Assembly: GCA_041548485.1 (NCBI GenBank)
Contig: JBFESP010000002.1
Span: 10,632 to 74,631 of the forward strand
Reading direction: 5' to 3'
Origin: Thermoplasmata archaeon
Lineage (GTDB): Archaea; Thermoplasmatota; Thermoplasmata; UBA10834
Length of the DNA stretch: 64,000 bases
Shown here: positions 1 to 64,000 of the stretch, piece after piece
Layout of the letters: the number at the start of each line of letters is the position of its first letter
Position numbering within the stretch: position 1 is the first letter of the stretch
Notes under the pieces: model-generated
The model's database searches: none
The model's input: only the letters and a program-made list of their open reading frames with translations
What the model was told of the DNA's origin: nothing
Program-made: the position numbers and the translations under genes

Positions 1-254
1 GGTCGTTCCTGAAGGGGAAGCCACTCGTGATAGGCTGTCCGAAACTGGACGAACATGAAGCCTTCCAGGACAAGCTCTCACGCCTTTTCAGGGATGCCAC
101 GCCGAGATCCGTCACGGTGGTCATCATGGAGGTTCCGTGTTGTTCTGGACTCGTCCAGATGGTTCGGGAGGCAATCAAGAGATCCGGACGGGAGGTCCCC
201 CTGGAGTCACACGTGATAGGCATCGACGGAAAGAGGGCGACTACCCCGCCATGA
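1..254 (+). CDS. C-terminal fragment of an uncharacterised Cys-containing protein; the frame is open to base 1, so the N-terminus lies outside the window
   Basis: ORF track 27..254 begins at a GTG, but the upstream in-frame codons 3..26 have no stop. Contains a VVIMEVPCCSGLV Cys pair. No confident family assignment. Confidence 0.35.
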   Translation, partial: SFLKGKPLVIGCPKLDEHEAFQDKLSRLFRDATPRSVTVVIMEVPCCSGLVQMVREAIKRSGREVPLESHVIGIDGKRATTPP

Positions 255-328
255 AGAACGGGGTATCCTCGGAGACGGTTCTGTGACGCGGAACTCTGGT
301 TCGGCTTCGCACCGCACACGATAAAACG

Positions 329-892
329 GTGAAGACGCATCACCGGGGAGACATGCCGGTTGAGATAAGCTTGACGAGCAGGGCGCGTACCGTCAGCCCT
401 CATCTCTTGGAGGAGGTCGAGAGGAGGATCAGGCAGCTTCGCCCGTACTTCCCAGAGATGAAGACGAAGATCACGATAGGCCTGACACGATCGTACGACG
501 GTATGGCCTTTCAGACGGATGAGGGACATGTCAGGCTGATGCTCGATATCAGGAAAGCCCGGAACGGGGACTACAAGGCGCCGACATACTGGACGCTGGC
601 ACACGAGCTGATGCACCTCGACCAGTTCAACAACGAGATGGTTCCGAGCGGCGAGAGGGCCTGTGACCTGCACACCCTCGCGCGGCTTCCTCCCAGATTC
701 ATCGACGACTCCCCCAGCTATCTCGTCATATCGAGGAGCATCCGAGACCGCTGGGACGAGGACCATGCTAAGCTGGCCCACAAACTCGCCATAGAGGCAC
801 TCACAAGGAGAAGGAGGGGATTGAGGAACTACATCTGCTGGTGGGAGGAGCGATTCGAGAATGCCGTGGAGTGGCATCGCAAGGGAACGTGA
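329..892 (+). CDS. hypothetical protein with an HExxH (AHELMH) zinc-metallopeptidase-like motif
   Basis: 187-aa ORF. The HELMH motif resembles SprT/WLM/DUF45-type minimal metallopeptidases. No other recognisable domain. Confidence 0.4.
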   Translation: MKTHHRGDMPVEISLTSRARTVSPHLLEEVERRIRQLRPYFPEMKTKITIGLTRSYDGMAFQTDEGHVRLMLDIRKARNGDYKAPTYWTLAHELMHLDQFNNEMVPSGERACDLHTLARLPPRFIDDSPSYLVISRSIRDRWDEDHAKLAHKLAIEALTRRRRGLRNYICWWEERFENAVEWHRKGT

Positions 893-1044
893 TGTGCCCT
901 CACTTGAAGGCAGCACACAACGCATGTTTCCTGGAAATAGGGCTCAGAGGGGTGTCTCGACTCAGTACGTCGACAAAACATAGTGAATGGAAGGGGTTTT
1001 CCTATAGGATTGCGTGGATCCAGGTTCCAGCGGCGTGTCACCCA

Positions 1045-1536
1045 CTACTCGAATTCCTTCCTGGATACTCCGACAAGGATCAGGCCGATCAACGCGAAGA
1101 GCGATCCCAGCATGAACGGTCCGATCACAAACAATCCCAGCACTCCGCCGACTATGGCAAGGCCCCAGGATTTGCGCAGCAGGCCGAGAACGCCCCCGAG
1201 CACTACCACCAAGCTGAGTATTATCACAATGATACCACAGACGTTCATTATGTCATCAATCACGTCTGTAACGCCCGCGACATCCATGCCGTAGGCGTCC
1301 AGGTCCTCGACATCGATTGCAAGCAAGATGCCGCCCAAAGCTAGACCCATTATCCCCGCTACCATTATCAAGGCTCCACCGATGACAGGGATAACAGTCT
1401 TCTTCTTCGGGGGGGCTGGACCTTCTGCTGGGGCTCTGAAATCATGTCCGCAATGCTGGCACACATTGGCATCCATAGCGATGGATCTGCCACAAGACAC
1501 ACACATTCTGCTACCTTGTTCGTCAGTTGATGCCAT
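1045..1536 (-). CDS. zinc-ribbon (CxxC...CxxC) membrane protein
   Basis: N-terminal MCVSCGRS...CQHCGH zinc ribbon followed by about 100 aa of Gly/Ala/Ile/Leu-rich transmembrane segments. Start chosen at the internal Met, upstream of which the ORF continues to 1566. Confidence 0.5.
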   Translation of the reverse strand: MASTDEQGSRMCVSCGRSIAMDANVCQHCGHDFRAPAEGPAPPKKKTVIPVIGGALIMVAGIMGLALGGILLAIDVEDLDAYGMDVAGVTDVIDDIMNVCGIIVIILSLVVVLGGVLGLLRKSWGLAIVGGVLGLFVIGPFMLGSLFALIGLILVGVSRKEFE

Positions 1537-1809
1537 CAACTGGCCTCCTAACCGAACCCCGTGCACTCAGGTCCACATCCCTAGGATTCAGCCACGTGTT
1601 AATCGACTCCGGGGTTTATATCTGTTTGGTTCAATCAAATAGGAACGACCACGGATGAGCTGGCTAGCCTAATCTGGAGGCGGTTACTGACTAGAATCGA
1701 CGCCTTTCCGAGGAGAGGAGTCACTGCGAATCGTCTCAGCGACGCAGGGCGTCCGGCAGACCATTCCCCGGTTGAAACGGAGGGTGATCTCACTAGCTGT
1801 GCGTGGGAG

Positions 1810-1884
1810 CGGGCGCGAAGGGATTCGAACCCTTGACCGCTTGCTTAGGAGGCAAGTGCCATATCCAGACTAGGCCACGCGCCC
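1810..1884 (-). tRNA. tRNA-Arg (anticodon CCT)
   Basis: Reverse complement GGGCGCGTGGCC...CTTGC-CTCCTAA-GCAAG...GGGTTCGAATCCC...CGCGCCCG folds as a cloverleaf with a 7-bp acceptor stem, a TTCGAAT T-loop and anticodon CCT. CCA is not encoded. Confidence 0.85.
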
Positions 1885-1984
1885 TTGCGTGAGCTCCGGA
1901 CGTCGCGAGTCGGACAACGCCCTTCGCATGATACCGATGGGAATCGAGATAAGAGGTTTGGGCGGTCTCTGCCTAATGGCCGGG

Positions 1985-2872
1985 TCAGGTCTCTCTGTCC
2001 TCGTCGGACAGTTCCTCGGGGGCCTTCTCCGCTGTCTTCTCCACGGTCTCCGGCTCTGCCTCCGCCTCCTTGGTCGGCTCCTTGGCAGGCTCCTCCGATG
2101 GCTCTTCCTCGGCAGGGGTCGGTTCATCCTCCTTGGGCTTCGGCTTGGCGTACTCCTCCACGAAGGACACTGTCTCCGCGTCCAGCACATCCCTGAGGTC
2201 AGTCACGACCCTGTATTTGGTGAGCAACCACTTCTGGTCGTACTTGCACGCGTCAGGCAGCTTGATCTTATAGTTGTGTCCGTGGTGCTCTATCTCGAAC
2301 CCTTCCGCGGTCCCGTACGACATCCTCAGTAGCAGCTCAGCGATCTCCTTCGGCTTCGTCGGCTTCTTGGTGATCTTGTACTTGTACTTGAGAGTCCGGC
2401 CAGCGAGCCTGTTGTTGAAATCTATCCTGACACGTCCGGCGGTCATCGCGACGATGGTGGCCCGGCGGTTCCTTATCGTGACCTCCATGCCAACCTGGGG
2501 CTCGATGTCCTGCTTGAGGAACTCGCGCATCGGGTGTAGCTCCACCAGCTTGGGATCCCTTGGCCCAGCACCCTTCTCGGGGGGAATCGTGAGATCATAC
2601 TCCTTACCGACCTCAGCCTTGAGCATATGCTCGTCTAGTCCCGGGAACAGCCTCTCCCTGCCGACTATCAGAGGCTGGGGTCCGTACACCATCTTCTCGT
2701 CGAAGATCTCATTCTCCTTGGCGAGCGACTCGTCCGTCGTGTCGAAAAGCTCATCGGAACCATCGATCCAGCCGCTGAACTCGGCCAAGACAAGATTACC
2801 CGCCTCAATCTTCCCAATCCGCGCTTCATCCTTCTTCTCATGGTGCTTCTTAGCACCCTCGTTCTCGGTCAT
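1985..2872 (-). CDS. long-type archaeal FKBP peptidyl-prolyl cis-trans isomerase with an acidic Lys/Glu/Pro-rich C-terminal tail
   Basis: FKBP core motifs (VYGPQPLIVG, DLTIPPEKGAGPRDPKLV) plus an insertion/IF domain. The C-terminal about 60 aa are a low-complexity KPKPKEDEPTPAEEEPSEEPAKE tail. Confidence 0.75.
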   Translation of the reverse strand: MTENEGAKKHHEKKDEARIGKIEAGNLVLAEFSGWIDGSDELFDTTDESLAKENEIFDEKMVYGPQPLIVGRERLFPGLDEHMLKAEVGKEYDLTIPPEKGAGPRDPKLVELHPMREFLKQDIEPQVGMEVTIRNRRATIVAMTAGRVRIDFNNRLAGRTLKYKYKITKKPTKPKEIAELLLRMSYGTAEGFEIEHHGHNYKIKLPDACKYDQKWLLTKYRVVTDLRDVLDAETVSFVEEYAKPKPKEDEPTPAEEEPSEEPAKEPTKEAEAEPETVEKTAEKAPEELSDEDRET

Positions 2873-3045
2873 CTGATATCACCGCTGGTGCGCGGTTTGT
2901 GCGATACATAGCCGCCATTTAAAGGTTGCTATAATCGGAGCGCACTGCCAGACGTGTCTCGGAGGAGACCGACGGCGCCGTCGAGCGGTCAGGGTCTGGT
3001 CAAAACCTATATGCCCCCTCCCTCATTACTCGGCCAGCCCCGGAC

Positions 3046-3118
3046 GCCACCGTAGCTCAGCAGGAAGAGCAGCTGACTTGTAATCAGCAGGCCGGGAGTT
3101 CAAATCTCCCCGGTGGCT
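3046..3118 (+). tRNA. tRNA-Thr (anticodon TGT)
   Basis: GCCACCGTAGCTCAGCAGG...GCTGA-CTTGTAA-TCAGC...GGGAGTTCAAATCTCCC-CGGTGGC-T cloverleaf. 7-bp acceptor stem, anticodon TGT. Confidence 0.85.
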
Positions 3119-3269
3119 CATGATCGTTCTGACGGAGAAGACCAGGGGGGATGTCGTGGTTGGGGGTGGCAGCCTCCGAAGACCGGAGCCAGAGGCTGCC
3201 TTCATCGTGAGAAATCAGGCTGCCGCCTTGAGGCGGTGAAAGGGGTTTTCTGCAGGCCACGATCTCAAT

Positions 3270-3998
3270 TCAGAGGAGCAGGATCGGCTTGCCCGGCCTC
3301 AGGGGGTACTTCTTACACTTGTAGCAGTACCATTCGTTGTACTGGGCTATGAACTTCAGCTCGGATTTGCAGGTAGGACAGACCTTCTTCCCGGACGTAG
3401 CGCCGCTCTTGGGGGCGTAGGCCTTGCACGCGTCGCAGTAGTGCCGCTTGTACTTCTCGATGTACCGCAGTTTGCCGTTGCACTTCGTACATGAGTTCGT
3501 ATTCTTCGGCGCCCGAGGCTTGGCCTTCGCCTTGTGGAGAGGATACTTCTTGCACGCGTAGCAGTACCATTCGTTGTGCCTCTGGACGAACTTCATCTCG
3601 CCAGAGCAGTCAGGGCAGTTCTTGACCTCCGGCCCCTTCTTTGGCGCTTCGGCCGGCGCCTTGGCAGGTTCGGGTTCCTCGATGGCCACGGGGGCGTACT
3701 TCTTACAGCTGTAGCAGTAGTCCCTCTGATACTTCTCAATCCACTTCAGAGGTTGCCCGCAGTTTGCGCACATACGGACCTCGACCGACTCCTTCGGGAC
3801 CTCGGGCTTCGGCTCCTCCGGGACGCTCGGTTCCTCCTTGGGCTGAGCTTCCTCGACCTCGGGTTCCTCAGCGATCTCCTGTTCGGGTTCAATCTCCTCA
3901 TCGGCGATGTATGAATTGCACTCGTAGCAGTACCACTTCTCCATGTGCTCGAGGAAATTGGGTTCTTCACCACAATTCGGACACTTCGATGCTTCCAT
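3270..3998 (-). CDS. protein of five tandem zinc-ribbon modules (C-x2-C ... W-Y-C-Y-x-C-x-K-Y) joined by acidic or basic linkers
   Basis: The translation shows five repeats of about 27 aa: KCPNCGEEPNFLEHMEKWYCYECNSY, RMCANCGQPLKWIEKYQRDYCYSCKKY, KNCPDCSGEMKFVQRHNEWYCYACKKY, NSCTKCNGKLRYIEKYKRHYCDACKAY, KVCPTCKSELKFIAQYNEWYCYKCKKY. Confidence 0.6.
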   Translation of the reverse strand: MEASKCPNCGEEPNFLEHMEKWYCYECNSYIADEEIEPEQEIAEEPEVEEAQPKEEPSVPEEPKPEVPKESVEVRMCANCGQPLKWIEKYQRDYCYSCKKYAPVAIEEPEPAKAPAEAPKKGPEVKNCPDCSGEMKFVQRHNEWYCYACKKYPLHKAKAKPRAPKNTNSCTKCNGKLRYIEKYKRHYCDACKAYAPKSGATSGKKVCPTCKSELKFIAQYNEWYCYKCKKYPLRPGKPILLL

Positions 3999-4235
3999 CT
4001 TCGTCAGCTCCGGTCTTCGCAGGGTTCGCCGAACGGAGGGATTCCCTCCTGGAGCGCCTCCTGCTCTCCTGTGTGAATCTACGGAGCCCGAGCGTATATG
4101 AACATGTCATCCTAAGAATCAACCATGATAACGGATGCGTTAGGGCGGCCAGCATCCTAGTAGCCTACGTGTAGAGCATGCCAATGAAGGTGAAGGACCG
4201 ATATCGATCAGCGGAATCCCGAAGGAGGGACCGAA

Positions 4236-4724
4236 ATGCAGGTTATCGCCGGGCACGGGAAGCGATTGGCGCGCGACCGAGGAGCAGGGATCGAGGGGCT
4301 GCCGCTGCAGCTGCTGATAATGGTGGTGGTGGCGGGCCTAGGTCTGACAATCATCATGGGTTGGATGAGCTCGATATCGGCACCTAGGTCGATAGGAGAC
4401 ATATTCGTTACGCCAGGAGAGATCATGGTCCGCGACCTGGACGGGGACGGAATCTACATCCGTGAAGGGCTGACCCTTGCTGTGACTGTGACCGACCAGG
4501 ACGGCGACAGGATCGAAGGGGCGACCGTCATACTAGAGGGGGGCAGTATTAGGACGGAAGACGGGAGCCCCGTCAGTGGGGTCACGGACTCGAGGGGGCA
4601 GGTCGTGTTCACAGACCTTGTTGTGGAACACTTCGGGCGGACCCTCTCGACAGTGACGGTCACAGTGGCGAAGGGCGACTACGGCATCGACTCGAGCTTC
4701 GAGATACCGGTGATCCCGAGCTGA
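4236..4724 (+). CDS. small secreted or membrane-anchored protein with a pilin-like (class III signal peptide-like) N-terminus
   Basis: Basic N-terminus, then GAGIEGLPLQLLIMVVVAGLGLTIIMG hydrophobic segment, then a Thr/Val/Asp-rich beta-type domain. First of three tandem paralogues. Confidence 0.5.
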   Translation: MQVIAGHGKRLARDRGAGIEGLPLQLLIMVVVAGLGLTIIMGWMSSISAPRSIGDIFVTPGEIMVRDLDGDGIYIREGLTLAVTVTDQDGDRIEGATVILEGGSIRTEDGSPVSGVTDSRGQVVFTDLVVEHFGRTLSTVTVTVAKGDYGIDSSFEIPVIPS

Positions 4725-4730
4725 TGACAG

Positions 4731-5216
4731 ATGGCTATAGCTGCTGACATGACTGCTCTCGAGGCGCTGCCGCTCAGGCTGTTGATCGTCGCTGTCGTCG
4801 CGGGCCTCTCGGTCGTCCCCGCAGCCGGCGCGTTGCAGACCCTTCAGGACAGGAGTTTCCTTGACAGGTGCGCAATCCAGCTGGAGAGCATCGTCAATAC
4901 CGCCCAGGTGGTGTCCCTTGAGGGCTTCGGCTCTAAGAGAACTATCGACCTCGACTTCCGTTCAGACGGTTCGCTCGGGATGAACCGGCTCGGGATCGGA
5001 GGATGCTGGGCGGACCCGACGTCGTCGAGCGTTGTCCTGGAGCTGTCCTCCGGTCGCAAGCTCATCCGCTCGGCGGATGAGCCGTTCGTATGGTTGGCGA
5101 CAGGGTCCCATGAATGCCTTGAGACTTCGTCGCCCCTCTTCACCCTCTCGTTGGCAGCGTCACAGCTTGATGGAAGCCCGCTGGTGATTTGCGAGGTGGT
5201 TCCGTGGACTTCGTGA
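4731..5216 (+). CDS. small protein with a pilin-like N-terminus, paralogue of the upstream gene
   Basis: TALEALPLRLLIVAVVAGLSVVPAAG N-terminal motif, shared with the 4236 ORF as (I/L)E(G/A)LPL(Q/R)LLI. Stop TGA at 5214-5216. Confidence 0.5.
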   Translation: MAIAADMTALEALPLRLLIVAVVAGLSVVPAAGALQTLQDRSFLDRCAIQLESIVNTAQVVSLEGFGSKRTIDLDFRSDGSLGMNRLGIGGCWADPTSSSVVLELSSGRKLIRSADEPFVWLATGSHECLETSSPLFTLSLAASQLDGSPLVICEVVPWTS

Positions 5217-5677
5217 TGTCGAAGGTCGGGCTGTCGGTCTGCGCGCTGATCACCGCCTCCGTGCTCGGAGCGGTTGTATCGGATTCAGGAGTGGACGAGA
5301 GGAGGCAAGAGCTACGCGTCGTCCTGCAGAGGATGTGCGACCTCATCTCCTCAGCCGCCCTGGCGGGCGGAGACTCAGTCAGGGTGTTCTGCGTACCGGC
5401 ACTGTCGACCGGGGAGCCGATACGGACAACGGTGACCGTCGACGGAGCGATCGTGTCGTCGGGTACGGCCTCGGAGATAGGCCACCCGTGCACGCGGGTA
5501 CACCTCTGGCATTGGGACGGACGCGACCTGAACGACAGCGTCATAGCGGACCTGGACCGATCGCACGTCGAGACGACCGTTCACACGGGGGAGACTCTCG
5601 AGATCTTCGCGATGTCCATGGTGGTGGGTGACATGCACCAGGTGCTCGTCTTCGTCCTGAGCGCGGGGCCGAGCTGA
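5216..5677 (+). CDS. small protein with an N-terminal hydrophobic anchor (MSKVGLSVCALITASVLGAVVS), third member of the tandem set
   Basis: Its ATG overlaps the stop of the preceding gene in a TGATG arrangement at 5214-5218. Hydrophobic N-terminus followed by a Val/Thr-rich domain. Confidence 0.45.
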   Translation: MSKVGLSVCALITASVLGAVVSDSGVDERRQELRVVLQRMCDLISSAALAGGDSVRVFCVPALSTGEPIRTTVTVDGAIVSSGTASEIGHPCTRVHLWHWDGRDLNDSVIADLDRSHVETTVHTGETLEIFAMSMVVGDMHQVLVFVLSAGPS

Positions 5678-5682
5678 AGGCG

Positions 5683-6918
5683 CTAGAACTTCCGCGATAT
5701 ATCCTCCACGGCGTGCGCGAACTCGTCCACCTCTCCGGTCGTGTTGTATATGTACATGGACGCGCGGACGGCGCCATCGATCCGTCGCGATTCGAAGAGG
5801 GTGTGACAACAGTGCATTCCAGCGCGCACCATTATGTTCCTCGAATTGTCAAGTATCATCGCAACATCATGGGGAACCATCCCCTTGATGTTGAAGCTCA
5901 GGATGCCTCCTCTCAGGTTCGGATCTGCAGGCGCAAGTATTCGGATGCCGTCGATCCCCCTCAAGGCCTTCGTCATCCTGCGGTTCAGAGCCACCTCGTG
6001 CTCAGCGACCGCATCCAGGCCGATACGGTTCAGATACCGAATCGCCGCCCCCGCCCCGATTATCCCGCTGTAATTCTGCAGGCCCGCCTCGAACCGCTCC
6101 GGAGGGGGCAGGAGCTCGAAGGAGTTCAGAGTGGCGCCCGTCACTCCATGGCCGCCGTATGCGAGTGGAGTGAGATGACGAGATGATTCGTTCTTGGCGT
6201 ACATGATGCCCAAGCCGGACGGACCTAACATCTTATGAGCCGACACGACGAGATAGTCCACATCGAGGAGCCCCACGTCGATGTGCATGCTGGGGGCAGT
6301 CTGGGCCGCATCGAACAGTACCTTCGCCCCCCGCGAGTGGGCCATCTCCACGACCTCTCGCGCAGGCAGGGTGTACCCGGTGACGTTGGACGTAAGACAC
6401 ACCGCGACCAACCGGGTCCTGTCGCTCAACGCATCCTCGAAGGCCTCGAGGTCAAACGTGCCGTCAGATGAGGACCTCACGACTCTTCGGCGGATGCCGT
6501 ACATCTCCGCCGCGCGGAGCAGAGGTACATGGACGGAGTTATGCTCGTAATCCGTAGTCACAACCTCATCACCCCTCGTCAGCCCGGACCCGAAAACGAC
6601 CGTGTTCAACCCTTCCGTGGCGTTCTTGAGGAAGGCGATCTCCGCGGGGTCGGCGGCACCGAAGAAGTTGGCTGCCTCCGCCCTGACGTCGTCGCACTTC
6701 AACGACACCTCGGTCGCCAGCCTGTGGGAGCTCCTGCCAGCACATGCGGGTGTTGACTCGTAGTATTCTCTCACCGCGTCGATCACGCATCTCGGTCGCA
6801 TCGTCTGGCACGCGTTATCGAAGTATATCGGCGGCTCCGTGCCCCCTTCCCCCGACAAGAGGGGGAAGTCTCTCCTTACCTCAGAAGCGTCCATGGCCGG
6901 GACGGCGATGCTCGTCAC
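5683..6918 (-). CDS. sufS: class II (SufS/CsdA-type) cysteine desulfurase
   Basis: PLP fold-type I aminotransferase class V. SAHKMLGPSG lysine motif and C-terminal RAGMHCCHTLF (the RAGHHCA-type active-site Cys loop of group II desulfurases). Confidence 0.8.
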   Translation of the reverse strand: MTSIAVPAMDASEVRRDFPLLSGEGGTEPPIYFDNACQTMRPRCVIDAVREYYESTPACAGRSSHRLATEVSLKCDDVRAEAANFFGAADPAEIAFLKNATEGLNTVVFGSGLTRGDEVVTTDYEHNSVHVPLLRAAEMYGIRRRVVRSSSDGTFDLEAFEDALSDRTRLVAVCLTSNVTGYTLPAREVVEMAHSRGAKVLFDAAQTAPSMHIDVGLLDVDYLVVSAHKMLGPSGLGIMYAKNESSRHLTPLAYGGHGVTGATLNSFELLPPPERFEAGLQNYSGIIGAGAAIRYLNRIGLDAVAEHEVALNRRMTKALRGIDGIRILAPADPNLRGGILSFNIKGMVPHDVAMILDNSRNIMVRAGMHCCHTLFESRRIDGAVRASMYIYNTTGEVDEFAHAVEDISRKF

Positions 6919-7008
6919 AGTTATTTCTCACTTTTCGAGATTCGAGCGTCTTCTTCTGCAGGAAACACGAAGCCTTTAAAAACCGAGCAGACATCACCTT
7001 GAATTGCC

Positions 7009-8220
7009 ATGCCCGAAAGACCCAGCAGGAGGATATACTTCGACCATGGAGCCACGACGTGCGTTCTTCCAGAGGTCACGGAAGCGATGGCCCCGTACGC
7101 ATCCGAGAAGTACGGGAACGCCTCTAGCATTCACTCGTTCGGACGGGAGGCCAGGATGGCCGTGGATAACTCCAGGACACAGGTGGCGGCTCTCATCGGA
7201 GCGGATCCCTCTGAGGTGGTGTTCACATCCAGCGGTACGGAGTCGGACAACCTGGCGATCAAGGGGACGGCCCTGCACAAGAGCCGCGGGAAGGGCCATC
7301 TCATAACGACGGACATTGAGCACAGTGCGGTGCTCGAACCCTGCGCGTATCTGAAGAGCAAGGGGTTCGAGGTGACCAGGCTGCCAGTCTCGAAGGACGG
7401 ATTCGTGGACCTGAGAGACGTCGAGGCGGCGATCAGAGACGACACGATCCTCGTGAGCATCATGACGGCCAACAGCGAGATCGGCACGATCCAACCCGTG
7501 CGCGAGATCGGCAGGATTGCGCACGCCAAAGGTGCGCTGTTCCACACCGATGCCGTCCAGGCGGCGGGCAAGATGTCCATTGATGTGGACAGGGACAACA
7601 TCGACCTCCTTTCGCTATCGTCACACAAGTTCCACGGGCCCAAGGGCATCGGTGCCTTGTACGTCAGGAAGGGAACCAAGGTCGAGCCACTCCTCCACGG
7701 AGGGGGACATGAGAGGAAGTTGAGGTCCTCCACCGAGAACGTCCCGGGTATAGTGGGTTTCGGCAAGGCGGCTGAGGTCGCCCAGAGAGACATGTCTACG
7801 ACGACCGAGAAGATGCGGCAGATGCGCGACCGCATCATCAAGACCGTGCCCGAGACCATATCGAATGCGTACCTGAACGGACACCCGACGAACAGGCTCG
7901 TGAACAACGCGCATCTCAGGTTCGATTTCATCGAGGGGGAGGGGCTGGTCCTCCATCTGGACATGCTGGGTATAGCAGCGTCGACGGGCTCGGCCTGCTC
8001 CACGGGCTCCCTAGAACCCTCACCAGTCCTACTTGCGCTCGGGCTGACACACGAGCAGGCCCACGGGAGCCTCAGGATAACACTAGGCCGGGAAAACAAT
8101 GATGAGGAGGTAGGCTATTTCCTGGAGGTGCTGCCCGGTATAGTGTCCAAGCTGAGGGAGATATCCCCCCTCAGCAAGGGGCCAATGTGCAACCCCGGAG
8201 GTGAATGTCGTGTACAGTGA
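7009..8220 (+). CDS. iscS: class I (IscS/NifS-type) cysteine desulfurase
   Basis: IYFDHGATT start, SSHKFHGPKGIGALYV, and the ASTGSACSTGS active-site loop typical of IscS/NifS. Confidence 0.85.
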   Translation: MPERPSRRIYFDHGATTCVLPEVTEAMAPYASEKYGNASSIHSFGREARMAVDNSRTQVAALIGADPSEVVFTSSGTESDNLAIKGTALHKSRGKGHLITTDIEHSAVLEPCAYLKSKGFEVTRLPVSKDGFVDLRDVEAAIRDDTILVSIMTANSEIGTIQPVREIGRIAHAKGALFHTDAVQAAGKMSIDVDRDNIDLLSLSSHKFHGPKGIGALYVRKGTKVEPLLHGGGHERKLRSSTENVPGIVGFGKAAEVAQRDMSTTTEKMRQMRDRIIKTVPETISNAYLNGHPTNRLVNNAHLRFDFIEGEGLVLHLDMLGIAASTGSACSTGSLEPSPVLLALGLTHEQAHGSLRITLGRENNDEEVGYFLEVLPGIVSKLREISPLSKGPMCNPGGECRVQ

Positions 8221-8584
8221 CAAGGTGATGGAACACTTCGCCAACCCCAGGAACGTCGGGGAGATAGCCGACCCTGACGGGGTCGGCAAGGTAGGCAACC
8301 CCCATTGTGGGGATGTCATGTGGCTGTACATCAAGGTCAAGGACGACATAATCACCGACATCAAGTTCAAAACCTTCGGATGCGGCGCCGCGATAGCCAC
8401 CAGCTCGATGACAACTGAGCTGGCCAGGGGAAAGACCATCGAGGAGGCGAAGAAGATCTCCAGAAAGGACGTCGCCCATGCCTTGGACGGGCTGCCCCCT
8501 GTGAAGATGCACTGCTCGAACCTCGCAGCCGACGCACTTCACGAGGCCATCAAGGATTACGAGGCCAAGAAGGCTAAGAAGTGA
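8201..8584 (+). CDS. iscU: Fe-S cluster assembly scaffold IscU/NifU
   Basis: YSDKVMEHFANPRNVGE, GNPHCGDVMWLY, GCGAAIATSS, HCSNLAADAL are the canonical IscU Cys/His ligand motifs. Overlaps the iscS stop; the start could instead be the GTG at 8210. Confidence 0.8.
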   Translation: MNVVYSDKVMEHFANPRNVGEIADPDGVGKVGNPHCGDVMWLYIKVKDDIITDIKFKTFGCGAAIATSSMTTELARGKTIEEAKKISRKDVAHALDGLPPVKMHCSNLAADALHEAIKDYEAKKAKK

Positions 8585-8655
8585 TCCCCAGGAGATGCCG
8601 GGCGAGAGCCAAGAAAGATTATTGTAGGCGCCGGACCTATCCGACTCAGACACAA

Positions 8656-9564
8656 ATGAACGAGCTGGAAGTAGACATCGCGGGGATCCACATGCGCAAC
8701 CCGACGATGCTCGCCTCTGGGATTCTGAACGAGACAGGGCGGAGCATGGTCGACGTCACCAAGGCCGGCGCGGGAGCGGTCGTCACGAAATCAGTCGGGC
8801 TCGAGCCGAGGGAAGGCAACCCAAATCCGTGCGTCGTGGAGCTCGGGTGTGGACTCATCAACGCGATGGGACTGCCGAACCCTGGAATCGACGCGTACCT
8901 TGAAGAGGTGGCTGTCGCACAAGAGGGCGGAGTGCCGGTCATAGGCAGCGCGTTCGGCGGCTCGGAGGAGGATATCGCCGAAGTTGCCAGACGTTTCGCC
9001 TCCGCGGGAGTGGCTGCGGTGGAGTTGAACCTGAGCTGCCCCCATGCAGAGGGGCTCGGGGCAGAGATCGGCTCGACCCCCGACATGGTCGAGAAGATAT
9101 GCAGAGCGGTCAAGGCCAGCGTAAAGGTCCCAATATTCGCCAAACTGACGCCGAACACGTCGTCCATCGTCTCGCTAGCATCAGCTGCCGAAGAGGGTGG
9201 CGCGGACGGAATCGTCGCAATCAACACCCTCAAAGCGATGGCGATATGCCCTGAGCTCGGTCGACCGATACTGAGCAACAGGTTCGGAGGGCTTTCTGGG
9301 GGTGCGGTCAGAGCGGTCGGCGTCAGATGCGTGTACGAGATATTCGACGCCGTCGCGATCCCGATCGTCGGGGTGGGCGGTGTAGCGACCTCGAAGGATG
9401 CGCTCGAGTACATCATGGCAGGAGCGACGGCAGTTCAGATGGGCACGGCCGTCTGGTCAGAAGGGCCTGGAGTGTTCTCCGATGTGTGCGACGGCCTCGG
9501 GGATTTCATGAAGGCGAACGGCTACGGATCTGTGGATGAGATGAGGGGGATTGCCCATCGATAG
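8656..9564 (+). CDS. pyrD: dihydroorotate dehydrogenase catalytic subunit (class 1B)
   Basis: MNELEVDIAGIHMRNPTMLASGIL..., NAMGLPNPG, LSCPHAEG, GVGGVAT motifs of PyrD. The ORF-track N-terminal extension (8581) is Arg-rich and unlikely. Confidence 0.8.
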   Translation: MNELEVDIAGIHMRNPTMLASGILNETGRSMVDVTKAGAGAVVTKSVGLEPREGNPNPCVVELGCGLINAMGLPNPGIDAYLEEVAVAQEGGVPVIGSAFGGSEEDIAEVARRFASAGVAAVELNLSCPHAEGLGAEIGSTPDMVEKICRAVKASVKVPIFAKLTPNTSSIVSLASAAEEGGADGIVAINTLKAMAICPELGRPILSNRFGGLSGGAVRAVGVRCVYEIFDAVAIPIVGVGGVATSKDALEYIMAGATAVQMGTAVWSEGPGVFSDVCDGLGDFMKANGYGSVDEMRGIAHR

Positions 9565-10342
9565 CGGCATCAGAGTCTTCGCCATCGCCGAGCAGACCGA
9601 CGAGACACCGACCATCCGAACGGTGCGTCTCGACGGATACATGCGAGTCCAGCCGGGACAGTTCGTAATGGTCTGGGTTCCTGGAAAGGACGAATTCCCG
9701 ATGTCGGTGTCCTATCCTGGAGAGCGTTTCGGTATAACTTACAAGGTCGTAGGAGAAGGAACCAGACACCTGTCCGTCATGAAGCCAGGGGAGAAGATAG
9801 GCGTACGAGGACCTTACGGGAAGGGTTACAGCATCGAAGGAGAAAGCGTCCTCGTCGTGGCAGGCGGGACCGGGATGGCGGCACTCGCCCCTATGGTGGA
9901 ACAGGCCGTGGAATCCAACGCTTCCGTGACCGTCGTGCTTGGCGCCAGGACGCGATCGGAACTCCTCTTCAGGGCCAGGTGCGAGCGGTCCGGAGCGGCG
10001 GTGCACATAACGACGGATGATGGTAGCGAAGGCTCCAAGGGTCTTGCGACCGACAAGGCGGGGGAGCTTCTGGAGGCGGGAGACCACGACATGATGTATA
10101 CCTGCGGCCCGGAGAGGATGATCGTCGGGCTGCTGGAGCTCTCCAGAGCGACTGGAGTCCCGGTGCAGGCCTCGCTGGAACGATACATGAAATGCGGCAT
10201 CGGAGTCTGTGATTCCTGCGCGATCGACGGGAAACATGTGTGTGTGGACGGCCCCGTCTTTACCCATGAGGTGTTGTCCAAGCTATCAGACCTAGGTCGG
10301 ACTCGGCTGAGTCCGTCGGGCGGACGGATACCTATTGACTAG
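9551..10342 (+). CDS. pyrK: dihydroorotate dehydrogenase electron-transfer subunit
   Basis: FAD/NAD-binding ferredoxin-reductase fold (GQFVMVWVPG, VAGGTGMAAL) and C-terminal CGIGVCDSC 2Fe-2S cysteines. Overlaps the pyrD stop. Confidence 0.8.
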   Translation: MPIDSGIRVFAIAEQTDETPTIRTVRLDGYMRVQPGQFVMVWVPGKDEFPMSVSYPGERFGITYKVVGEGTRHLSVMKPGEKIGVRGPYGKGYSIEGESVLVVAGGTGMAALAPMVEQAVESNASVTVVLGARTRSELLFRARCERSGAAVHITTDDGSEGSKGLATDKAGELLEAGDHDMMYTCGPERMIVGLLELSRATGVPVQASLERYMKCGIGVCDSCAIDGKHVCVDGPVFTHEVLSKLSDLGRTRLSPSGGRIPID

Positions 10343-10404
10343 CACCAGGATACACGACTCTCGGAAGGGGGCAGGAGCGGCCATTCTTCCTGCGCTCCCT
10401 GCCG

Positions 10405-11685
10405 TCATTCTTCTCCGCAGTTCTGCGTTCCCGCATATCCGGAGAGTATGGTTTCCACAATCGCCCAGAACTCATCATCGGACACACGGCCATGCTGCTC
10501 GCCCTTACGTTTGATCTCGCGGACGATCTCGCATACCTGATCCTGAGTGGCTTCCACTTCCCGCTCGGATAGGCGATTCCTCACAATCGACGTTCCCGAG
10601 TGCTTCCCCAAGACAAGACGGCGACGGTTTCCCACAGATTCGGGAGATACGCACTCGTAAGTCATCGGGCAGTTCAGGACTGCAGCGACGTGGATTCCTG
10701 ATTCGTGCGAAAACGCATTCGACCCGATCCATGGCTGGTTCGTAGGCAGGGAGGTCCCCGCCGCCTCGAACACGACCTTTCCGAGTTCCGTCAGCCCTTC
10801 GGTTGATATTCCGATGTCCTTTCCGTACAAGTTCTTGAGGACCATCACCAGTTGTTCGAGGGGCACGTTGCCCGCCCTCTCGCCAATGCCTCCGACCGTT
10901 GTGGCGATGGCCTCAGCTCCCGCGGACAGGGCGGCAATGGAGTTGATAGTCGCGAGGCCGAAATCGTTGTGCAGATGCGCAGAGAGCGGAACACCCACCA
11001 CGGACCTTATTCCACCCACCACATGCGAGATCGCCTCAGGGGACGCGCAGCCGAGCGTGTCCGTGACCCCAACGCGTTCCGCCCCCGCCGCCTTGCAGGC
11101 CTTGTAGATGGCCTTCACAAACTGAAGGTCCGAACGCGTCGTATCCTCGGTGCTCATGCTGACTCTCAGACCGTGATCCACGGCGTAGGCCGTAGCCTTC
11201 GCCGCCCGGTCGAGCACCTGGTCGCGTGACATTTTCAGCTTGTACCGTAGGTGGAGGTCGCTCGTCGCGATGAAGAGGAGGACCATGTCAACATCGCAGT
11301 CGACCGCCGCATCGATGTCCTGCTCAAGGGTCCTCGCGAGACACAGAATTTCAGCGTCCAACCCCAGTCCAGCTACGGCCCTGACCGATTCGCGCTCGGA
11401 ACCAGACACTGCGGGAAAGCCAGCTTCGATCTGGTGGACACCGACTTCGTCCAGCTTGTGCGCTATTGCCACCTTCTGCTCCAGGCTGAAGCGCACCCCA
11501 GGCATCTGCTCGCCATCCCTCAGAGTGCTGTCGTACACCACCACTCTCTCAGGAAGCGGTGGAATGTCCAACTTGTTGAAAAGGCTCAACGAATCTATGT
11601 CCACGTTCGCACAAATCGGCGGTTGAGTATAAAGTTTGTTCTCGCTCCCGTGTGGCAGCTGGCCGTCAGCACGCAGTGACCGCAT
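10405..11685 (-). CDS. 2-isopropylmalate / homocitrate / citramalate synthase family protein (HMGL-like pyruvate carboxyltransferase domain)
   Basis: VVVYDSTLRDGEQ..., HLHNDFGLATINS, typical LeuA/CimA/AksA/NifV motifs. About 426 aa with no long LeuA regulatory domain. Start set at Met50 (11685) because the longer ORF (to 11832) would run through tRNA-Cys. Confidence 0.7.
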   Translation of the reverse strand: MRSLRADGQLPHGSENKLYTQPPICANVDIDSLSLFNKLDIPPLPERVVVYDSTLRDGEQMPGVRFSLEQKVAIAHKLDEVGVHQIEAGFPAVSGSERESVRAVAGLGLDAEILCLARTLEQDIDAAVDCDVDMVLLFIATSDLHLRYKLKMSRDQVLDRAAKATAYAVDHGLRVSMSTEDTTRSDLQFVKAIYKACKAAGAERVGVTDTLGCASPEAISHVVGGIRSVVGVPLSAHLHNDFGLATINSIAALSAGAEAIATTVGGIGERAGNVPLEQLVMVLKNLYGKDIGISTEGLTELGKVVFEAAGTSLPTNQPWIGSNAFSHESGIHVAAVLNCPMTYECVSPESVGNRRRLVLGKHSGTSIVRNRLSEREVEATQDQVCEIVREIKRKGEQHGRVSDDEFWAIVETILSGYAGTQNCGEE

Positions 11686-11713
11686 GAATGTCGAAATCCA
11701 TCCATTATGAAAA

Positions 11714-11722
11714 CAATATATA
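11714..11722 (+). promoter_or_regulatory. putative TATA box (AATATATAT) about 27 nt upstream of the predicted tRNA-Cys 5' end, with an A-rich BRE-like stretch (GAAAAC) just upstream
   Basis: Direct reading of 11708-11722. Spacing to the tRNA start at 11749 fits archaeal promoters. Confidence 0.35.
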
Positions 11723-11748
11723 TGGTCTCGATGATTGACGCGTGCAGA

Positions 11749-11822
11749 TGCCGGGGTGACAGAGAGGCCATGTGGCGGACTGCAGATCCGCAGACAGGAG
11801 TTCAAATCTCCTTCCCGGCTCC
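11749..11822 (+). tRNA. tRNA-Cys (anticodon GCA), with encoded 3' CCA
   Basis: GCCGGGG...GCGGA-CTGCAGA-TCCGC...GGAGTTCAAATCTCC-TCCCGGC-T-CCA. 7-bp acceptor stem (one G-U), discriminator U, anticodon GCA. Confidence 0.85.
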
Positions 11823-11926
11823 AAATTATCAAGTTTGATTGATAACTTTATAGCCATGCTGACTATTCGCGGTTCAGAGGGCATCCAACACAATTCTGCG
11901 TAGCCTCTCGAATACATGCGATTTCG

Positions 11927-12307
11927 GTGTGTGATATGAAAACACCATGTGAACTAGTGGTTGGTAAGATCCTTCCATCGCTCAGGGCATCGGTAGTGAA
12001 GGAGCTTTCGGGAATGCACGACATGAAACAATCCGAGATAGCCAGGAAGCTTGGAATAACCCAGGCCTCGGTGAGTCAATATCTGAGTGAGGCCAGAGCC
12101 GGGGACGGAAGAATGATCGAGCGGTTCCCGAAGATTCTGTCCTACGCACAGAACATCTCGGAGAAGATTGTTGCAGGGGAGAGCAGGCGTCAATGGTACG
12201 GCGTCCTTTGCGAGGCATGCAGGGACATACGAGAAGACGAAGAGTTCTGCAAGATGCACAGGATAGCCACGAACATCAGCGGATGCAACATCTGCAAGAA
12301 GAAGTGA
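11927..12307 (+). CDS. putative HTH transcriptional regulator with a C-terminal Cys4 cluster (CEACRD...C..C..NIC)
   Basis: The helix-turn-helix stretch QSEIARKLGITQASVSQYL and four cysteines within the last 45 aa. Family not assigned. Confidence 0.5.
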   Translation: MCDMKTPCELVVGKILPSLRASVVKELSGMHDMKQSEIARKLGITQASVSQYLSEARAGDGRMIERFPKILSYAQNISEKIVAGESRRQWYGVLCEACRDIREDEEFCKMHRIATNISGCNICKKK

Positions 12308-12749
12308 TGTCACCGTATCGATCTGGAAAACGACGGTCTGGGCGAGGGCGGCGACCGCTAGCCTCCGTTTCAGGTTCGAGGCCCCCTACCAGCTTCTCGG
12401 AGTAGTCCGATCTCAATCCAGGTCCAGGTCGTCCCATATTCGTCGATGCCATAGTCGCAGTCGAACGGGGAGCGGGTCACCCCCTATCTGTAAGACGGCA
12501 AAACTGCAGGCAGTCGTACCACGACCCGCCGTCGTGACACGCTGTAGCGTGGTTGTAGCATGAAATCTCTGGATTGGAGTCTTGGCACAAACCTCGAAAT
12601 ACTCACTGGAGAAGATGGTACTGATTGACAAGGAGCCCGGGAGCAACGGAAAGTCGAACTTAGCCGCGTGTAGAGATAAAGAATAAAGAAAGGTGTTCGA
12701 CGCCCAATTCGGACATCAACCCACCTTATGATAGGTTTGTCTGGTTCGA

Positions 12750-13505
12750 CTAGCTGCGCCCACCCGCGGGCAGGAGCGTCAGTTCGACCCAGGTCGATGA
12801 CGAGTCGGCATACACCTCTGTGAACTCGGTCGACACATCGTCAACTCCCGTAATCGTTATCCCCTGCGACACGGTGTCCGCGTACGGCACGTTGTCAGGC
12901 AGCGCTGAACCGATGCTGAAGGTCAGCCTGTAAGCACCCTCTCCACAGCCGAGGAGTCTCGTGTCCCAGTTGTATCCGAACAGAAGACATCCGAGTTGGT
13001 TCACCTCGGCCGAGTACGCGTCGGTGGGTCCGTCCGCCCACAATCCCTCAGCCACCGTGCCATCCCAAACGGATCGGATCACAGCCTTCGAGACAGGGTC
13101 GATCTCCTCGATCTTGAACTCTGCTCGTATCGTGTAGACCGACGCATCGTGGACGTAGTCCCAGAGTATGACCTCCGTACGGATCTTCGCACCAGCCTTG
13201 AACTGGTGCAGCACTATGTCGTCCGACCAGTTGGCCAAGACGTCGACTGGCTCTCCGTAGGCCATGAGGTCGTTCCCGGTCGTCTCGTTGACGAATGGTC
13301 CGAGGTCGAATAGTTCGCCCGTGACATATATTCCCGCAGCGCCGACAATCTCGCCGAAGGCGATGTTCTGATTCAGTTCGAACCCCATCACTTCGGGCTT
13401 GTCCTTCTGATTTCCATTCTCACCCGCAGCCACATTAACGGACAGCGCCGAGAATACAAGCACAACCATGGCTACGACTGATACACATGCTTTCATTGCT
13501 TTCAT
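12750..13505 (-). CDS. secreted hypothetical protein (N-terminal signal peptide)
   Basis: MKAMKACVSVVAMVVLVFSALSVNVAAGE signal-like N-terminus followed by a beta-rich sequence. No recognisable family. Confidence 0.5.
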   Translation of the reverse strand: MKAMKACVSVVAMVVLVFSALSVNVAAGENGNQKDKPEVMGFELNQNIAFGEIVGAAGIYVTGELFDLGPFVNETTGNDLMAYGEPVDVLANWSDDIVLHQFKAGAKIRTEVILWDYVHDASVYTIRAEFKIEEIDPVSKAVIRSVWDGTVAEGLWADGPTDAYSAEVNQLGCLLFGYNWDTRLLGCGEGAYRLTFSIGSALPDNVPYADTVSQGITITGVDDVSTEFTEVYADSSSTWVELTLLPAGGRS

Positions 13506-13746
13506 TTTTACCCCCTTCTCCTCGACCCGATAACAGGCTGATCGCGGCTTACTGACAAGCCTCGCTGGATCGCAAGTTCGTGCAGTCCGGAGATAGGTGA
13601 TATCGCTTCTGGTTCAAGATTAGAAGAGTAGTTCATTACTAGAAAAGAAGCGGATGCAGGTCGCTCAGGTTAGGACTGCTAACATGGGCAAATTCCAGGC
13701 AACGAAGATATATAACGATTTGTCAATGCCCTGTCAAGGTCTAACC

Positions 13747-14685
13747 ATGCGCAAGGCGAAAACCCTAGACAGCATCTTGGAAGCGATTGGAGGCACCCCA
13801 ATCGTAAGGCTCGGAAGGATCGTGCCTGACGATGTTGCGACGGTATACGCCAAGATTGAGTCACTCAACCCTATGGGCTCGGTCAAGGACAGAATCGCGA
13901 AGGGGATGATCGACGATGCCGAGAAACATGGCTTCATCCGCGAGGGAACGACGATAATCGAACCGACCTCGGGCAACACGGGCATAGGCCTCGCGATGGT
14001 CTGCGCGGTCAGAGGATACCGACTGATATTGACGATGCCTGACACGATGACCGTCGAACGAAGGAGGCTCCTCGAAGCTCTGGGCGCGGAGCTGGTGCTC
14101 ACACCAGGCAATCAGGGCATGAACGGTGCGATGCAGCGGGCAGAGGACTTGAGCCGGACGGTGGCCGACTCGATTGTTCTGCAACAGTTCAGGAATGCAT
14201 CGAACCCGGCAACACACGCGCAGACGACCGCCGTCGAGATAACGGAGACTTTCGATTCATTGGATGCATTTGTCGCGGGGGTGGGATCCGGGGGCACAAT
14301 ATCAGGCGTCGGACGGGTGCTCAAGCAGAGGTTCCCGGGAATCAGGATAATCGCTGTTGAGCCAACCGACTCGGCGGTGCTGTCGGGAATGGAGCCTGGA
14401 GCGCACGGGATTCAGGGCATAGGAGCGGGGTTCGTGCCGGATATACTGGACACGAGCGTCTACGACTCCGTGGTGGCGGTCTCGACGGAGGATGCTTCCG
14501 CCATGACACGCGCGCTCGCGAGGATGGAGGGTCTGTTTGTCGGAATATCTTCTGGCGCTGCGGTGCATGCCGCGCTCGATGTGGCCAAGGAACTGGGACC
14601 TGGAAGATCCGTGCTGGCAATCCTGCCAGACACCGGGGAAAGATATTTGAGCACTGACCTGTTTGAGGGGAAATCCCATGCCTGA
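13747..14685 (+). CDS. cysK: cysteine synthase A (O-acetylserine sulfhydrylase), PLP-dependent
   Basis: [25 protein letters not shown] (PLP lysine), [18 protein letters not shown] are the canonical CysK/CysM motifs. Start at the Met preceding RKAKTLDS. Confidence 0.85.
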
Positions 14686-15400
14686 GCCAGTGAAGGACGA
14701 CGTGGACGTAGTCATGGAACGCGACCCCGCGGTTAAGAGTCGTGCAGAGGCGACTCTCTTCAGTCCCGGTCTGCACGCGATAAGGTTCCACAGGCTGTCC
14801 CACAGGCTCTATCGGAAGGGGAGGCACAAAACCGCGAGAGCAGTGAACTACTTGGGCCGGGTGCTAACAGGAGCCGATATCCACCCAGGTGCAACCATCG
14901 GGGAACACTTCTTCATCGACCACGCGACTGGCGTAGTCATAGGTGAGACCTCGGAAATTGGCAACAACGTCTCGGTCTACCAGGGAGTCACGCTTGGAGG
15001 CGTGAGCACTGAGAAGAAGAAGCGTCACCCCACCATATGCAACAATGTTGTCATCGGGGCGGGCGCGACGATACTCGGCCCGATAACCATCGGGGACAAT
15101 GTTCGAGTCGGGGCGGGATCGGTGGTTGTCAAGTCCGTTCCTCCGAACTCGACTGTCGTTGGCATTCCCGCCAAGATAGTGAAGCGTACGGGGACGACCA
15201 CCATAGACCTCCACCACGACGAGTTGCCAGATCCCGTCGTCAATGCTTTCGTGGACATGTGTCACAGCTTGTCGGAGATGGAGTATCGGCTGGAGACGAT
15301 CGAGAGGAAGCTCGGCGTGAAGTCCCCGATGAGAATCTCCCCGGAGGAGCCAGCGGAGGCCGCCAAAGAACTCAAATGTCCTCTTGAGGAGAAGCATTAA
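14678..15400 (+). CDS. cysE: serine O-acetyltransferase
   Basis: SAT N-terminal helical domain plus left-handed beta-helix hexapeptide repeats ([41 protein letters not shown]). Overlaps the cysK stop. Confidence 0.8.
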
Positions 15401-15433
15401 TAGCCTCTCCAGGCATTGAAGGCGCGGACGGCC

Positions 15434-16891
15434 ATGTCGCTTGTTCTATACAACACCCTCACGAGAAGGAAGGAGCCTTTCCAGCCGATCGAGGATGGAA
15501 AGGTCGGCATGTACGTGTGCGGGGTCACCGTCTACGACAAGAGTCACCTGGGGCACGCGAAATCGGCCATCAACTTCGACCTGATAGTCCGTTACCTGCG
15601 GCACAGGGGCTACGAGGTCAATCACATCACCAACTTCACAGACGTGGACGACAAGATAATCAAGAGAGCCAGGGAACTGTCAATGGATCCCATGACCCTC
15701 TCGAAGCAGATCATAGACGATTACTTCCGCTCCATGGACGCTCTGAAAGTCGGAAGGGCGACCGCATATCCCAGGGCGACCGAGACCATGGGCGACATCA
15801 TCGACATGGTAGAGGGGTTGGTGCGGAAGGGTATCGCATACGAATCGAACGGCTCTGTCTACTTCAGCGTCCGGAGGGCGAAGGAGTACGGCAAGCTGTC
15901 AGGTCAGACTCTTGACCAGATGGTCGCCGGAGCCAGGATAGACCCAAGCGAGGACAAGCGCGATCCGATGGATTTCGCGGTCTGGAAGGCTGCGAAGCCG
16001 GGTGAGATATCCTGGACGAGCCCTTGGGGAGAGGGAAGACCCGGGTGGCACATCGAATGCTCGGCCATGTGCCTGAAGCACATAGGCACGACCGTTGACA
16101 TCCACGGCGGTGGGACGGATCTGATATTCCCCCATCATGAGAACGAGATCCTCCAATCGGAGGCGTACAACGATGCTCGGTTCGTCAAGTACTGGATGCA
16201 CAACGGGATGTTGACGATAGACGAGGAGAAGATGTCTAAATCGCTGAAGAACTTCTTCCTGATCGACGACGTCCTAGCGAGGTACTCACCCGAGGTGGTC
16301 AGGTTCTTCATGCTGAACGCAAACTACAGGCATCCGCTGGAATATGATTCAAGCTCGCTTGACGATTCTAGAAGAGCGCTTGAAACGCTTCAGAACTCGT
16401 ATGACGAGATGAAGGCTCATGTGGCCCTCGCTGACGGGGAGGACGACGCTGAACGGCTGTGCGGAGACGTCTGGTGCGATTTCGAGACCAAGATGGACGA
16501 TGATTTCGCGTCGCGCGATGCGATCGCGGTCATGTACGACCTCGCCAGGGAGGTGAACAGACTCAGGGGCGAAGGACGTCTGAGCAGGAAAGGCGCAGAG
16601 AGCGTCGTCGGGGTCTTCGACAAGTTCAACAACCTGTTCGATGTGCTCGTCTCGGAGAGCCGGCTCAAGTTGGTGAGGGAGGGGGCGCAAGCATTGGACG
16701 AAGCGGATATCGACAGGATGCTTTCTCAGGACCACATCCCGGACGGGGATGTGGATCGACTCGTAAGAGCGAGACAGGAGGCCCGCAAACGCAAGGATTT
16801 CGCCACTGCAGACACCATCAGGGGCTCGCTCGCCGAGAAGGGTGTCGACATCCAGGACACCCAAGAGGGCGCCGTATGGAAACGGAAGTGA
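15434..16891 (+). CDS. cysS: cysteinyl-tRNA synthetase
   Basis: MYVCGVTVYDKSHLGHAKS (HIGH region), KMSKS (EKMSKSLKNF), class I Rossmann fold, C-terminal anticodon-binding domain. Confidence 0.9.
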   Translation: MSLVLYNTLTRRKEPFQPIEDGKVGMYVCGVTVYDKSHLGHAKSAINFDLIVRYLRHRGYEVNHITNFTDVDDKIIKRARELSMDPMTLSKQIIDDYFRSMDALKVGRATAYPRATETMGDIIDMVEGLVRKGIAYESNGSVYFSVRRAKEYGKLSGQTLDQMVAGARIDPSEDKRDPMDFAVWKAAKPGEISWTSPWGEGRPGWHIECSAMCLKHIGTTVDIHGGGTDLIFPHHENEILQSEAYNDARFVKYWMHNGMLTIDEEKMSKSLKNFFLIDDVLARYSPEVVRFFMLNANYRHPLEYDSSSLDDSRRALETLQNSYDEMKAHVALADGEDDAERLCGDVWCDFETKMDDDFASRDAIAVMYDLAREVNRLRGEGRLSRKGAESVVGVFDKFNNLFDVLVSESRLKLVREGAQALDEADIDRMLSQDHIPDGDVDRLVRARQEARKRKDFATADTIRGSLAEKGVDIQDTQEGAVWKRK

Positions 16892-17916
16892 CGGCTGAGT
16901 CGGCCAGGAAGAAGGCCGAGCTGCTCGCAGGCGGACCTGTTCTGCTACCGCGGGATTTCAAACCACCCTTTCCTCCCAGCAGATCGACCGCCGGCCCCGG
17001 AGCCGGGCACCCAGAGATGGTGTTCTCATTCGGAGGGACGAGGGCGAAGAAGGCCATATCGCGCGATTCTGGAGATTTCCTCCTGAGGGATAGCGGCGGA
17101 ACGCTCAGCATAATGAGGGAAGGCAAGCCGTTCATCAAGGAGGTCGAGCTTCAGCCGACCCTGCTCCACGCACCGTTCCAGGCGTTCATCAATGTCGACA
17201 GCAGGTGCGCGTACCGCTGCGTCTTCTGTGGATCCCATCGACTGGAACCGCACGCGACCAAGAATCTCACTGACGACAGGATAGTCGATATGGCTGTGAA
17301 CGCTTCCAAGGAGCGCGGGTTCACGGGGGTCGCCCTGACAAGCGGCGTGGCAAGATCGCCCGCTGACACCACATTGAGGCTGGCAAGGCTGATCGAGCGC
17401 ATACGCGGAGCCCTGCCCGAAACGTCCATCGGGGTCGAACCGTACGTCACGCTCCCGAACCAGGTAGATACGTTGCTGGAGGCAGGGGCCGACGAGATCA
17501 AGATGAACATCGAGTCTTTCGACCGCGACTTGTTCGGGGAGATCTGCCCGGACAGGGACTACGACGTCATCCTCCACGGCATCAGCCACGCCTGCGAGGT
17601 GTTCGGCAGGAACAAGGTCTGCTCGAACATTATCTTCGGCCTGGGAGAAACGGATGAGACAATCCTCAACGGCGTGACGGTCCTGGCCGATATGGGAGCT
17701 GTCGCCACGCTCAGGGCGATAAGGGTGAACGAGCTGAACATAGCCGACCTGGACCGCGTCTTGGGGGACATGCAGCCGGTCACCGCCGACAGAATGCTGA
17801 GCCTCGCAAGGGGACAGAAGAGGATCCTTCAGGGCCATGGTCTCAGCCCGCTCGGATTCAAAACGATGTGTCACGCATGTCTCGCCTGCGACATCGTGCC
17901 GTTCTGGGATGTCTGA
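16876..17916 (+). CDS. radical SAM domain protein, function unknown
   Basis: CAYRCVFCG (CxxxCxxC) cluster motif at about aa 110. Overlaps the cysS stop by 16 nt. No subfamily assigned. Confidence 0.65.
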   Translation: METEVTAESARKKAELLAGGPVLLPRDFKPPFPPSRSTAGPGAGHPEMVFSFGGTRAKKAISRDSGDFLLRDSGGTLSIMREGKPFIKEVELQPTLLHAPFQAFINVDSRCAYRCVFCGSHRLEPHATKNLTDDRIVDMAVNASKERGFTGVALTSGVARSPADTTLRLARLIERIRGALPETSIGVEPYVTLPNQVDTLLEAGADEIKMNIESFDRDLFGEICPDRDYDVILHGISHACEVFGRNKVCSNIIFGLGETDETILNGVTVLADMGAVATLRAIRVNELNIADLDRVLGDMQPVTADRMLSLARGQKRILQGHGLSPLGFKTMCHACLACDIVPFWDV

Positions 17917-17922
17917 TGAACG

Positions 17923-19590
17923 TCACCTATGAGTGAATACGCATCTCACCTTCGGGACGACCTGTTCCACTCGCACGAACCCGAACCTCTCCAACTGGAC
18001 GGAGGCGTCCTTCGCAGCGACTATCCCGCGCTCCGCAAAGCCCTCCCTGGTGCTGCCGTCGGTCATCAGCACCTCGGCCTCGACCGCAGCCTCCGGTGCC
18101 CAATGGGCGATTGGAACTCCTTCCTTCAGCACTCCAAGATCGTTCCCGTCATATCGCAGGGCGTCTCCGTCGTAGACGACATTGCAGAGGTCCTTGAGCC
18201 GAAGGCGTCCACCCTTCTCGGGCAAGTCGACCCTGCTGAGGTACACGGAACCACCCTTTGGCACCTCCAGCTCCCGGACACCCCTCTCCGGGTGAGCCGG
18301 GTGAAGGGAGGCTCGAGCAGCCAGGTCTGAGGACGACTCCAGCCTCAGCTTGAGGGGGTCGTCGACAAAGAAGTATCGGTTCGAAGAATCGTCGATCAGA
18401 TCCCTGTTGAAGGAGTGCAGCGTCTTCCAGGAGAACTCAATGTCGACCTCCTTCAGACCTGTCTCTACCCAGTACCGACGGATCGCCTCTGGCCTGACGC
18501 CTCGTCTCCTAAGAGCGGAGAGAGTGCCGAGTTGCGGGTCGTCCCACCCAGTATACTTTCCCTCTGCGATGCCGGTAGACATCCCGGAGGTCGAGAGCTG
18601 AGCATCCTCGATCGACACTCGGCCGTAGTGTATGTACACGGGCATCTTCCAGCCAAGGTAGTCGAAGACATACTCCTGCCTGTAGGTATTGTTGAGATGG
18701 TCTTTGCCCCTTAGGACATGCGAGAGATCGAGCTCGTGATCGTCGACTGCGACGGCCAGATTCATCAGAGGGTATACACGGTACTTCGACCCCGTCCTGG
18801 GGTGCGGGGTCTCATCTATCCTGAGCGCAACGAAGTCCCGAATCGCCGGGTTCGGATGGGCGAGGTCGGTCTTCACGACCAGGGATGCCTCCTCCTGGCC
18901 GAAGGTCCCATCGAACATCCCGTCCCATCGCGCGAGCTGGTCTGACACGGCCTGCTCTCGGTGGGGACAGGGGTTCTTCGCGTTCTTGAGGTCGCGCCAA
19001 TCATCGGGCCTGCACGTGCACACATACGCCTTCCCGAGCTCGAGAAGGCGTTTGGAGACCTCGTAGTACAGCTCGAACCTGTCGCTCTGGACGACAGTCT
19101 TGTGTATCTTCACCCCTAGCCACTCCAAGTCCGCAGGTATCGAGTCGTATCCGGCAGGATCGACCCTCGCTGGATCCGTGTCCTCGAACCTGTTGTAGCA
19201 CACACCACCATAGCGTTTGACGTACTCGTCGTTGAGGATGGCCATCCTGCTGTGACCGAGGTGGAGCGGGCCAGATGGATTCGGGGCGACGCGCATCCTC
19301 ACCTCGCCCGTCACGCCAGTCAAATCCGGGAGTTCGAGGTCCTTCGGCCTCGACCCCTTCACCAGCAGCTCGGGCGCGACATCCTCGAGGCTCCTCCTCT
19401 GGGAATCGGTGGACATCGCATTGACTTCCGATAGAACTCCCTTCGCAAGCGACGCGATCTCCTTGGCCCGCGGTCTCAGGTCAGGGTTCTCAGCCATGAC
19501 CTTTCCCAAGACTGCACCTAGATTCGCCCTTCCGTCATAAATGACGGCGTTCTGTAGGGCATACTTGCGAACGAGCGCTCGGAGGTCCAC
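17923..19590 (-). CDS. gltX: glutamyl-tRNA synthetase, archaeal type
   Basis: VRMRVAPNPSGPLHLGHSRMAILN (HIGH-type motif), about 555 aa with the archaeal or eukaryotic-type C-terminal anticodon-binding domain. Confidence 0.85.
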   Translation of the reverse strand: MDLRALVRKYALQNAVIYDGRANLGAVLGKVMAENPDLRPRAKEIASLAKGVLSEVNAMSTDSQRRSLEDVAPELLVKGSRPKDLELPDLTGVTGEVRMRVAPNPSGPLHLGHSRMAILNDEYVKRYGGVCYNRFEDTDPARVDPAGYDSIPADLEWLGVKIHKTVVQSDRFELYYEVSKRLLELGKAYVCTCRPDDWRDLKNAKNPCPHREQAVSDQLARWDGMFDGTFGQEEASLVVKTDLAHPNPAIRDFVALRIDETPHPRTGSKYRVYPLMNLAVAVDDHELDLSHVLRGKDHLNNTYRQEYVFDYLGWKMPVYIHYGRVSIEDAQLSTSGMSTGIAEGKYTGWDDPQLGTLSALRRRGVRPEAIRRYWVETGLKEVDIEFSWKTLHSFNRDLIDDSSNRYFFVDDPLKLRLESSSDLAARASLHPAHPERGVRELEVPKGGSVYLSRVDLPEKGGRLRLKDLCNVVYDGDALRYDGNDLGVLKEGVPIAHWAPEAAVEAEVLMTDGSTREGFAERGIVAAKDASVQLERFGFVRVEQVVPKVRCVFTHR

Positions 19591-19866
19591 GGTCTCTCGA
19601 TGGATGGGTATCTATAAAAAAGGTGCCAACTACCCTGCCCTGAAGAGCGGGCTAACCTTGGAGACGGTCCCATGGACAGACGACGCCGGCGGCCACGGCA
19701 ACGTACCGTCCAACACGCTTCCGGACGGACTCGCGATGAGCGGGACTAAGACTGATGACTGGCCAGGAGCGGCAAAGAGCGTCCGCATGAAGGCAGCCTC
19801 GGACACGAAAGGATAGATATACGCTCTCGGGCATCCAGAACCGGTGATCTTCTGTCCATCAGGTCC

Positions 19867-21117
19867 ATGCTGGAAGGTCTCGAGGAGACCGTTGTTGTGA
19901 AGGGACGGGTCTCTCGCGACCTGGAAGTCACGAAGTATCTTCTGAAAGCCAAGGACAACCCTGTCTTCTTCGAGAACCTCGACGGACACAAGGCAATCGG
20001 GAACCTCTGGGCCAGACGTGAACGGGTCGCGGAGGCCCTCAAGACGGCGCCGGAGGAGCTGTCGCTCAGGATGCTCGAGGCGATGGATTCGCCGACCACT
20101 CCTCAGGAGATCGACCGGGCGCCGTTCGAGGAGAACGTGCTCACGGAGTTCGACCTCAGAGAGTCGGCGATACCCAAGTTCTACCAAGGGGACGGGGGAA
20201 GGTACATCACAGCTGGCGTCGTCATAACGGAGCTGGACGGCAAGAAGAACTTGTCGTTCCACAGGATGATGCTGATAGGGGAGAAGCAGCTCGCGATACG
20301 CGTGGTCCCGAGGCACCTGCACGCGCTCCACAAGAGAGCGGTGGCTGTAGGGGAGGAGCTGAAGGTTGCCGTGGCAATCGGCCTGTGTCCGTCTGTCCTT
20401 CTGGCTGCAGCCACGACGGTGGAGCTCGGGAAGGATGAGCTGGCGATTGCGAACACCCTGAGACAACTCTGCCTCGGAGAACCAGTTGCGGTACGGAGAA
20501 CCGAGAGCGGGCTGCTCGTCCCCGCGTACGCGGAGTACGTGTTGGAGGGGAGGCTGACTGACAGACTCACGGATGAGGGACCCTTCGTGGACATCACCGG
20601 GACCCAGGACTCTGTCAGGAAGCAGCCGGTGGTCGAGATAGACCGAATCTACTACAGGGACGACGCTATATTCCAGATCATACTTCCGGGCGCCGACGAA
20701 CACTACCTGATGATGGGGCTACCTAGAGAACCCGTGATCAGGAAGGCGGTCGGGGTAGCCGTACCTGAGGTGCACGGTGTCAGACTCACCGAGGGGGGAT
20801 GTTGCTGGCTCCACGGAGTGGTCTCAATAACCAAGCAGAGGGAGGGCGACGGTGTGAACGCCATAATGGCCGCACTGGGAGCGCACACATCGATGAAGCT
20901 CGTCACGGTCGTAGACGACGACATCGACATCTACGACGACCGTGAAGTCGAGTGGGCGGTCGCCACCAGGTTCCAGAGGCACAAGGGCCTCGTGACTGTA
21001 AGGAAGGCGAGAGGAAGCAGCCTCGACCCCAGCGCGGACGAAACCACGACCAAGATCGGCATCGACGCCACGAAACCGATCGGCGGCGTTGGCTTCGATC
21101 GCGTCCAACCCTCCTGA
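19867..21117 (+). CDS. UbiD-family (prenylated-FMN dependent) decarboxylase
   Basis: DGGRYITAGVVITELDGKKNLSFHRMMLIG and HYLMMGLPREP motifs, typical of 3-octaprenyl-4-hydroxybenzoate carboxy-lyase-like enzymes. About 416 aa. Confidence 0.8.
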   Translation: MLEGLEETVVVKGRVSRDLEVTKYLLKAKDNPVFFENLDGHKAIGNLWARRERVAEALKTAPEELSLRMLEAMDSPTTPQEIDRAPFEENVLTEFDLRESAIPKFYQGDGGRYITAGVVITELDGKKNLSFHRMMLIGEKQLAIRVVPRHLHALHKRAVAVGEELKVAVAIGLCPSVLLAAATTVELGKDELAIANTLRQLCLGEPVAVRRTESGLLVPAYAEYVLEGRLTDRLTDEGPFVDITGTQDSVRKQPVVEIDRIYYRDDAIFQIILPGADEHYLMMGLPREPVIRKAVGVAVPEVHGVRLTEGGCCWLHGVVSITKQREGDGVNAIMAALGAHTSMKLVTVVDDDIDIYDDREVEWAVATRFQRHKGLVTVRKARGSSLDPSADETTTKIGIDATKPIGGVGFDRVQPS

Positions 21118-21200
21118 GCGGAGGAGGCTCAGATATCGCGGTGTCAGGCGGAAACTCTTAAATACAGTTCCGTCCTCACAAATACCAGAGGCATGGGACC

Positions 21201-21518
21201 ATGGTTACAATAACGCCGAAGGCCTGCGAGACAATCAAATCGATTATCGCGGAAGAGAAGAAGAACGATCCAATCAGAATAGTGTTCGCCGGGTACTCGT
21301 GTTCCGGTCCTTCATTCATGATGGCTTTTGACAAGAAGAAGGGCGACGACCTTGAACTCAAAGAAGATGGCATCACCCTGATCTACGAGAAGGGACTCGA
21401 GGAGAACCTCAAAGACGCGACGATAGACTCCGTCGACACCCCTCAGGGACCTGGAGTGGTCGTAAGAGTCAAAACCGCCGAAGGAAGCTGCGGAAGCACA
21501 TGCGCTGGATGCCACTAG
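21201..21518 (+). CDS. HesB/IscA-family Fe-S cluster insertion protein
   Basis: ITPKACETIKSII, GYSCSGPSF and C-terminal CGSTCAGC resemble the three conserved cysteines of A-type carriers. Confidence 0.55.
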   Translation: MVTITPKACETIKSIIAEEKKNDPIRIVFAGYSCSGPSFMMAFDKKKGDDLELKEDGITLIYEKGLEENLKDATIDSVDTPQGPGVVVRVKTAEGSCGSTCAGCH

Positions 21519-21572
21519 ATTCGGCTATCTTTCCGGAAAGGTTACATAAGCAGGAGCGGTTGTCAGAGATTC

Positions 21573-23882
21573 GTGTTCCTTGAGCACGACCTGATCACAC
21601 CATCCAGTATAGAGTTCAGAGAGTATCAGTCGAACATCGCTCATGCTGCACTTGAGGAGTCGACGTTGGTGGTCCTCCCGACGGGCATGGGGAAGACCAT
21701 CGTAGCACTGTTTGTCATAGCGGAGGTGTTGAAATCAAAGCGAGGGAGGGTGCTCTTCATGGCGCCCACCAAGCCGCTCGTCGAGCAGCACGCGAAGTTC
21801 CTGAGGGATAATCTGATGGGCCACGAACCGGTGGTCTTCACAGGGGAGGTTACCCCCGAGGAACGCAAGAATCTCTGGACCAGCAGCAGGCTGATAGTGT
21901 CAACCCCACAGGTCGTGGCGAACGACCTGGAATCCGACATCGTGGACATATCCGAGATAGACCTCGTCGTATTCGACGAGGCGCATCGGGCGGCCGGGGA
22001 TTACGCATACGTCGCCATCGGCAAGGCGTTCACGGAACGAGGCGGTCTCTCCCTCGGAATGACCGCGTCCCCCGGGTCAGATGTCTCTAAGATAGCTGAG
22101 GTCTGCGAGAACCTCGGCATCACCTGGGTCGAGATCCGGTCGGAGTTCGACGACGACGTCGTCGAATACATACAACAGGTCAAGACGGAGTTCATCGGCG
22201 TTGGGATGCAGGAGGGGATGTCCGGGATTATATCGCTCCTGAAGAAGATTCTCGACGAACAGATCGCCAAGCTGCGCGCCGCTGGACTCTTGGACCCGAA
22301 GAAACCCGTCACGACCCGGGACCTGCTCGCCGCAGGCGCGACCATAAGGGCACAGCTGAATTCGGGAAAGAAGTCGTACAGTCTGTTCAGCACAGCGAGC
22401 GTACAGGCGCTCGCCATGAAGGTCAACCACGGCATCGAACTGGCCGAGACGCAGGGCAGAGGCGCCCTCGAGAGCTATCTGGACAAACTGGTCAGGCAAG
22501 CCGAAGAGAACAAGCGTTCGAAAGCCTCCAGGACCCTGGTGAAGGACTTTCGCTTCCAGCAGGCGAGGGAGCAGCTCCACCTGATGGTGAACGACCATCC
22601 AAAACTCGACGAGCTCATTCCTATACTGAGAACGCAGTTCGCGGGGAAGCCAGAGTCCAGGGCGATAGTGTTCACACATTACCGGGACACGTGCGACCAG
22701 ATCACGAAACGCCTGGAAGATATTGAGGGGGTCAGGCCGGTAAGGTTCGTCGGCCAGGCCAGCAAGGGCGAGGACATTGGACTCAAGCAGAAGGAACAGC
22801 GAGAGGTCATAGAATCGTTCCAGGAGGGGAGATACAACGCCCTCGTCGCGACATCGATCGCCGAGGAGGGACTGGACATCCCGGCGACGGACCTCGTGGT
22901 GTTCTACGAGCCAGTGCCTTCGGAGATACGCACCATCCAGCGGAGGGGGAGGACGGGAAGGAGGCAGGCGGGCAGGGTGATCGTCCTCGTGACGAAGGGC
23001 ACGAAGGACGAGGCGTACCTCTGGTCCTCCCGGAAGAAAGAGATGCAGATGCGCAGAGAGCTCGACGAGCTCAGGAGGAAGCTCCGGGCGCGCAGGGGGT
23101 TGCCAGAGAAGGCAGGCTCGAAGGGCACGCTCGGCCGCGAGGAGATCTCAGAGATGATGACCCCACGTGTGCTCACCGAGCGGGGGGAGCTGTCTAGGAA
23201 GACAGCGGATAGACCCGGCCAGAGATCGCTGTCGCAGTACGGGGAGGACGGTGGACACATCCTTAGAGTATCCGGAAGAATTGCAGGCACGACAGTTGCC
23301 GCAGAGCTTGAGAAGGCCGGATTCAACCTCGAGGACGAAGACATGGAGGTCGCGGATGTGGTCGTATCAAACAGGGTGGCGGTCACCATCAGGACTGTCC
23401 AGGAATTCATACGCGCGATCTCCGACGGAACGATGTTCTCCCATCTCGGCGAGATGAATCGCCGGTACAGGAAACCCATATTGATCGTGCAAGGTCCGTC
23501 TGAGGGGAAGGGCGCCCAGGCAGTGAACGCTGCGATATTCAACGCCCTCGACGGGCTTCTCTCGGAGTTCGGCATGCCGGTGCTCTCCACGCTGAATGCG
23601 GGTGAGACTGTCGAGGCGCTCTCCGCACTCCACAGGCAGGAGGATGTGCACGGAGGAGTCGGGCGGGAAGGCCAGACAACCCTGGGCCCGTCCGATGGGC
23701 AGCTCTTCCTGGTGCAGGGGCTACCGAACGTGTCCGCCACGCTGGCGCAGCGGCTTCTGGAAAGGTTCGGTGGCGTCGATGGCATCGCGGACGCGACGCC
23801 CGAACAGCTGACTGAGGTCGAGGGTGTGGGAAGGGTTATTGCAGAAGGGATTCATACAGTGAAGCGGAAGAGGTTCGACTAA
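21573..23882 (+). CDS. hef: Hef/FANCM-like helicase-nuclease (DEAH helicase + ERCC4-like domain + HhH2)
   Basis: LVVLPTGMGKT (motif I), VFDEAHRAAG (motif II), helicase C motifs (TSIAEEGLDIP, QRRGRTGR). The C-terminal ERCC4-like region ADVVVSNRVAVTIRTVQEF sits where GDxxxSxRVAxERKxxxDF is expected. HhH2 (LVQGLPNVSATLAQRLLERFGGVDGIADA). Confidence 0.8.
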   Translation: MFLEHDLITPSSIEFREYQSNIAHAALEESTLVVLPTGMGKTIVALFVIAEVLKSKRGRVLFMAPTKPLVEQHAKFLRDNLMGHEPVVFTGEVTPEERKNLWTSSRLIVSTPQVVANDLESDIVDISEIDLVVFDEAHRAAGDYAYVAIGKAFTERGGLSLGMTASPGSDVSKIAEVCENLGITWVEIRSEFDDDVVEYIQQVKTEFIGVGMQEGMSGIISLLKKILDEQIAKLRAAGLLDPKKPVTTRDLLAAGATIRAQLNSGKKSYSLFSTASVQALAMKVNHGIELAETQGRGALESYLDKLVRQAEENKRSKASRTLVKDFRFQQAREQLHLMVNDHPKLDELIPILRTQFAGKPESRAIVFTHYRDTCDQITKRLEDIEGVRPVRFVGQASKGEDIGLKQKEQREVIESFQEGRYNALVATSIAEEGLDIPATDLVVFYEPVPSEIRTIQRRGRTGRRQAGRVIVLVTKGTKDEAYLWSSRKKEMQMRRELDELRRKLRARRGLPEKAGSKGTLGREEISEMMTPRVLTERGELSRKTADRPGQRSLSQYGEDGGHILRVSGRIAGTTVAAELEKAGFNLEDEDMEVADVVVSNRVAVTIRTVQEFIRAISDGTMFSHLGEMNRRYRKPILIVQGPSEGKGAQAVNAAIFNALDGLLSEFGMPVLSTLNAGETVEALSALHRQEDVHGGVGREGQTTLGPSDGQLFLVQGLPNVSATLAQRLLERFGGVDGIADATPEQLTEVEGVGRVIAEGIHTVKRKRFD

Positions 23883-23894
23883 GAGGTGGTTAAC

Positions 23895-24068
23895 ATGGCG
23901 GAGAAGAAGTGCCCTCTTTGCGACAACAACTGCCTGCTCAAAATCATCGCGACGAAGGACGAACGGCTGTGCGAGGTCGATGTCTGCTCCATGTGCGGCG
24001 CCACTTATCCCCACGAGAAGGGCGGCGGAGACGCGAAGGCCATTGATGCAGAAGACGAGGGGCGATAG
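23895..24068 (+). CDS. small zinc-ribbon protein (CPLC...C...CSMC)
   Basis: 58-aa ORF with two CxxC pairs, lying between hef and rpoL. Confidence 0.4.
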   Translation: MAEKKCPLCDNNCLLKIIATKDERLCEVDVCSMCGATYPHEKGGGDAKAIDAEDEGR

Positions 24069-24150
24069 GCGGCGTCAGGCATGCTGGCCATGCGGACCAT
24101 GCGGCAGCAAGCTTTATGAACCGATTGACTATACGAGGGGTTCGAGCATC

Positions 24151-24426
24151 ATGGAACTCAAGCTCATAGAGAAGAAGAAGAACCTCATGAGGATAGAGGT
24201 CGAGGATGCCGATGAGACGTTGGTGTACCCTCTGATACACGAGCTGATGCAGGACACGAACGTCGAGGATGCGAGATACTCGACAGGGCATCCGCAGCTC
24301 GACAAAGCGGTCCTGACCGTCGTCGTCAAGGACGGAAAGCCGCAAGCTGCCCTCAAGAAGGCCGCGAAGTCGCTCGCGAACCAGTACCTCGAGGCCAGGC
24401 AGCTGATAGAGAAGCAGCTTGGTTGA
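24151..24426 (+). CDS. rpoL: DNA-directed RNA polymerase subunit L (Rpb11 homologue)
   Basis: MELKLIEKKKNLMRIEVEDADETLVYPLIHELMQDTNVEDARYSTGHPQLD matches the RpoL/Rpb11 fold sequence pattern. About 91 aa. Confidence 0.8.
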   Translation: MELKLIEKKKNLMRIEVEDADETLVYPLIHELMQDTNVEDARYSTGHPQLDKAVLTVVVKDGKPQAALKKAAKSLANQYLEARQLIEKQLG

Positions 24427-24483
24427 CCCTGCGGTCGTTGACCCCGAAAGTTATTACTCCTATTCACTGGATTCTGCAGATGT

Positions 24484-25767
24484 ATGACTGAGGAAGCGGA
24501 CCTCGGCCTGGAGACATTCCTGAGCCGAGATATCCCCGGCATAGGGGGGAAGCTCCGGATGACTCCGGAGGATTTCGTGGTGGATGAGATCTCGATCCAC
24601 CCCTCGGAAACACCCTCTGGACAGATTGTCATCGCGCGCGTGTGGCACCGCAACTGGGAGGCTAACAGGCTCGTAAGAAGGCTTGGCAGCAACCTGAGGG
24701 TCGGGCGCGGAAGCATAGGATTCGCAGGCACCAAGGACGGGCGGTCGGTCGCGACGCAGCTGATGTCGTTCAGAGCGGACATCGAAGCTGTCCGAGCGCT
24801 CGAGATACCTGACGTGCGCATACTGGAGGCCTACAGGTCGAACAGGATGATCTCGATCGGAGACCTCATCGGCAACAGATTCTCGGTCAGAGTCTCCGAT
24901 GTCGGATGCGACGGGGGCGTCCGTGAGACGTGTGACGCAGTCAGAGGGGAACTGGAAAGCATAGGCGGGTTCCCCAACTTCTTCGGGGTTCAGAGGTTCG
25001 GATCTGTCAGGCCCATCACACACCAGATAGGTAGAGACCTGGTCAGAGGTGACATAGAGGGGGCGGTCATGAAGTATGTGGCCAATCCGCTGGGAGATGG
25101 CTCAGAGGGCGACGATGCCCGACGAGCGCTCCAGGAAACCAGGGACTTCGAGAGGGCGGCGAAGGAACTCCCTACCAGGTTCACCTTCGAGAGGACAATG
25201 GTCGCGTATCTGGTGGAACGCCCTGGGGACTACATCGGCGCACTCAGGCGACTGCCGAGGAACCTGCTGATGATGTTCGTCCACGCCTATCAATCGTTCA
25301 TGTTCAACAGAATCCTCAGCGAGAGGATGCGGAGAGGCCTCCCAGTACACGAACCGATCGAGGGTGATTTCGTGCTCCCCCTCGACAAGAACGGCGTCCC
25401 CGACCATGACAATCCCATTGACGTCACAGAGGACAATATCGACAAGGCGCGGAGGAACGCTGCGGAGGGGAAAGCCTTCGTCGGCGGCATTCTATACGGC
25501 ACGGACTCGACCTTTGCGGAAGGGATCATGGGTGAGATTGAGCGCAACGTGGTGGAGATGGAGAAGATCGAAGCGCGGGACTTCCAGATCGTAGGCCTGA
25601 GAGAAGCATCCTCCAGGGGTTCCAGACGGGAGCTTCTTGCGCCCGTGAGAGACCTTACAATCGACCACGCCGATGACGGCGTGCTCTTCACCTTCTCGCT
25701 CAACAAGGGCTGCTACGCCACCTGCCTACTGAGGGAGTTCATGAAGGCGGGGGTCTCGCAGTACTGA
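24484..25767 (+). CDS. truD: tRNA pseudouridine synthase TruD/Pus7 family
   Basis: FAGTKDGRSVATQ (GxKD catalytic Asp motif) and overall TruD length and architecture. Confidence 0.7.
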   Translation: MTEEADLGLETFLSRDIPGIGGKLRMTPEDFVVDEISIHPSETPSGQIVIARVWHRNWEANRLVRRLGSNLRVGRGSIGFAGTKDGRSVATQLMSFRADIEAVRALEIPDVRILEAYRSNRMISIGDLIGNRFSVRVSDVGCDGGVRETCDAVRGELESIGGFPNFFGVQRFGSVRPITHQIGRDLVRGDIEGAVMKYVANPLGDGSEGDDARRALQETRDFERAAKELPTRFTFERTMVAYLVERPGDYIGALRRLPRNLLMMFVHAYQSFMFNRILSERMRRGLPVHEPIEGDFVLPLDKNGVPDHDNPIDVTEDNIDKARRNAAEGKAFVGGILYGTDSTFAEGIMGEIERNVVEMEKIEARDFQIVGLREASSRGSRRELLAPVRDLTIDHADDGVLFTFSLNKGCYATCLLREFMKAGVSQY

Positions 25768-25816
25768 ATCTGGCGACCAACACAAACTAGGTCAACTCGC
25801 GCATCCATATGCTCGG

Positions 25817-26005
25817 ATGATGTCACCGTTGAAGAAGAGCCGGAGAAGACCGAAGTCGGTCCTGACGTGTCCCCAGTGCGGCTCAGCTGACCTCTACTAC
25901 GAGGCCGCGCTGATCACGGGATACAAGTATCACTGCAAGAAATGCGGATACATCGGCCCCTTCGTCATCGAGAAAGACCTGCCGGGCGAGGAGCCCGAAG
26001 AGTAG
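25817..26005 (+). CDS. small zinc-ribbon protein (CPQCG...CKKCG)
   Basis: 62-aa ORF with two CxxC pairs. Confidence 0.4.
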   Translation: MMSPLKKSRRRPKSVLTCPQCGSADLYYEAALITGYKYHCKKCGYIGPFVIEKDLPGEEPEE

Positions 26006-26010
26006 TGGTC

Positions 26011-27234
26011 TCAGGCGAACATCGGCCCGGACTCGAGGACCCTCTGGTCGCCTTCGTCCAACACCTTGGATATGGCCTTCTCAAGATCGGACATGGTCAC
26101 GATGTCACGGTTCTCGCGTATGGCGAACATGCCCGCCTCGGTGCATATGGCCTTGATGTCTGCGCCCGTGGCGCCGTCGGCCTTCCCAACGAAGTCTTCT
26201 ATGACGACCGTCTCGTCAAGGTTCATGCGCCGGGAGTGAATCTTGAATATCTCGACCCTGGCGTCGTAGCCGGGTATGGGTATCTCGATTATCCTGTCAA
26301 ATCGTCCTGGCCTCAACAGGGCCTCGTCTAGTATGTCCGGCCTGTTCGTTGCGCCGACGATCTTGACGTCGCCGAGCGGGTTGAACCCGTCGAGCTCCGC
26401 CAGTATCTGCATGAGAGTGCGTTGGACCTCGCGGTCGCCTGACGTGGCCAGCTCGAGCCGCTTCGCCCCGACGCTGTCCAGCTCGTCTATGAATACTATC
26501 GAAGGGGCCTTCTGCCGTGCGAGGTCGAAGAGCTCTCTTACCAGTCGAGCGCCTTCGCCGATGTACTTCTGAACGAGTTCCGAACCGACGAATCGAATGA
26601 ACGTCGCGTTGGTCTGTCTCGCCACGGCCTTCGCCAGGAGTGTCTTCCCGGTTCCAGGGGGACCCACCAATAGCACACCCTTCGGAGGATCGATCCCCAC
26701 GCGCTTGTAGAGTTCCGGCCTCAGGAGAGGGTCCTCGACAGCCTCCCTTATCTCGACAATCTGCTCCTGCAGGCCGCCGATGTCGTCGTACAGTGTCTCG
26801 GGCTTCTCTATGATCTCGGCACCCACGACTATCGGGTCCAGAGATGCTGGCAACACACCCATGACGGCCAGCGTCTGCTTGTTCAGGGCCACGCGGGCGC
26901 CCACCTCCATCAACTCGGTGGAAACGTAATCGGAAGTGTTGACGACGAAATCTGGACCCGTGGAACTCTTCACTACCACGCGGCCGTCCGCCAGGATGTC
27001 TTTGATCTGACCGATTATTAGGGGAGGGGCCTTCAGTCTCTCGAGTTCCGCCTTCAGGCGCTTGAGCTCCTTCTGCAGCCTTATCAGCTCACCCTCGACG
27101 AACCGCTTCTCACCCTCGACTCTGCGAGCTTCCTCTACTAACTCTAGGTTCCTTTCCTCAAGTACCGACGATCGTCTCTGTATCTCGTCGTACAGCTCTG
27201 AAGATTGCTCAGTTGGCAATGCGGTGCACCCCAT
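26011..27234 (-). CDS. pan: proteasome-activating nucleotidase (AAA+ ATPase)
   Basis: N-terminal coiled coil ([16 protein letters not shown]), OB domain, Walker [16 protein letters not shown], Walker B VFIDELD, 407 aa. Confidence 0.9.
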
Positions 27235-27332
27235 TCTTGAAGGCTAGTCTCGCGGCCCGACCAGATTTATAACGATATAAGGTTAAATACTCTATTTATC
27301 CTTTGCTGACTCTGTCTAGAAGTGTGTTTTTC

Positions 27333-27830
27333 ATGGTCTGCGAGTTGTGCGGCAAGGACGTCACCTTCTGCAAGAAGGTGGTGATAGAGGGTGTGCTACT
27401 AGGGGTTTGCGCCGAATGTGCAAAATTCGGCACTGAGGCAGAGAAAGGGCGACACGCTCCCGCAGGCCCGCAACCCGTTATCGAGCAGCGCCTTGAGCGA
27501 AGGGAGAAACGGCAGAAGCAGCGGGATGTCTATTCCGACGGTGGACAGGAGGTCCTCGTCGACGACTATGGCGCTCGGGTCAGGAACGCACGCTCGCGCA
27601 CAGGGATGACGCAGAAGGAGCTCGCGTCCAAGCTGAACGAGAAGCTGACCGTCGTGAGCAAGGTCGAGTCCGGAGTCGTCAGACCCGATGAGAAGCTCAT
27701 AAGGAAACTACAGAAGGAGCTCGGAATCGTTCTCAAGGAGACACCTCCGCCCGATGTAGACGTCAAATCTACTTCGTCGGGCCTCGGGTCGCTCACGCTT
27801 GCAGATCTCATCAAGATGAAAGGGAAGTGA
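27333..27830 (+). CDS. archaeal MBF1-like HTH transcription factor with an N-terminal zinc ribbon
   Basis: CELCGKD...CAECAKFG zinc ribbon followed by an XRE/MBF1-type HTH (MTQKELASKLNEKLTVVSKVESG). Confidence 0.65.
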   Translation: MVCELCGKDVTFCKKVVIEGVLLGVCAECAKFGTEAEKGRHAPAGPQPVIEQRLERREKRQKQRDVYSDGGQEVLVDDYGARVRNARSRTGMTQKELASKLNEKLTVVSKVESGVVRPDEKLIRKLQKELGIVLKETPPPDVDVKSTSSGLGSLTLADLIKMKGK

Positions 27831-27859
27831 CGCCCCTCAGCGGATGACCGGAGAAATGG

Positions 27860-28351
27860 TCAGCCGCGATGGCTCTCTCGCCCCAGAACCTCGCTTGCCG
27901 CACGCTCGATGAAAGCGCCGTCGACGTCGACCCCGTAGTCGCCTGCCACGAGTAGCGCTGCAGGCTCTATGTCGATGCCCATCATCTCCTGCTTCCTGTT
28001 CACCTTTGAGACGATCTCGCGCTTCGGCACGGACATGGACTTCGATATCGTCTCGACTATCTCGGAGAAGAGGTCTCTCGAGCGCTTCTTCGCTGTCTGC
28101 TTGAGCGCATCGGGTGTTGGCTTGTAGTCTATTGGGATATCAATCCCGCTGAAATCGAATGTGGGCAGGAGGTTGCCGTCTATCCTCTTCAGGAAACCTG
28201 CGGTGAGGCCCGCATCGAGCAGCTTCTGCGCGTCCTTCGGCGAGAACCATCTGAGGTCCATCGAGGCTGAGAACACGAATTCCTTCTCCGTCAGAACCTC
28301 CTTGCCCTTCCTCCTGAAGAGAACTGCTATGCTTCTCTGAACTTCACTCAT
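27860..28351 (-). CDS. conserved archaeal hypothetical protein
   Basis: 163-aa ORF with no recognisable catalytic motif. Overlaps the downstream gene by a few nt. Confidence 0.45.
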   Translation of the reverse strand: MSEVQRSIAVLFRRKGKEVLTEKEFVFSASMDLRWFSPKDAQKLLDAGLTAGFLKRIDGNLLPTFDFSGIDIPIDYKPTPDALKQTAKKRSRDLFSEIVETISKSMSVPKREIVSKVNRKQEMMGIDIEPAALLVAGDYGVDVDGAFIERAASEVLGRESHRG

Positions 28352-28949
28352 CTTGCATCAGGCTCCCGTGATCCTCGGTCACCATGTAGTCGACGCCAAG
28401 CTTCTCGAGCCGGGGCATGTCCGGTGCGGACGCGATGACCCCCAGTGTGAAGCCGTGCTCCTTCCGGGCTTCCGCAGCCTCCTCCACCAGCGCCATCGGC
28501 ACCACGACGTCGGCTACTCCGACCTCCGCAACCTCTCGGAACAAATCGGAGATGGCCCGGCCCGCTACTTCGGGGTCAAAACTCACGATCCCATCCCGGA
28601 AGTCTACTTTGAACGTAATGTTCTCGGACAACTTAAAAGCTCCTCTGAGCTCAGACAAATCGACGAGGGTGCTGGTGCCGACAACCGCCCTCTCGGCACC
28701 CGTGATGAGCATGTCTATGACGTTGTTGGAGTACCTCACTCCTCCCTCGTACATGGTGGGCAATTCGTCGCTGATCCTCTGCGCGACGTCGAGTTGCGGT
28801 TTGTTCTTGAACACGCCGTCGAAGTCTGCGAGGTACAGCTTCTCAAACCTCTCCGACAAGCCCGACGCGGTCTCAAAAGCCCTGCTCTTCGACGGGGTTC
28901 GCTGGAGCGGGTTGCGTGCCTCGATTGCTATGTATGGGACAATCTTCAT
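28344..28949 (-). CDS. HisA/HisF-family TIM-barrel protein (archaeal HisA/HisF-related)
   Basis: (beta/alpha)8-like pattern: MKIVPYIAIEA, YLADFDGV, MYEGGVRYSNNV, VVGTSTL, VADVVVPMA. Family assignment tentative. Confidence 0.45.
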   Translation of the reverse strand: MKIVPYIAIEARNPLQRTPSKSRAFETASGLSERFEKLYLADFDGVFKNKPQLDVAQRISDELPTMYEGGVRYSNNVIDMLITGAERAVVGTSTLVDLSELRGAFKLSENITFKVDFRDGIVSFDPEVAGRAISDLFREVAEVGVADVVVPMALVEEAAEARKEHGFTLGVIASAPDMPRLEKLGVDYMVTEDHGSLMQDE

Positions 28950-29087
28950 GTCAGCGGTTTGCGCAGAGCGCTGACTGAATACTAAAGGTGTTCGATATGC
29001 GGAACGCTGCCCTCAAGGGGGAGGGCGACACGCCTGACATGACGTCGCCCCTGGACTATTAGATGGGCAGACAGGTATGTGCTAAGG

Positions 29088-29095
29088 CTTATATA
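29088..29095 (+). promoter_or_regulatory. putative TATA box (CTTATATA) upstream of the thermosome gene
   Basis: Direct reading. About 90 nt upstream of the thermosome start codon, which implies a leader of about 60 nt. Confidence 0.3.
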
Positions 29096-29182
29096 GAAGT
29101 TCTAGCATATACGAGCCTGGGCCCCGGCGGATAAGCTTGCTTGGGACCGGGACAGGACAATCGTTCGAAGCGGAGGCATAAC

Positions 29183-30814
29183 ATGATGGGCCAGACACCG
29201 ATTCTGATATTGAAGGAAGGAACCAAGAGGGAGAAGGGCAAGGGTGCCCAGTTCAACAACATCACCGCGGCGAGAACCATCGCTGACTCGGTGAGAAGCA
29301 CCCTGGGCCCCAGAGGAATGGACAAGATGCTGGTGGACAGCATGGGAGATGTTGTCATCACGAACGACGGCGTGACGATTCTGAAGGAAATCGACGTCGA
29401 GCACCCCGCCGCCAAGATGCTGGTGGAAGTGGCTAAGACGCAGGATGACGAGTGCGGCGACGGTACAACGACCGCCGTGATACTCGCTGGTGAGCTACTG
29501 AAGAAGGCGGAGGCGCTGATCGAGCGGAACGTTCACCCGACGGTCATATCCGGAGGATTCAGGATGGCTGCTCAGAGGTCCAGGGACATCCTCGAGGAAC
29601 TCGCCATTAAGGTCAACCCAGACCAGAAGGAGATTCTGATGGACATCGCGAGAACAGCGATGATATCAAAGAGCGTCTCCTCGTCCAGAGACCTGCTTTC
29701 CGGCGTCGCAGTGGACGCGGTGAGCGCGGTCGCCGAGAAGAAGAGCGACGGCACATGGACCGTCGACGACGACAATATACAGGTCGTCAAGAAGCGTGGC
29801 GGATCGATGGACGACACACAGATGATTGCTGGGATAATCGTCGACAAGGAGGCGGTACACGCGGCCATGCCCAAGCGTGTGGAGAAGGCGAAGATCGCCC
29901 TGGTCGACTCGGCACTCGAGGTCAAGAAGACGGAGATTGACGCGAAGATAGAGATCACCGACCCGAGCCAGCTGCACGCGTTCCTCGACGAAGAGGAGAA
30001 CATGCTCAGGAAGATGGTCGGCATCGTCAAGAAGTCAGGCGCAAACGTGCTTTTCTGCCAGAAGGGCATAGATGACCTTGCTCAGCACTACCTATCGAAA
30101 GAGGGCGTATACGCTGTCAGGCGGGTCAAGAAGAGCGACATGGAGAAACTCGCCAAGGCGACTGGCTCCAACCTCGTGACCAAGCTCGACGACCTCAGAG
30201 CCGGGGACCTCGGCACCGCGAAGCTCGTCGAGGAGAAGAAGATCGCTGAGGACAGGATGACCTTCGTCACAGGCTGCAAGAATCCGAAGGCCGTCTCAGT
30301 GTTGATACGCGGAGGAACCGAGCACGTCATAGACGAGATTGACAGATCCCTGAACGATGCAGTGAGCGTCGTGGCAGTTGCAGTGGAGGATGGTAAGCTC
30401 GTCACAGGTGGGGGTTCAACAGCGACCGAGCTGGCACAGAGGATCAGGGATTACGCAGCGTCCGTCGGAGGCAGGGAACAGATGGCAATAGATGCCTTCG
30501 CCAGCGCACTCGAAGTGGTCCCGACGGCTCTTGCAGAGAATGCCGGTCTCGACCCGATCGATGTCCTGATTGAGCTGAGAAAAGCCCACAAGTCGGGCAA
30601 GGTCTATGCTGGAATCAATGTGCTCACCGGCAAAGTCGCCGACATGAAGAAGGAGAAGGTCTTTGAGCCTCTTCGCGTCGGCAAGCAGGGCATAAGCTCA
30701 GCAACGGACGCCGCCGTTATGATCCTCAGGATCGACGACGTCATAGCGTCGAAGGGCGGCGCCGGTGGAAAGAGCCCACAGATGCCAGACATGGGTGATG
30801 GCGGCTTCGATTGA
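29183..30814 (+). CDS. ths: thermosome subunit (group II chaperonin)
   Basis: [51 protein letters not shown] are hallmark group II chaperonin motifs. Start at the [10 protein letters not shown] Met. Confidence 0.9.
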
Positions 30815-30906
30815 GCAGGCACTCCAACAAACCCCTTTTTCCTTTCAACGATGATGCGAAGTGACATCGGGCGTGGTAACAACACCCGACCTGGAGGCGA
30901 CGACTG

Positions 30907-31524
30907 ATGCCGGAGGAAACAGAGGACTCTCTTCCCTCGGAGGAAGACACACAGCCCACAGTCAGCGGCGCAGAGGAGAACGCGCCGGTGGAGGATCTTC
31001 TGACCGTGAAAGATCGGCGGATACAGGAGTTGACTGACACCCTGAAGAGGACCCAGGCTGAGTTCGAGAACTACAAGAAACGGGTGAACCGTGAGTGGTC
31101 GGAGAAGACCAAACTCGCTGGGGAACGTATCGTAGGTGACCTCCTGGCAGTCCTCGACACCTTCGACAAGGCCCTGGAGAGAACCAACGACGCGGATGAC
31201 GCCGCAGCTCAGTCGGACGGACTCGAAGGCATACGCAGACAGCTGCTTCAAACCCTGCAAAGGGCGGGCCTCAGAGAGATGGACTCTCGTGCCCCGTTCG
31301 ACCCTTTCAAGCACGAGGCGCTGATGCGCGAAGAGACGGACGACGGGGACGATGGGGTTATCCTCGAAGTGTTTCAGAAGGGCTACATGATGGGAGATAA
31401 GGTGATCAGGACCGCGAAGGTCAGAGTCTCCGCAAAGAAGAGGATGGACGAGGCCGACGCCGCCGTCGAGGCGGAAGGCGTCTCAGATCATCATGACGAT
31501 CAACACGAAGAAGAGAACGAATAG
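30907..31524 (+). CDS. grpE: nucleotide exchange factor GrpE
   Basis: Acidic N-terminus, coiled coil (LKRTQAEFENYKKRVNRE) and C-terminal beta domain (FDPFKHEALM...VFQKGYMMGDKVIRTAKV). Confidence 0.85.
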   Translation: MPEETEDSLPSEEDTQPTVSGAEENAPVEDLLTVKDRRIQELTDTLKRTQAEFENYKKRVNREWSEKTKLAGERIVGDLLAVLDTFDKALERTNDADDAAAQSDGLEGIRRQLLQTLQRAGLREMDSRAPFDPFKHEALMREETDDGDDGVILEVFQKGYMMGDKVIRTAKVRVSAKKRMDEADAAVEAEGVSDHHDDQHEEENE

Positions 31525-31533
31525 AAGGAGAGA

Positions 31534-33426
31534 TTGCGTATGGCAGAATCTAAGGAGAAGATCATTGGCATCGACCTGGGAACCAGCAACTCAGCTGCGG
31601 CCGTGATCGAGGGAGGAAGAGCTACGATCGTCCCGAGTGCAGAGGGCACGAGCTTGGGAGGCAAGGCGTTTCCGTCCTACGTGGCATTCACGAAAGACGG
31701 ACAGATGCTGGTAGGTGAACCGGCTAGAAGGCAGGCGGTGTCGAACCCGGAGAACACCGTCTTCGCGATCAAGCGCAAGATGGGTACGGACCACAAGACG
31801 AGAATACTGGACAAGGAGTACACCCCGCAGCAGGTATCGGCGTTCATACTTCAGAAGATAAGAAGGGATGCCGAATCCTTCCTTGGGGTCCAGGTGAAGA
31901 AGGCCGTGATAACCGTGCCCGCCTACTTCAACGACAACCAGAGGCAGGCGACGAAAGACGCTGGAGAGATTGCGGGCCTTGAGGTGGTCAGGATCATCAA
32001 CGAGCCGACGGCGGCCGCCCTGGCGTATGGTCTGGACAAATCCGAGAAGGAGCAGAAGATCATGGTCTTCGATCTAGGGGGTGGCACGCTTGATGTCACC
32101 GTCATGGATTTCGGGGATGGTGTGTTCGAAGTCATCTCCACGAACGGAGATACCCAGCTCGGCGGGACGGACATGGACAACGCGCTCGTCGCCCACATAG
32201 CCAGCGAGTTCAAAGCCGAACACGGGATAGACGTGTCCAACGACGGGATGGCGGTCCAGCGCATAAGGGAGGCGGCCGAGAAGGCGAAGATAGAGCTGTC
32301 CTCCACGATGGAGACTGAGATCAACCTTCCGTATCTAACCGCGGACGCGTCGGGTCCGAGGCACCTCGCTCTGAAGTTGACAAGGGCCAAACTCGAGGAT
32401 CTCGTGAAACCCACCGTGGACAGATGCAAGGGCCCGGTCGTGCAGGCACTCAAGGATGCCAAGCTCGAACCCGAGAAGATAGACAAGATAATACTGGTCG
32501 GCGGACCCACGAGGATGCCGATTGTCCACAGGCTCGTTGAGGACATCGTCGGCAAGAAGATCGAACGCGGAGTGGACCCCATGGAGTGCGTCGCGATGGG
32601 CGCCGCGATACAAGGCGGTGTGATAGAGGGAACCGTGAAGGACATCCTTCTGCTGGATGTTACGCCGCTTTCGCTCGGAGTCGAGACCCTCGGAGGTGTG
32701 TTCCATAAGCAGATCGAGAGGAACACGACCATCCCTACCAGGAAGAGCGAGGTGTTCTCCACAGCCGCGGACGGTCAGACGAGCGTGGAGATCCACATCC
32801 TGCAGGGTGAGCGCCCGATGGCGGTCGACAACGTGAGCCTCGGGAGATTCCACCTTATGGGCATTCCGCCGGCGCCCAGGGGCGTTCCGCAGATAGAGGT
32901 GACCTTCGACATAGACGCAAACGGGATCATAGATGTCAAGGCGAAGGACACTGGAACAGGGAAGGAGCAGAAGATCACCGTAACGGCGACGACGAAGCTT
33001 GAACAGAGCGACATTGACCGCATGATCAAGGATGCTGAAACCTATGCCGAGGAAGACCGGAGCAGGAAAGAGAACGTGGACATCAAGAACCGCGCCGAGG
33101 CGAAGGTCTACGAGGTCGAGCGCATCCTCGAGGAGACGGGCGACAAGATTCCTCAGGATTTGAAGGACAGGATCAGCAAGCTCTCCGAGGAATTGAAGAC
33201 GACTGTCGCATCAAACGACGACATTGTGGCCGTGAAGCAGAAGTTGGAGGAGCTGGAGAAGGCGCTCCTCGAGGTCGGCAAGAAAGTGTACGAGGCTGCG
33301 GCCGCAGAGCAACAGGCACCGCCGCAGCAGCCGCCGGAGGGGGGAGCTGGCTCTGATGCGGGCGACGGCGATGGTTATGTCGATGCCGAGTACAAGATAG
33401 TGGACGACGAAGAGGGGGAGAAGTAG
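31534..33426 (+). CDS. dnaK: molecular chaperone DnaK (Hsp70)
   Basis: [36 protein letters not shown], and the EEVD-like acidic C-terminus. Confidence 0.95.
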
Positions 33427-33513
33427 CTCTCGACCAAAACCTCTTTCATCATCTTCCCGTCTCTCCGTAGAGACAGCGGTTGCCGTCCAAGTACGCACGG
33501 ATGAGGTCTGCAG

Positions 33514-34671
33514 ATGCCATCGAAGCGAGATTACTATGATGTTCTCGGCGTTAGCAGGGACGCTGGCGTCGACGAAATCAAGAAGGCATATCGCAGGCTC
33601 GCACTCAAACACCATCCGGACAAGAACAAGGAGCGCCCCAAGGAAGCCGAGGAGAAGTTCAAGGACCTGTCCGAGGCATACGAGGTTCTGGCGGACCCAG
33701 ACAAGAGAGCCAGGTACGACCAGTACGGCCACTCTGGTGTCGAGAGCACCTTCCGAGGTGGAGGGTTCGATTGGTCTGACTTCACACACTTCGAGGACAT
33801 CAGCGACATATTCGGGGGATCCTCCGGATTCGGCTTCGGAGGCAGCATATTCGAGCAGTTCTTCGGAGGGAGACCCAGGTCGGGTCCGCGCGAGGGACGT
33901 TCGCTTAGGTATGACATCGAGATATCGCTCCTGGATGCCGCTTCCGGCGCCGAGAAGGAATTGAGAATCCCCCATTCAGTACAGTGCAAGTCGTGCGAAG
34001 GACAAGGAGCCAAAGCGGAAGACATCAAGACCTGCTCGACATGCAGCGGAGCAGGCCAGGTGAGACGAGGGCAGACCCGCGGAAACACCAGCTTCGTCTC
34101 GATAGCGGCCTGCCCGACGTGCAGGGGCTCTGGCAGGCAGATCACCAAACCTTGCACAACATGCAGCGGCGCTGGCGCCACAGACACGACGAGCACAATC
34201 AAAGTCTCCATCCCCAGGGGAGCCGAGGAGGGGATGAGACTGAGGATCAGAGGGGCTGGCGAAGCAAGCGCGGAGGGAGGAGCTCCGGGTGACCTATTCA
34301 TCGTGATCCACATAGCCCCGCACGAACTCTTCGAAAGAGACGGAGGAGACCTCTACATCGACGCACCGATCTCCTTCTCTGAAGCCGCCTTGGGGGGGAA
34401 GATCCAAGTCCCGACACTCGACGGTTCAGCGCTGGTCACGATCCCACCGGGAACACAGACCGGTACGGTCTTTCGCTTGAAGGGGAAAGGGATGCCGGAC
34501 ATTCGGGGCCGCGGAAGCGGGGACGAATTCGTTAGGGTGCAAGTGATGACACCCACGAAACTCAACTCTGAGCAGAAAGAGATGCTACGAAGATTCTCTG
34601 AATCGGTCGGTCAATACGGGAAGACCGGTGCCAGGAAGATGCGGTTCTCGGACTTCCGGAAGAAGTCCTAG
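33514..34671 (+). CDS. dnaJ: co-chaperone DnaJ
   Basis: J domain ([33 protein letters not shown]), G/F-rich region, four CxxCxGxG zinc-finger repeats, C-terminal domains. Confidence 0.9.
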
Positions 34672-34712
34672 ATGAAAACATATTTATCGACTGCAATCAG
34701 AATCTCCACCAG

Positions 34713-35468
34713 ATGAGAGTCGTTGGAATCCTCACCGATGATTCGAGGGTGTATTTCGAGATCTTGACAGCTCTGCGTTCTGAAGGGTTGAAGCACGTAT
34801 CCCTGGAATTCTCAGAGCCGTTGCCGACCGACGTTGCCGTGATAGTGTCGACGGAGGGTGAGAGGCATCGGATACCGTTTGAAAAGATCGTCACACACCC
34901 AGACACTGACGTCGCGATGGAGGAGGTTAGGAGCATCCTGGCAGGGGACAAGGACCTGACGACGGTGGTCATTGGAATCGACCCGGGGAACAGGCCGGGA
35001 ATCGTCGCCGTTGCGAGTGACGGAACGACTCTGATGAGGATGCAGGCAAGTGATCCAGAGGGAGTGCAGCCACTCGTCGGCGAGGTGGCTAACAGGTACC
35101 CGTCCTCCAGGCTAGTGGTCCGCATCGGCAACGGAGATCGTACAAACAGGAACAGGATATTCAACATGCTCTGGGATTGCGGCTACTCGGTCGAGATCGT
35201 CGACGAGCGGAACACGACGAAACGGTCGAAGACGCCCGACGAAGATGCTGCGTACGAAATCGCGCTGATGCCGGGTTACGCTCCGAGGAGTCGGCAGGAG
35301 GTAGCCCCACAGCCGGGCGAGATACGCAACATACAACGACTGAGTAGGCTGCGGAGCGAAGGAGAGCTGACCGTTTCAAGGGAGCTCGCGGAGGCGGTCG
35401 CCTCAGGCAGAATATCCATGGAAGAGGCGATAGTCGAACAGAGGAGGCTCGGGGCGAGTGGGCGCTAG
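34713..35468 (+). CDS. hypothetical protein with a RuvC/YqgF-like (RNase H-fold) nuclease signature
   Basis: VVIGIDPGNRPGIVAVASDG and VEIVDERNTTKRSK resemble the YqgF/RuvC GxDxG...DERLTT motifs, with an extra N-terminal domain of about 95 aa. Confidence 0.4.
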   Translation: MRVVGILTDDSRVYFEILTALRSEGLKHVSLEFSEPLPTDVAVIVSTEGERHRIPFEKIVTHPDTDVAMEEVRSILAGDKDLTTVVIGIDPGNRPGIVAVASDGTTLMRMQASDPEGVQPLVGEVANRYPSSRLVVRIGNGDRTNRNRIFNMLWDCGYSVEIVDERNTTKRSKTPDEDAAYEIALMPGYAPRSRQEVAPQPGEIRNIQRLSRLRSEGELTVSRELAEAVASGRISMEEAIVEQRRLGASGR

Positions 35469-36424
35469 AACAGGTGGTCGTCCGTGACTCTGGCGCATCC
35501 CCCGACGCTGCACTCGATCGTCTCTATTCCGAGCCGTCGAATCCTGTCTCTCACGACAGGGACGATCTCGGGAGATGTGTTGACGTAGACCGTGGCGCCG
35601 GTGTCGATAGAGAAATGAGCCTGTATACCCTCGCTGCGCATCTTCTTCACTTCGAGAATCACACTGACTGTCTCTGGCCGCCACAGTATGAGTTCTTCTA
35701 GACCGGTCATCGTAATGCCGTGAAGAATGAGCGAATCCTTCTCCGCGAGTTCACCCAGGCGGATGCGGTCTCTTCGCCTTATGGCGCTCTGCATCTCGGC
35801 TATCGCCCCATGAATGTAGGCGAGCCTCGAATGGAAGAACGGCGACGCCAGGACATCCTTGTGGGCGTCGTCTGTGAGCTTGTGCGCTGGAATCAGCGCC
35901 ACGACGATGCCCATCTGGAACTCCTCGGAGGCGATCTGGTAGGAATAGGACTCCTCGTCGTCGTGACCAGTTCGCCACAGTGAGAACGCCCCCGTGACTG
36001 ATCTCGCCGCGGATCCCGCCCCCCTTCTGGCGATCGTCGACATCTCCTCGAGAGAGAGTTCGAGCCCAGCAGCCGAACACGCCGCCACTGAAAGCGCAGC
36101 AAACCCCGACGCAGAGGCTCCGAGGCCGACGTTGGACGGGAAGTTGTTCTTCGACTCCATTCTGAAGCTGCTCTCGACGCCGCTCCTTCGCCTCACCTCA
36201 TCAACGACAGACTGGATCCGCTCCATCTCCCTCTGGGAAGCCGCCTTCCCGTCGATCGTCGCGGAATCACCGGCGACACCGACGAACTCGATCGTCGTGT
36301 GCGTCTCCGTCGGGGCGGTGGCAACAGATATGGAATCGTGGAACGGTATTCGCAGACGCTCGTCCTTCAGCCCATGGTACTTGATGAGCCCCTGGATAGG
36401 ATGTGCCTTTGCGGACGATTTCAC
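35465..36424 (-). CDS. diphosphomevalonate decarboxylase-family protein (GHMP kinase superfamily); mevalonate pathway
   Basis: PSNVGLGASASGFAALSVAAC ATP-binding P-loop typical of MVD and its Thermoplasma-type paralogues. About 319 aa. Confidence 0.7.
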   Translation of the reverse strand: MKSSAKAHPIQGLIKYHGLKDERLRIPFHDSISVATAPTETHTTIEFVGVAGDSATIDGKAASQREMERIQSVVDEVRRRSGVESSFRMESKNNFPSNVGLGASASGFAALSVAACSAAGLELSLEEMSTIARRGAGSAARSVTGAFSLWRTGHDDEESYSYQIASEEFQMGIVVALIPAHKLTDDAHKDVLASPFFHSRLAYIHGAIAEMQSAIRRRDRIRLGELAEKDSLILHGITMTGLEELILWRPETVSVILEVKKMRSEGIQAHFSIDTGATVYVNTSPEIVPVVRDRIRRLGIETIECSVGGCARVTDDHLF

Positions 36425-36433
36425 AGTAACACC

Positions 36434-36838
36434 TCACACGTCGAACAGGATGGTCAGAGTCTTGCCCTCGTTATCGATCACAAGATTATGATATGTGACT
36501 CCTTTAACAACCGATCGCTTGGGATGGCGTGACGGGTCAAACTGCTCCCCTCTGGCAATCGCCTCGAGATTCAGTCCCGTCACCTCCACTTCGAACTCCT
36601 TGAACACGTAGTTGTCGGTGTCGTGGAGAAACAAGAGTTCCTGCAGGAAATCTACCAGGAGCTGTTCCTCGCTGTCTGCGCTGATAACCACCTTCACCTC
36701 GCCTACGGTCTCCACCGTCGAAACGTCGGTCATCAGGTCGAACAGAGCGAATGCGGCGTTAGCGAACCTCGCCGAAATCGTCTCGCCGAAGGCCTCGACC
36801 AGTGCATCGGCCGTGTGGTCCAGAAGTCGATACCTCAT
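36434..36838 (-). CDS. archease (RtcB / tRNA-processing accessory protein)
   Basis: MRYRLLDHTADALVEAFGET...AFALFDLM N-terminal archease signature, about 134 aa. Confidence 0.75.
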   Translation of the reverse strand: MRYRLLDHTADALVEAFGETISARFANAAFALFDLMTDVSTVETVGEVKVVISADSEEQLLVDFLQELLFLHDTDNYVFKEFEVEVTGLNLEAIARGEQFDPSRHPKRSVVKGVTYHNLVIDNEGKTLTILFDV

Positions 36839-36866
36839 CTATCTGGAAAGAGAAGTCGCCAGTATA

Positions 36867-37553
36867 TCAAGGCTGTGCCATCTTGGATACTCCGTGGTAC
36901 GCACACAGCCTCGACAACTCACAAACGTCGCAGAGCGGGGTCAGGGCCTTGCACCTTCTTCTGCCGTGCTCAATCAGGTTCAGGTGCATGCTGTAGTACT
37001 CCTTCCCCGGAACGAGCGCCTCGAGTTCCTTCTGCGCCTTCTCCCTTGTGGCGCGAAGGCTAAGAAGACCTAGGCGTCCGCTAACTCGATGGACATGCGT
37101 ATCAACAGGGAAGACCGGTTTCCCGAACGAGAAGAGAAGCACGATTGCCGCAGTCTTGGGGCCGACGCCATCGATCGACGACAGCCATTCGGTCGCCTCC
37201 TTGGCCGGCATCTGGGAGAGGAAGGAGAGTTCTAGACTGCCAGCCTCCTCCATGACACGGCCCAGGGCACTAACAATCCTCCTCGCCTTGATGTCTGCAA
37301 GGCCACCTGACCTTATTACCGATGCGATCTCTGAAGGGTCCGCGTCCAGCAATGTCTCCCAGTCCGGGTATCGCTCCTTCAACCTCTCGAACGCTCTGTG
37401 TGAATTCACGTCACTCGTGTTTTGCGAAAGTATCGTCCCAACAAGCGTATCCAACGGGTCCGCGTTGGAGCGGCGCGATTTGCGACCGTACGCCAGCGTG
37501 AGTGCAGAGTTCACCTCATTCGCCTTCTTCCGCAGCGCATCCGACATCGACAA
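36867..37553 (-). CDS. nth: endonuclease III (HhH-GPD DNA glycosylase with a 4Fe-4S cluster)
   Basis: LVGTILSQNTSD, HhH-GPD (SIDGVGPKTAAIVLLF, VDTHVHRV), C-terminal C-x6-C-x2-C-x5-C (CKALTPLCDVCELSRLC). Confidence 0.85.
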   Translation of the reverse strand: MSMSDALRKKANEVNSALTLAYGRKSRRSNADPLDTLVGTILSQNTSDVNSHRAFERLKERYPDWETLLDADPSEIASVIRSGGLADIKARRIVSALGRVMEEAGSLELSFLSQMPAKEATEWLSSIDGVGPKTAAIVLLFSFGKPVFPVDTHVHRVSGRLGLLSLRATREKAQKELEALVPGKEYYSMHLNLIEHGRRRCKALTPLCDVCELSRLCAYHGVSKMAQP

Positions 37554-37679
37554 CGGTCACCTCGACGGGCATGGTCGCGGTCGGACAAATAAGATGCGGA
37601 CGAGCGTCGTCGACTTGAGGGCTCCACGGGACGGCGCGAACACGGAAGGATTTATATCGCTCCAGCCAATCATTCGCCC

Positions 37680-38486
37680 GTGAACATCTGCGTGATCGGC
37701 TGCGGCGCTATCGGAATCGCCATAGCCCGGGCTGTTGAAGACATCCCGAGCATTGCGAACGTGTACCTGACGGACAGGTCTAAGGAGTGTGCAACGCTGC
37801 TTCAGGACAAGCTGATTAAGGTCAAGTATGTCCCGGACATCGTGCCAATAATCGGGGACATACGATTGGTTGTCGAAGCCGCAAGCCAGGATGCCGCCAG
37901 ATACTACATACCCCTTGCGCTCTCTGCTGGAGTCGATGTGCTCATCATGAGCGTTGGAGTTCTTCACGACGAATCATTCCGGGATGACATCTACCGGCTG
38001 GCTGAAAGAAAGGGTGGAAAGATTTACGTTCCCAGCGGAGCTGTAGGAGGGATAGACGCTCTATCTGCTGCCAAGCTAGAGGATATCGAAGAAGTAACCC
38101 TCACGACGACGAAACCTCCTTCGGCGTTCGGGAACAGCGAATACCTGAAATCCATAGGGATTGTCCCGTCCGACGTGCGCGTCAGGACACAGGTCTTCGA
38201 GGGATCGGCCAAGGAGGCTGTGAGACACTTTCCCCAGAACATCAATGTGGCTGCGACAATAGCCCTGGCAGGCGTCGGCTTCGACAAGACTCTGATCAAG
38301 ATCGTATGCGACCCGCAGGTGAAGACGAATGAACACCACCTCCAAGCGAGAGGTAGGTTCGGCGAGATTGACGTCGTCACGAGAAACGTGCCATCCCCGC
38401 GGAACCCGAAGACTAGCTACCTGGCGGCCCTATCAGCCATATCGGCGATCGAGAAGATCGTCGGGGTGAAGTGGATAGGAGCATAG
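37680..38486 (+). CDS. nadX: L-aspartate dehydrogenase
   Basis: MNICVIGCGAIG Rossmann, YVPSGAVGGIDAL, TTKPPSAFG, FPQNINVAATIALAG, SPRNPKTSYLAALSAI, all matching NadX. Confidence 0.85.
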   Translation: MNICVIGCGAIGIAIARAVEDIPSIANVYLTDRSKECATLLQDKLIKVKYVPDIVPIIGDIRLVVEAASQDAARYYIPLALSAGVDVLIMSVGVLHDESFRDDIYRLAERKGGKIYVPSGAVGGIDALSAAKLEDIEEVTLTTTKPPSAFGNSEYLKSIGIVPSDVRVRTQVFEGSAKEAVRHFPQNINVAATIALAGVGFDKTLIKIVCDPQVKTNEHHLQARGRFGEIDVVTRNVPSPRNPKTSYLAALSAISAIEKIVGVKWIGA

Positions 38487-38567
38487 CCGCATCATTTCTT
38501 TATACACTGAGCTGCATCCTGGACGAGTGGTCCTGTGGCGACAAAGGAGAGATGGATATTCTCGTCC

Positions 38568-39620
38568 ATGAAAAAAGACGTCGACGCGGTCGTCCTCATG
38601 AACGCCGTCGAGCCCAACCTGGATTGCAGCTTCTTCTATGCCACAGGGATTCCTAACGGGCTTTTTGAGGGCTGTTTGGCAATCATCCGACCTTCTGGGC
38701 TTGAAGTGCTCACCTCTGAATTAGAGGCCTTGAGCGCCCAGGAGGCAGGTGTGAAGACGCGAGTGTTCGAGAACGGCGACGAACGCATGAAACTGATGAA
38801 ACGCAGATTGTCACGCTTCAAGCGGATAGGAATCAACTCCAGGGAACTCACTCTGGCCAATCACAGGCTCATAAAGAGGGCCTGCGGGAAAGCGAGACTG
38901 GTGGACGTCTCCGAGGACCTGTTCGGGGCAAGGATGATCAAGCAACCGGATGAGGTCAGACGCATTTCCAGAGCGTGCAAAATAGCGTCCGAGGTGGGCA
39001 GATCCATCCCGACCTTCGTTTCGGAAGGTATGCTCGAAACTGAAGCAGCAGCCGAGATCAGTTACAGGATGATGCGTCTTGGGGCGGCGGGACCGGCCTT
39101 CACGACTGTGGCTGCATTCGGTGCCAAGAGCGCTGAACCGCATTACACACCTTCGAAGAGAAGGCTCAGGAAGGGGAATCTCGCGCTTTTCGATTTCGGA
39201 GCGTCTTTCGAGAGGTACGTCTCGGACATAACCCGGACTTTCGTGTGCGGGACACCTAGCAGGAGACAGAAGGAGATGCACGAGGTCGTCCTGAGAGCGC
39301 AAGAAGAGGCGTTGGACTTGATCGGGGACGGCGTCCATGGCGAAGATGTCGACGATGCAGCCAGGAATGTGATCGACGCCAGCAAGTTCAAGGGCTGCTT
39401 CGTACACAGCACAGGCCATGGCCTGGGCATATCGGTCCACGACCCCGGGTCGATATCCTCAGCCAGAGACATGGTCCTGCGCGAGGGCATGGTCCTCACA
39501 GTCGAACCTGGCGCGTACATCGCTGGCTTTGGCGGTGTCAGGATTGAAGACGACGTTCTTGTGACAAAGAACGGCTGCAAGCCGCTCACCGCATGCCCTA
39601 AGGGTCTCAGGCGCATCTAG
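38568..39620 (+). CDS. M24-family Xaa-Pro aminopeptidase / dipeptidase
   Basis: Creatinase-like N-domain plus pita-bread catalytic domain (HYTPSKRRLRKGNLALFDFGA, HSTGHGLGISVHD, VLTVEPG, RIEDDVLV metal-ligand motifs). Confidence 0.75.
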   Translation: MKKDVDAVVLMNAVEPNLDCSFFYATGIPNGLFEGCLAIIRPSGLEVLTSELEALSAQEAGVKTRVFENGDERMKLMKRRLSRFKRIGINSRELTLANHRLIKRACGKARLVDVSEDLFGARMIKQPDEVRRISRACKIASEVGRSIPTFVSEGMLETEAAAEISYRMMRLGAAGPAFTTVAAFGAKSAEPHYTPSKRRLRKGNLALFDFGASFERYVSDITRTFVCGTPSRRQKEMHEVVLRAQEEALDLIGDGVHGEDVDDAARNVIDASKFKGCFVHSTGHGLGISVHDPGSISSARDMVLREGMVLTVEPGAYIAGFGGVRIEDDVLVTKNGCKPLTACPKGLRRI

Positions 39621-40000
39621 ACGATCGACGGAAGGCTCAGATCGAGAAGGGCGTCCATGAGGGCATCGATCATGAATATCAGCGTCACACCTATCAGTGA
39701 TACGATCATTGATGCCAGCCAGTCATCTGAGACCGCCAGCTCCTCGACCAAGACGAATCTTACGACCACCACGAGGATGACGAAGGACAGTAGGAGCATC
39801 AAATCGGAGAAGACGTGTTCCCTGCTCATGTTGCTCACCGCAGTGACGACGAATACGAAGACGAGCGTGACGATCAACAACCGCAAGAAATGCTCAGGAC
39901 CTGCGGACCAGTCCTGAGCGACCACAGCTGCGCTGGCATAGAAGACGAGCAGGACGACCATCACCGCCACCAAGAGCAGCCCTAATTCTACCGCGTCCAT
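39617..40000 (-). CDS. small hydrophobic membrane protein
   Basis: Three or four predicted TM helices (LLLVAVMVVLLVF, LLIVTLVFVFVVTAV, LLLSFVILVVVV). The start is uncertain. Confidence 0.3.
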   Translation of the reverse strand: MDAVELGLLLVAVMVVLLVFYASAAVVAQDWSAGPEHFLRLLIVTLVFVFVVTAVSNMSREHVFSDLMLLLSFVILVVVVRFVLVEELAVSDDWLASMIVSLIGVTLIFMIDALMDALLDLSLPSIV

Positions 40001-40032
40001 AGCAGAACCGAATCTCGTCAGAGAACTTATCT

Positions 40033-40641
40033 CTATCCCTTTTTCTGCCTGCCTCTCGGGATTGCGATGATCTCTCGGACTTCCATGTTGAAGAACGAAT
40101 TCGCGTGCGCGGGCCTGACCACGCAGGCAGTATCGGCCCCTTCCCCGGTGCCTCCGATGACAGCAACCTCGAAATTGCCACACGGAATCGCCCCATTATC
40201 CGCTGCCATGACCGCCACCTCCACACACACCTTCAGTCCCTGCCCGAACAGCGATCTGAGCGCTTCGGATATCGCCTCGACCCGAGATGACCCGCCAAGC
40301 TTACGGGTCACTGATCGCTCCAAACCTGAGAGGGCGTGAGAAGACCTCACGACCCTGGCTCCTGACTGTGTGAGCCTCTCATAGGTCTTGTCATCCATAT
40401 CCACGACGCCCTCTCCGGAGAATCCTGCGTGGGAAGTGACGACCACAATCCGGACATCTGAGCCAGCGAATCTAGACAGAACCTTGAAGGCGGTCTCGCC
40501 GGAATTACTTGCCACGACGACGTGTCCTATTCCTGTTCGTCTCAAACATCGCCCCACAGCATCGAGAACCGCGTCCGTGTTCTCCTTGCCAGGCCGATCG
40601 AAATAGACTACCTCCGATACAGCCATGTCATCCCGGACCAT
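40033..40641 (-). CDS. pyruvate kinase C-terminal (alpha/beta) domain-like protein
   Basis: VVASNSGETAFKVLSRFAGSDVRIVVVT resembles the PK_C motif (T.SG.TA..VS.YRP...I.A.T). The ORF-track N-terminal extension (to 40968) is implausible, so the start is set at the MVRDDM Met. Confidence 0.4.
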   Translation of the reverse strand: MVRDDMAVSEVVYFDRPGKENTDAVLDAVGRCLRRTGIGHVVVASNSGETAFKVLSRFAGSDVRIVVVTSHAGFSGEGVVDMDDKTYERLTQSGARVVRSSHALSGLERSVTRKLGGSSRVEAISEALRSLFGQGLKVCVEVAVMAADNGAIPCGNFEVAVIGGTGEGADTACVVRPAHANSFFNMEVREIIAIPRGRQKKG

Positions 40642-40665
40642 AAAATGTGGTACCCCTAAATAAAA

Positions 40666-41739
40666 ATGTCGCCAGGAACGATTCGGCAAGACTCGGAAAG
40701 CATTATTTACGCTTATCAGGTTCAAGGGGACGTGGCGATCTTCTTCAACGAGGAGTTCTGTAATCACGTTCAGAGCCCGTTCCATCCGGAGTCTCCCGAG
40801 AGATTGAAGGGCATAGTCCAGAAGCTGAAGCACCACGGATTGTGGGAAGACGTAATCCGCTCGGAAGCGGGAAATGCAGAGCATCTCAAACTCATCCATG
40901 ATGAGGATTACGTGGACTTCATCCGCACGTGCGGCGAATGCAACATCACCATGGACACATCCGTCCACAGCGATACCTACGCTATTGCAGCCCTGTCAGC
41001 CGAATGTGCGATTGACGCGGTGGCACACTCGAAGAAGAAGGAAGAGCCGTCGTTCGCCTTGACGAGACCTCCAGGTCATCACGCGGGTGCGAACTATGGT
41101 ATGGGGTTCTGCTACTTCAACAACATAGCAGTAGCTGCCGCCCATCTGCTAGACCGGGGGGACAAGAGGATTGCGATTATCGATTCCGATGTACACCACG
41201 GAAACGGCACGGAACAGGTGTTCGCAGGGAGATCGGATGTGCTATACATCTCAATACATCAGACGGGCATCTTCCCGGGAACGGGGAGCGTTGACTTCCT
41301 TGGGAAGGGCGACGGAGAAGGGTTCACAATCAACTTGCCACTGGACTCGGGCTGCGGGGATTCGACATACGACCACTTCTACTCCGATATCGTCCTACCA
41401 GTCGTCCAGCAGTTCTCACCAGACGCAATCCTCGTCAGCTTAGGAGTCGATTGCCATTACAGGGATCCGCTCGCATCCATGAGCCTATCGTCTATAGGTC
41501 ACGTGAGAGGAGCGATGGAGCTGGTGCGCCTTTCTGAGTCTTGCGCGAAGAGGCTGACTTTCTTCCTTGAAGGTGGATACGACGTACCCGCTCTCTCGGA
41601 GGTGGTGACCGGCGTCGTCGGTGTCCTCAGGGGGGTGGACATCCCCCTGGAGTTCAGGGAAGTGCTGGACAACAGCTGCCTAGGACGCATCGCCATCGAA
41701 CGATGCAGGACGAATGCCTCCGAACACTGGGACCTATGA
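40666..41739 (+). CDS. histone deacetylase / acetoin utilisation (AcuC)-family deacetylase
   Basis: RPPGHHA, DSDVHHGNGTE, GGGY-type (FLEGGYD) motifs of class I/II arginase-fold deacetylases. Confidence 0.8.
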   Translation: MSPGTIRQDSESIIYAYQVQGDVAIFFNEEFCNHVQSPFHPESPERLKGIVQKLKHHGLWEDVIRSEAGNAEHLKLIHDEDYVDFIRTCGECNITMDTSVHSDTYAIAALSAECAIDAVAHSKKKEEPSFALTRPPGHHAGANYGMGFCYFNNIAVAAAHLLDRGDKRIAIIDSDVHHGNGTEQVFAGRSDVLYISIHQTGIFPGTGSVDFLGKGDGEGFTINLPLDSGCGDSTYDHFYSDIVLPVVQQFSPDAILVSLGVDCHYRDPLASMSLSSIGHVRGAMELVRLSESCAKRLTFFLEGGYDVPALSEVVTGVVGVLRGVDIPLEFREVLDNSCLGRIAIERCRTNASEHWDL

Positions 41740-42891
41740 GCTCGGTTTTCTCCTCCTAGCGTCCAGGCGTTTCTCGCGCTCCTTTCTGATGTTCTTCTCC
41801 ATCATGTCGAGAGCGGTATCCAGCGACCGGTACAGATCCCAATCACTGGCCTTTGAGTAGTACATCCCACTGTCGGTGGTCAGCCTAGCGCCGAGGCTGG
41901 ATTTGGTCTTAAGGCCGCCCTGATGGTAGGACGTCACGTGGACGGAGAAAACCTTCGGTGGCTCCATCTTGTCAATCCTCTTCATCGACCTGCCGATGAG
42001 ATCGTACATGATCTCGTAGACCTCGGGATCCTCCGCATCGAGGCCTGTGATCTGTACATAGACACCCTCCTGAGGCCTGAGGCTGATAATCTGCTCCATG
42101 ATGTCGGTATGCGATACAACGCCGACCAGTTTCATCTCATCAGCGACGAACAGTGTAGAGAGATTCTTCGAGAGCATAATGGAGACGACTCTGTCGAGAG
42201 TGTCGGTGGGAGACACGGAAACGGGGTGCGTGTTCATGACGCTGCCCACCCTCACATCCGCGGGCTCTCTGTCCCCCCTGACCTCGTTCGGTGGTTTCGA
42301 TGCTCTCGGAGACCAGACGACCTCCAATATCTCCGTCATCCCAATCGCTCCGATGAGCAGATTCTGATCTGCGACAACCGGAAGCGTCTTCTCATTCAAA
42401 CTCTTCATGAGAATCTGGGCATTCCTCACAGGTTCGTTCTCAGCGACCGTGACGGGAGCCGTGCTCATTATCGACCCCGCCGTTCTGCGTCTCAGCTCGT
42501 CCATTTTGGACATTACCCGAATGATGTCGGTCCGCGACAGGAATCCCACGAGCTTGTGGTTCCTCACCACCGGGGCTCCCCTCACACCAGTCGACATAAG
42601 CTCCTCAGCGGCGCTCACGATGGTCATGTCTTCTTCCAGCTTTGGGCAGGGGACCATTATGTGCTCGACCTTTGCGGTGAGAGGCAAGTTCCGCCTCGAC
42701 AACAGAGAGTAGTAGCTCACAAGCCCGAGCGGCTTTTCGTCCTCGATGACTGGAATCTCCCTGACGCGCTCCTTCTTCATTCTAGATATGACTTCGGATA
42801 CCGTCTCGCCCTTGCTAACGGTCACACGAGGCGTGCTCATGACATCCTTCACGAGAAGCTTGCTGATCTCAGTTGCCTTCAATTTGAACAC
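41734..42891 (-). CDS. CBS-domain protein (four CBS motifs) with a C-terminal HPF/RaiA (ribosome hibernation factor)-like domain
   Basis: Four CBS repeats (VKDVMSTPRVTV..., VEHIMVPCPKL..., AGSIMSTAPVTV..., VGSVMNTHPVSV...). The C-terminal about 90 aa (VFSVHVTSYHQGGLKTKSSLGARLTTDSGMYYSKASDWDLYRSLDTALDMMEKNIRKEREKRL) aligns by eye to YfiA/HPF (VHV..h...a.l.v.g....a.a...DmYaAID.l.dKLeRQLrKhKeK). Confidence 0.6.
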   Translation of the reverse strand: MFKLKATEISKLLVKDVMSTPRVTVSKGETVSEVISRMKKERVREIPVIEDEKPLGLVSYYSLLSRRNLPLTAKVEHIMVPCPKLEEDMTIVSAAEELMSTGVRGAPVVRNHKLVGFLSRTDIIRVMSKMDELRRRTAGSIMSTAPVTVAENEPVRNAQILMKSLNEKTLPVVADQNLLIGAIGMTEILEVVWSPRASKPPNEVRGDREPADVRVGSVMNTHPVSVSPTDTLDRVVSIMLSKNLSTLFVADEMKLVGVVSHTDIMEQIISLRPQEGVYVQITGLDAEDPEVYEIMYDLIGRSMKRIDKMEPPKVFSVHVTSYHQGGLKTKSSLGARLTTDSGMYYSKASDWDLYRSLDTALDMMEKNIRKEREKRLDARRRKPSS

Positions 42892-43174
42892 TTCCTAGCA
42901 ATACGAGGCGTGGAAAACACATCTGGGTTTCATGCCTAGTCATAGCAATCAGACTCCCCCATCTAAATACTTTCTGTGCTGCATCCATTGCTGATAATTT
43001 CGTCAATGATTTATAGCCTCGACCCAATCCGGTAGAACGAGGTCGCCGTATAGTCTCGTCACGGACGGGTTTAGGGCATGGGGGGCTGGGATTACGAACG
43101 ACAAGTCAGCGAGTGCAGGCAGGAGAGTTGGTCCAGGGGAGGACGATGGAGGGACATCCCCACAGGGACCTCCC

Positions 43175-44395
43175 CTTGAATTCCTGACGCTGGATGATTT
43201 TGACGTAAAAGGCAAGCGGGTCCTCCTGAGGGTGGACATCAACTCGCCTGTCGACGAGCGCACATTGAAGGTTGAGGACGGGTCGAAAATCGCTTCCGCC
43301 GTTCCGACGTTGAGGGAGCTGATTGACCGCGGAGCCAGGTTGGTGGTTCTTGCACATCAAGGACGACCAGGCGACTACGACTTCATAACGCTGAACGAAC
43401 ATGCTGACTGGCTGAGCAGGTACTCTGGTAAGAAGGTGAGGTATATCAACGACACATTCGGACCCCATGCGAAGAAGGCCATCGATTCCTTGGGGGAAGG
43501 AGAGTGCGTCCTACTGCAGAATGTAAGGAATTTCTCGGGGGAGCAGCTCAAACTCACGCCTGAGGAGCACGCGCAGTCTCCCATGGTGAAGGCCCTTGCC
43601 CCCAAGTTCGACCTGTTTGTGAATGATGCGTTCGCATCCGCTCACAGATCGCACGCGTCCCTCCTGGGGTTCACGACCGTTCTGCCTTCCGCCGTCGGGA
43701 GGCTGATGGAGAAAGAAGTGAGGGCCATGTTCGAAATCCTCCGAACCCCTTCAAGACCGGCCACGTTTGTGTTCGGCGGCACCAAGTTCGCGGACGCCCT
43801 TCCGGTCATAAGGAGGCTGGCTGAATCCGACCGTGTGGACCACGTGCTCATCGCAGGTCTGGCTGGCTACACCTGCCAGTGGATCATGGGTCACAGGATA
43901 GGCTCTGGTACGGAGAAACTCGCGCGCCGAGACGTCACGGATAAGATCAGAGAAGCCGCGAGGGTTCTAATAAACGACCATGGTGACAAGATCGCCTTGC
44001 CGGTCGACTGTGCCGTCGAGGAGGGCGGAAAACGAATTGAATATCCTCTCGATGACCTGCCGGAGGAGGCGGCGATACTCGATATTGGCTCTGTGACGAT
44101 TGAGAGGTTCAAGGCCGTTGTCGAGCTGTCGAAGACCGTGTTCCTGTCCGGCCCGCCAGGCGTATACGAGCGGGAGGGGTTCGCCACTGGCACACGCGAA
44201 CTGTTCGAAGCCATAGCTTCGTCGGGAGCATATTCCGTCATCGGAGGGGGGCATTCTGGTGCGGCGGCGCATCAGCTCGGCATGAGCGAGCGGTTCTCCT
44301 ACATCAGCACCGGAGGTGGGGCGATAGAACGCATGATACTCGGCAAGAGTATGCCAGTCATCGAAGCTCTGAAGGCCTCTGCGAATCGAGGTTAG
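43175..44395 (+). CDS. pgk: phosphoglycerate kinase
   Basis: LTLDDFDVKGKRVLLRVDINSPV N-terminal signature, plus later conserved motifs. The canonical N-terminus lies upstream of the ORF-track GTG (43232); the likely start is the TTG at 43175 (M/L-EFLTLDDFDV). Confidence 0.85.
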   Translation, partial: LEFLTLDDFDVKGKRVLLRVDINSPVDERTLKVEDGSKIASAVPTLRELIDRGARLVVLAHQGRPGDYDFITLNEHADWLSRYSGKKVRYINDTFGPHAKKAIDSLGEGECVLLQNVRNFSGEQLKLTPEEHAQSPMVKALAPKFDLFVNDAFASAHRSHASLLGFTTVLPSAVGRLMEKEVRAMFEILRTPSRPATFVFGGTKFADALPVIRRLAESDRVDHVLIAGLAGYTCQWIMGHRIGSGTEKLARRDVTDKIREAARVLINDHGDKIALPVDCAVEEGGKRIEYPLDDLPEEAAILDIGSVTIERFKAVVELSKTVFLSGPPGVYEREGFATGTRELFEAIASSGAYSVIGGGHSGAAAHQLGMSERFSYISTGGGAIERMILGKSMPVIEALKASANRG

Positions 44396-45030
44396 CTGTA
44401 CGGAAAGCTCTTCTTTCCGCCGCCTCCGAGGATGGTGCCTCCGAGAGACCTGGCCCTGACGAGCCCCCTCAACGGCACACTGTCAATTTCATTCAGGCTG
44501 CCCTTGTTGACCAGTACGAGTGTGAGGACGGGCACCCCACCGGCTTCCTTGATGTCGGTTATCGCTCCCTTGATCGTGGCACCAGTACTCAGCACGTCAT
44601 CCACGATGATGATCTTCTTGCCGTTGCCGACCGAGGCGTAGTTCGAGCTGAAGGCGCCCCCGCTCTGACTCTCCGCATGGGGCCTGTACACACCGAGGTC
44701 GATGCCGAGGACCTCGGACAGCTTCGCGGCAAACGGTATACCGTTTATGGACACACCGAGCACAACCTCCGCATCCTGGTCCTGCTTGCCAAGTTCTTCG
44801 AGGGCTATGTCGGCCATCAGCTCGGCCATCAATCCAATTCTGTATCCCGAGACCCCCACAGACCTCCATCCTATCTTCACGTCGGACGGTGGAAGGCCTT
44901 CCGGACCGTATTCCACGAGATAATTGACAGTGTCAATGGAAAGGTGCAGTTCATCCGCTACATCGCGGACGCTCAGGCCTTTCTTCCTTAGCATCTTGGC
45001 ATTTGCTGCCAGCTCTTTAACGTCTACCAT
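44392..45030 (-). CDS. GfcR-like regulator: N-terminal HTH fused to an orotate/PRPP phosphoribosyltransferase-like domain
   Basis: HTH (LSVRDVADELHLSIDTVNYLV) followed by the PRTase fold (KKIIIVDDVLSTGATIKGAI PRPP-binding motif). Confidence 0.7.
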   Translation of the reverse strand: MVDVKELAANAKMLRKKGLSVRDVADELHLSIDTVNYLVEYGPEGLPPSDVKIGWRSVGVSGYRIGLMAELMADIALEELGKQDQDAEVVLGVSINGIPFAAKLSEVLGIDLGVYRPHAESQSGGAFSSNYASVGNGKKIIIVDDVLSTGATIKGAITDIKEAGGVPVLTLVLVNKGSLNEIDSVPLRGLVRARSLGGTILGGGGKKSFPYS

Positions 45031-45066
45031 CTTGCCACCGGATTCAAAGAGTACGATGTTACGATA

Positions 45067-45990
45067 TTAACCTTTCTCTGCGGGGCGCGACTCCAGGCTC
45101 TCCACCATCGCAACAAGGGCCCGATTCAACGGTGTGGCCACTCCGACCCCAGCACCTATCTGGCATATGTGTCCGTTTATACTCGATATCTCGGTCTTGC
45201 GACCGAGTTCGACATCCCTCAGCATGCTCGACCGATTGTGCGCGGTCTCCTGCGCCACGGCCCTTGCACGCCTGTAAACGGATGTCTCGGGCAGAACGAT
45301 CCCCGCCGCACTCGCCACAGATTCACACTCGAGACATATCTCAGACATGAGCCTGGAGGTCGTCCTGCTTTCGAGCAATGCCCCGTTCGCCACCCGCAGC
45401 ACCGCGGTGAGGGGATTGATGGATGCGTTCACGATCGCCTTTGCCCATATCTCACCATTCATCTCCATCGTAACGGACGATGGTATACCGGCCTTTCTGA
45501 AGACGGATGAGATGTAGGCCGCGGACTCCTTGTCGATGTCGGCGCCGATGATTGTTCTGCCAATTCCCGCAATCTGAACGATTCCAGGGGACGCGAGAGA
45601 TGCACCCATAGTCGTGGTGCCACCGAAGGCAGACTGCCCGAACCACTCGCGAAGCGTCTCGATGTTGCCTAGCCCGTTCTGAAGCGTCAACACCTTGGTG
45701 TTGGCATTCACCCAATGTCTGCAAACTTCTGCTACCGCTCTCGTGTTGTACGACTTCGTCGTTATCAGCATCAAGTCGGGAGGGTCAAGCCCATCAATGC
45801 TCTGGTACGCCTCGGCATCTACCTTCTTCCTGACGACGCCTCGGAGCTCCAACCCGCTCTTCCGGATGGCTTCGACATTCGCGGCTCGTCCGATTAGAAC
45901 CACTTCATGCTGCTCGGCAAGCATGCCGCCGAAGGCACTTCCGAGAGACCCCGCCCCGTAAACGCAGATTCTCATCTGACCTTGAACCAC
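45067..45990 (-). CDS. panE: 2-dehydropantoate 2-reductase (ketopantoate reductase)
   Basis: MRICVYGAGSLGSAFGGMLA Rossmann, ITTKSY, NGLGN, ApbA_C domain (KAIVNASINPLTAVL...SMLRDVELGRKTEI). Confidence 0.75.
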   Translation of the reverse strand: MVQGQMRICVYGAGSLGSAFGGMLAEQHEVVLIGRAANVEAIRKSGLELRGVVRKKVDAEAYQSIDGLDPPDLMLITTKSYNTRAVAEVCRHWVNANTKVLTLQNGLGNIETLREWFGQSAFGGTTTMGASLASPGIVQIAGIGRTIIGADIDKESAAYISSVFRKAGIPSSVTMEMNGEIWAKAIVNASINPLTAVLRVANGALLESRTTSRLMSEICLECESVASAAGIVLPETSVYRRARAVAQETAHNRSSMLRDVELGRKTEISSINGHICQIGAGVGVATPLNRALVAMVESLESRPAEKG

Positions 45991-46175
45991 TATATTATCT
46001 GCCTATTTGTTGCTTACCGAGCGACGGGCACGATTGGCGGAGCTTAGGAGGTCTGAGAGACCTAGTCGAAGTCTCCCTCCACACGTCGGAAGCCGTGCCT
46101 GTGACTATCTCTCCATTGCCGGAAAGCAGTGGGGATGAAAGAATTAAGAACACGCAGAGACAAGTACGACCCGAG

Positions 46176-47195
46176 ATGTCCGAAGGCCCCCTGACCACAT
46201 ATTGGAGCATTCTAGATGGCACTTCAGAACCCAGGTACCTCGAATCGAAGCGCAAGTCTACGGATGTCGACCTAGATGCTGACACAGAAACCCTCTGGAC
46301 AGCCCACGAACGAGCAGTAAGGTACTCCGGGAGGAGTGACGGACCATCACTCCTTGACCTTAAGATCGAGCTGGCGGGCCGAATGCTCAGAGGGTGCTCC
46401 ATGTGTGAGAGGGCATGTGGAGTGAACAGGATTGAAGGAGAGGTCGGTCATTGCGGAGTGTCGGACACACGGATATCAAGCGAGTTCTTGCACATGGGTG
46501 AGGAGCCGGACCTTGTACCATCTCACACGATATTTCTCTCCGGGTGTACTTTCGACTGCGTCTTCTGTCAGAACTGGGACATATCCACGCGACCTGATTC
46601 AGGTGAGGCGGGCGAACCGGTCGCCCTCGCCGGGGTGATTGCGCGAAAGGCCTCTCGGGCCGAGGCGTTGACGGGCGGAATGTGGCGGGCTCCGGCGAGG
46701 AATGTCAACTGGGTGGGTGGCGACCCCACCTCTCACATATGCTTCATCCTCGAAACGCTCAGAGAGTGCAGCGCACGAACCCCTCAGATATGGAATTCCA
46801 ACATGTACCTGACCGCGCCAGCGCTGAGACTACTCGAGGGCGTCATCGACTTGTATCTCACCGATTTCAAGTACGGCAACGACGATTGCGCCAAACGCCT
46901 GTCGAATGTGGAGAATTACACAGACGTCGTCAGGCGGAATCACAAGGCCGCGAGGTCGAATGCGGAGATGGTTGTCAGGCATCTCGTGCTACCCAACCAC
47001 ATCGACTGCTGCACCAAGCCAGTACTCAGCTGGATTGCTGACAACCTGAGCGGAGTCAGGGTGAACGTCATGGCGCAGTACAGGCCCGCACACAGGGCGC
47101 GCGAGCACCAGGATATTTCCCGGCCCCTAAGGTCTTCGGAGTACAGGGAGGCAGCAACCTTCGCTGGTGATTTGGGCTTGGACTTATGTGGCTGA
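46176..47195 (+). CDS. radical SAM protein, PflA-like activating-enzyme family
   Basis: N-terminal CSMCERAC Cys motif followed by GCTFDCVFCQNWDIS (CxxxCxxC radical SAM cluster, CQN-type as in PflA/AmmeMemoRadiSam proteins). Start uncertain (46095-46176). Confidence 0.65.
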   Translation: MSEGPLTTYWSILDGTSEPRYLESKRKSTDVDLDADTETLWTAHERAVRYSGRSDGPSLLDLKIELAGRMLRGCSMCERACGVNRIEGEVGHCGVSDTRISSEFLHMGEEPDLVPSHTIFLSGCTFDCVFCQNWDISTRPDSGEAGEPVALAGVIARKASRAEALTGGMWRAPARNVNWVGGDPTSHICFILETLRECSARTPQIWNSNMYLTAPALRLLEGVIDLYLTDFKYGNDDCAKRLSNVENYTDVVRRNHKAARSNAEMVVRHLVLPNHIDCCTKPVLSWIADNLSGVRVNVMAQYRPAHRAREHQDISRPLRSSEYREAATFAGDLGLDLCG

Positions 47196-47251
47196 CGGCC
47201 GGAGGCCAACACCCTCGAATGGATTAAGTACGGCGACTCTAATCATTCCAC

Positions 47252-48145
47252 GTGGATTCGTCAGAGGCAATAAGTATCATCGCGTTTCTAGGAGCCGCAG
47301 CGACTCTTGGGTGCGCTTCACTCCTGGACATCCGAACAAGACGAGTGCCTAACCGGTTTTGGATCTTCCTTTCCCTGCTCGGGATTATCCTCATCTTGCT
47401 GAGAATCATGGTGGACGAAGAGCGTGCGGAGTTTGCGCTCATCCTCGTGCCAATCGTCGCAGTCCTGTCAGATGTGTACCTTGACACCGAAGGGGACTCG
47501 ATGTTGGCCAGGAGCGCTCCTGTCATGAAGTACGCCACGGCACTAGTCGCCGTGGTAGCTCTGGGGGTTTTGTGGGCAGATGACAGCTACTTCCAGTCCC
47601 TTCTCGCAGTGCCAATAATGATGATGGTGTTTGTGGCATTGTACGCGTTGGACATCATCAAGGGCGGAGCGGACGCGAAGGCGTTGATCGCACTGGCCGT
47701 CGTCTTTCCATTCGTCCCGGCCATAGGCAATCTTCCTCTCGTCGTTCCACTAGATTCGACTGCAAGCGTGCTGTTTCCGTTTGCATTCGCGGTGTTGATA
47801 GATGCGGCAATCCTCGTCCTATTCCTACCACTCGGATTCCTTGTCCGCAACCTGGCATCCCGTGATATCAAGCTCCCCCAGATGCTACTCGGCTACATGA
47901 TCGATTCAGGCACGGATGCGCCTGGGTTCATCTGGCTCATGGAGCGTGTCGAAGACGGGAGGCACAGGATATATACCCGCCCTGCAGGAGATGAGGATGC
48001 ATCAGAGGAGCTGAAGAAGTTGAGGGAACATGGCAGACCGAAGGTGTGGGTCACTCCAAAGATACCATTCATAGTGCCCATATTCGCCGGACTCATCATA
48101 GCGACCATCGCCGGCAACCTCCTGTTCCTACTGTTCGGATTCTGA
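47252..48145 (+). CDS. flaK: A24-family archaeal prepilin/preflagellin peptidase (FlaK-like)
   Basis: SLLDIRTRRVPNRFWIFL (first catalytic Asp motif), IKGGADAKALIALAVVFP (second Asp, GGADxK), C-terminal PKVWVTPKIPFIVPIFAGL. Multiple TM helices. Aligns closely to methanogen FlaK. Confidence 0.8.
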   Translation: MDSSEAISIIAFLGAAATLGCASLLDIRTRRVPNRFWIFLSLLGIILILLRIMVDEERAEFALILVPIVAVLSDVYLDTEGDSMLARSAPVMKYATALVAVVALGVLWADDSYFQSLLAVPIMMMVFVALYALDIIKGGADAKALIALAVVFPFVPAIGNLPLVVPLDSTASVLFPFAFAVLIDAAILVLFLPLGFLVRNLASRDIKLPQMLLGYMIDSGTDAPGFIWLMERVEDGRHRIYTRPAGDEDASEELKKLREHGRPKVWVTPKIPFIVPIFAGLIIATIAGNLLFLLFGF

Positions 48146-48199
48146 AGAATGCCAATCAGAAGATGTCACAGGACTGATCGGCAGATCGTGCGTGCCCCC

Positions 48200-49222
48200 C
48201 TAGACTACAATATTCAGGGAGCGACCACATCCCCTACAGAGATTCCCTTCGAGGGCGTTCCTCGAGATTGAGAGTCCAGTCCTCTCAATCGCAAGGGTTC
48301 CGCACTCTGGGCAGAAGGTGTCATCGCGGTCGCCAGCATGGACATTTCCGAGGTATACGAATTCGAGGCCTGCCTTTCGCGCGACGTCAAAGGCAAGGTC
48401 CAGAGTCTTCATCGGAGTTATCGGAACCTTCGTCAGTCTGTAGTCGGGGTGAAAGGCCGAGAAATGCACGGGGATGTCCGTTCGGAGGCTGTCTCTCACC
48501 CAGTTCACGAAGCCCTCCAACTCTTCGACGGAGTCGTTGTGGCTAGGGATGACAAGATAGGTCAACTCAAGGTGAATCCCCAGTTCGACGGCCCGCTCGC
48601 AAGTCTCGAGCACGGGCGCAAGATGACCTCCGCAGATATCGCGATAGAACTCCTCTCTGAACGACTTGACATCGATATTCATAGCGTCAATGAGGCCCCT
48701 GAGTTCCATCAGTGGCGATTCGCAGATGTATCCGTTGGTAACGTAACTCGTCCTGAGACCAGCCTCGTGGGCGATGCGTGAGGCGTGAGTTGTGAATTCA
48801 TGCCAAATCGTAGGTTCGTTGTAGGTCCATGAAACAGACTTGGCGTCCCAAGACCTCGCGTGACGTACGACGTCCTCCGGAGACAACTTCGTGAGGGAGG
48901 TCTCTGACGGAGAGGCTCTCGAGATGGAATGGTTCTGACAATGACGGCATGTGAGATTACAGCCGACCGAGCCGAAGGATACGGCCGTCGTCCCTGGTAG
49001 GAAATGGAAGAGGGGTTTCTTCTCAATCGGGTCGGGGTGTATCGACGATGCCAAGCCGTATGTCAAAGAGTAGAGCTTGCCATCCCTGTTCTCCCTTACC
49101 CCGCACAGTCCGCGTTTCCCTGTCGCGATCAGGCAGTTGTGAGGACAGAGCAGGCATCTTATCTGCGTCCCATCCGCCTCGTAGAACCTTGCCTCATGAT
49201 TGACGGGATCTGAAGTGCTCAT
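48200..49222 (-). CDS. AmmeMemoRadiSam-system-type radical SAM enzyme (PflA-like)
   Basis: CLLCPHNC...CGVR N-terminal Cys motif and GCNLTCRHCQNHSIS radical SAM cluster, characteristic of the AMMECR1/Memo-associated radical SAM family. Confidence 0.7.
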   Translation of the reverse strand: MSTSDPVNHEARFYEADGTQIRCLLCPHNCLIATGKRGLCGVRENRDGKLYSLTYGLASSIHPDPIEKKPLFHFLPGTTAVSFGSVGCNLTCRHCQNHSISRASPSETSLTKLSPEDVVRHARSWDAKSVSWTYNEPTIWHEFTTHASRIAHEAGLRTSYVTNGYICESPLMELRGLIDAMNIDVKSFREEFYRDICGGHLAPVLETCERAVELGIHLELTYLVIPSHNDSVEELEGFVNWVRDSLRTDIPVHFSAFHPDYRLTKVPITPMKTLDLAFDVARKAGLEFVYLGNVHAGDRDDTFCPECGTLAIERTGLSISRNALEGNLCRGCGRSLNIVV

Positions 49223-50171
49223 ATCCCCGGTTCTCCAGCCTCTCCCTCTTGCCGCTGTCGATAAGAATGTTCTCCTCCCCACTGGTGACCTTCCCGATAA
49301 CTGTCAGTGGACACCCTATGTCGGATGCCAGATTTGCCAGGTCGGTTTCAGCCTCTCGTTTGATTGTGAAGAGCAGCTCATAATCATCGCCGAAGTTGAG
49401 GACTAAGGATTTCTGGCGTTCTAGGTCGTGGAAAGCCAGCTCCACTTCCTTCGCCTTGGAGATGCGAGAATAGTCGATTTCGTAGGTGAGTCCTGAGCTC
49501 CTCGCCAGCTCGAATATCGATGATGATAGTCCATCAGAAATATCCATGCAAGAGGTCACGAACCCGGCGCCTGCGAGAGCTGCGGCCTCCTTAAGCCTTG
49601 GACGGGGGCGCATCAGAGCAGTCTCCGCCTCTCCGAGAGACAGATTGCGCTTCAAGGAGTAGTAACCAGCACCGGCTCTACCGAGTTCGCCGGAGGTAGC
49701 CACGAGGTCTCCAGGTCTAGCGCCTTTTCTCAGCAGGATGTTGTCCCTAGCCACCTCGCCGACCGCAGTACCGCAAAGCGTGAGTGTCTCGTGTTCCTTG
49801 GTGTCGCCCCCGACGATGCTCGTGCCGAAATGCCGCGCGCAGTCGTTCATGCCGTCTACGATCTGCTCAAGATAGTCGATTGGGTGCCCGCGGGTGATCC
49901 CTACCGCTGTGACGACCGCCAGAGGGCGACCGCCCATAGCTGCGATATCGCTGAGATTGACAGCGACAATCGACCAGCCGACATCGTAAGGACCCATACC
50001 CTTCGGGATATGCGTTCTCGGTGCCATCATATCGGTCGTCACCAGGAGGTATCTGTCGCCCATGTCGATTGCGGCACAGTCGTCCCCGATGCCCACCTCG
50101 GCGTCGCTTCTGACGATTCTGTCGATTATCCTAATCGCTCCGCGCTCACCCAGAGTCCCAAGGGTCTTCAC
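49194..50171 (-). CDS. thiL: thiamine-monophosphate kinase (AIR synthase-related fold)
   Basis: GIGDDCAAIDMGDRYLLVTTDMM, GGDTK, PurM-like N and C domains, ThiL-like length. Confidence 0.7.
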   Translation of the reverse strand: MKTLGTLGERGAIRIIDRIVRSDAEVGIGDDCAAIDMGDRYLLVTTDMMAPRTHIPKGMGPYDVGWSIVAVNLSDIAAMGGRPLAVVTAVGITRGHPIDYLEQIVDGMNDCARHFGTSIVGGDTKEHETLTLCGTAVGEVARDNILLRKGARPGDLVATSGELGRAGAGYYSLKRNLSLGEAETALMRPRPRLKEAAALAGAGFVTSCMDISDGLSSSIFELARSSGLTYEIDYSRISKAKEVELAFHDLERQKSLVLNFGDDYELLFTIKREAETDLANLASDIGCPLTVIGKVTSGEENILIDSGKRERLENRGYEHFRSRQS

Positions 50172-50293
50172 AAGGACAGCAGATTGCTGTTTCGTAATTA
50201 AGCCTTTTCAGAGGGTTGGACAGTCTTTAAGAAGACCATGACACAGCTTAACGTACTAATAGGCGAATCAGTATTCTTGCCCGGTAATCTGAA

Positions 50294-51538
50294 ATGAGAG
50301 TCGAGGTGCCCTACGGAGAGGGAACGGAGATAGTGGAGGTCCCAGATGCCAACATGGGAGAGGTCGCCTACCCGAACGAGTTGCCTGAGGCCGACGAGAT
50401 GGAGCTGTTGCAGGAGGCCGTTGACAACCCAATTGATTCTGCGAGCCTCGACGAGTTCCTCCAGGGAGCGAGCAACGTGCTGGTAATCGTCAACGACGCG
50501 ACACGCCCTACTCCCACCGCGAAGATTCTTGACCTGATCGGGTCGACCCTGGATGGTGTAGGGGCGGAATACGTCGTGGCAACTGGCATGCATAGACCTC
50601 CGACAGAGGAGGAATTCAGGTTCGTGTTCGGCCCCCGATATGACTCGATCAAGGAGAGGGTACACTCGCATGATTCCAAGAACAGCGAGTTGGTGCACTT
50701 CGGAACCACTACAAGAGGAACAGATGTGCGGATGAACAAACTCGTCCAGGAGGCTGACCGTATAGTGGTCATTGGGAGCGTCGAACCCCATTACTTCGCG
50801 GGATACACGGGAGGCAGGAAAGCCTTCCTGCCTGGCGTCGCAGCCTACGGAACCATAGAGCAGAACCACAAGTTGGCACTAACCCGTGAAGCCCAGGCAC
50901 TCAACCTGAAGGGTAATCCGGTCCACGAGGATATGCTCGAGGCGATGTCGTTCCTCAACGGGAAGGAGATATTCTCCATCATGGCGGTGTTGGACAAGGA
51001 GCACAAGGTGTGCTCCGCTTACGCGGGAGATATTGACTCGACTTTCGAGGTCGCTGTGAGGAAGGCCGACGAGGTCTTCGTCGTCAAGATGAAGAAGACG
51101 GACATTGTCGTTGCGGTCACTTCGTTCCCTCACGATATTGACCTATACCAGTCCCAGAAGGCCCTTGATAACGCGAAGCACTCCGTCAGAGACGGCGGAA
51201 TTCTAATTCTAGTGAGCGCCTGCAGAACCGGCGTCGGAGCTGACACTTTCCTGAAACTCCTGGCAAGCGCGACGACGCCGAACGAAGCTCTTGAGAAGAT
51301 ATCCCGAGAGTTCAAGCTCGGCTATCACAAAGCAGCAAAGATGGCCGAGATAGGTCTCAGAATGAGGATGTTCGCAGTCACCGGACTCGAGCCGGAGATT
51401 GCCGAGAAGGCTCACATGGTTCCAATGCCCTCCCTCCAAGAGGCTGTGGACAGAGCCCTGGCGGAGCTTGGGTCTGAGTCAAAGGTGACCTTTATAATGG
51501 ACGCTGTGATTACTGTCCCGAAAGTCGAGTCAGACTGA
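50294..51538 (+). CDS. larA: LarA-family (nickel-pincer nucleotide-dependent) 2-hydroxyacid racemase/epimerase; lactate racemase homologue
   Basis: DUF2088-type N-domain, VEPHYFAGYTGGRKAFLPG (the NPN-binding Lys region) and the following His, about 414 aa. Confidence 0.75.
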   Translation: MRVEVPYGEGTEIVEVPDANMGEVAYPNELPEADEMELLQEAVDNPIDSASLDEFLQGASNVLVIVNDATRPTPTAKILDLIGSTLDGVGAEYVVATGMHRPPTEEEFRFVFGPRYDSIKERVHSHDSKNSELVHFGTTTRGTDVRMNKLVQEADRIVVIGSVEPHYFAGYTGGRKAFLPGVAAYGTIEQNHKLALTREAQALNLKGNPVHEDMLEAMSFLNGKEIFSIMAVLDKEHKVCSAYAGDIDSTFEVAVRKADEVFVVKMKKTDIVVAVTSFPHDIDLYQSQKALDNAKHSVRDGGILILVSACRTGVGADTFLKLLASATTPNEALEKISREFKLGYHKAAKMAEIGLRMRMFAVTGLEPEIAEKAHMVPMPSLQEAVDRALAELGSESKVTFIMDAVITVPKVESD

Positions 51539-51582
51539 TGATTCGTTGACCATACATCGCGTCGAAGGGCAAGGAGGGTACT

Positions 51583-52680
51583 GTGGTGGAAGCAGAAAGA
51601 GCGAAGAGGTTCGAGATGGAGATGCTCACATGCACCTTCTGCGGATTCTGCAAGAGCGTCTGTCCCTACTTCGAGGACAACCAATGGGAACCGGCCGTTG
51701 CTAGAGGCAAGGTCATTCTTGCCTACGGCCTAGTAGGAGGAGACCTTGAGCCGGATGATTCCGTCGTGAAGCGAATCTACCAGTGCACGACCTGCAAGGA
51801 CTGTGAACGAAGGTGCCCCTCCAACATCAAAGTGATTGAAATCGTCAAGGCCGCCAGGGGCGATCTCGTCAAGGCAGGTCATATGCTTCCTGCGCACTCG
51901 AAGATCGTGAAGAACATCGAGAAGACGAAAAACCCGTACGGAGAGACGAAGAAGGCGGATTTCGGCGTTCCTTCGAAGGAGGCGGAGATCGGTTACTTCA
52001 TCGGATGCACAGCGCGCTATCGAACCACAGAGATCGCAGAACATTCCATTTCGATTCTGAAGAAGCTCGGCATTGACTTCACGCTCATCGACGAGGTGTG
52101 TTGTGGAAGCACGCTCCATAGAATCGGGCTGCCTCAGGAGGATATCGAGGGGATGATGAATGCGAACCTTGAGGAAGTTAAAAGACTCGGCATCAAGAAG
52201 CTCCTCTTCACGTGCGCAGGCTGCCTGCACATGTTCAAGGAGGAATACACGAAACACACTTCCTATGGGTTCGAGGTCGAGCACATGACCCAATTCCTCG
52301 CGAGGCATGACCTCAAACTGAAGCCACTCAGGAAGAAGATCACGTATCATGACCCGTGCCACATCGGCAGACACATGAAGATCTATGACGAACCCCGCAC
52401 ACTCCTCAGAATGATACCGGAAGCAGAGTATGTGGAGATGAGCGAGAGTAAGGAGACTTCTAGGTGTTGTGGTGGTGGTGGAGGGGTTCGCGCGGCGGAT
52501 CCCGCTGCCGCGCAGAGAATCGCTTCCAGACGTTTGGAAACGGCTTCCGAAATCGCGGATCTGCTCATCACGTCCTGTCCGTTCTGCGTGAGCACTTTGA
52601 GACAGGGGAACGAACTGACTAATGCCGACATAGAGATAATGGACATAACCGAGCTGATCGATGACCTTCTGGAAGTCTAG
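51583..52680 (+). CDS. Fe-S oxidoreductase with a 4Fe-4S dicluster domain and two CCG (cysteine-rich) domains (GlcF/LutA/HdrD-like)
   Basis: CTFCGFCKSVCP and CTTCKDCERRCP ferredoxin motifs, two CCG-type motifs (CCGSTLH..., CCGGGGG...), and the PFC terminal motif. Confidence 0.75.
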   Translation: MVEAERAKRFEMEMLTCTFCGFCKSVCPYFEDNQWEPAVARGKVILAYGLVGGDLEPDDSVVKRIYQCTTCKDCERRCPSNIKVIEIVKAARGDLVKAGHMLPAHSKIVKNIEKTKNPYGETKKADFGVPSKEAEIGYFIGCTARYRTTEIAEHSISILKKLGIDFTLIDEVCCGSTLHRIGLPQEDIEGMMNANLEEVKRLGIKKLLFTCAGCLHMFKEEYTKHTSYGFEVEHMTQFLARHDLKLKPLRKKITYHDPCHIGRHMKIYDEPRTLLRMIPEAEYVEMSESKETSRCCGGGGGVRAADPAAAQRIASRRLETASEIADLLITSCPFCVSTLRQGNELTNADIEIMDITELIDDLLEV

Positions 52681-52697
52681 ACAGGAGGTACTGTGAC

Positions 52698-53585
52698 GTG
52701 AGCACTTCTGCTTCGGCTCTAAGGGTGGGGTCGAGGACGTTCCGGTTCGGCCCCCCGGTGGTGATGGGAGTCATCAATGCCACAACTGATTCCTTCTCGG
52801 GCGACGGCCTAGGAGAGGATACGGGAAGAGCTGTGAAAACGGGATTGCGCATGTTCGCCGCTGGAGCCGTGTTCGTCGACATAGGAGGGGAGTCGACCAG
52901 GCCTGGCGCGGACACTGTACCGACTGATGAAGAGATAAGAAGGACTATCGGGATCGTGAGAGAGTTGGCCAGAAGACATCCTGGCAGAGTCTCCATCGAC
53001 ACGATGAAGGCCGAGGTGGCAAGAGAGGCACTCGAAGCTGGAGCGGCCGTGGTGAACGACGTCAATGGCCTGAGGGGGGAAGGCATGGCGGAGGTGATTG
53101 CTGAGCATGACGCATCAGTCATTATCATGCACATGCAGGGAACCCCGAGAACGATGCAGAAATCACCCAAGTACGGAGATGTCATGGCGGACATATCTGC
53201 CTTCCTTGGGGATAGGATTGCGGCCGCCGAGAAGGCGGGGATACGCGCCAACAAGATAATGATCGACCCTGGCATCGGCTTCGGGAAGAGCCTCGATCAC
53301 AACCTCGAGATACTCACGAGGCTACGAGAGCTGCGCTCGCTGGGAAAGGCAATCGCAATCGGCGTGTCCAGGAAGTCCTTCATCGGCAAGATCACCGGCA
53401 GCTCGGTCGACGACAGGCTGGGTGGATCGCTAGCTACAGCGGTTCTTGCGGCTGCGAATGGTGCCAATGTCATAAGAGCTCACGACGTCCCGGAAACGGC
53501 CCAGGCGTTGCGAGTGGCTTGGCATATCATTCGACTGGCTGATGGCGAACCGCGAAAGTATTTAATCCAGACAGCTATGGGGTGA
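52698..53585 (+). CDS. folP: dihydropteroate synthase
   Basis: MGVINATTDSFSGDG, VDIGGESTRPG, pterin-binding TIM barrel motifs (IDPGIGFGK, IGVSRKSFIG). Confidence 0.85.
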   Translation: MSTSASALRVGSRTFRFGPPVVMGVINATTDSFSGDGLGEDTGRAVKTGLRMFAAGAVFVDIGGESTRPGADTVPTDEEIRRTIGIVRELARRHPGRVSIDTMKAEVAREALEAGAAVVNDVNGLRGEGMAEVIAEHDASVIIMHMQGTPRTMQKSPKYGDVMADISAFLGDRIAAAEKAGIRANKIMIDPGIGFGKSLDHNLEILTRLRELRSLGKAIAIGVSRKSFIGKITGSSVDDRLGGSLATAVLAAANGANVIRAHDVPETAQALRVAWHIIRLADGEPRKYLIQTAMG

Positions 53586-53637
53586 ATGGGCAACACCCCC
53601 AAGGTCATCTCTGCCCACGGAAGACTTAGGTGATCGT

Positions 53638-55452
53638 GTGTCTTCACCTGACAGAACTTTCACACCCGACGAACCGGCGTCAGGTTCGCGCACCACCTCG
53701 GGCTCCTCGAACGACCATGAAAGGGTGATTCTGGAAATCGCCGGAGGGCTTCAAGCTCTGAAGAGGATACTCAGATCTGAGGTCGGCTTGTTCGAGAAGG
53801 AAATCCTGTACAGAGCGGGGCTGGCCGGGGCGGGAGAATACTACGAGAAGAAACAATCGAATCTGAAACCAGGTCCTCCGGCATCCACTCTGGACGAGAT
53901 TCTTCGCGTCTACTCCGCGGAAGGTCTCGGCGATTACAGGGTTGAGAAGATCGATGAGGGAACGCGGACTGCTGAAATAACAGCGAAGAGAGGATTCGAG
54001 ACCCTGACTTTTGGCGTTTCCAGCGAACTGCGGGCCAACCCTTCATGCTCGTACACCTCAGGGTTTCTGGCAGGCATCTGTAAACAGGTCTTCGACGATG
54101 AGGAGACCGGGGCCGGCGAGATTCTCGCCCACGAAACCGAATGTGTCTGTCAGGGAAAAGAAATGTGCAGATTCGTCGTCGCGCCGGCCGGAGAGCTGGA
54201 GAGAATTGGGCACAAGGTGGAGACGGAGGAGGAATCGATATCTGAGCATACGCTCAAGCTCAACGAAGAGATACTCCTCCGAAACCTCGATCTTCAGAAC
54301 CTCGCACTTGCGCTCGAGAGGAAAGTACGGAAGCGTACGGAGGAGCTCAGGAGATCTGAGGACAACTATCGGTCCCTGATCAACCTTTCACCCGACCCGA
54401 TCCTAATCATCGCTATGGACGGCAGGATTCTGTCCGTGAACCGTTCCTGCCTGACCCTGCTTGGATACGGAGACCAGGGTGACCTCAAGGGTCGTCACAT
54501 CGATGACATCCTACCTCAGGACTCCGATGCTTTCCCTGCATTGAAATGGGCACTGGACAAGGAAGGCTCCGTTCACAACTTCCAGATGAATCTGGATACG
54601 AAATCGAACGGAATTGTGACCGTGGAGGCGTCCGCAAGGGTTGCAGAGATCGATAAGGAGGGCTGTATCCAGGCGACACTACGAGACGTGACCGAGAGAA
54701 GCAGACTTGAGAGACAGCTAGTGGAAGCCAAAGAGGAATCCGAATTCCTAAACGATTTGCTGTCCCACGACATTATCAACTACACGACCGCGGCGATGCA
54801 TTTCCTGGACAAGCTTGAGAGGGCACAGGGCCTCTCTGAATCGGAACGAAAGAACATGAGAACCGTATCGAAGGCAATCCGTGGAGCCCACGAATTGTCA
54901 TCGGTCGTAAGAGACGCCAGAAGAGTCGTGGCCCTCGGAAGCAAGGACTGTGAATCGAAGGACTTGGTGGCCGTGCTCCGCGACGCGATAGGTGATTCTA
55001 GGAGAGCCTACCCGGACCGGAGGGTGACCGTCAACTTCAGCCCGCCGACTGAACCATGCAGGGTTAGAGGCAGCCCTCTGTTGACGAGGCTCTTCTCGAA
55101 CCTGTTGACGAACGCCATCAAGTTCGACCACAACGATGAGGTCGTCGTGGACGTGGATATCACACCGGCTCATGAGGAGGAGGATGACTACTGGAGTGTC
55201 AGAGTCGCAGACCACGGGCGAGGAGTACCGGACGACGAGAAGCCGAAGATCTTTGGCAGATACTACAGGCAGGACCACTCAGTTCCTGGAGCAGGGCTGG
55301 GCCTTCATCTGGTGAGTCATCTCGTCGAGTGTTGCGGAGGGACGATACGAGTTGAGAATAGGGTCGAAGGAGACCACAGGAAGGGCACGGTCATGGTCAC
55401 GAATCTTGTGAAGGTCAGTAACGACCAGAACCAGAATGGGCGCCTACGTTGA
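53638..55452 (+). CDS. sensor histidine kinase with N-terminal V4R-like domain, PAS domain and HATPase_c
   Basis: V4R-like Cys pattern (SCSYTSGFLAGIC...ETECVCQGKEMCRFVV), PAS (LINLSPDPILIIAMDGRILSVNRS), dimerisation/His region (LSHDIINY), ATP-binding G boxes (DHGRGVP, GAGLGLHLV). No adjacent response regulator. Confidence 0.75.
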   Translation: MSSPDRTFTPDEPASGSRTTSGSSNDHERVILEIAGGLQALKRILRSEVGLFEKEILYRAGLAGAGEYYEKKQSNLKPGPPASTLDEILRVYSAEGLGDYRVEKIDEGTRTAEITAKRGFETLTFGVSSELRANPSCSYTSGFLAGICKQVFDDEETGAGEILAHETECVCQGKEMCRFVVAPAGELERIGHKVETEEESISEHTLKLNEEILLRNLDLQNLALALERKVRKRTEELRRSEDNYRSLINLSPDPILIIAMDGRILSVNRSCLTLLGYGDQGDLKGRHIDDILPQDSDAFPALKWALDKEGSVHNFQMNLDTKSNGIVTVEASARVAEIDKEGCIQATLRDVTERSRLERQLVEAKEESEFLNDLLSHDIINYTTAAMHFLDKLERAQGLSESERKNMRTVSKAIRGAHELSSVVRDARRVVALGSKDCESKDLVAVLRDAIGDSRRAYPDRRVTVNFSPPTEPCRVRGSPLLTRLFSNLLTNAIKFDHNDEVVVDVDITPAHEEEDDYWSVRVADHGRGVPDDEKPKIFGRYYRQDHSVPGAGLGLHLVSHLVECCGGTIRVENRVEGDHRKGTVMVTNLVKVSNDQNQNGRLR

Positions 55453-55465
55453 TACGGTTCTTGTG

Positions 55466-55541
55466 TGGTGGGCCCGTCGCGATTTGAACGCGAGTTACCA
55501 GCACCCCAAGCTGGAAGGATACCAAGCTACCCCACGGGCCC
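55466..55541 (-). tRNA. tRNA-Pro (anticodon GGG), with encoded 3' CCA
   Basis: Reverse complement GGGCCCGTGGGGTAGC...CCAGC-TTGGGGT-GCTGG...TCGCGTTCAAATCGCGA-CGGGCCC-A-CCA. Immediately downstream of rpoN on the same strand. Confidence 0.85.
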
Positions 55542-55570
55542 GAAAAGAAGGAGAATGGCAGAGGGACGCC

Positions 55571-55759
55571 TCAGTAGGGAGCCACCTCATCAATCAGGTT
55601 TGCATGCGTCAGTATCATCCGCCTGCAGCAGTATCGCTCGAGACGCAATGCGTCGAGAACCTCCTTCGGCGACTCCCCCATATCGGTCCTCCTGACGAAC
55701 TCCTCAAACGCGCTACCTACAACCCTGCCGCAAGTGAAGCATCGAACTGGGATTATCAT
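55571..55759 (-). CDS. rpoN: DNA-directed RNA polymerase subunit N (Rpb10 homologue)
   Basis: [15 protein letters not shown]...[10 protein letters not shown] zinc-bundle signature, 62 aa. Confidence 0.85.
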
Positions 55760-55763
55760 TCTA

Positions 55764-56162
55764 TCACCTGTAGGACTTCTGACGCTTCTTCCTCGCGCCT
55801 CTTCCGAGCGGCTTCTTCGGGAGTTTCCTTCTCGGATCGGACACGAGAAGAGACCGATCGTATTTCGAATAGAGCTCCTGCAAGTCTCCGTCCCCTAGGA
55901 ACCGTACGAGCCCCTTCGCTATAGCCGTCCTGGAGGCAGCCGCCTGACCCATGAACCCGCCACCCTGTACGTTGATGTCGATATCAACCTTCGAGGCTCT
56001 GTCGCCGGCAAGCATGAGTGGTTCCTTGATCTTGACTCTCGCGAGATAGGGTTCGAAAATCTCCAATGGGACGCTATTCACGCGGACCAGCCCGCGGCCC
56101 TTTCTGACGGTTGCTCTCGCGACCGCGCTCTTCCTCTTGCCGCTGACTACGACGACCTTCAT
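55764..56162 (-). CDS. rps9: 30S ribosomal protein S9 (uS9)
   Basis: [12 protein letters not shown]..., [21 protein letters not shown]-terminal basic tail ...KKRQKSYR. Confidence 0.9.
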
Positions 56163-56166
56163 GACA

Positions 56167-56583
56167 TCACATCCTCCTGGAACCGAGTTCTCTGGAGATC
56201 TCCTCGAGATACACGTATCGGACCAGACGCGGCTTCTTAGCCACCTCCGGGCTCTCGGCCTTTATCTCACGAAGCTCCGACGGGACACCTACATACACTC
56301 TCAGCCGCTTGTATGCTTCCTTCCCAGAAGTCTTCCTATAATCCAACATGCCCCTGACAGTGCGCCTGAATATCATGTCGGCGGATCGGGGATATTTCGG
56401 GCCGCTGATGTCCTTTCCACGGGCCCGCCTCTGGGCGTAGTGCTCTAGAAGCTGTGCCTTTCTGCCGGAAATCTTGACCTTCTGCGCGTTGACAATGGTG
56501 ATCTCCTCGCCGTTGAGCAGCCGCTTGGCCACATGCGTGCAGAGTCTCCCGAGGACCTGCTCCTGCGCGTCTATGACTGCCAT
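56167..56583 (-). CDS. rpl13: 50S ribosomal protein L13 (uL13)
   Basis: MAVIDAQEQVLGRLCTHVAKRLLNGEEITIVNAQKVKISG is the uL13 signature. Confidence 0.9.
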   Translation of the reverse strand: MAVIDAQEQVLGRLCTHVAKRLLNGEEITIVNAQKVKISGRKAQLLEHYAQRRARGKDISGPKYPRSADMIFRRTVRGMLDYRKTSGKEAYKRLRVYVGVPSELREIKAESPEVAKKPRLVRYVYLEEISRELGSRRM

Positions 56584-56587
56584 ATGA

Positions 56588-56971
56588 TCACCCCATTATC
56601 CTCACTTTCGATCCCTTGGGGTTGCTCTTGACAAGCTCCTCCAAGGAAAGGCTTCTACCTCCGGCGCTCGCAACCTTCTCCTTCGCTTGGCCAGTGCACC
56701 GGAATGCAGCCACGGTCACCTTCTTCTTCAAATCGCCCGCGCCCAGCAACTTGCCCGGAACGACGATGACGTCGTCCTCGTTGGCGTGCCTATCTATCTT
56801 TCCCACGTTGACCTCAGCCCAGTGACTAGCGGGGCCCTCAAGTCTCAACGCGATGTCTCGCCAGATAGGCGCCTCGTTGGTCCTGCTAGCATCCTTCAGA
56901 TGCTGCACCAGGGTCAAGAGGTGGGGGTTCGTTTTCCTGCTGTTTCTTCCCATTTCTGACTCCTCCGACAT
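56588..56971 (-). CDS. rpl18e: 50S ribosomal protein L18e
   Basis: NPHLLTLVQHLK...APIWRDIALRL...VIVVPGKLLGAG, the typical archaeal L18e, in its conserved position upstream of L13-S9-RpoN. Confidence 0.8.
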   Translation of the reverse strand: MSEESEMGRNSRKTNPHLLTLVQHLKDASRTNEAPIWRDIALRLEGPASHWAEVNVGKIDRHANEDDVIVVPGKLLGAGDLKKKVTVAAFRCTGQAKEKVASAGGRSLSLEELVKSNPKGSKVRIMG

Positions 56972-57133
56972 CAGAGAGCAGGCGAGTAAATGTACGTTCT
57001 ATTTATAAAGCTTTGGATATCATCGGAATGCTGGCCAGACGCGGCAGATGGGATGCTGAGGTGGGTTCCCGCAGACCTCTGCGCCCCGGTCATGGTCCGC
57101 GACAACCAGAGCTGGAGCCAAGAGAAGATATAT

Positions 57134-58231
57134 ATGGCCTATGCAATACTCGACAACTCCAGCCTACTTCGGGGGTTATTGTCAGGGATGATTCGTTTTG
57201 GCTCGGCCGGAATACCACTGTCCTGCAAGGGGAGGACCCTGAGGGACGGTATAGCGGACGTACACAACCTGGGCCTGACCGCCATGGAAGGGCAGCTCGT
57301 CAGGGCGAGTGTGCAGGAGAGGTCTGCCGAATCCGAGGAGATTGGCTCTTCTCCGAGGGAACTCGCGACAGACATGGTTATCGAAATCGTTCGACGGAAG
57401 GACACGAAGGATGAGATTATATCGGACCTCGACGAGCCAATAAAGAGCGGCGACACCCTCGTCGTCCTCTCGAGCGGTATCACCAGAAGCTACTCGGAGC
57501 TGAGAGACCTGAGGATGATGGCGGAAGAACTCGACGTCCAGCTCTCGATACACACACCATACTATATGGACATCATAAGCGAGGGGGAACTCTGCTTCAA
57601 GAGCATGGACTCGATCAGATGGGCGGGACTCATAGCGAACGAGCTTGGAGCCAGGATGGTGGTGACCCATATCGGGCTCTACGGCGACGTCACCGCCAAG
57701 ACCGCTCACAAGAGAGCCAAGGAGAGACTCGCTGAGCTCGCGAAGTGGTACAAGAAGCACGGCATCAAAACACCCATCGGCCTGGAACTCAGCGGAAGGC
57801 AAGAGGTCTACGGGTCGCTGAGCGAAGTCACCAGACTCTGCAAGGACACGAAACAACTCGTTCCTGTGATCAACTTCGCCCATTACCACTCGAGGGAGGG
57901 GGGTTTGCTCAGGGAGCCCAAGGATTTCGATAAGTTGTTGGATACCGCGAAGGCTGTGTCAGATGGAGAGGTATACACCCACTTCTCCGGCGTGGAGCAC
58001 GAAGGGGGTAACGAGAAGCGGTTCACTTCAATCAAGAAGGGTGACCTCCGGTTCGAACCTCTGGCCGAGGCGCTGGTGGACAGAAACGAACCCACCACAG
58101 TCATCTCCAGCTCCCCCCTCCTGGAGCACGATGCGATGTACATGAAGGTCATATTGGAGAGGGTGCTCGCCAAGAAGGTCTCGAAGGAGATGAAGGACGA
58201 CTCAAAGAAGAGGAAAGCTGGATCGAAATGA
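57134..58231 (+). CDS. endonuclease IV / xylose-isomerase-like TIM-barrel family protein (AP_endonuc_2), with an insertion of about 45 aa relative to E. coli Nfo
   Basis: IRFGSAGIP..., QLSIHTPYY, RMVVTHIG, IGLELSG, VINFAHYHS, THFSG parallel the Nfo metal-ligand blocks, but some ligands appear substituted. Start uncertain (57134 or 57188). Confidence 0.5.
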   Translation: MAYAILDNSSLLRGLLSGMIRFGSAGIPLSCKGRTLRDGIADVHNLGLTAMEGQLVRASVQERSAESEEIGSSPRELATDMVIEIVRRKDTKDEIISDLDEPIKSGDTLVVLSSGITRSYSELRDLRMMAEELDVQLSIHTPYYMDIISEGELCFKSMDSIRWAGLIANELGARMVVTHIGLYGDVTAKTAHKRAKERLAELAKWYKKHGIKTPIGLELSGRQEVYGSLSEVTRLCKDTKQLVPVINFAHYHSREGGLLREPKDFDKLLDTAKAVSDGEVYTHFSGVEHEGGNEKRFTSIKKGDLRFEPLAEALVDRNEPTTVISSSPLLEHDAMYMKVILERVLAKKVSKEMKDDSKKRKAGSK

Positions 58232-58764
58232 AGGAGAGCACCGACTACATAATGAAGTTCATTCGAGACACCCTCGACGATGTCATCGAGGGCACTGAGA
58301 AGTTCGTGGACTTGATCATATCCTCACCGAAGATCTTCATCTACGGGGTTGGACGGTCCGGGTTGATAGCCAAGGCATTTGCCATAAGGCTCGTTCAGAT
58401 GGGGCTCGAAGTGTACTTCGTCGGGGAGACCATCACCCCAATCGTAGGGGAAGGTCACCTCGTGATCATAGTCTCGCACACCGGCGAAACCATGTCATGC
58501 ATACAGACGGCGAACATAGTCAGACGAGTCGGGGCGAAGGTCATTACCATCACGTCGAACGACCATTCGAAATTGGCGACTGCGTCGAATCTCGTGATTC
58601 AAATCAAGCCCGAGGAGGATGGGGACAGAAAGAGACTCGCGCCCCTCGGGACGCTGTTCGAAGACGCAACTCTCGTCTACCTCGACGGCATAGTGGCACA
58701 GATCATGGACAAACTCGGCCAGAGCGAGGGGTCGATGCGCAGACGTCATGCGATATGGGTATGA
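58228..58764 (+). CDS. SIS-domain protein, probable 6-phospho-3-hexuloisomerase
   Basis: Single SIS domain (IFIYGVGRSGLIAKAFAIRLVQMG, VIIVSHTGET), about 170 aa as for archaeal PHI. Confidence 0.55.
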   Translation: MKESTDYIMKFIRDTLDDVIEGTEKFVDLIISSPKIFIYGVGRSGLIAKAFAIRLVQMGLEVYFVGETITPIVGEGHLVIIVSHTGETMSCIQTANIVRRVGAKVITITSNDHSKLATASNLVIQIKPEEDGDRKRLAPLGTLFEDATLVYLDGIVAQIMDKLGQSEGSMRRRHAIWV

Positions 58765-58771
58765 GCCGTGG

Positions 58772-60007
58772 TCAGGAGTCCTTCGACTCATCCCCACCTG
58801 GGATGTCATCGGGACGGCGAGCCTTCCGCCTCATCCTACGTGCGATGAATATCAGAGAGACCAGAGCGACGAATCCACACACCACGACGAAGGCGATGAT
58901 ATGTTCCTGGATCCAGTCTCTTACGCTTCCGATGAATCCGGATTCATAGATTCCCAACGTCGAGCCATGAGAAACCATGGTCGTACGGTTGTCCACTGGA
59001 AGAATGGTGTGCAACACCATTCCTGCACCAGTAGTGAAGTAGGATGAGTCGACGAGAGCGGAAGTACCGGAGACCACCCCATCCATCATAGCCTCGGTCT
59101 CCCAGAAGTAGAATGCCTGGACGACACCGTCTTCCTTCGCGAACCGGGTCTTCTGCACCAAGTCCGATGTCTCCCTGAACTCATGGGAGTAGTTCTCCTC
59201 CATCTCCCTTTCGTCCACCAGGGCGGAGACCTCCGTCGTTGCCGTGCCGCCGATCGGTGAATCCTCCACCAACTGGAACATATTCGTTGAGCCGCCACCC
59301 TGGAGCATCTGCTCGAGCACGACACCATCAACATCGACATGGTCGTTCAGCCTCAATGTGAAATTCATCCTCATCTGCGTCTTGCCGTCGATGATGTAGG
59401 TTCCACCAGGGCTCTCGCAAACCACAGACTCCTCGGCAAGGAAGAACCAGAACGACAGCAATGCCCAATCAGGAACCACGAGAGTCTCGTTCTCGCCGAC
59501 GACATAGGCGTGGACGGAGGCGTTCATGCCGACAACGACATACTGGCCATACTGACTGCTGTGGCCTTGCTCGGGCGTCGAGAGGTTCCAGTCCACGTGG
59601 TTCGAATCAAGGAAGACGGTGAACTCTGCCTCCGGCGGGTCGAAAATGCCATCTCCGTCTGTGTCGTTGAACAGGTACATCCTGGGGCACCCCACCTCGA
59701 ATGTCGGGCTGAAGGGGTCGAGTTCATGCCTGAATATCACCCTGGGCCAGTCGCTAGTGATAGCCACGCTGAAATTCCCCGAGAGCAGGTTGATCTTATG
59801 TGGAAGGTCTATGCTGACGTACAGCTCGTAATCATCAGAATCGGCGCCGCTGGAGACCATGGTCGAAGTGACCAGCATGGCGAGGCCAAGCGAGGCAGCG
59901 AGAATCCTCTTCGGAGCTGCAGCAGCCACCGTTCTTCCTCGGACGACCACAAGACGCACGTGGGGAAAAAGTTTCTCATGCAGGGGCGAAGCTGTCGACG
60001 GCCACAC
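58772..60007 (-). CDS. secreted surface protein with an N-terminal signal peptide and a C-terminal transmembrane anchor plus basic tail
   Basis: ILAASLGLAMLVTSTMVSSGA signal-like segment, several N-x-S/T sequons, C-terminal IIAFVVVCGFVALVSLIFIARRMRRKARR anchor. Directly downstream of the JAMM gene on the same strand. Confidence 0.5.
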   Translation of the reverse strand: MWPSTASPLHEKLFPHVRLVVVRGRTVAAAAPKRILAASLGLAMLVTSTMVSSGADSDDYELYVSIDLPHKINLLSGNFSVAITSDWPRVIFRHELDPFSPTFEVGCPRMYLFNDTDGDGIFDPPEAEFTVFLDSNHVDWNLSTPEQGHSSQYGQYVVVGMNASVHAYVVGENETLVVPDWALLSFWFFLAEESVVCESPGGTYIIDGKTQMRMNFTLRLNDHVDVDGVVLEQMLQGGGSTNMFQLVEDSPIGGTATTEVSALVDEREMEENYSHEFRETSDLVQKTRFAKEDGVVQAFYFWETEAMMDGVVSGTSALVDSSYFTTGAGMVLHTILPVDNRTTMVSHGSTLGIYESGFIGSVRDWIQEHIIAFVVVCGFVALVSLIFIARRMRRKARRPDDIPGGDESKDS

Positions 60008-60023
60008 GAGGGGGATGATGCCT

Positions 60024-60647
60024 TCAGCCTTGCGTGCTAGCCCTGAGACGCCTCAACTTCGGCCCGCCCTCAGAGACGAGCGCAAACGGCACTTCGGCGT
60101 ATCCACCCTCCGAGAGTTTGAAGACCTTGACCTCCCTGTTGACTGGATCGACCACCAGAGCACAGTGATAAGGCTGGTCGAAAAGGGTTCTCTGGGTACG
60201 CAGATCGGTCCGGGAGAGGAAACATGTGTGTCCGGGATGGGAATGGTACCATCCGACTATGACGTAGTCGAATCCCGCACCGTCGAGTTCCTTGAAGAGC
60301 CCTGGCAACGCGTCCGGATCGAACCTGACCTTAGCCGGCGTATTCTCTAGGTCGGTCGTCCCGATGTTCATGACCACGGCATAGGCTTTCCCCCTCCATA
60401 CACTCACCTCGCCCAGCAGTAGCCCCATGACTTCTAGGCGGTCCGGGGCGGCCTTGACCGCCTGGTGCCGTATTCTGCTCTCAGCCAGCGTCGAAATGTA
60501 CAAATCGAACGCCTCTCCGGACCTTGACATCTCCTCGTACAAGCCAATCGACTCCTCGGATAGCCAATCATGTGGACGAGGGGCCACTGGTGGAGCGCGT
60601 TCAGGGACATCCCTCCTGCTCTCTCCAACGACTTTAGGCCTGGCCAT
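60024..60647 (-). CDS. JAMM/MPN+ metalloisopeptidase (Rpn11/HvJAMM-like deubiquitinase/desampylase)
   Basis: EVMGLLLGE (conserved Glu), VGWYHSHPGHTCFLSRTDL (H-x-H-x7-S-x2-D JAMM zinc motif). Confidence 0.85.
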   Translation of the reverse strand: MARPKVVGESRRDVPERAPPVAPRPHDWLSEESIGLYEEMSRSGEAFDLYISTLAESRIRHQAVKAAPDRLEVMGLLLGEVSVWRGKAYAVVMNIGTTDLENTPAKVRFDPDALPGLFKELDGAGFDYVIVGWYHSHPGHTCFLSRTDLRTQRTLFDQPYHCALVVDPVNREVKVFKLSEGGYAEVPFALVSEGGPKLRRLRASTQG

Positions 60648-61161
60648 TCATCTCACCGATGACCCTGATGCGCCTATCGGACTGGTCGACCGATACGGGG
60701 GGTGTGTACGCGCTGCGGTTGAAGTATTCGGCCGCTCTCGTGCATGTGTCGCTGCCAAAAGGGTTGGCGGGATTCGGATTCACGAGGAGCCACTCGATCC
60801 CTCTCACGAAGGCGAGAAGCGTCGAGCTGAAGTCCCAGTTCTCAAGAAGCTTCGTACAGACGTAACCGCCGTCCTCCGGCGGCATTATGTTCGGATGGAA
60901 TATAGCCGTGCGCCACTTCACGATGGGCTTCTCTGCGGGGTACTCATCGGTGATCAAGACCGCCATCCGGTGGACGAACCGATGAACCACCTTTCCGTCT
61001 TCCCAGCACGGACCCGGTACACGCAGGAACGTCACGTTGATGAGTATCGGGAATGAGGAGAGCCAGGAGTCAGATACCGATATGTGGTGTCTCAGCTCCC
61101 GCTGGCATATCTCTACCTCGTTCTTCAGCCTGATCCGCAGAACGTCCTTTGGGAGGGCCAT
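60634..61161 (-). CDS. UBC-fold ubiquitin-conjugating enzyme (E2)-like protein
   Basis: AIFHPNIMPPEDGGYVCTKLLENWDFSSTLLAFVRGIEWLLVNPNPANPFG reproduces the E2 active-site signature: HPN, catalytic Cys 10 residues later, W, and the LL..PNP..P motif. Confidence 0.85.
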   Translation of the reverse strand: MALPKDVLRIRLKNEVEICQRELRHHISVSDSWLSSFPILINVTFLRVPGPCWEDGKVVHRFVHRMAVLITDEYPAEKPIVKWRTAIFHPNIMPPEDGGYVCTKLLENWDFSSTLLAFVRGIEWLLVNPNPANPFGSDTCTRAAEYFNRSAYTPPVSVDQSDRRIRVIGEMNGQA

Positions 61162-61166
61162 CTTGA

Positions 61167-61355
61167 CTATCCGCCCTCGGGGTCGGGAATGAGCTCCAGC
61201 GTGTCGTCTTCCCGGACACCTGCATCCTTCAGGGCGGTGCTGCCCCTGAGCACCTTCTTCCCTTTGCGAACCACATACGCGCCCATATCCTTGTTCCAGA
61301 AGGTGGCTGCGCTCTCGATTATCTCGTCGACCGTGTTCTCGTGATCCAACTCCAT
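61167..61355 (-). CDS. ubiquitin-like small protein (beta-grasp) ending in Gly-Gly followed directly by the stop codon
   Basis: 62-aa ORF MELDHENTV...GKKVLRGSTALKDAGVREDDTLELIPDPEGG*. Its size, C-terminal GG and position between the E1 and E2 genes support the call. Confidence 0.7.
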   Translation of the reverse strand: MELDHENTVDEIIESAATFWNKDMGAYVVRKGKKVLRGSTALKDAGVREDDTLELIPDPEGG

Positions 61356-61466
61356 CTCAACCGTAGCACCTGTCTCGGCGTTCTTGACCTTGATTCGGTA
61401 CGGCAGAAAACCACCAGTGTCTGGACCGCTGAGACGACCTTAATCCTTTCGCCTACGTGTAGTCGC

Positions 61467-62282
61467 TCATCTGGCGTGAACGGGGCATGATGGATCGATG
61501 GGTACCTCGAACTCCTCTGAGACGTTACGCCTTCCATCGTAGTAGAACGCGGTCGAAAGCAACAGATCCTCCCGACCGGATACAAACTTCAACGCTTCAC
61601 GAACCATTACAGCCGATATCACGCTCGTCGTCGTGATCTCGGCAGCCAACCTCGGCTCGTGGAAGACCACATCCGCACCTGTGCAACTGAACCGGATTCC
61701 TGCCACACGCGCGTGTGAGCTGTTCATCCCACACTGAAGGCATGGGCCCTCAGGAGGACTCACAATCGCCACCTTCCCCGAGAGACCATCCATTCCGCCA
61801 TCAATGTATGGTTTGTTGGAGTGGTACGAGTGAGAGTTCACGTGCATCCTCGCGACGATGTTGTCCAGACATCCGAGAACGATATCATGCCTGGTGAAGA
61901 TGTCGGGTGGGGCGCGCTCCACCGGCTCGGTGACAGCCTCTACCTTGAGTCCTTCTCCGATGCGCTCCATGCCCCTTGCTAGCGCTTCCGCCTTGAACCT
62001 CCGGCCCCCCGAATCATTCATGTTGAAGAATAGGCATCGGTTGAGGTTCGAGCCCACCACGCGGTCCATATCCACTATCGTCACTTTCCGAAACCCGGAC
62101 AGTGCAAGGTTCTTGCCGACCTCGTTCCCGAGAGCTCCTGCTCCCACCATGAGCACCTTCGCCCTGAATATCGCGTCCACGTCCAGCCATTCGATCCTTC
62201 GGGACCTGTCGAACCTATCCTCGTCCGTGGCGCCAGGGCGGATGACTTCCTCCATGGCGGGGTAACGAGCGAACTGGCACAA
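61467..62282 (-). CDS. ThiF/MoeB/E1-like ubiquitin-activating enzyme
   Basis: KVLMVGAGALGNEVGKNLALSGFRKVTIVDMDRVVGSNLNR (Rossmann ATP-binding plus the SNLNR motif of E1/ThiF/MoeB), and the C-terminal CLQC...C..C zinc motif region. Confidence 0.85.
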   Translation of the reverse strand: MCQFARYPAMEEVIRPGATDEDRFDRSRRIEWLDVDAIFRAKVLMVGAGALGNEVGKNLALSGFRKVTIVDMDRVVGSNLNRCLFFNMNDSGGRRFKAEALARGMERIGEGLKVEAVTEPVERAPPDIFTRHDIVLGCLDNIVARMHVNSHSYHSNKPYIDGGMDGLSGKVAIVSPPEGPCLQCGMNSSHARVAGIRFSCTGADVVFHEPRLAAEITTTSVISAVMVREALKFVSGREDLLLSTAFYYDGRRNVSEEFEVPIDPSCPVHAR

Positions 62283-62292
62283 AAACCTTCAG

Positions 62293-63459
62293 TTAGTTCC
62301 AAACCAGTTTGCCGTCGACCATCAACAGCTTCTCCTTCGCAGGATCCTTTCCAACAACCGCGATCGTCGGCGATTTGACGAGCCCGTCCAGATGGATCAG
62401 CGCGTCTGCGTCGCCATCGTAGTTGCTGCCGACAGCGAAATGGCATGTGCCGTACACCTTCTCATCCTCAAGCATGTTGGCGACTATCCTGGCCTTCCTG
62501 TTCAGGCCGATCCCGAGCTCTCCTATGGCGCTCGAGTTCCTCTCGTACTTCCGAGCCTCTGAGGCTTTGAGCTCTCCCTTGGCCGCCATCTTCCTCGTGT
62601 TGCGTTCGCCTAGCCGTATGGATTTCCTGAGAAGGTCTGCCTCGGATGAGCCGGTGATCCTCTTGGCGAACCCGTCCTCGACGTCGACCACGATTGGCCG
62701 GCGAATCACTATCTCTCCGTCGTTGAGGGCGATCGAACCGTCGAACGCTATCGTGCCGTTGGTGGATCCAAGCGCGGGGGATATGTAGACCTCTCCGGAG
62801 GGGACGTTACCGGCGCTCCCGAGCTTCCTGAAGTCTCCGTCGTCTGCCTTCGGATGCCTCCCCCTAACACCGACCGTTATGTCGGTGCCGGAGGGCGCGG
62901 TCACCCTGATGGCGTATGAGTTCTTGAGCGCCTGAACGACACGTCTGCAATCGGCCCTGAGCACGCCATAATCTATCGGAACCGTCCTGGCGAAGCTGTC
63001 AGGAGTGATGCCGGGGGACCAGAAGGCCCGCATCCGGCCTTCGCCATAGAGCATGTCGAACAAGCTGTCGTAGCTCCGCTTCCCCTTGTACCCGTGCTTG
63101 AGTCCGTGCCGGTCCATACCCATGCGGTCCTTGCTTATCGACACGGTCGCCTGGGGCTCTGCGGAGAGGGCTCTCATCACCTCATCCTCGGTGTAGTCGA
63201 ACTGGCCCTTCTCCTTCTGGAACGCCAGGACTGGCACGGCCTTCGATTCCAGGGCCGCATCAAACAGAGCCATCGCGACATCGCGTGTGCCGGGGTTCGG
63301 GTTGGAGATGATCAGAAACCGATCGTTGCGCTTGATGGCGAGAACATCCTTCATCGCAGCTCGAGCGGCCCTCACCAACGAGCGGGAATACGCCTTCCCA
63401 CCCCCGAAGCCGACAGATTCGGGCATACCCACGTAAAGCCACCCGTCCCTCTTAAGCAT
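62293..63459 (-). CDS. M29-family aminopeptidase (aminopeptidase T / AmpS-like)
   Basis: GTDITVGV, PSGEVYISP, HFAVGSNY, IHLDGLV blocks parallel Thermus aminopeptidase T (GTDLTVGL, PTEEVFTAP, HIAFG, VHVDWMI). Confidence 0.7.
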   Translation of the reverse strand: MLKRDGWLYVGMPESVGFGGGKAYSRSLVRAARAAMKDVLAIKRNDRFLIISNPNPGTRDVAMALFDAALESKAVPVLAFQKEKGQFDYTEDEVMRALSAEPQATVSISKDRMGMDRHGLKHGYKGKRSYDSLFDMLYGEGRMRAFWSPGITPDSFARTVPIDYGVLRADCRRVVQALKNSYAIRVTAPSGTDITVGVRGRHPKADDGDFRKLGSAGNVPSGEVYISPALGSTNGTIAFDGSIALNDGEIVIRRPIVVDVEDGFAKRITGSSEADLLRKSIRLGERNTRKMAAKGELKASEARKYERNSSAIGELGIGLNRKARIVANMLEDEKVYGTCHFAVGSNYDGDADALIHLDGLVKSPTIAVVGKDPAKEKLLMVDGKLVWN

Positions 63460-63513
63460 TGAGCCTGGCAGCCGCGGTGACGAGTCGGTGACTGTATGGT
63501 GCCGCTGGCGGTT

Positions 63514-64000
63514 CTACCTGTTGAGGTAGTCCGTCGGCACGACGGACCCGATCATCTCCTTGTCGTACTTGGACAGGAGCGACAGGACCTCCTTCTTCGC
63601 CCCGGTCTCTATCGGAGCGCACCTGTGCTCAGATATGAGACGCTTCGCTTCCTCCCTAGCGGCCAGCCGCATAGGCTCCTCCGCGCTTCCAGCCACGGGA
63701 GGCATCATCGCGAGCTTCGGCAGCATGTTCTCGTTTCTGAAGTGTCTCAAAGTGTGAGGGTCCTTCATGAAGTACCCGCCTGGGCCGACCCGCGCAATGG
63801 CGTCGAAGGCCATGGTGGCCTCGTTGACGTCCACTCCCCTCCATGCCCTCAGCACGTTTCGCCACATCTCGCAGTCCATGACGACCTGTTCCACAGACTC
63901 GCATCCTGATCGTTCGAATCCGCCCACGCCGACGACTTGGTCCGCGCCGGCCATCGCGGGCAGCAGTCCGCTTATCGCCTTCTGATAGCCGATCTCGAAA
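63514..64000 (-). CDS. MttB-superfamily (trimethylamine / glycine-betaine:corrinoid) methyltransferase, C-terminal part only; the N-terminus lies beyond the window edge
   Basis: The frame is open to position 64000. DAIARVGPGGYFMKDPHTLRHFRNE resembles the conserved MttB C-terminal block (EVGPGGHFL...HTR.H). Confidence 0.55.
   Translation of the reverse strand, partial: FEIGYQKAISGLLPAMAGADQVVGVGGFERSGCESVEQVVMDCEMWRNVLRAWRGVDVNEATMAFDAIARVGPGGYFMKDPHTLRHFRNENMLPKLAMMPPVAGSAEEPMRLAAREEAKRLISEHRCAPIETGAKKEVLSLLSKYDKEMIGSVVPTDYLNR

Follow-up and report, generated by a model that had tools for sequence, protein, structure and literature searches.

A chromosomal cassette for a predicted ubiquitin-like conjugation system, with E1, modifier, canonical E2 and JAMM protease, in Thermoplasmata

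Introduction

To our knowledge, Caldiarchaeum subterraneum (Aigarchaeota), an uncultured organism, has supplied the only proteins with which eukaryote-like ubiquitylation has been demonstrated for archaea; for the Asgard archaea it is inferred. The Caldiarchaeum and Asgard operons known as Clusters I and II (PMC5654768; CsRpn11, PMC6043591) bring together in the archaeal chromosome genes for a ubiquitin-type β-grasp protein, a canonical HPN/Cys UBC E2, an Rpn11-like JAMM protease, a small RING E3 (srfp) and an E1 whose C terminus forms a ubiquitin-like domain (UFD) and which has extra domains. In Caldiarchaeum the JAMM gene is divergently placed and a 9-aa propeptide is present on the ubiquitin precursor (CsUb, 31% identical to ubiquitin); auto-ubiquitylation by E1 and E2 goes ahead without the E3, and the Rpn11 homologue processes pro-ubiquitin (PMC5654768, PMC6043591). 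Further prokaryotic clusters of an intermediate kind, Cluster III of Hennell James et al. 2017 and the JAMM-3 group of Fuchs et al. 2018, are outlined in the text of these sources as containing a Ub-like protein, E1, E2 and JAMM and no E3. As given there, their E1 is devoid of the C-terminal UBL domain, their JAMM is nearer to Rpn11 and CSN5 than the desampylases are, and the E2s of Cluster III are reported to group with bacterial E2-like proteins.

Two other types of system have a similar composition. The bacterial anti-phage system BilABCD (Type I/II) is composed of a Ubl, an E2, a JAB-type DUB and an E1, where E1 and E2 conjugate the Ubl without an E3 or a UFD, and maturation of the Ubl as well as its removal is the work of the DUB (PMC10557695). 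The Bil E1 has two adenylation domains in tandem, one inactive and one active, followed in the list of its parts by a Cys domain; the E2 is of the divergent CEHH or Prok-E2 type without HPN, the gene order is Ubl-E2-DUB-E1, and the operons are found patchily in defence islands. The archaeal SAMP/UbaA/HvJAMM1 systems have a small, homodimer-type, MoeB-like E1, a β-grasp modifier ending in GG and a reversing JAMM, and are without E2; the SAMPs resemble MoaD/ThiS and serve as sulfur carriers too, and in the case of Haloferax UbaA the SAMP system combines the conjugation and sulfur roles. For the E1 alone an analogy is provided by the eukaryotic UBA5-UFC1-UFM1, in which the E1 is minimal and homodimeric, carries its catalytic Cys within the crossover region and charges a dedicated E2 without a UFD; the E2 there, UFC1, is non-canonical and has no HPN, the UFL1 E3 complex is required for UFM1 conjugation, and orthology is not implied.

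Here we describe a cassette of this kind in a 64,000-nucleotide stretch of a Thermoplasmata chromosome, referred to as the window. No description or test of the Thermoplasmata operon was found in the literature, and Thermoplasmata are named neither by Hennell James et al. 2017 nor by Fuchs et al. 2018 in the text of paper or supplement on which the above outline of Cluster III and JAMM-3 is based.

Results and Discussion

Layout and distribution of the cassette

The cassette is composed of four adjacent genes on the minus strand in the order E1, Ubl, E2 and JAMM, as had been claimed in an earlier note made from the letters of the window. The coordinates bear this out, including the 14-nt overlap between the JAMM and E2 genes and the 5 nt separating the Ubl stop from the E2 start. 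All motifs quoted in that note were found (SNLNR in the E1; HPN, C, W and PNP in the E2; H135-S-H137...S145..D148 in the JAMM), and in the HMM searches ThiF, UQ_con and JAB scored above the curated Pfam cut-offs. These scores are far beyond chance, and the gene set recurs in 80 fetched loci; the four-gene set is real.

The note had likened the system to rare eukaryote-like ones. An E2 relative is encoded in 282 GTDB species genomes, so the cassette is not rare; the complete Thermoplasmata genomes CP070732 and OY970070 are among its carriers. Our locus comparisons cover 80 fetched and kept loci, all of which are named Thermoplasmata or Thermoplasmatota, Methanomassiliicoccales or, vaguer, Methanobacteriota/Euryarchaeota. 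The Ubl, E2 and JAMM genes form an almost invariant triad; in essentially all 80 loci they lie side by side and are read in one direction, a linkage that runs through the class. The E1 gene is found immediately upstream of the triad in most loci and is unlinked in one subclade. Among cluster representatives there are also fusion proteins, five of Ubl-GG-E2 and two of E2-JAMM, which place the three proteins in one pathway and require cleavage after the GG.

The ubiquitin-like protein and its start codon

The open reading frame listed for the small protein, 61167-61355(-), has 62 aa from an ATG, and this was the length given in the earlier note. It ends in ...IPDPEGG with a TAG directly after; the protein is encoded in mature form, with GG, a stop codon and no tail, unlike CsUb with its propeptide. 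The same holds for 60 of 79 relatives from the fetched loci, which stop exactly at GG, the others having tails of 1-8 aa. At its 5' end the gene extends further than listed. All relatives have kept the in-frame sequence before the ATG (…LPYRIKVKNAETGATVE-MELD…), which evolves in the manner of a coding region, synonymous and non-synonymous substitutions standing at 2230:964 as against 205:2722 just upstream, and in most other genomes the gene callers annotate the homologue as a 79-aa protein. These observations speak for 79 aa instead of 62 aa, and from the substitution ratio we propose that coding begins at CTG 61406-61404 (gene at 61167..61406, minus strand). The 17 additional codons lie between the E1 stop and the listed ATG, where the note had seen no plausible ORF; that statement was wrong, and the gap between E1 and Ubl shrinks from 111 nt to about 60 nt.

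The 79-aa form was modelled with AF2 (pLDDT 89) as a ββαβββ β-grasp, with β1 at residues 3-9 and β2 at residues 15-20. In this model the first 17 codons encode β1 and most of β2, both of which are missing from the 62-aa ORF; a product made from the internal ATG would be devoid of β1 and probably non-functional. The best Foldseek matches are SUMO1, ubiquitin, Hub1 and the Caldiarchaeum ubiquitin (6fnn_C), with TM scores of 0.80-0.86; the score is 0.86 to both human and Caldiarchaeum ubiquitin, at a sequence identity to ubiquitin of about 22%, less than that of CsUb. No Pfam family reached its threshold and no ThiS/MoaD match was present even at E = 1. With no significant match to a sequence profile, the assignment as a modifier rests on predicted structure, GG terminus and gene context; the fold itself, a β-grasp of the ubiquitin/SUMO type, is confidently predicted.

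The CTG itself appears to be used as start codon. The position is occupied by CTG in the window and by CTG, TTG, GTG or ATG in relatives, and a GGTGGT (61410..61415, minus strand, 4 nt upstream of the CTG) is nearly invariant in front of it in a DNA alignment of 13 loci, whichever NTG comes next; it is also visible in 27 CTG-bearing sequences. This hexamer may act as a Shine-Dalgarno-like element. A CTG start is unusual, which counts against our preferred reading; as a further reading, the conserved weak start (CTG/TTG/GTG) may determine how much Ubl is made. In the interval from E1 stop to Ubl start the alignment shows a conserved consensus CTACAnGTAnnCGAAA...TA(T/A)AA. The corresponding intergenic element in the window, CTACACGTAGGCGAAAGGATTAAGG (61438..61462, minus strand), may be a BRE/TATA-like promoter for Ubl, E2 and JAMM, a reading which fits the three genes staying together where the E1 gene has moved away.

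The E2 enzyme and the JAMM protease

The E2 gene (60634..61161, minus strand) encodes a 175-aa protein matching Pfam UQ_con (2.8e-12; 46.9 bits against a cut-off of 27), and none of the Prok-E2 families of Pfam was found at E≤1. Its PDB matches, at about 1e-10, are the eukaryotic enzymes UBE2A, UBE2E1 and UBC9, whose catalytic Cys falls on C102 in the alignments. The residues H89-P90-N91, C102, W109 and P129-N130-P131 are invariant in a 17-sequence family alignment, whose mean column identity is 66%. By these sequence characters the protein is a canonical HPN/Cys UBC, and the description as a bona fide UBC-fold E2 stands.

The JAMM gene (60024..60647, minus strand) encodes a 207-aa protein matching Pfam JAB (5e-10; 39.7 bits against a cut-off of 22.5) and Prok-JAB (4.1e-08). 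Its motif residues are E72, H135, H137, S145 and D148; in an alignment of 59 sequences the two histidines are invariant and the other three at least 95% conserved. The best PDB match is the Caldiarchaeum Rpn11 homologue 6fjv (5.6e-13), its best solved relative, followed by eukaryotic Rpn11 and CSN5. The desampylase model of the HvJAMM1 type (NF041370) gave 32.6 bits against a cut-off of 130. Judged by sequence the protein is an Rpn11-like JAMM/MPN+ metalloisopeptidase, nearer to Rpn11 and CSN5 than desampylases are, as is the JAMM of the JAMM-3/Cluster III group in the text cited above. Its gene, overlapping that of the E2, is predicted to be co-transcribed with it, unlike the divergent arrangement in Caldiarchaeum.

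The E1 enzyme and the sulfur-carrier reading

The E1 gene is listed as 61467..62282 on the minus strand (271 aa, from a TTG at 62282); translation probably starts instead at 62255, where a conserved ATG would yield 262 aa, and an identical 262-aa protein has been called elsewhere (P0407). It is a ThiF-family adenylyltransferase (Pfam ThiF 1.5e-44, 152 bits) with one Rossmann adenylation domain carrying G47xG49xxG52, D71, S78-N-L-N-R82 and D140, and with a Cys3His zinc site (C181, C184, C266, H269). A further cysteine, Cys200, lies in a disordered crossover loop with the motif R-x-S-C-T-G. ATP-binding residues, zinc residues and Cys200 are all invariant in a 57-sequence family alignment. Within its 262-271 aa there is neither UFD, nor separate Cys domain, nor rhodanese domain. 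The sequence matches in the PDB are led by UBA6, UBA3, SAE2 and UBA1 (about 1e-18), ahead of MoeB (1.8e-14), which aligns along the full length; the top Foldseek hits of the AF2 model (pLDDT 82) are ThiF (1zud), UBA5 (6h78) and MoeB (1jw9), and the Cys sits in a low-confidence loop, like in MoeB and UBA5. The model points to a minimal homodimeric E1 of ThiF/MoeB/UBA5 size.

Canonical E1s recruit and charge their E2s through the UFD and the Cys domain. This E1 has neither, which counts against our preferred reading of the cassette. So do its best scores with generic ThiF/MoeB profiles, and a part in sulfur transfer is conceivable for it.

An E1 of this size and fold could be an ordinary MoeB/ThiF which thiocarboxylates a β-grasp sulfur carrier of the SAMP/MoaD/ThiS type, with E2 and JAMM as accessory or vestigial genes. 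The best NCBIfam profiles of the E1 are generic ThiF/MoeB models, in the databases it is named 'molybdopterin/thiamine biosynthesis adenylyltransferase', and archaeal SAMP systems combine both roles. We consider this reading very unlikely, since the scores with the ThiF, MoeB and UbaA equivalogs are far under the cut-offs (UbaA, NF047750, 70.3 against 450 bits) and the E1 has no rhodanese domain, since the Ubl model is like ubiquitin/SUMO rather than MoaD/ThiS, and since the E2 has kept its invariant Cys and HPN and is fused to Ubl or JAMM in relatives. In addition, genes for Mo-cofactor, thiamine or tRNA thiolation are linked in none of the 80 loci. The distinction from SAMP/UbaA systems made in the earlier note is therefore upheld, by the conserved E2 and by SAMP, desampylase and MoaD/ThiS models all remaining under their cut-offs.

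A cascade with or without E3

Compared with Clusters I and II, the likeness to Caldiarchaeum suggested in the note holds for the Ubl fold, the E2, the JAMM and the clustering of the genes in the chromosome, and fails for the E1, which is single-domain. The Thermoplasmata cassette and its surroundings differ furthermore by the lack of a small RING E3. The claim that there is no RING E3 in the locus agrees with our data: a RING-like pattern is absent from every ORF of 30 aa or more in the window of 64 kb, and neither an E3-like gene nor a small zinc-finger gene is conserved within ±6 kb of the cassette in the 80 loci. In gene content and in its UBL-less E1 the cassette is consistent with membership in JAMM-3/Cluster III as outlined in those sources, while its E2, matching only the eukaryote-type UQ_con, departs from the E2s reported for Cluster III.

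A true cascade may nevertheless owe its substrate specificity to a ligase (RING, U-box or other) whose gene lies in another part of the genome, as in Caldiarchaeum and Asgard archaea. The proteins of Caldiarchaeum, to which JAMM and Ubl are similar, act with a small RING protein (PMC5654768). Even the E1 gene is apart from the triad in one subclade, and components can thus be dispersed. Such an E3 is possible, but we hold it to be the less probable case, given the above searches and the description by Fuchs et al. (PMC6043591) of a prokaryotic JAMM class whose linkage includes Ub, E1 and E2 and leaves out E3. The E2 itself has W-D-F-S in loop 7, as read from its sequence. RING-binding E2s have W-S-P-A at this place, and the difference would argue against a RING partner.

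Genome context and the defence reading

The flanking genes encode ribosomal proteins, RpoN, an aminoacyl-tRNA synthetase, TrmO, SIS, MttB and chaperones. The GC content of the cassette is 0.58, compared to 0.55-0.61 across the window. M29-like, SIS, endonuclease and ribosomal neighbours are common to the clade of the window (about 37-43 of the 80 loci), across which synteny is kept with genes for M29-like and membrane proteins. A defence island is made unlikely by the housekeeping flanks, the host-like GC and the order-wide synteny, in line with the impression recorded in the note.

This bears on the question whether the cassette is a Bil-like or other E1-E2-JAB anti-virus module, which would put the Ubl on viral proteins. 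BilABCD has the same four activities, likewise without E3 and UFD (PMC10557695), and the PADLOC E1-E2/JAB models of CBASS-type systems gave weak domain-level matches to the E1 and the JAMM (at best 3.4e-12 for the adenylation core and 1e-3 for JAB). The matches to PADLOC and NCBIfam are limited to generic adenylation or JAB cores and lie far under the family cut-offs, and the sole PADLOC match of the E2, a canonical HPN UBC, is at chance level to an unrelated CARF model (0.016). Of the resemblance to Bil proposed in the note a functional analogy remains, while gene order, E1 architecture (one domain against several) and E2 type all differ. Presence of the family in 282 species genomes and a position shared across the clade of the window are the opposite of the patchy, island-borne pattern of defence systems. 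Altogether a role in defence seems highly improbable.

Proposed function

Our preferred reading, to which we assign a probability of roughly three in four, is that Thermoplasmata possess a system for conjugating a ubiquitin-like protein, encoded in the chromosome and inherited vertically. Most likely it carries out reversible Ubl conjugation without E3 or with an unlinked one. We infer the chemical steps and targets as follows. The 79-aa Ubl would be made with its Gly-Gly end already exposed, the homodimeric ThiF/MoeB/UBA5-type E1 would adenylate this C-terminus and then hold the Ubl as a thioester on Cys200 of the flexible crossover loop, and the Ubl would be handed to Cys102 of the E2. From there it would be transferred to lysines of targets, and probably also to E2 itself, E1 or Ubl, with the E3 absent or encoded elsewhere. 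The Rpn11-like JAMM would cut after Gly-Gly and undo the conjugates, and in relatives with a tailed Ubl or a Ubl-E2 fusion it would also mature the precursor. The physiological role would be housekeeping regulation or proteostasis and not defence.

Ubiquitin systems are already known from a few other archaea, and the cassette is a simpler form of them. With it, a canonical E2, a modifier of ubiquitin fold and a protease of the Rpn11 type are found in another archaeal class, one that is large and in part cultivable; their partner here is an E1 of the simplest possible kind, and an E3 is not linked. If active, it would offer a tractable four-protein system for E2 charging without UFD or Cys domain, a test of ubiquitin-like tagging in a cell with a 20S proteasome and no 19S lid, and would bear on whether E2 enzymes predate the Asgard-eukaryote lineage. 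More tentatively, and with rather doubtful prospects, Thermoplasmata, the Methanomassiliicoccales of gut and rumen included, might perform a minimal E3-free ubiquitylation, in which a ThiF-sized homodimeric E1 directly charges a canonical UBC E2 and the E2 picks the targets, as a surviving intermediate between ThiF/SAMP-type activation and eukaryote-type E1-E2-E3 systems. In that case the origin of canonical E2s would lie outside the Asgard/TACK lineage and perhaps predate it.

Annotation of the cassette in genomes

In automated annotation the Ubl appears as 'hypothetical', or is truncated or missed through its non-ATG start, and the E1 is labelled as a cofactor-biosynthesis enzyme; genome surveys consequently under-count the cassette. 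The Thermoplasmatota E2 clade is mentioned in one phylogeny, that of Lu et al. (bioRxiv 10.1101/2023.07.25.550441), where it branches deep within the archaeal E2/UEV proteins. Some members from Thermoplasmatota are already annotated as E2.

Gene layout and domain composition

The cassette is composed of four co-directional ORFs on the minus strand: the E1 gene (61467-62282, 271 aa), a small ORF ending in …PDPEGG-stop (61167-61355 when read from its ATG), the E2 gene (60634-61161, 175 aa) and the JAMM gene (60024-60647, 207 aa). Positions and motifs reported in the earlier note agree exactly with the ORF list of the window, and the genes are real. The 14-nt overlap of the JAMM and E2 genes and the 5 nt between the stop of the ubiquitin-like protein (Ubl) and the E2 start are likewise borne out by the ORF coordinates. 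The predicted profile matches were obtained for ThiF (Pfam, 1.5e-44), UQ_con (2.8e-12) and JAB (5e-10), the UQ_con score being 46.9 bits against a curated cut-off of 27 bits. For the small ORF no family reached significance, the Pfam, NCBIfam and PADLOC profiles giving only chance-level matches (e.g. YukD, 0.047), so its assignment as a Ubl draws on structure prediction. No second copy of the E1, E2, Ubl or JAMM gene was found in the window. The cassette is an E3-less, minimal-E1, eukaryote-like ubiquitin system and not a categorically new one; the interpretation in the earlier note is essentially right, while its Ubl gene model, its E1-Ubl gap and its view of the system as rare need correction.

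Two long antisense ORFs, 60427-61056 (+, 209 aa) and 61084-61344 (+, 86 aa), run counter to the genes for E2, JAMM and Ubl. Equivalent ORFs form clusters across 49 of the 80 loci with E2 relatives that were kept from a scan of GTDB species genomes; since this recurrence is explained by conservation of the sense genes, they were rejected as spurious.

The Ubl gene start and the upstream spacer

All relatives of the small ORF carry a conserved in-frame N-terminal extension, with the sequence '(M)KITVKDAETG…' among distant members and '…(M/L)P(V/F)RIKVKNAETGA(T/S)VE-MELE…' in close ones. The window codes for the same residues in frame 5' of its ATG (LPYRIKVKNAETGATVE) and has no ATG, GTG or TTG between the preceding stop codon and this internal ATG. 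The same lack of a standard start before the conserved coding sequence is found in nine loci (L007, L008, L013, L014, L016, L036, L044, L053 and L073). When the extended sequence was searched against a database, 216 relatives were retrieved, and among the matches listed most are called as 79 aa, starting at exactly the position that holds a CTG in the window. In the DNA alignment an almost invariant GGTGGT precedes the gene, followed 3-4 nt downstream by an NTG codon. This codon is CTG in 27, TTG in 14, ATG in 11 and GTG in 7 of those sequences, out of 79 loci and the window, in which the Ubl end is recognisable.

Substitution patterns among the CTG-bearing sequences switch at this codon. The 16 codons from the CTG to the internal ATG (codons 2-17) show synonymous to non-synonymous counts of 2230:964, the remainder of the gene shows 8165:4085, and the ten triplets 5' of the CTG show 205:2722. 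This switch argues for coding that begins at 61406-61404, and the Ubl gene thus appears to start at this CTG, spanning 61167-61406 on the minus strand and encoding 79 aa. The 62-aa product proposed earlier from the ATG was rejected on the grounds of the upstream in-frame conservation, the substitution pattern, the homologue lengths and a fold which needs residues 1-17; both the Logan gene caller and our ORF lister shorten the gene to this length. The GTG inside GGTGGT is in frame in some relatives, giving 82-aa versions of the protein, and was rejected as the start for this species as it is out of frame in the window. The prevalence of weak start codons may represent a conserved brake on Ubl translation.

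The Ubl gene therefore begins within the 111-nt gap between E1 and Ubl that was described before as empty, and the true spacer is about 60 nt. Directly 3' of the E1 stop, at 61438-61462 on the minus strand, the spacer holds a conserved non-coding element, CTACA(C/G)GTA..CGAAA..(A/T)TTAA/TATAA (also written CTACAnGTA…CGAAA…TA(T/A)AA), found at the same position in L007-L044 of the aligned loci. Measured from the centre of its TATA-like ATTAA it lies about 38 nt before the Ubl start. It possibly acts as a BRE/TATA promoter or is bound by a regulator, giving the Ubl, E2 and JAMM genes a transcript of their own.

Fold and C-terminus of the Ubl

AlphaFold2, run on the 79-aa sequence with 30 homologues, gave a model with a mean pLDDT of 89 and the topology ββαβββ, in which β1 (residues 3-9) and β2 (residues 15-20) sit mostly in the segment absent from the 62-aa ORF. 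The predicted fold is a β-grasp of ubiquitin type: the best Foldseek PDB matches are SUMO1, ubiquitin, Hub1 and the Caldiarchaeum ubiquitin 6fnn_C (TM 0.80-0.86; about 22% identity to ubiquitin), and no MoaD, ThiS or SAMP is present among the best 50. In 60 of 79 loci the Ubl ends exactly at the Gly-Gly, and the others have tails of 1-8 residues. Four distant Ubls carry similar 8-aa tails past GG (L076, ACFQKICL; L080, SCFLKTCL; L082, KCFQKICL; L083, KCLFPKKY). In these loci the Ubl ORF runs into the start of the E2 gene, so the likeness may simply be conserved E2 coding read in another frame.

The E1, E2 and JAMM proteins

The E2 aligns to the eukaryotic UBE2A, UBE2E1 and UBC9 at about 1e-10, with its HPN and Cys102 on the catalytic positions, and, together with the UQ_con score, this upholds its earlier description as a bona fide UBC-fold E2. 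Among solved structures the JAMM protein is nearest in sequence to CsRpn11, the homologue of Rpn11 from Caldiarchaeum (6fjv, 5.6e-13); eukaryotic Rpn11 and CSN5 come next. H135 and H137 do not vary among 59 family members, and conservation is 95% or higher at E72, S145 and D148.

The Rossmann core of the E1 matches UBA6, UBA3, SAE2 and UBA1 at about 1e-18, better than MoeB (1.8e-14); MoeB is the only one of these to align with the E1 from end to end. Its AlphaFold2 model (pLDDT 82) is a single adenylation domain with ThiF, UBA5 and MoeB as best structural matches, and neither a UFD nor an inserted Cys domain is present. The zinc ligands C181, C184, C266 and H269 are invariant in the family alignment, as is Cys200, which is placed in a low-confidence crossover loop that is presumably mobile. 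The true start of the E1 is most likely the ATG at 62255, to judge from the conservation of Met10 and from a 262-aa protein in the databases that is identical.

With a ThiF/MoeB-like enzyme of this kind the cassette could be taken for a sulfur-carrier or SAMP system. This is very improbable: every equivalog cut-off was failed, the Ubl is of ubiquitin type, the E2 has been strictly conserved and in some relatives is joined to its partners, and no cofactor genes are linked. It is possible that the E1 has a dual role and serves a sulfur carrier as well.

Distribution and genomic neighbourhood

The earlier note regarded the system as rare, and this does not hold: when the GTDB species were scanned by pattern, each through one genome, 282 genomes proved to encode a relative of the E2. 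The MAGs of the 80 kept loci bear the names Thermoplasmata, Thermoplasmatota, Thermoplasmatales or Methanomassiliicoccales, or the less specific Methanobacteriota, Euryarchaeota or 'archaeon'. The closest E2 relative is that of Thermoplasmata archaeon SG225.bin4 (94% identity); named members farther off include Ca. Methanomethylophilaceae and Ca. Sysuiplasma, and several are already annotated as 'ubiquitin-conjugating enzyme E2'. Complete genomes with the cassette include CP070732, CP070736, CP070767 and OY970070. The nearest out-groups of the E2 in a representative search are mostly metagenomic proteins. Across the 80 loci the co-directional Ubl-E2-JAMM triad is nearly invariant, and the E1 gene lies immediately upstream in most of them; in one subclade it is displaced or missing from the retrieved stretch.

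An identical E2 is present on 22 metagenomic contigs, and its surroundings are alike on all of them: TrmO, a class-Ib aminoacyl-tRNA synthetase, 4HBT, MttB, the M29/NicX-like gene, the cassette, a membrane protein, SIS, a gene of the AP-endonuclease-2 fold, L18e, L13, S9 and RpoN. The GC content of the cassette (0.58) is like that of the rest of the window. As the earlier note held, the flanks do not resemble a defence island. These housekeeping neighbours and the class-wide distribution argue, together with a canonical E2, a gene order and E1 architecture which differ from those of Bil, and PADLOC and NCBIfam matches at domain level only, against a Bil-like defence module, which we consider very improbable.

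Two flanking genes on the minus strand were rejected as core parts of the cassette, since they are syntenic in only 36-37 of the 80 loci, all of the window's clade. The M29/NicX-like (aminopeptidase-fold) gene (62293-63459) stops 10 nt short of the longest E1 ORF and 37 nt short of its likely ATG, and adjoins E1 in 37 loci; in relatives a gene for an MttB-family methyltransferase lies just upstream of it. A functional tie to the cassette is possible and unsupported. On the other side, the longest ORF of the membrane-protein gene (58772-60007, 392-411 aa, syntenic in 36 loci) starts 16 nt past the JAMM stop. Its product has an N-terminal hydrophobic segment, a C-terminal transmembrane helix and a basic tail, and matches no Pfam family.

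Proposed pathway and relation to known systems

From domain identity, residue conservation, folds and gene linkage we infer the chemical steps and targets of a conjugation pathway. A homodimeric minimal E1 would adenylate the mature 79-aa Ubl, a Ubl thioester would then form on Cys200 of the E1, and the Ubl would pass to Cys102 of the E2 and be joined to lysines, from which the JAMM protein would take it off again. Transfer independent of an E3 has precedent, since auto-modification by E1 and E2 of Caldiarchaeum takes place in the absence of the RING protein (PMC5654768) and Bil E1/E2 conjugation proceeds without E3 or UFD (PMC10557695). The reported lack of a RING E3 in the locus stands: none turned up when every ORF of 30 aa or more in the window was searched with RING regular expressions, and clustering of all ORFs within ±6 kb in the 80 loci gave no conserved E3-like gene. 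An unlinked E3 elsewhere in the genome is unlikely on balance, yet it is a real alternative to the E3-less reading, as this genome was viewed over 64 kb only.

Archaeal ubiquitin toolkits have been described in Aigarchaeota, YNPFFA Crenarchaeota and one Marine Group II cell (Grau-Bové et al., PMC4327156). Hennell James et al. defined Clusters I-III, with Cluster III E1s without UBL domain and Thermoplasmata unnamed (PMC5654768), and the 'JAMM-3' group of Fuchs et al. is linked to Ub, E1 and E2 homologues with no E3, the text giving no taxa (PMC6043591). Lu et al. noted for their E2/UEV tree that 'Ca. Thermoplasmatota E2' branches deeply within the archaeal clade (bioRxiv 10.1101/2023.07.25.550441). 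Comparable systems and the Thermoplasmata E2 clade are thus already known, and the cassette is less surprising than was first held. In the literature searched no description or test of the Thermoplasmata operon was found; undescribed before is the cassette as a system, with its minimal E1, true Ubl gene structure, fusions and class-wide conservation. It is useful as a tractable system and for the study of E2 evolution.

Fusions and related proteins

An exhaustive profile search of 1.84 billion representatives with the E2 alignment returned 2963 relatives, 28 of them at E<=1e-30. Among the top matches, five cluster representatives (P0252, P0318, P0311, P0315 and P0327) have a Ubl joined via Gly-Gly straight to the E2, with junctions such as …IPDPTGG|ANLPEDLL…, and two others are E2-JAMM fusions (P0245, 682 aa; P0259, 534 aa). 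Eukaryotic ubiquitin is likewise made as fusion precursors. Both the Ubl-E2 fusions and the Ubl tails would require a protease cutting after GG, the activity shown for CsRpn11 (PMC6043591, PMC5654768), and are evidence for a single Ubl-E2-JAMM pathway.

The two E2-JAMM proteins have long C-terminal extensions which are low-complexity, acidic and proline-rich. In P0245, which has a CPKC…CPKC zinc ribbon at its end, the JAMM motif has degenerated (HSAP for HSHP); P0259 has an intact JAMM motif and a His at the catalytic Cys position of the E2. A paralogous family of 222-232 aa (P0269, P0272, P0278-P0283, P0287-P0294 and P0314) is composed of an N-terminal Ubl-like domain without the GG end and an E2-like domain, in which HPN is kept and S, K, E, H, N, R, Y or G stands in place of the catalytic Cys, making these proteins UEV-like.

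Follow-up and report, generated by a model that had tools for sequence, protein, structure and literature searches.

A predicted ubiquitin-type modifier with an encoded Gly-Gly end and a probable CUG start in a four-gene, E3-less cassette of Thermoplasmata

Does a short archaeal gene that closes on two glycine codons and a stop, and is flanked by genes for E1-, E2- and JAMM-like enzymes, encode a ubiquitin-like modifier (Ubl) that is already mature, and if so, where does the gene begin and what is left for the JAMM protease to do? The question arises from a 64,000-nucleotide stretch of a Thermoplasmata contig, hereafter the window, in which all features discussed below lie on the minus strand. 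We consider it likely that the gene encodes a 79-residue ubiquitin-type modifier within a four-gene conjugation cassette that has no E3, is vertically inherited in Thermoplasmata and would work by the steps set out below.

The 3' end of the gene reads ATT CCC GAC CCC GAG GGC GGA TAG (I-P-D-P-E-G-G-stop), with the codons of Gly78-Gly79 at 61175..61170 and the TAG at 61169..61167 (together 61167..61175), and only 5 nt separate the stop from the ATG of the E2 gene (61161). The earlier note had described this ending on an ORF at 61167..61355, and both the ORF and its close on IPDPEGG-TAG are there. That the 3' end reflects a sequencing error or a frameshift was rejected, since six contigs, assembled separately from six different sequencing runs (L001-L006), show 100% identity across the Ubl region, and GG-stop, in the form PEGG-stop, occurs at 60 of 87 related loci. 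Some Thermoplasmata decode TAG as pyrrolysine; this reading was rejected for the window, where TAG is the stop of 19 of the 62 long ORFs, where no tRNA-Pyl was found and where an Rfam scan returned tRNAs only. Across the Ubl family, the end LELIPDPEGG is kept almost without exception.

Because the encoded protein ends with GG-stop, no C-terminal processing is needed, as the earlier note maintained, and its sequence predicts a free GG C-terminus usable for adenylation. The contrast drawn there with the ubiquitin of Caldiarchaeum (CsUb) is also correct: CsUb is made as an 87-aa precursor that is cleaved after G78 by CsRpn11 (PMC6043591), and CsUb whose gene carries a stop codon right after GG is a direct substrate of E1 (PMC5654768). 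Already-mature Ubls are well established elsewhere, e.g., SAMPs, URM1, ATG12, FAT10 and most BilA proteins, and since many Ubls are encoded in this way, the GG-stop ending alone adds little. The ending is not special to the window gene either, as it represents the majority state of its family. Distant relatives carry tails of GG+1 to GG+15 or are Ubl-E2 fusions, so JAMM-dependent maturation still exists in the family. Relatives in which a single residue follows the GG (as in GGC or GGN, among others) are similar in this to the final repeat of polyubiquitin genes.

The AF2 model of the 79-aa Ubl (pLDDT 79) is a β-grasp, with strands at residues 3-9 (β1), 15-20 (β2), 44-47, 50-52 and 69-73 (β5) and a helix at 26-36 (α1), i.e., in the order β1-β2-α1-β3-β4-β5 of the ubiquitin-type fold. 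Ubiquitin, SUMO, NEDD8 and CsUb were on top of the Foldseek matches (probability 1.00, TM 0.76-0.83), and no ThiS, MoaD or SAMP structure was among the top 50. Model and matches together uphold the assignment to β-grasp Ubls of the ubiquitin type. At the level of sequence, the Pfam ubiquitin profile (PF00240) gave 18.3 bits and thus stayed below its gathering cut-off of 25.4, the match to YukD was equally weak (18.9 against a cut-off of 27), and a PDB profile search related the Ubl to ubiquitins with E values of 0.004-0.7. The number of lysines is the same as in ubiquitin (7 in 79 aa as compared with 7 in 76), and six of the seven are invariant or nearly so across the family alignment. The earlier note had spoken of few lysines (K22, K31, K33, K34, K43), which misses the conserved K6 and K8 in the overlooked N-terminal part. 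In the profile alignment, K8 falls on K6 of ubiquitin, G49-K50 on G47-K48 and I73 on V70.

The overlooked part lies upstream of the ATG at 61353..61355, from which the ORF of 62 aa was first called. That start proved wrong, and the true N-terminus, which the earlier note thought might be shorter, is 17 residues longer to judge from homologue starts, the Pfam profile, a Shine-Dalgarno-like motif and the NTG codon behind it. The frame stays open for 28 codons upstream of ATG 61355, as far as a TAA at 61442..61440. Position 1 of the Pfam ubiquitin profile matches 13 codons upstream of this ATG and homologues start 17 codons upstream of it with the N-terminus MPFRIKVK; over 200 homologues at 77-91% identity are mostly exactly 79 aa long. 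The gene therefore most likely spans 61167..61406 (79 codons plus TAG; product (M/L)PYRIKVKNAETGATVEMELDHENTVDEIIESAATFWNKDMGAYVVRKGKKVLRGSTALKDAGVREDDTLELIPDPEGG) and would start at a non-canonical CTG (61404..61406), which aligns with ATG, TTG or GTG of the orthologues. The Shine-Dalgarno-like GGTGGT (61410..61415), invariant in the clade, ends 3 nt before the CTG; distant relatives have GGTGAT, GGAGG or GGTGA at its position, and the distance from GGTGGT or GGTGAT to NTG is 3-6 nt. Since this spacer varies by 1 nt, the motif is non-coding. Across the window, similar motifs are most frequent at positions -11 to -9 relative to gene starts.

The codon at the start position is CTG in 26, TTG in 13, GTG in two and ATG in one species of a 42-species clade, and never any non-NTG leucine codon, whereas internal leucine codons are NTG in only 33.5%. 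It switched at least nine times on the tree, always within NTG. Variability turns from flat to coding-type exactly at the CTG codon, and in codons 2-17 it amounts to 0.12/0.02/0.38 at codon positions 1/2/3, a pattern that codons 18-79 share. The window is one of the 12 among 28 CTG species without a canonical start upstream, and ATG, GTG and TTG are all missing from its stretch between the upstream stop and CTG 61406. An in-frame GTG three codons upstream, inside GGTGGT, offers a possible alternative start in the other 16; for the window it was rejected, as it is out of frame and the spacer has a 1-nt indel among species. The ATC codon of Ile5 was rejected as a start, being CTC in 11 species and leaving the Shine-Dalgarno motif at least 16 nt away. 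Fusion of E1 and Ubl by frameshifting was likewise rejected, since the frames differ and many species have in-frame stops 3-11 codons upstream of the start; the promoter-like block that occupies the spacer also argues against it.

The same data bear on whether the 62-aa ORF could be the real product after all, or the remnant of a decaying gene in a lineage that lost its start codon and now expresses no more than a shortened piece, probably without function, from ATG 61355. Automatic gene callers do call this ORF in all six near-identical contigs, truncated entries of 62-69 aa are present in the protein collection (P0146, P0150), and the window lacks a canonical start before the codons for β1. 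We nevertheless regard this explanation as highly improbable, because purifying selection in codons 2-17 matches that in the rest of the gene over 42 species, because a start position that is CTG in 26 species has never become a non-NTG leucine codon despite its repeated changes, and because the Shine-Dalgarno motif precedes the CTG and not the ATG. ATG 61355 itself has no conserved motif of this kind, a GGTG 15 nt upstream of it belonging to a variable glycine codon, and it encodes Met18, which is invariant as an internal residue in 42 species and lies in the middle of β2. A product starting there would be missing β1 and the larger part of β2 from the modelled sheet, and decay of the gene is at odds with E1, E2 and JAMM genes that are still intact. 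CUG does not count among the accepted start codons of archaea, for which PMC4705826 gives AUG, GUG and UUG as the only ones generally recognised; in Haloferax ribosome profiling, about 30% of the putative alternative initiation sites were near-cognate codons (PMC7261190), which is the only support for CUG that we found.

The spacer between the E1 and Ubl genes holds a conserved promoter-like block (61421..61462), made up of CTACACGTAG (61462..61453), a BRE-like CGAAA (61451..61447), a TATA-like GGATTAAGG (61446..61438) and GTCCAG (61426..61421), and the 80% consensus of the spacer over 42 species is GCTACAnGTAnnCGAAAnCnnT...A......GTCCAG...GGTGGT. We infer from this conservation a putative BRE, TATA box and initiator, so that Ubl, E2 and JAMM would be transcribed from their own promoter, and comparative evidence suggests that translation of the Ubl would begin at the Shine-Dalgarno-led CUG at 61406.

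Three predicted enzymes of conjugation and deconjugation are encoded alongside the Ubl. The E1-like adenylating enzyme (61467..62282, 271 aa) consists of a single ThiF domain (Pfam ThiF, E 1.5e-44, residues 35-268) without a UFD; its best PDB relatives, which score above MoeB and ThiF, are the adenylation domains of UBA6, UBA3, SAE2 and UBA1 (E ~1e-18), and G47/G49/G52, D140, C181/C184, C200 and C266/H269 are kept in 63 species. The E2 (60634..61161, 175 aa) has a UBC fold (Pfam UQ_con, E 2.8e-12) and best matches the eukaryotic UBE2A/Rad6 and UBC9 in the PDB (E ~2e-10), in an alignment that pairs both HPN and the catalytic cysteine; H89-P90-N91 and C102 are kept in 76 species. The JAMM/MPN+ metalloprotease (60024..60647, 207 aa; Pfam JAB and Prok-JAB), whose gene overlaps that of the E2 by 14 nt, is Rpn11-like, with Caldiarchaeum Rpn11 (6fjv, E 5.6e-13) as its best PDB match, followed by Rpn11 and CSN5, and keeps E72, H135-x-H137, S145 and D148 in 68 species. 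The catalytic residues of all three enzymes are intact. Ubl, E1, E2 and JAMM are thus co-encoded, in an arrangement kept in 68-76 species. No RING E3 is encoded in the cluster, and a regular-expression search for its Cys/His pattern in every frame of the 64-kb window gave no match. Two conserved neighbours flank the cluster. Upstream lies an M29/NicX-type peptidase (62293..63459; Pfam Peptidase_M29), syntenic at loci L007-L047 and replaced by other genes in Methanomassiliicoccales; downstream lies ORF411 (58772..60007), which retains its synteny across some 37 species (34-82% identity), has no Pfam or PADLOC match, is absent from the Methanomassiliicoccales loci and probably stands outside the Ubl system.

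An ending on GG-stop together with a single-domain E1 of MoeB size (271 aa) and CxxC-type zinc ligands are hallmarks of sulfur carriers and their activating enzymes, and the Ubl could accordingly be a carrier of the ThiS, MoaD or SAMP/Urm1 type, on which the E1 makes a thiocarboxylate that serves to thiolate cofactors or tRNA while protein conjugation is incidental. We consider this very unlikely. An Rpn11-like JAMM and a UBC-fold E2 with intact HPN and cysteine are co-conserved with it in the 68-76 species, whereas sulfur-transfer pathways have no E2 (PMC10557695); moreover, the E1 lacks a rhodanese domain, its sequence resembles eukaryotic UBA6, UBA3 and SAE2 more than MoeB or ThiF, and the Ubl model finds ubiquitin, SUMO, NEDD8 and CsUb and not the sulfur carriers among its best 50 structures.

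We instead favor conjugation. The Ubl ends, as its sequence makes plain, with a free Gly78-Gly79 carboxylate for which a protease step would be unnecessary; the single-domain E1 would adenylate Gly79 and then form a thioester, probably on Cys200, in view of its conservation. The Ubl would be handed to Cys102 of the E2, beside HPN, and from there to lysines of the targets without a dedicated RING E3, by analogy with the auto-modification by E1 and E2 of Caldiarchaeum and with Bil. In the window lineage, the JAMM would act as an isopeptidase only and reverse conjugation, so that the role in deconjugation alone, which the earlier note proposed, is a reasonable prediction; in the relatives with GG+1 to GG+15 ends or Ubl-E2 fusions, the same JAMM would also have to mature the precursor.

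The cassette behaves much as housekeeping genes do. The order of the genes E1-Ubl-E2-JAMM is conserved, the same SIS and AP-endonuclease neighbours are found in Methanomassiliicoccales, and a search for the Ubl in named cultured species gave only genus-level Methanomassiliicoccus MAGs and a rumen enrichment genome. The cassette is vertically inherited across Thermoplasmata and Methanomassiliicoccales, and in the core clade the Ubl is its most conserved gene, with 77-99% identity as compared with 61-69% for the E1. These features bear on a role in antiviral defence of the Bil type, in which infection would lead to attachment of the Ubl to structural proteins of the virus, with the JAMM maintaining a supply of free Ubl. 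BilABCD likewise comprises these four components and no E3 (PMC10557695; Hör et al. preprint), and most BilA homologues stop at the terminal glycine while a minority have overhangs of 2-9 aa (Hör et al. preprint), a mixture as in the present family. We still find a defence role unlikely, because a chromosomal site that stays the same at class-level diversity, beside genes for ribosomal proteins, SIS and AP endonuclease, is unusual for defence islands, because such identity of the Ubl across species runs counter to defence genes, which usually diverge rapidly, and because the E1 is a single ThiF of 271 aa, in contrast to the IAD, AAD and CYS domains of BilD (PMC10557695). In a PADLOC scan, a weak test as v2.0.0 may predate Bil models, Ubl and E2 had no match, the E1 matched only CBASS-type E1-E2 models, and these weakly, and the JAMM had a weak match to JAB (E 1e-3).

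In published surveys, among those searchable, such systems are assigned to Aigarchaeota, Crenarchaeota, Asgard archaea and one marine group II cell, and a literature search for an earlier description in Thermoplasmata or Methanomassiliicoccales returned only a 2015 remark on the Rpn11-like protein of M. luminyensis. In Thermoplasmata and Methanomassiliicoccales, the complete cassette of Ubl, E1, E2 and Rpn11-like JAMM is a stable feature that is passed on vertically. The Ubl gene is mis-annotated clade-wide, because its start is CTG or TTG: public calls are either too short (62 aa) or too long (82-118 aa), and the protein is deposited as 'hypothetical protein', besides falling under the Pfam ubiquitin threshold. 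Owing to this mis-annotation, automated surveys of archaeal ubiquitin systems miss or distort the Ubl. We tentatively suggest, as something possible rather than probable, that a class-wide, vertically inherited and hitherto undescribed ubiquitylation system operates in Thermoplasmata, including the methanogenic Methanomassiliicoccales, with eukaryote-like enzymes and without an E3; it might serve the regulation of host proteins and not defence, with a modifier as conserved as ubiquitin, an invariant acidic PDPEGG tail and a deliberately weak CUG/UUG start. Initiation at CUG would then be conserved in these archaea and systematically overlooked by gene callers. If true, E2-dependent ubiquitylation would extend outside the TACK and Asgard lineages, and archaeal E2-dependent ubiquitylation could become testable in vivo in cultivable close relatives of Methanomassiliicoccus. 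A Glu-C cut after Glu77 would leave a Lys-ε-GG remnant, as trypsin does from ubiquitin, and standard diGly proteomics could thus be applied. The family also constitutes a natural experiment, as closely related modifiers of the mature, GG+1, longer-precursor and Ubl-E2 fusion forms occur within it, and comparing them could reveal the conditions that call for maturation by a DUB.

Compared with known systems, the modifier resembles eukaryotic ubiquitin and NEDD8 in fold, length (79 versus 76 aa), its seven lysines and the terminal GG, but sequence similarity is marginal, and the window Ubl is neither a fusion nor a polyprotein and is encoded already mature. Its tail, PDPEGG, is acidic and proline-rich, unlike the LRLRGG of ubiquitin, so analogy-based inferences on recognition by E1 and DUB are weak. 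The operon of Caldiarchaeum subterraneum (CsUb, E1, E2, the RING E3 srfp and CsRpn11) is likewise archaeal and co-encoded and has a UBC-type E2; CsUb (6fj7) superposes on the Ubl model with a TM of 0.81 at 23% identity, and the Caldiarchaeum JAMM (6fjv) is the closest solved relative of the window JAMM. The two differ in their hosts (Thermoplasmata versus the Aigarchaeota and Asgard archaea with Caldiarchaeum-type operons), in the tail (PDPEGG versus TVGG), in the 9-residue propeptide that CsRpn11 removes from CsUb, as against GG-stop, and in the small RING-finger E3 of the Caldiarchaeum/Asgard type, absent from the window cluster and from the 64 kb. Most archaeal E1s of Clusters I and II have a C-terminal Ubl/UFD domain, whereas the window E1 is a bare 271-aa ThiF and resembles the UFD-less 'Cluster III' (PMC5654768).

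BilABCD (BilA Ubl, BilB E2, BilC JAMM, BilD E1) shares the four genes, the missing E3 and modifiers that end at the reactive glycine or in short overhangs trimmed by the JAMM. It is bacterial and directed against phages, type I BilA has two β-grasp domains, and BilD has IAD, AAD and CYS domains (PMC10557695), whereas the window E1 is a single ThiF and its cluster occupies a housekeeping locus and is inherited vertically, with a Ubl and an E2 that PADLOC does not match. The SAMP/UbaA system of Haloferax, like Urm1/Uba4, shares a modifier that ends in GG without a propeptide and a single MoeB-like E1, and SAMP conjugation is reversed by a JAMM desampylase, as predicted for the window cassette. 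SAMP systems have no E2, while the window cassette has a conserved one of the UBC type; SAMPs are ThiS/MoaD-like, while the window Ubl model matches ubiquitin, SUMO and NEDD8; and the window E1 scores higher on eukaryotic E1s than on MoeB/ThiF.

According to the Pfam scan, the ubiquitin-like modifier (Ubl) belongs to a co-directional row on the minus strand, i.e., an M29/NicX-type metallopeptidase (62293..63459), whose gene ends ~10 nt before the E1 start, an E1 of the ThiF family (61467..62282, E 1.5e-44), Ubl, an E2 of the UQ_con family (60634..61161, E 2.8e-12), a JAB/MPN+ protease (JAMM; 60024..60647) and, directly downstream of JAMM, the 411-aa ORF411 (58772..60007) without a Pfam or PADLOC match. 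The ribosomal-protein genes further downstream (Pfam families L18e, L13, S9 and RpoN), together with the names of related records, identify the host as a Thermoplasmata archaeon. The order M29, E1, Ubl, E2, JAMM, ORF411 is kept in ~40 species, and identity across most of the clade is by far the highest for Ubl (77-99%), compared with E1 (61-69%), JAMM (52-62%) and ORF411 (34-51%). The SIS and AP-endonuclease genes found beside the window's cluster also adjoin the core of E1, Ubl, E2 and JAMM in Methanomassiliicoccales, which favours vertical inheritance at a stable position over a mobile defence island; the PADLOC scan of the cluster gave no meaningful match. The M29 peptidase holds its position in the related loci L007-L047 and not in Methanomassiliicoccales. 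ORF411 is syntenic in ~37 species (34-82% identity), and an N-terminal hydrophobic segment, many N-x-S/T sequons, a C-terminal membrane anchor and a Lys/Arg-rich tail, noted by eye, suggest a surface glycoprotein; since it is missing from the Methanomassiliicoccales loci, it is probably not a component of the Ubl system.

The earlier note had described a 62-aa ORF (61167..61355, minus strand) ending in Gly-Gly immediately before the stop, and this ending was confirmed. The ORF reads MELDHENTVDEIIESAATFWNKDMGAYVVRKGKKVLRGSTALKDAGVREDDTLELIPDPEGG, then TAG, with the two Gly codons at 61175..61170 and the stop at 61169..61167 (-), five bases from the E2 ATG at 61161. Six contigs, each assembled separately from its own sequencing run, are 100% identical to the window over the whole cluster, and PEGG-stop ends the gene in 60 of 87 loci (80 species-level genomes of Thermoplasmata and Methanomassiliicoccales, the window and the six near-identical contigs), which rules out a 3'-end error concealing an extension. 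Read-through of TAG by recoding could also extend the product, but it is not indicated, because TAG terminates 19 of the window's 62 long ORFs and a search of the window for tRNA-Pyl found none. As for other tRNAs, ARAGORN called a tRNA-Pro (GGG) at 55466..55541 (-), and Rfam at the gathering threshold gave only the other three of the window. The tail LELIPDPEGG is near-invariant in the family and, being acidic and proline-rich, differs from the LRLRGG of ubiquitin. Glu-C cleavage within PDPE-GG (61167..61178, -) would leave the same Lys-ε-GG remnant as tryptic digestion of ubiquitin; the trypsin remnant of this Ubl would have 14 residues, because its last Arg is R65.

The 5' boundary proposed earlier, ATG 61355, did not hold. 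The frame is open for 28 codons upstream of this ATG, where it reads ...LPYRIKVKNAETGATVE-M, and position 1 of the Pfam ubiquitin profile aligns upstream of it, to the Ile of RIKVK. Most of the >200 homologues (77-91% identity) are exactly 79 aa long with the N-terminus MPFRIKVKNAETG, and their Met aligns with a Leu of the window (CTG 61406..61404). Over all 87 loci the codon at this position is ATG (26), TTG (19), GTG (6) or CTG (34), with two misaligned exceptions, and is preceded 3-6 nt upstream by GGTGGT, GGTGAT or GGAGG; across the window, SD-like motifs are most frequent 9-11 nt before gene starts. In the core clade of 42 species, it is CTG in 26, TTG in 13, GTG in two, ATG in one and never another Leu codon, while NTG makes up just 33.5% of the internal Leu codons of the same genes. 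A tree of E2 and JAMM implies at least nine changes of the start codon, each of them within NTG. Variability at codon positions 1/2/3 is 0.12/0.02/0.38 for codons 2-17, close to the 0.10/0.05/0.37 of codons 18-79, whereas it is flat (0.45/0.53/0.44) over the 36 nt upstream of NTG, which places the start of translation at NTG or no more than two codons away. In 12 of the 28 species with CTG, the window among them, no ATG, GTG or TTG lies between the upstream in-frame stop, in some just 3-4 codons away, and the CTG. The other 16 have an in-frame GTG inside GGTGGT that could serve as the start, but the spacer from GGTGGT to NTG varies in length by one base between species, hence the motif cannot be coding. 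We therefore infer that the gene spans 61167..61406 (-), encodes 79 aa and has a CUG start in this organism. CUG does not belong to the recognised archaeal start codons (PMC4705826); the only support we found for an archaeal CUG start is ribosome profiling in Haloferax, where near-cognate codons form ~30% of putative alternative initiation sites (PMC7261190). Because the start is TTG or CTG, public gene calls (L010-L047; P0001-P0120, P0146, P0150) are inconsistent, giving 62-69 aa (cut at internal Met18), 79 aa, 82-83 aa (GTG inside the SD) or 86-118 aa (any upstream start).

Conservation in the E1-Ubl spacer (61421..61462, -) exceeds the expectation for non-coding DNA at the same place in L007-L047, with the consensus GCTACAnGTA, CGAAA, a T/A-rich TATA-like box, ~11 nt, GTCCAG, 6-8 nt, GGTGGT and NTG. 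It reads as a putative archaeal BRE/TATA promoter, in which the window's box, GGATTAAGG, falls short of the TATAA of the clade consensus, and the short inverted repeat TAC-nn-GTA ahead of it could be a regulator site.

The AF2 model from the family alignment (mean pLDDT 79) comprises β1 3-9, β2 15-20, α1 26-36, β3 44-47, β4 50-52, β5 69-73 and a flexible tail. Foldseek matched it to ubiquitin, SUMO1, NEDD8 and Caldiarchaeum Ub in the PDB with probability 1.00 (TM 0.81 and 23% identity for 6fj7, the Caldiarchaeum Ub), which bears out the suspected β-grasp fold. The Met formerly taken as the start is residue 18 and falls within β2; a 62-aa product starting there would be missing one and a half strands of the sheet. 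In sequence, the link to ubiquitin is marginal, with a PF00240 score of 18.3 bits (threshold 25.4), an equally weak YukD match and E 0.004 or weaker in the PDB profile search; hence all database entries read 'hypothetical protein' or 'YukD family'. The remark that lysines are few needs correction, as there are seven (K6, K8, K39, K48, K50, K51 and K60), six of which are unchanged or almost unchanged across the family alignment. In the profile alignment with ubiquitin, G49-K50 corresponds to G47-K48, K8 to K6 and I73 to V70.

The partner enzymes retain their key residues. Conserved are GxGxxG, D140, the pairs C181/C184 and C266/H269, and C200 in E1 (63 species), H89-P90-N91 and C102 in E2 (76 species), and E72, H135-x-H137, S145 and D148 in JAMM (68 species). 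E1 is a bare ThiF domain of 271 aa, lacking the UFD and a second adenylation domain, and is nearest among solved structures to the adenylation domains of UBA6, UBA3, SAE2 and UBA1 (E ~1e-18), with MoeB and ThiF behind. E2 is nearest to eukaryotic Rad6/UBE2A and UBC9, and JAMM to Caldiarchaeum Rpn11, then Rpn11 and CSN5. No RING-type pattern was found over the entire 64-kb window.

The Ubl family is compact, with 73 representatives reaching E 1e-3 or better when clustered at 50%, and its C-termini outside the window's clade include GG-stop, GG plus one residue (H, Q, I, Y, R, N, C or A) and GG plus 3-15 residues, in one case 62. In two independent Ubl-E2 fusions, P0135 (249 aa) and P0178 (255 aa), GG is followed directly by the E2 N-terminus (...PDPTGG running into LPEDLLRERLKNE...), an arrangement reminiscent of eukaryotic ubiquitin-fusion precursors, in which JAMM would be required for release of both parts. 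These relatives suggest that JAMM-dependent maturation is still in use in the family and appears dispensable in the window's lineage. Among P0131, P0142, P0147 and P0128, two homologues lack GG and continue into a domain that looks FHA-type by eye only, one joins two Ubl domains in tandem and has hydrophobic stretches at its C-terminus resembling transmembrane segments, and one carries the 62-residue low-complexity tail. Two separate Ubl clusters occur in each of two MAGs, CAZSUE01 (L061/L062; endings GGY and GGR) and VGTL01 (L072/L073; GGA and GG-stop). In the Methanomassiliicoccales loci L068, L071 and L087-L092, the end of the Ubl gene overlaps the beginning of E2, through a shared TGATG or a GG+5/6 tail overlapping by 14-17 nt, so short tails after GG may be by-products of translational coupling and not selected propeptides.

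We propose that Ubl, E2 and JAMM would be expressed from a separate promoter in the E1-Ubl spacer, with an SD and CUG start, as the comparative DNA suggests. The sequence itself shows a β-grasp Ubl with free GG, and active sites that are intact in E1, E2 and JAMM. Ub truncated to GG by a stop codon is a direct E1 substrate, and archaeal E1 and E2 need no E3 to conjugate Ub, at least in auto-modification (PMC5654768); the Ubl would likewise be E1-competent and conjugated without an E3. Rpn11-like JAMM cuts precursors as well as conjugates (PMC6043591), and here it would act on conjugates. The reading that Ubl is encoded mature, with JAMM serving deconjugation, is supported as an inference. Maturity at synthesis is not new in principle, being known for URM1, ATG12, FAT10, SAMPs and most BilA proteins; the interest lies mainly in the class-wide, mis-annotated Thermoplasmata system and its conserved CUG/UUG start, rather than in GG-stop itself. 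Our literature search, with incomplete coverage, found no description of such a system in Thermoplasmata, the sole trace being a mention from 2015 that Methanomassiliicoccus luminyensis has an Rpn11-like protein. The Caldiarchaeum cascade works similarly, but its E3 and propeptide are absent here, as are the complex E1 and defence context of the otherwise similar bacterial Bil system, while SAMPs resemble it in E1 architecture and GG-stop modifier but have no E2. Since it departs from each of these systems in one or more defining features, it is best filed broadly as a prokaryotic E1-E2-JAMM Ubl conjugation cassette, and its nearest counterparts are the archaeal and bacterial 'Cluster III' operons described in PMC5654768, which lack the UFD.
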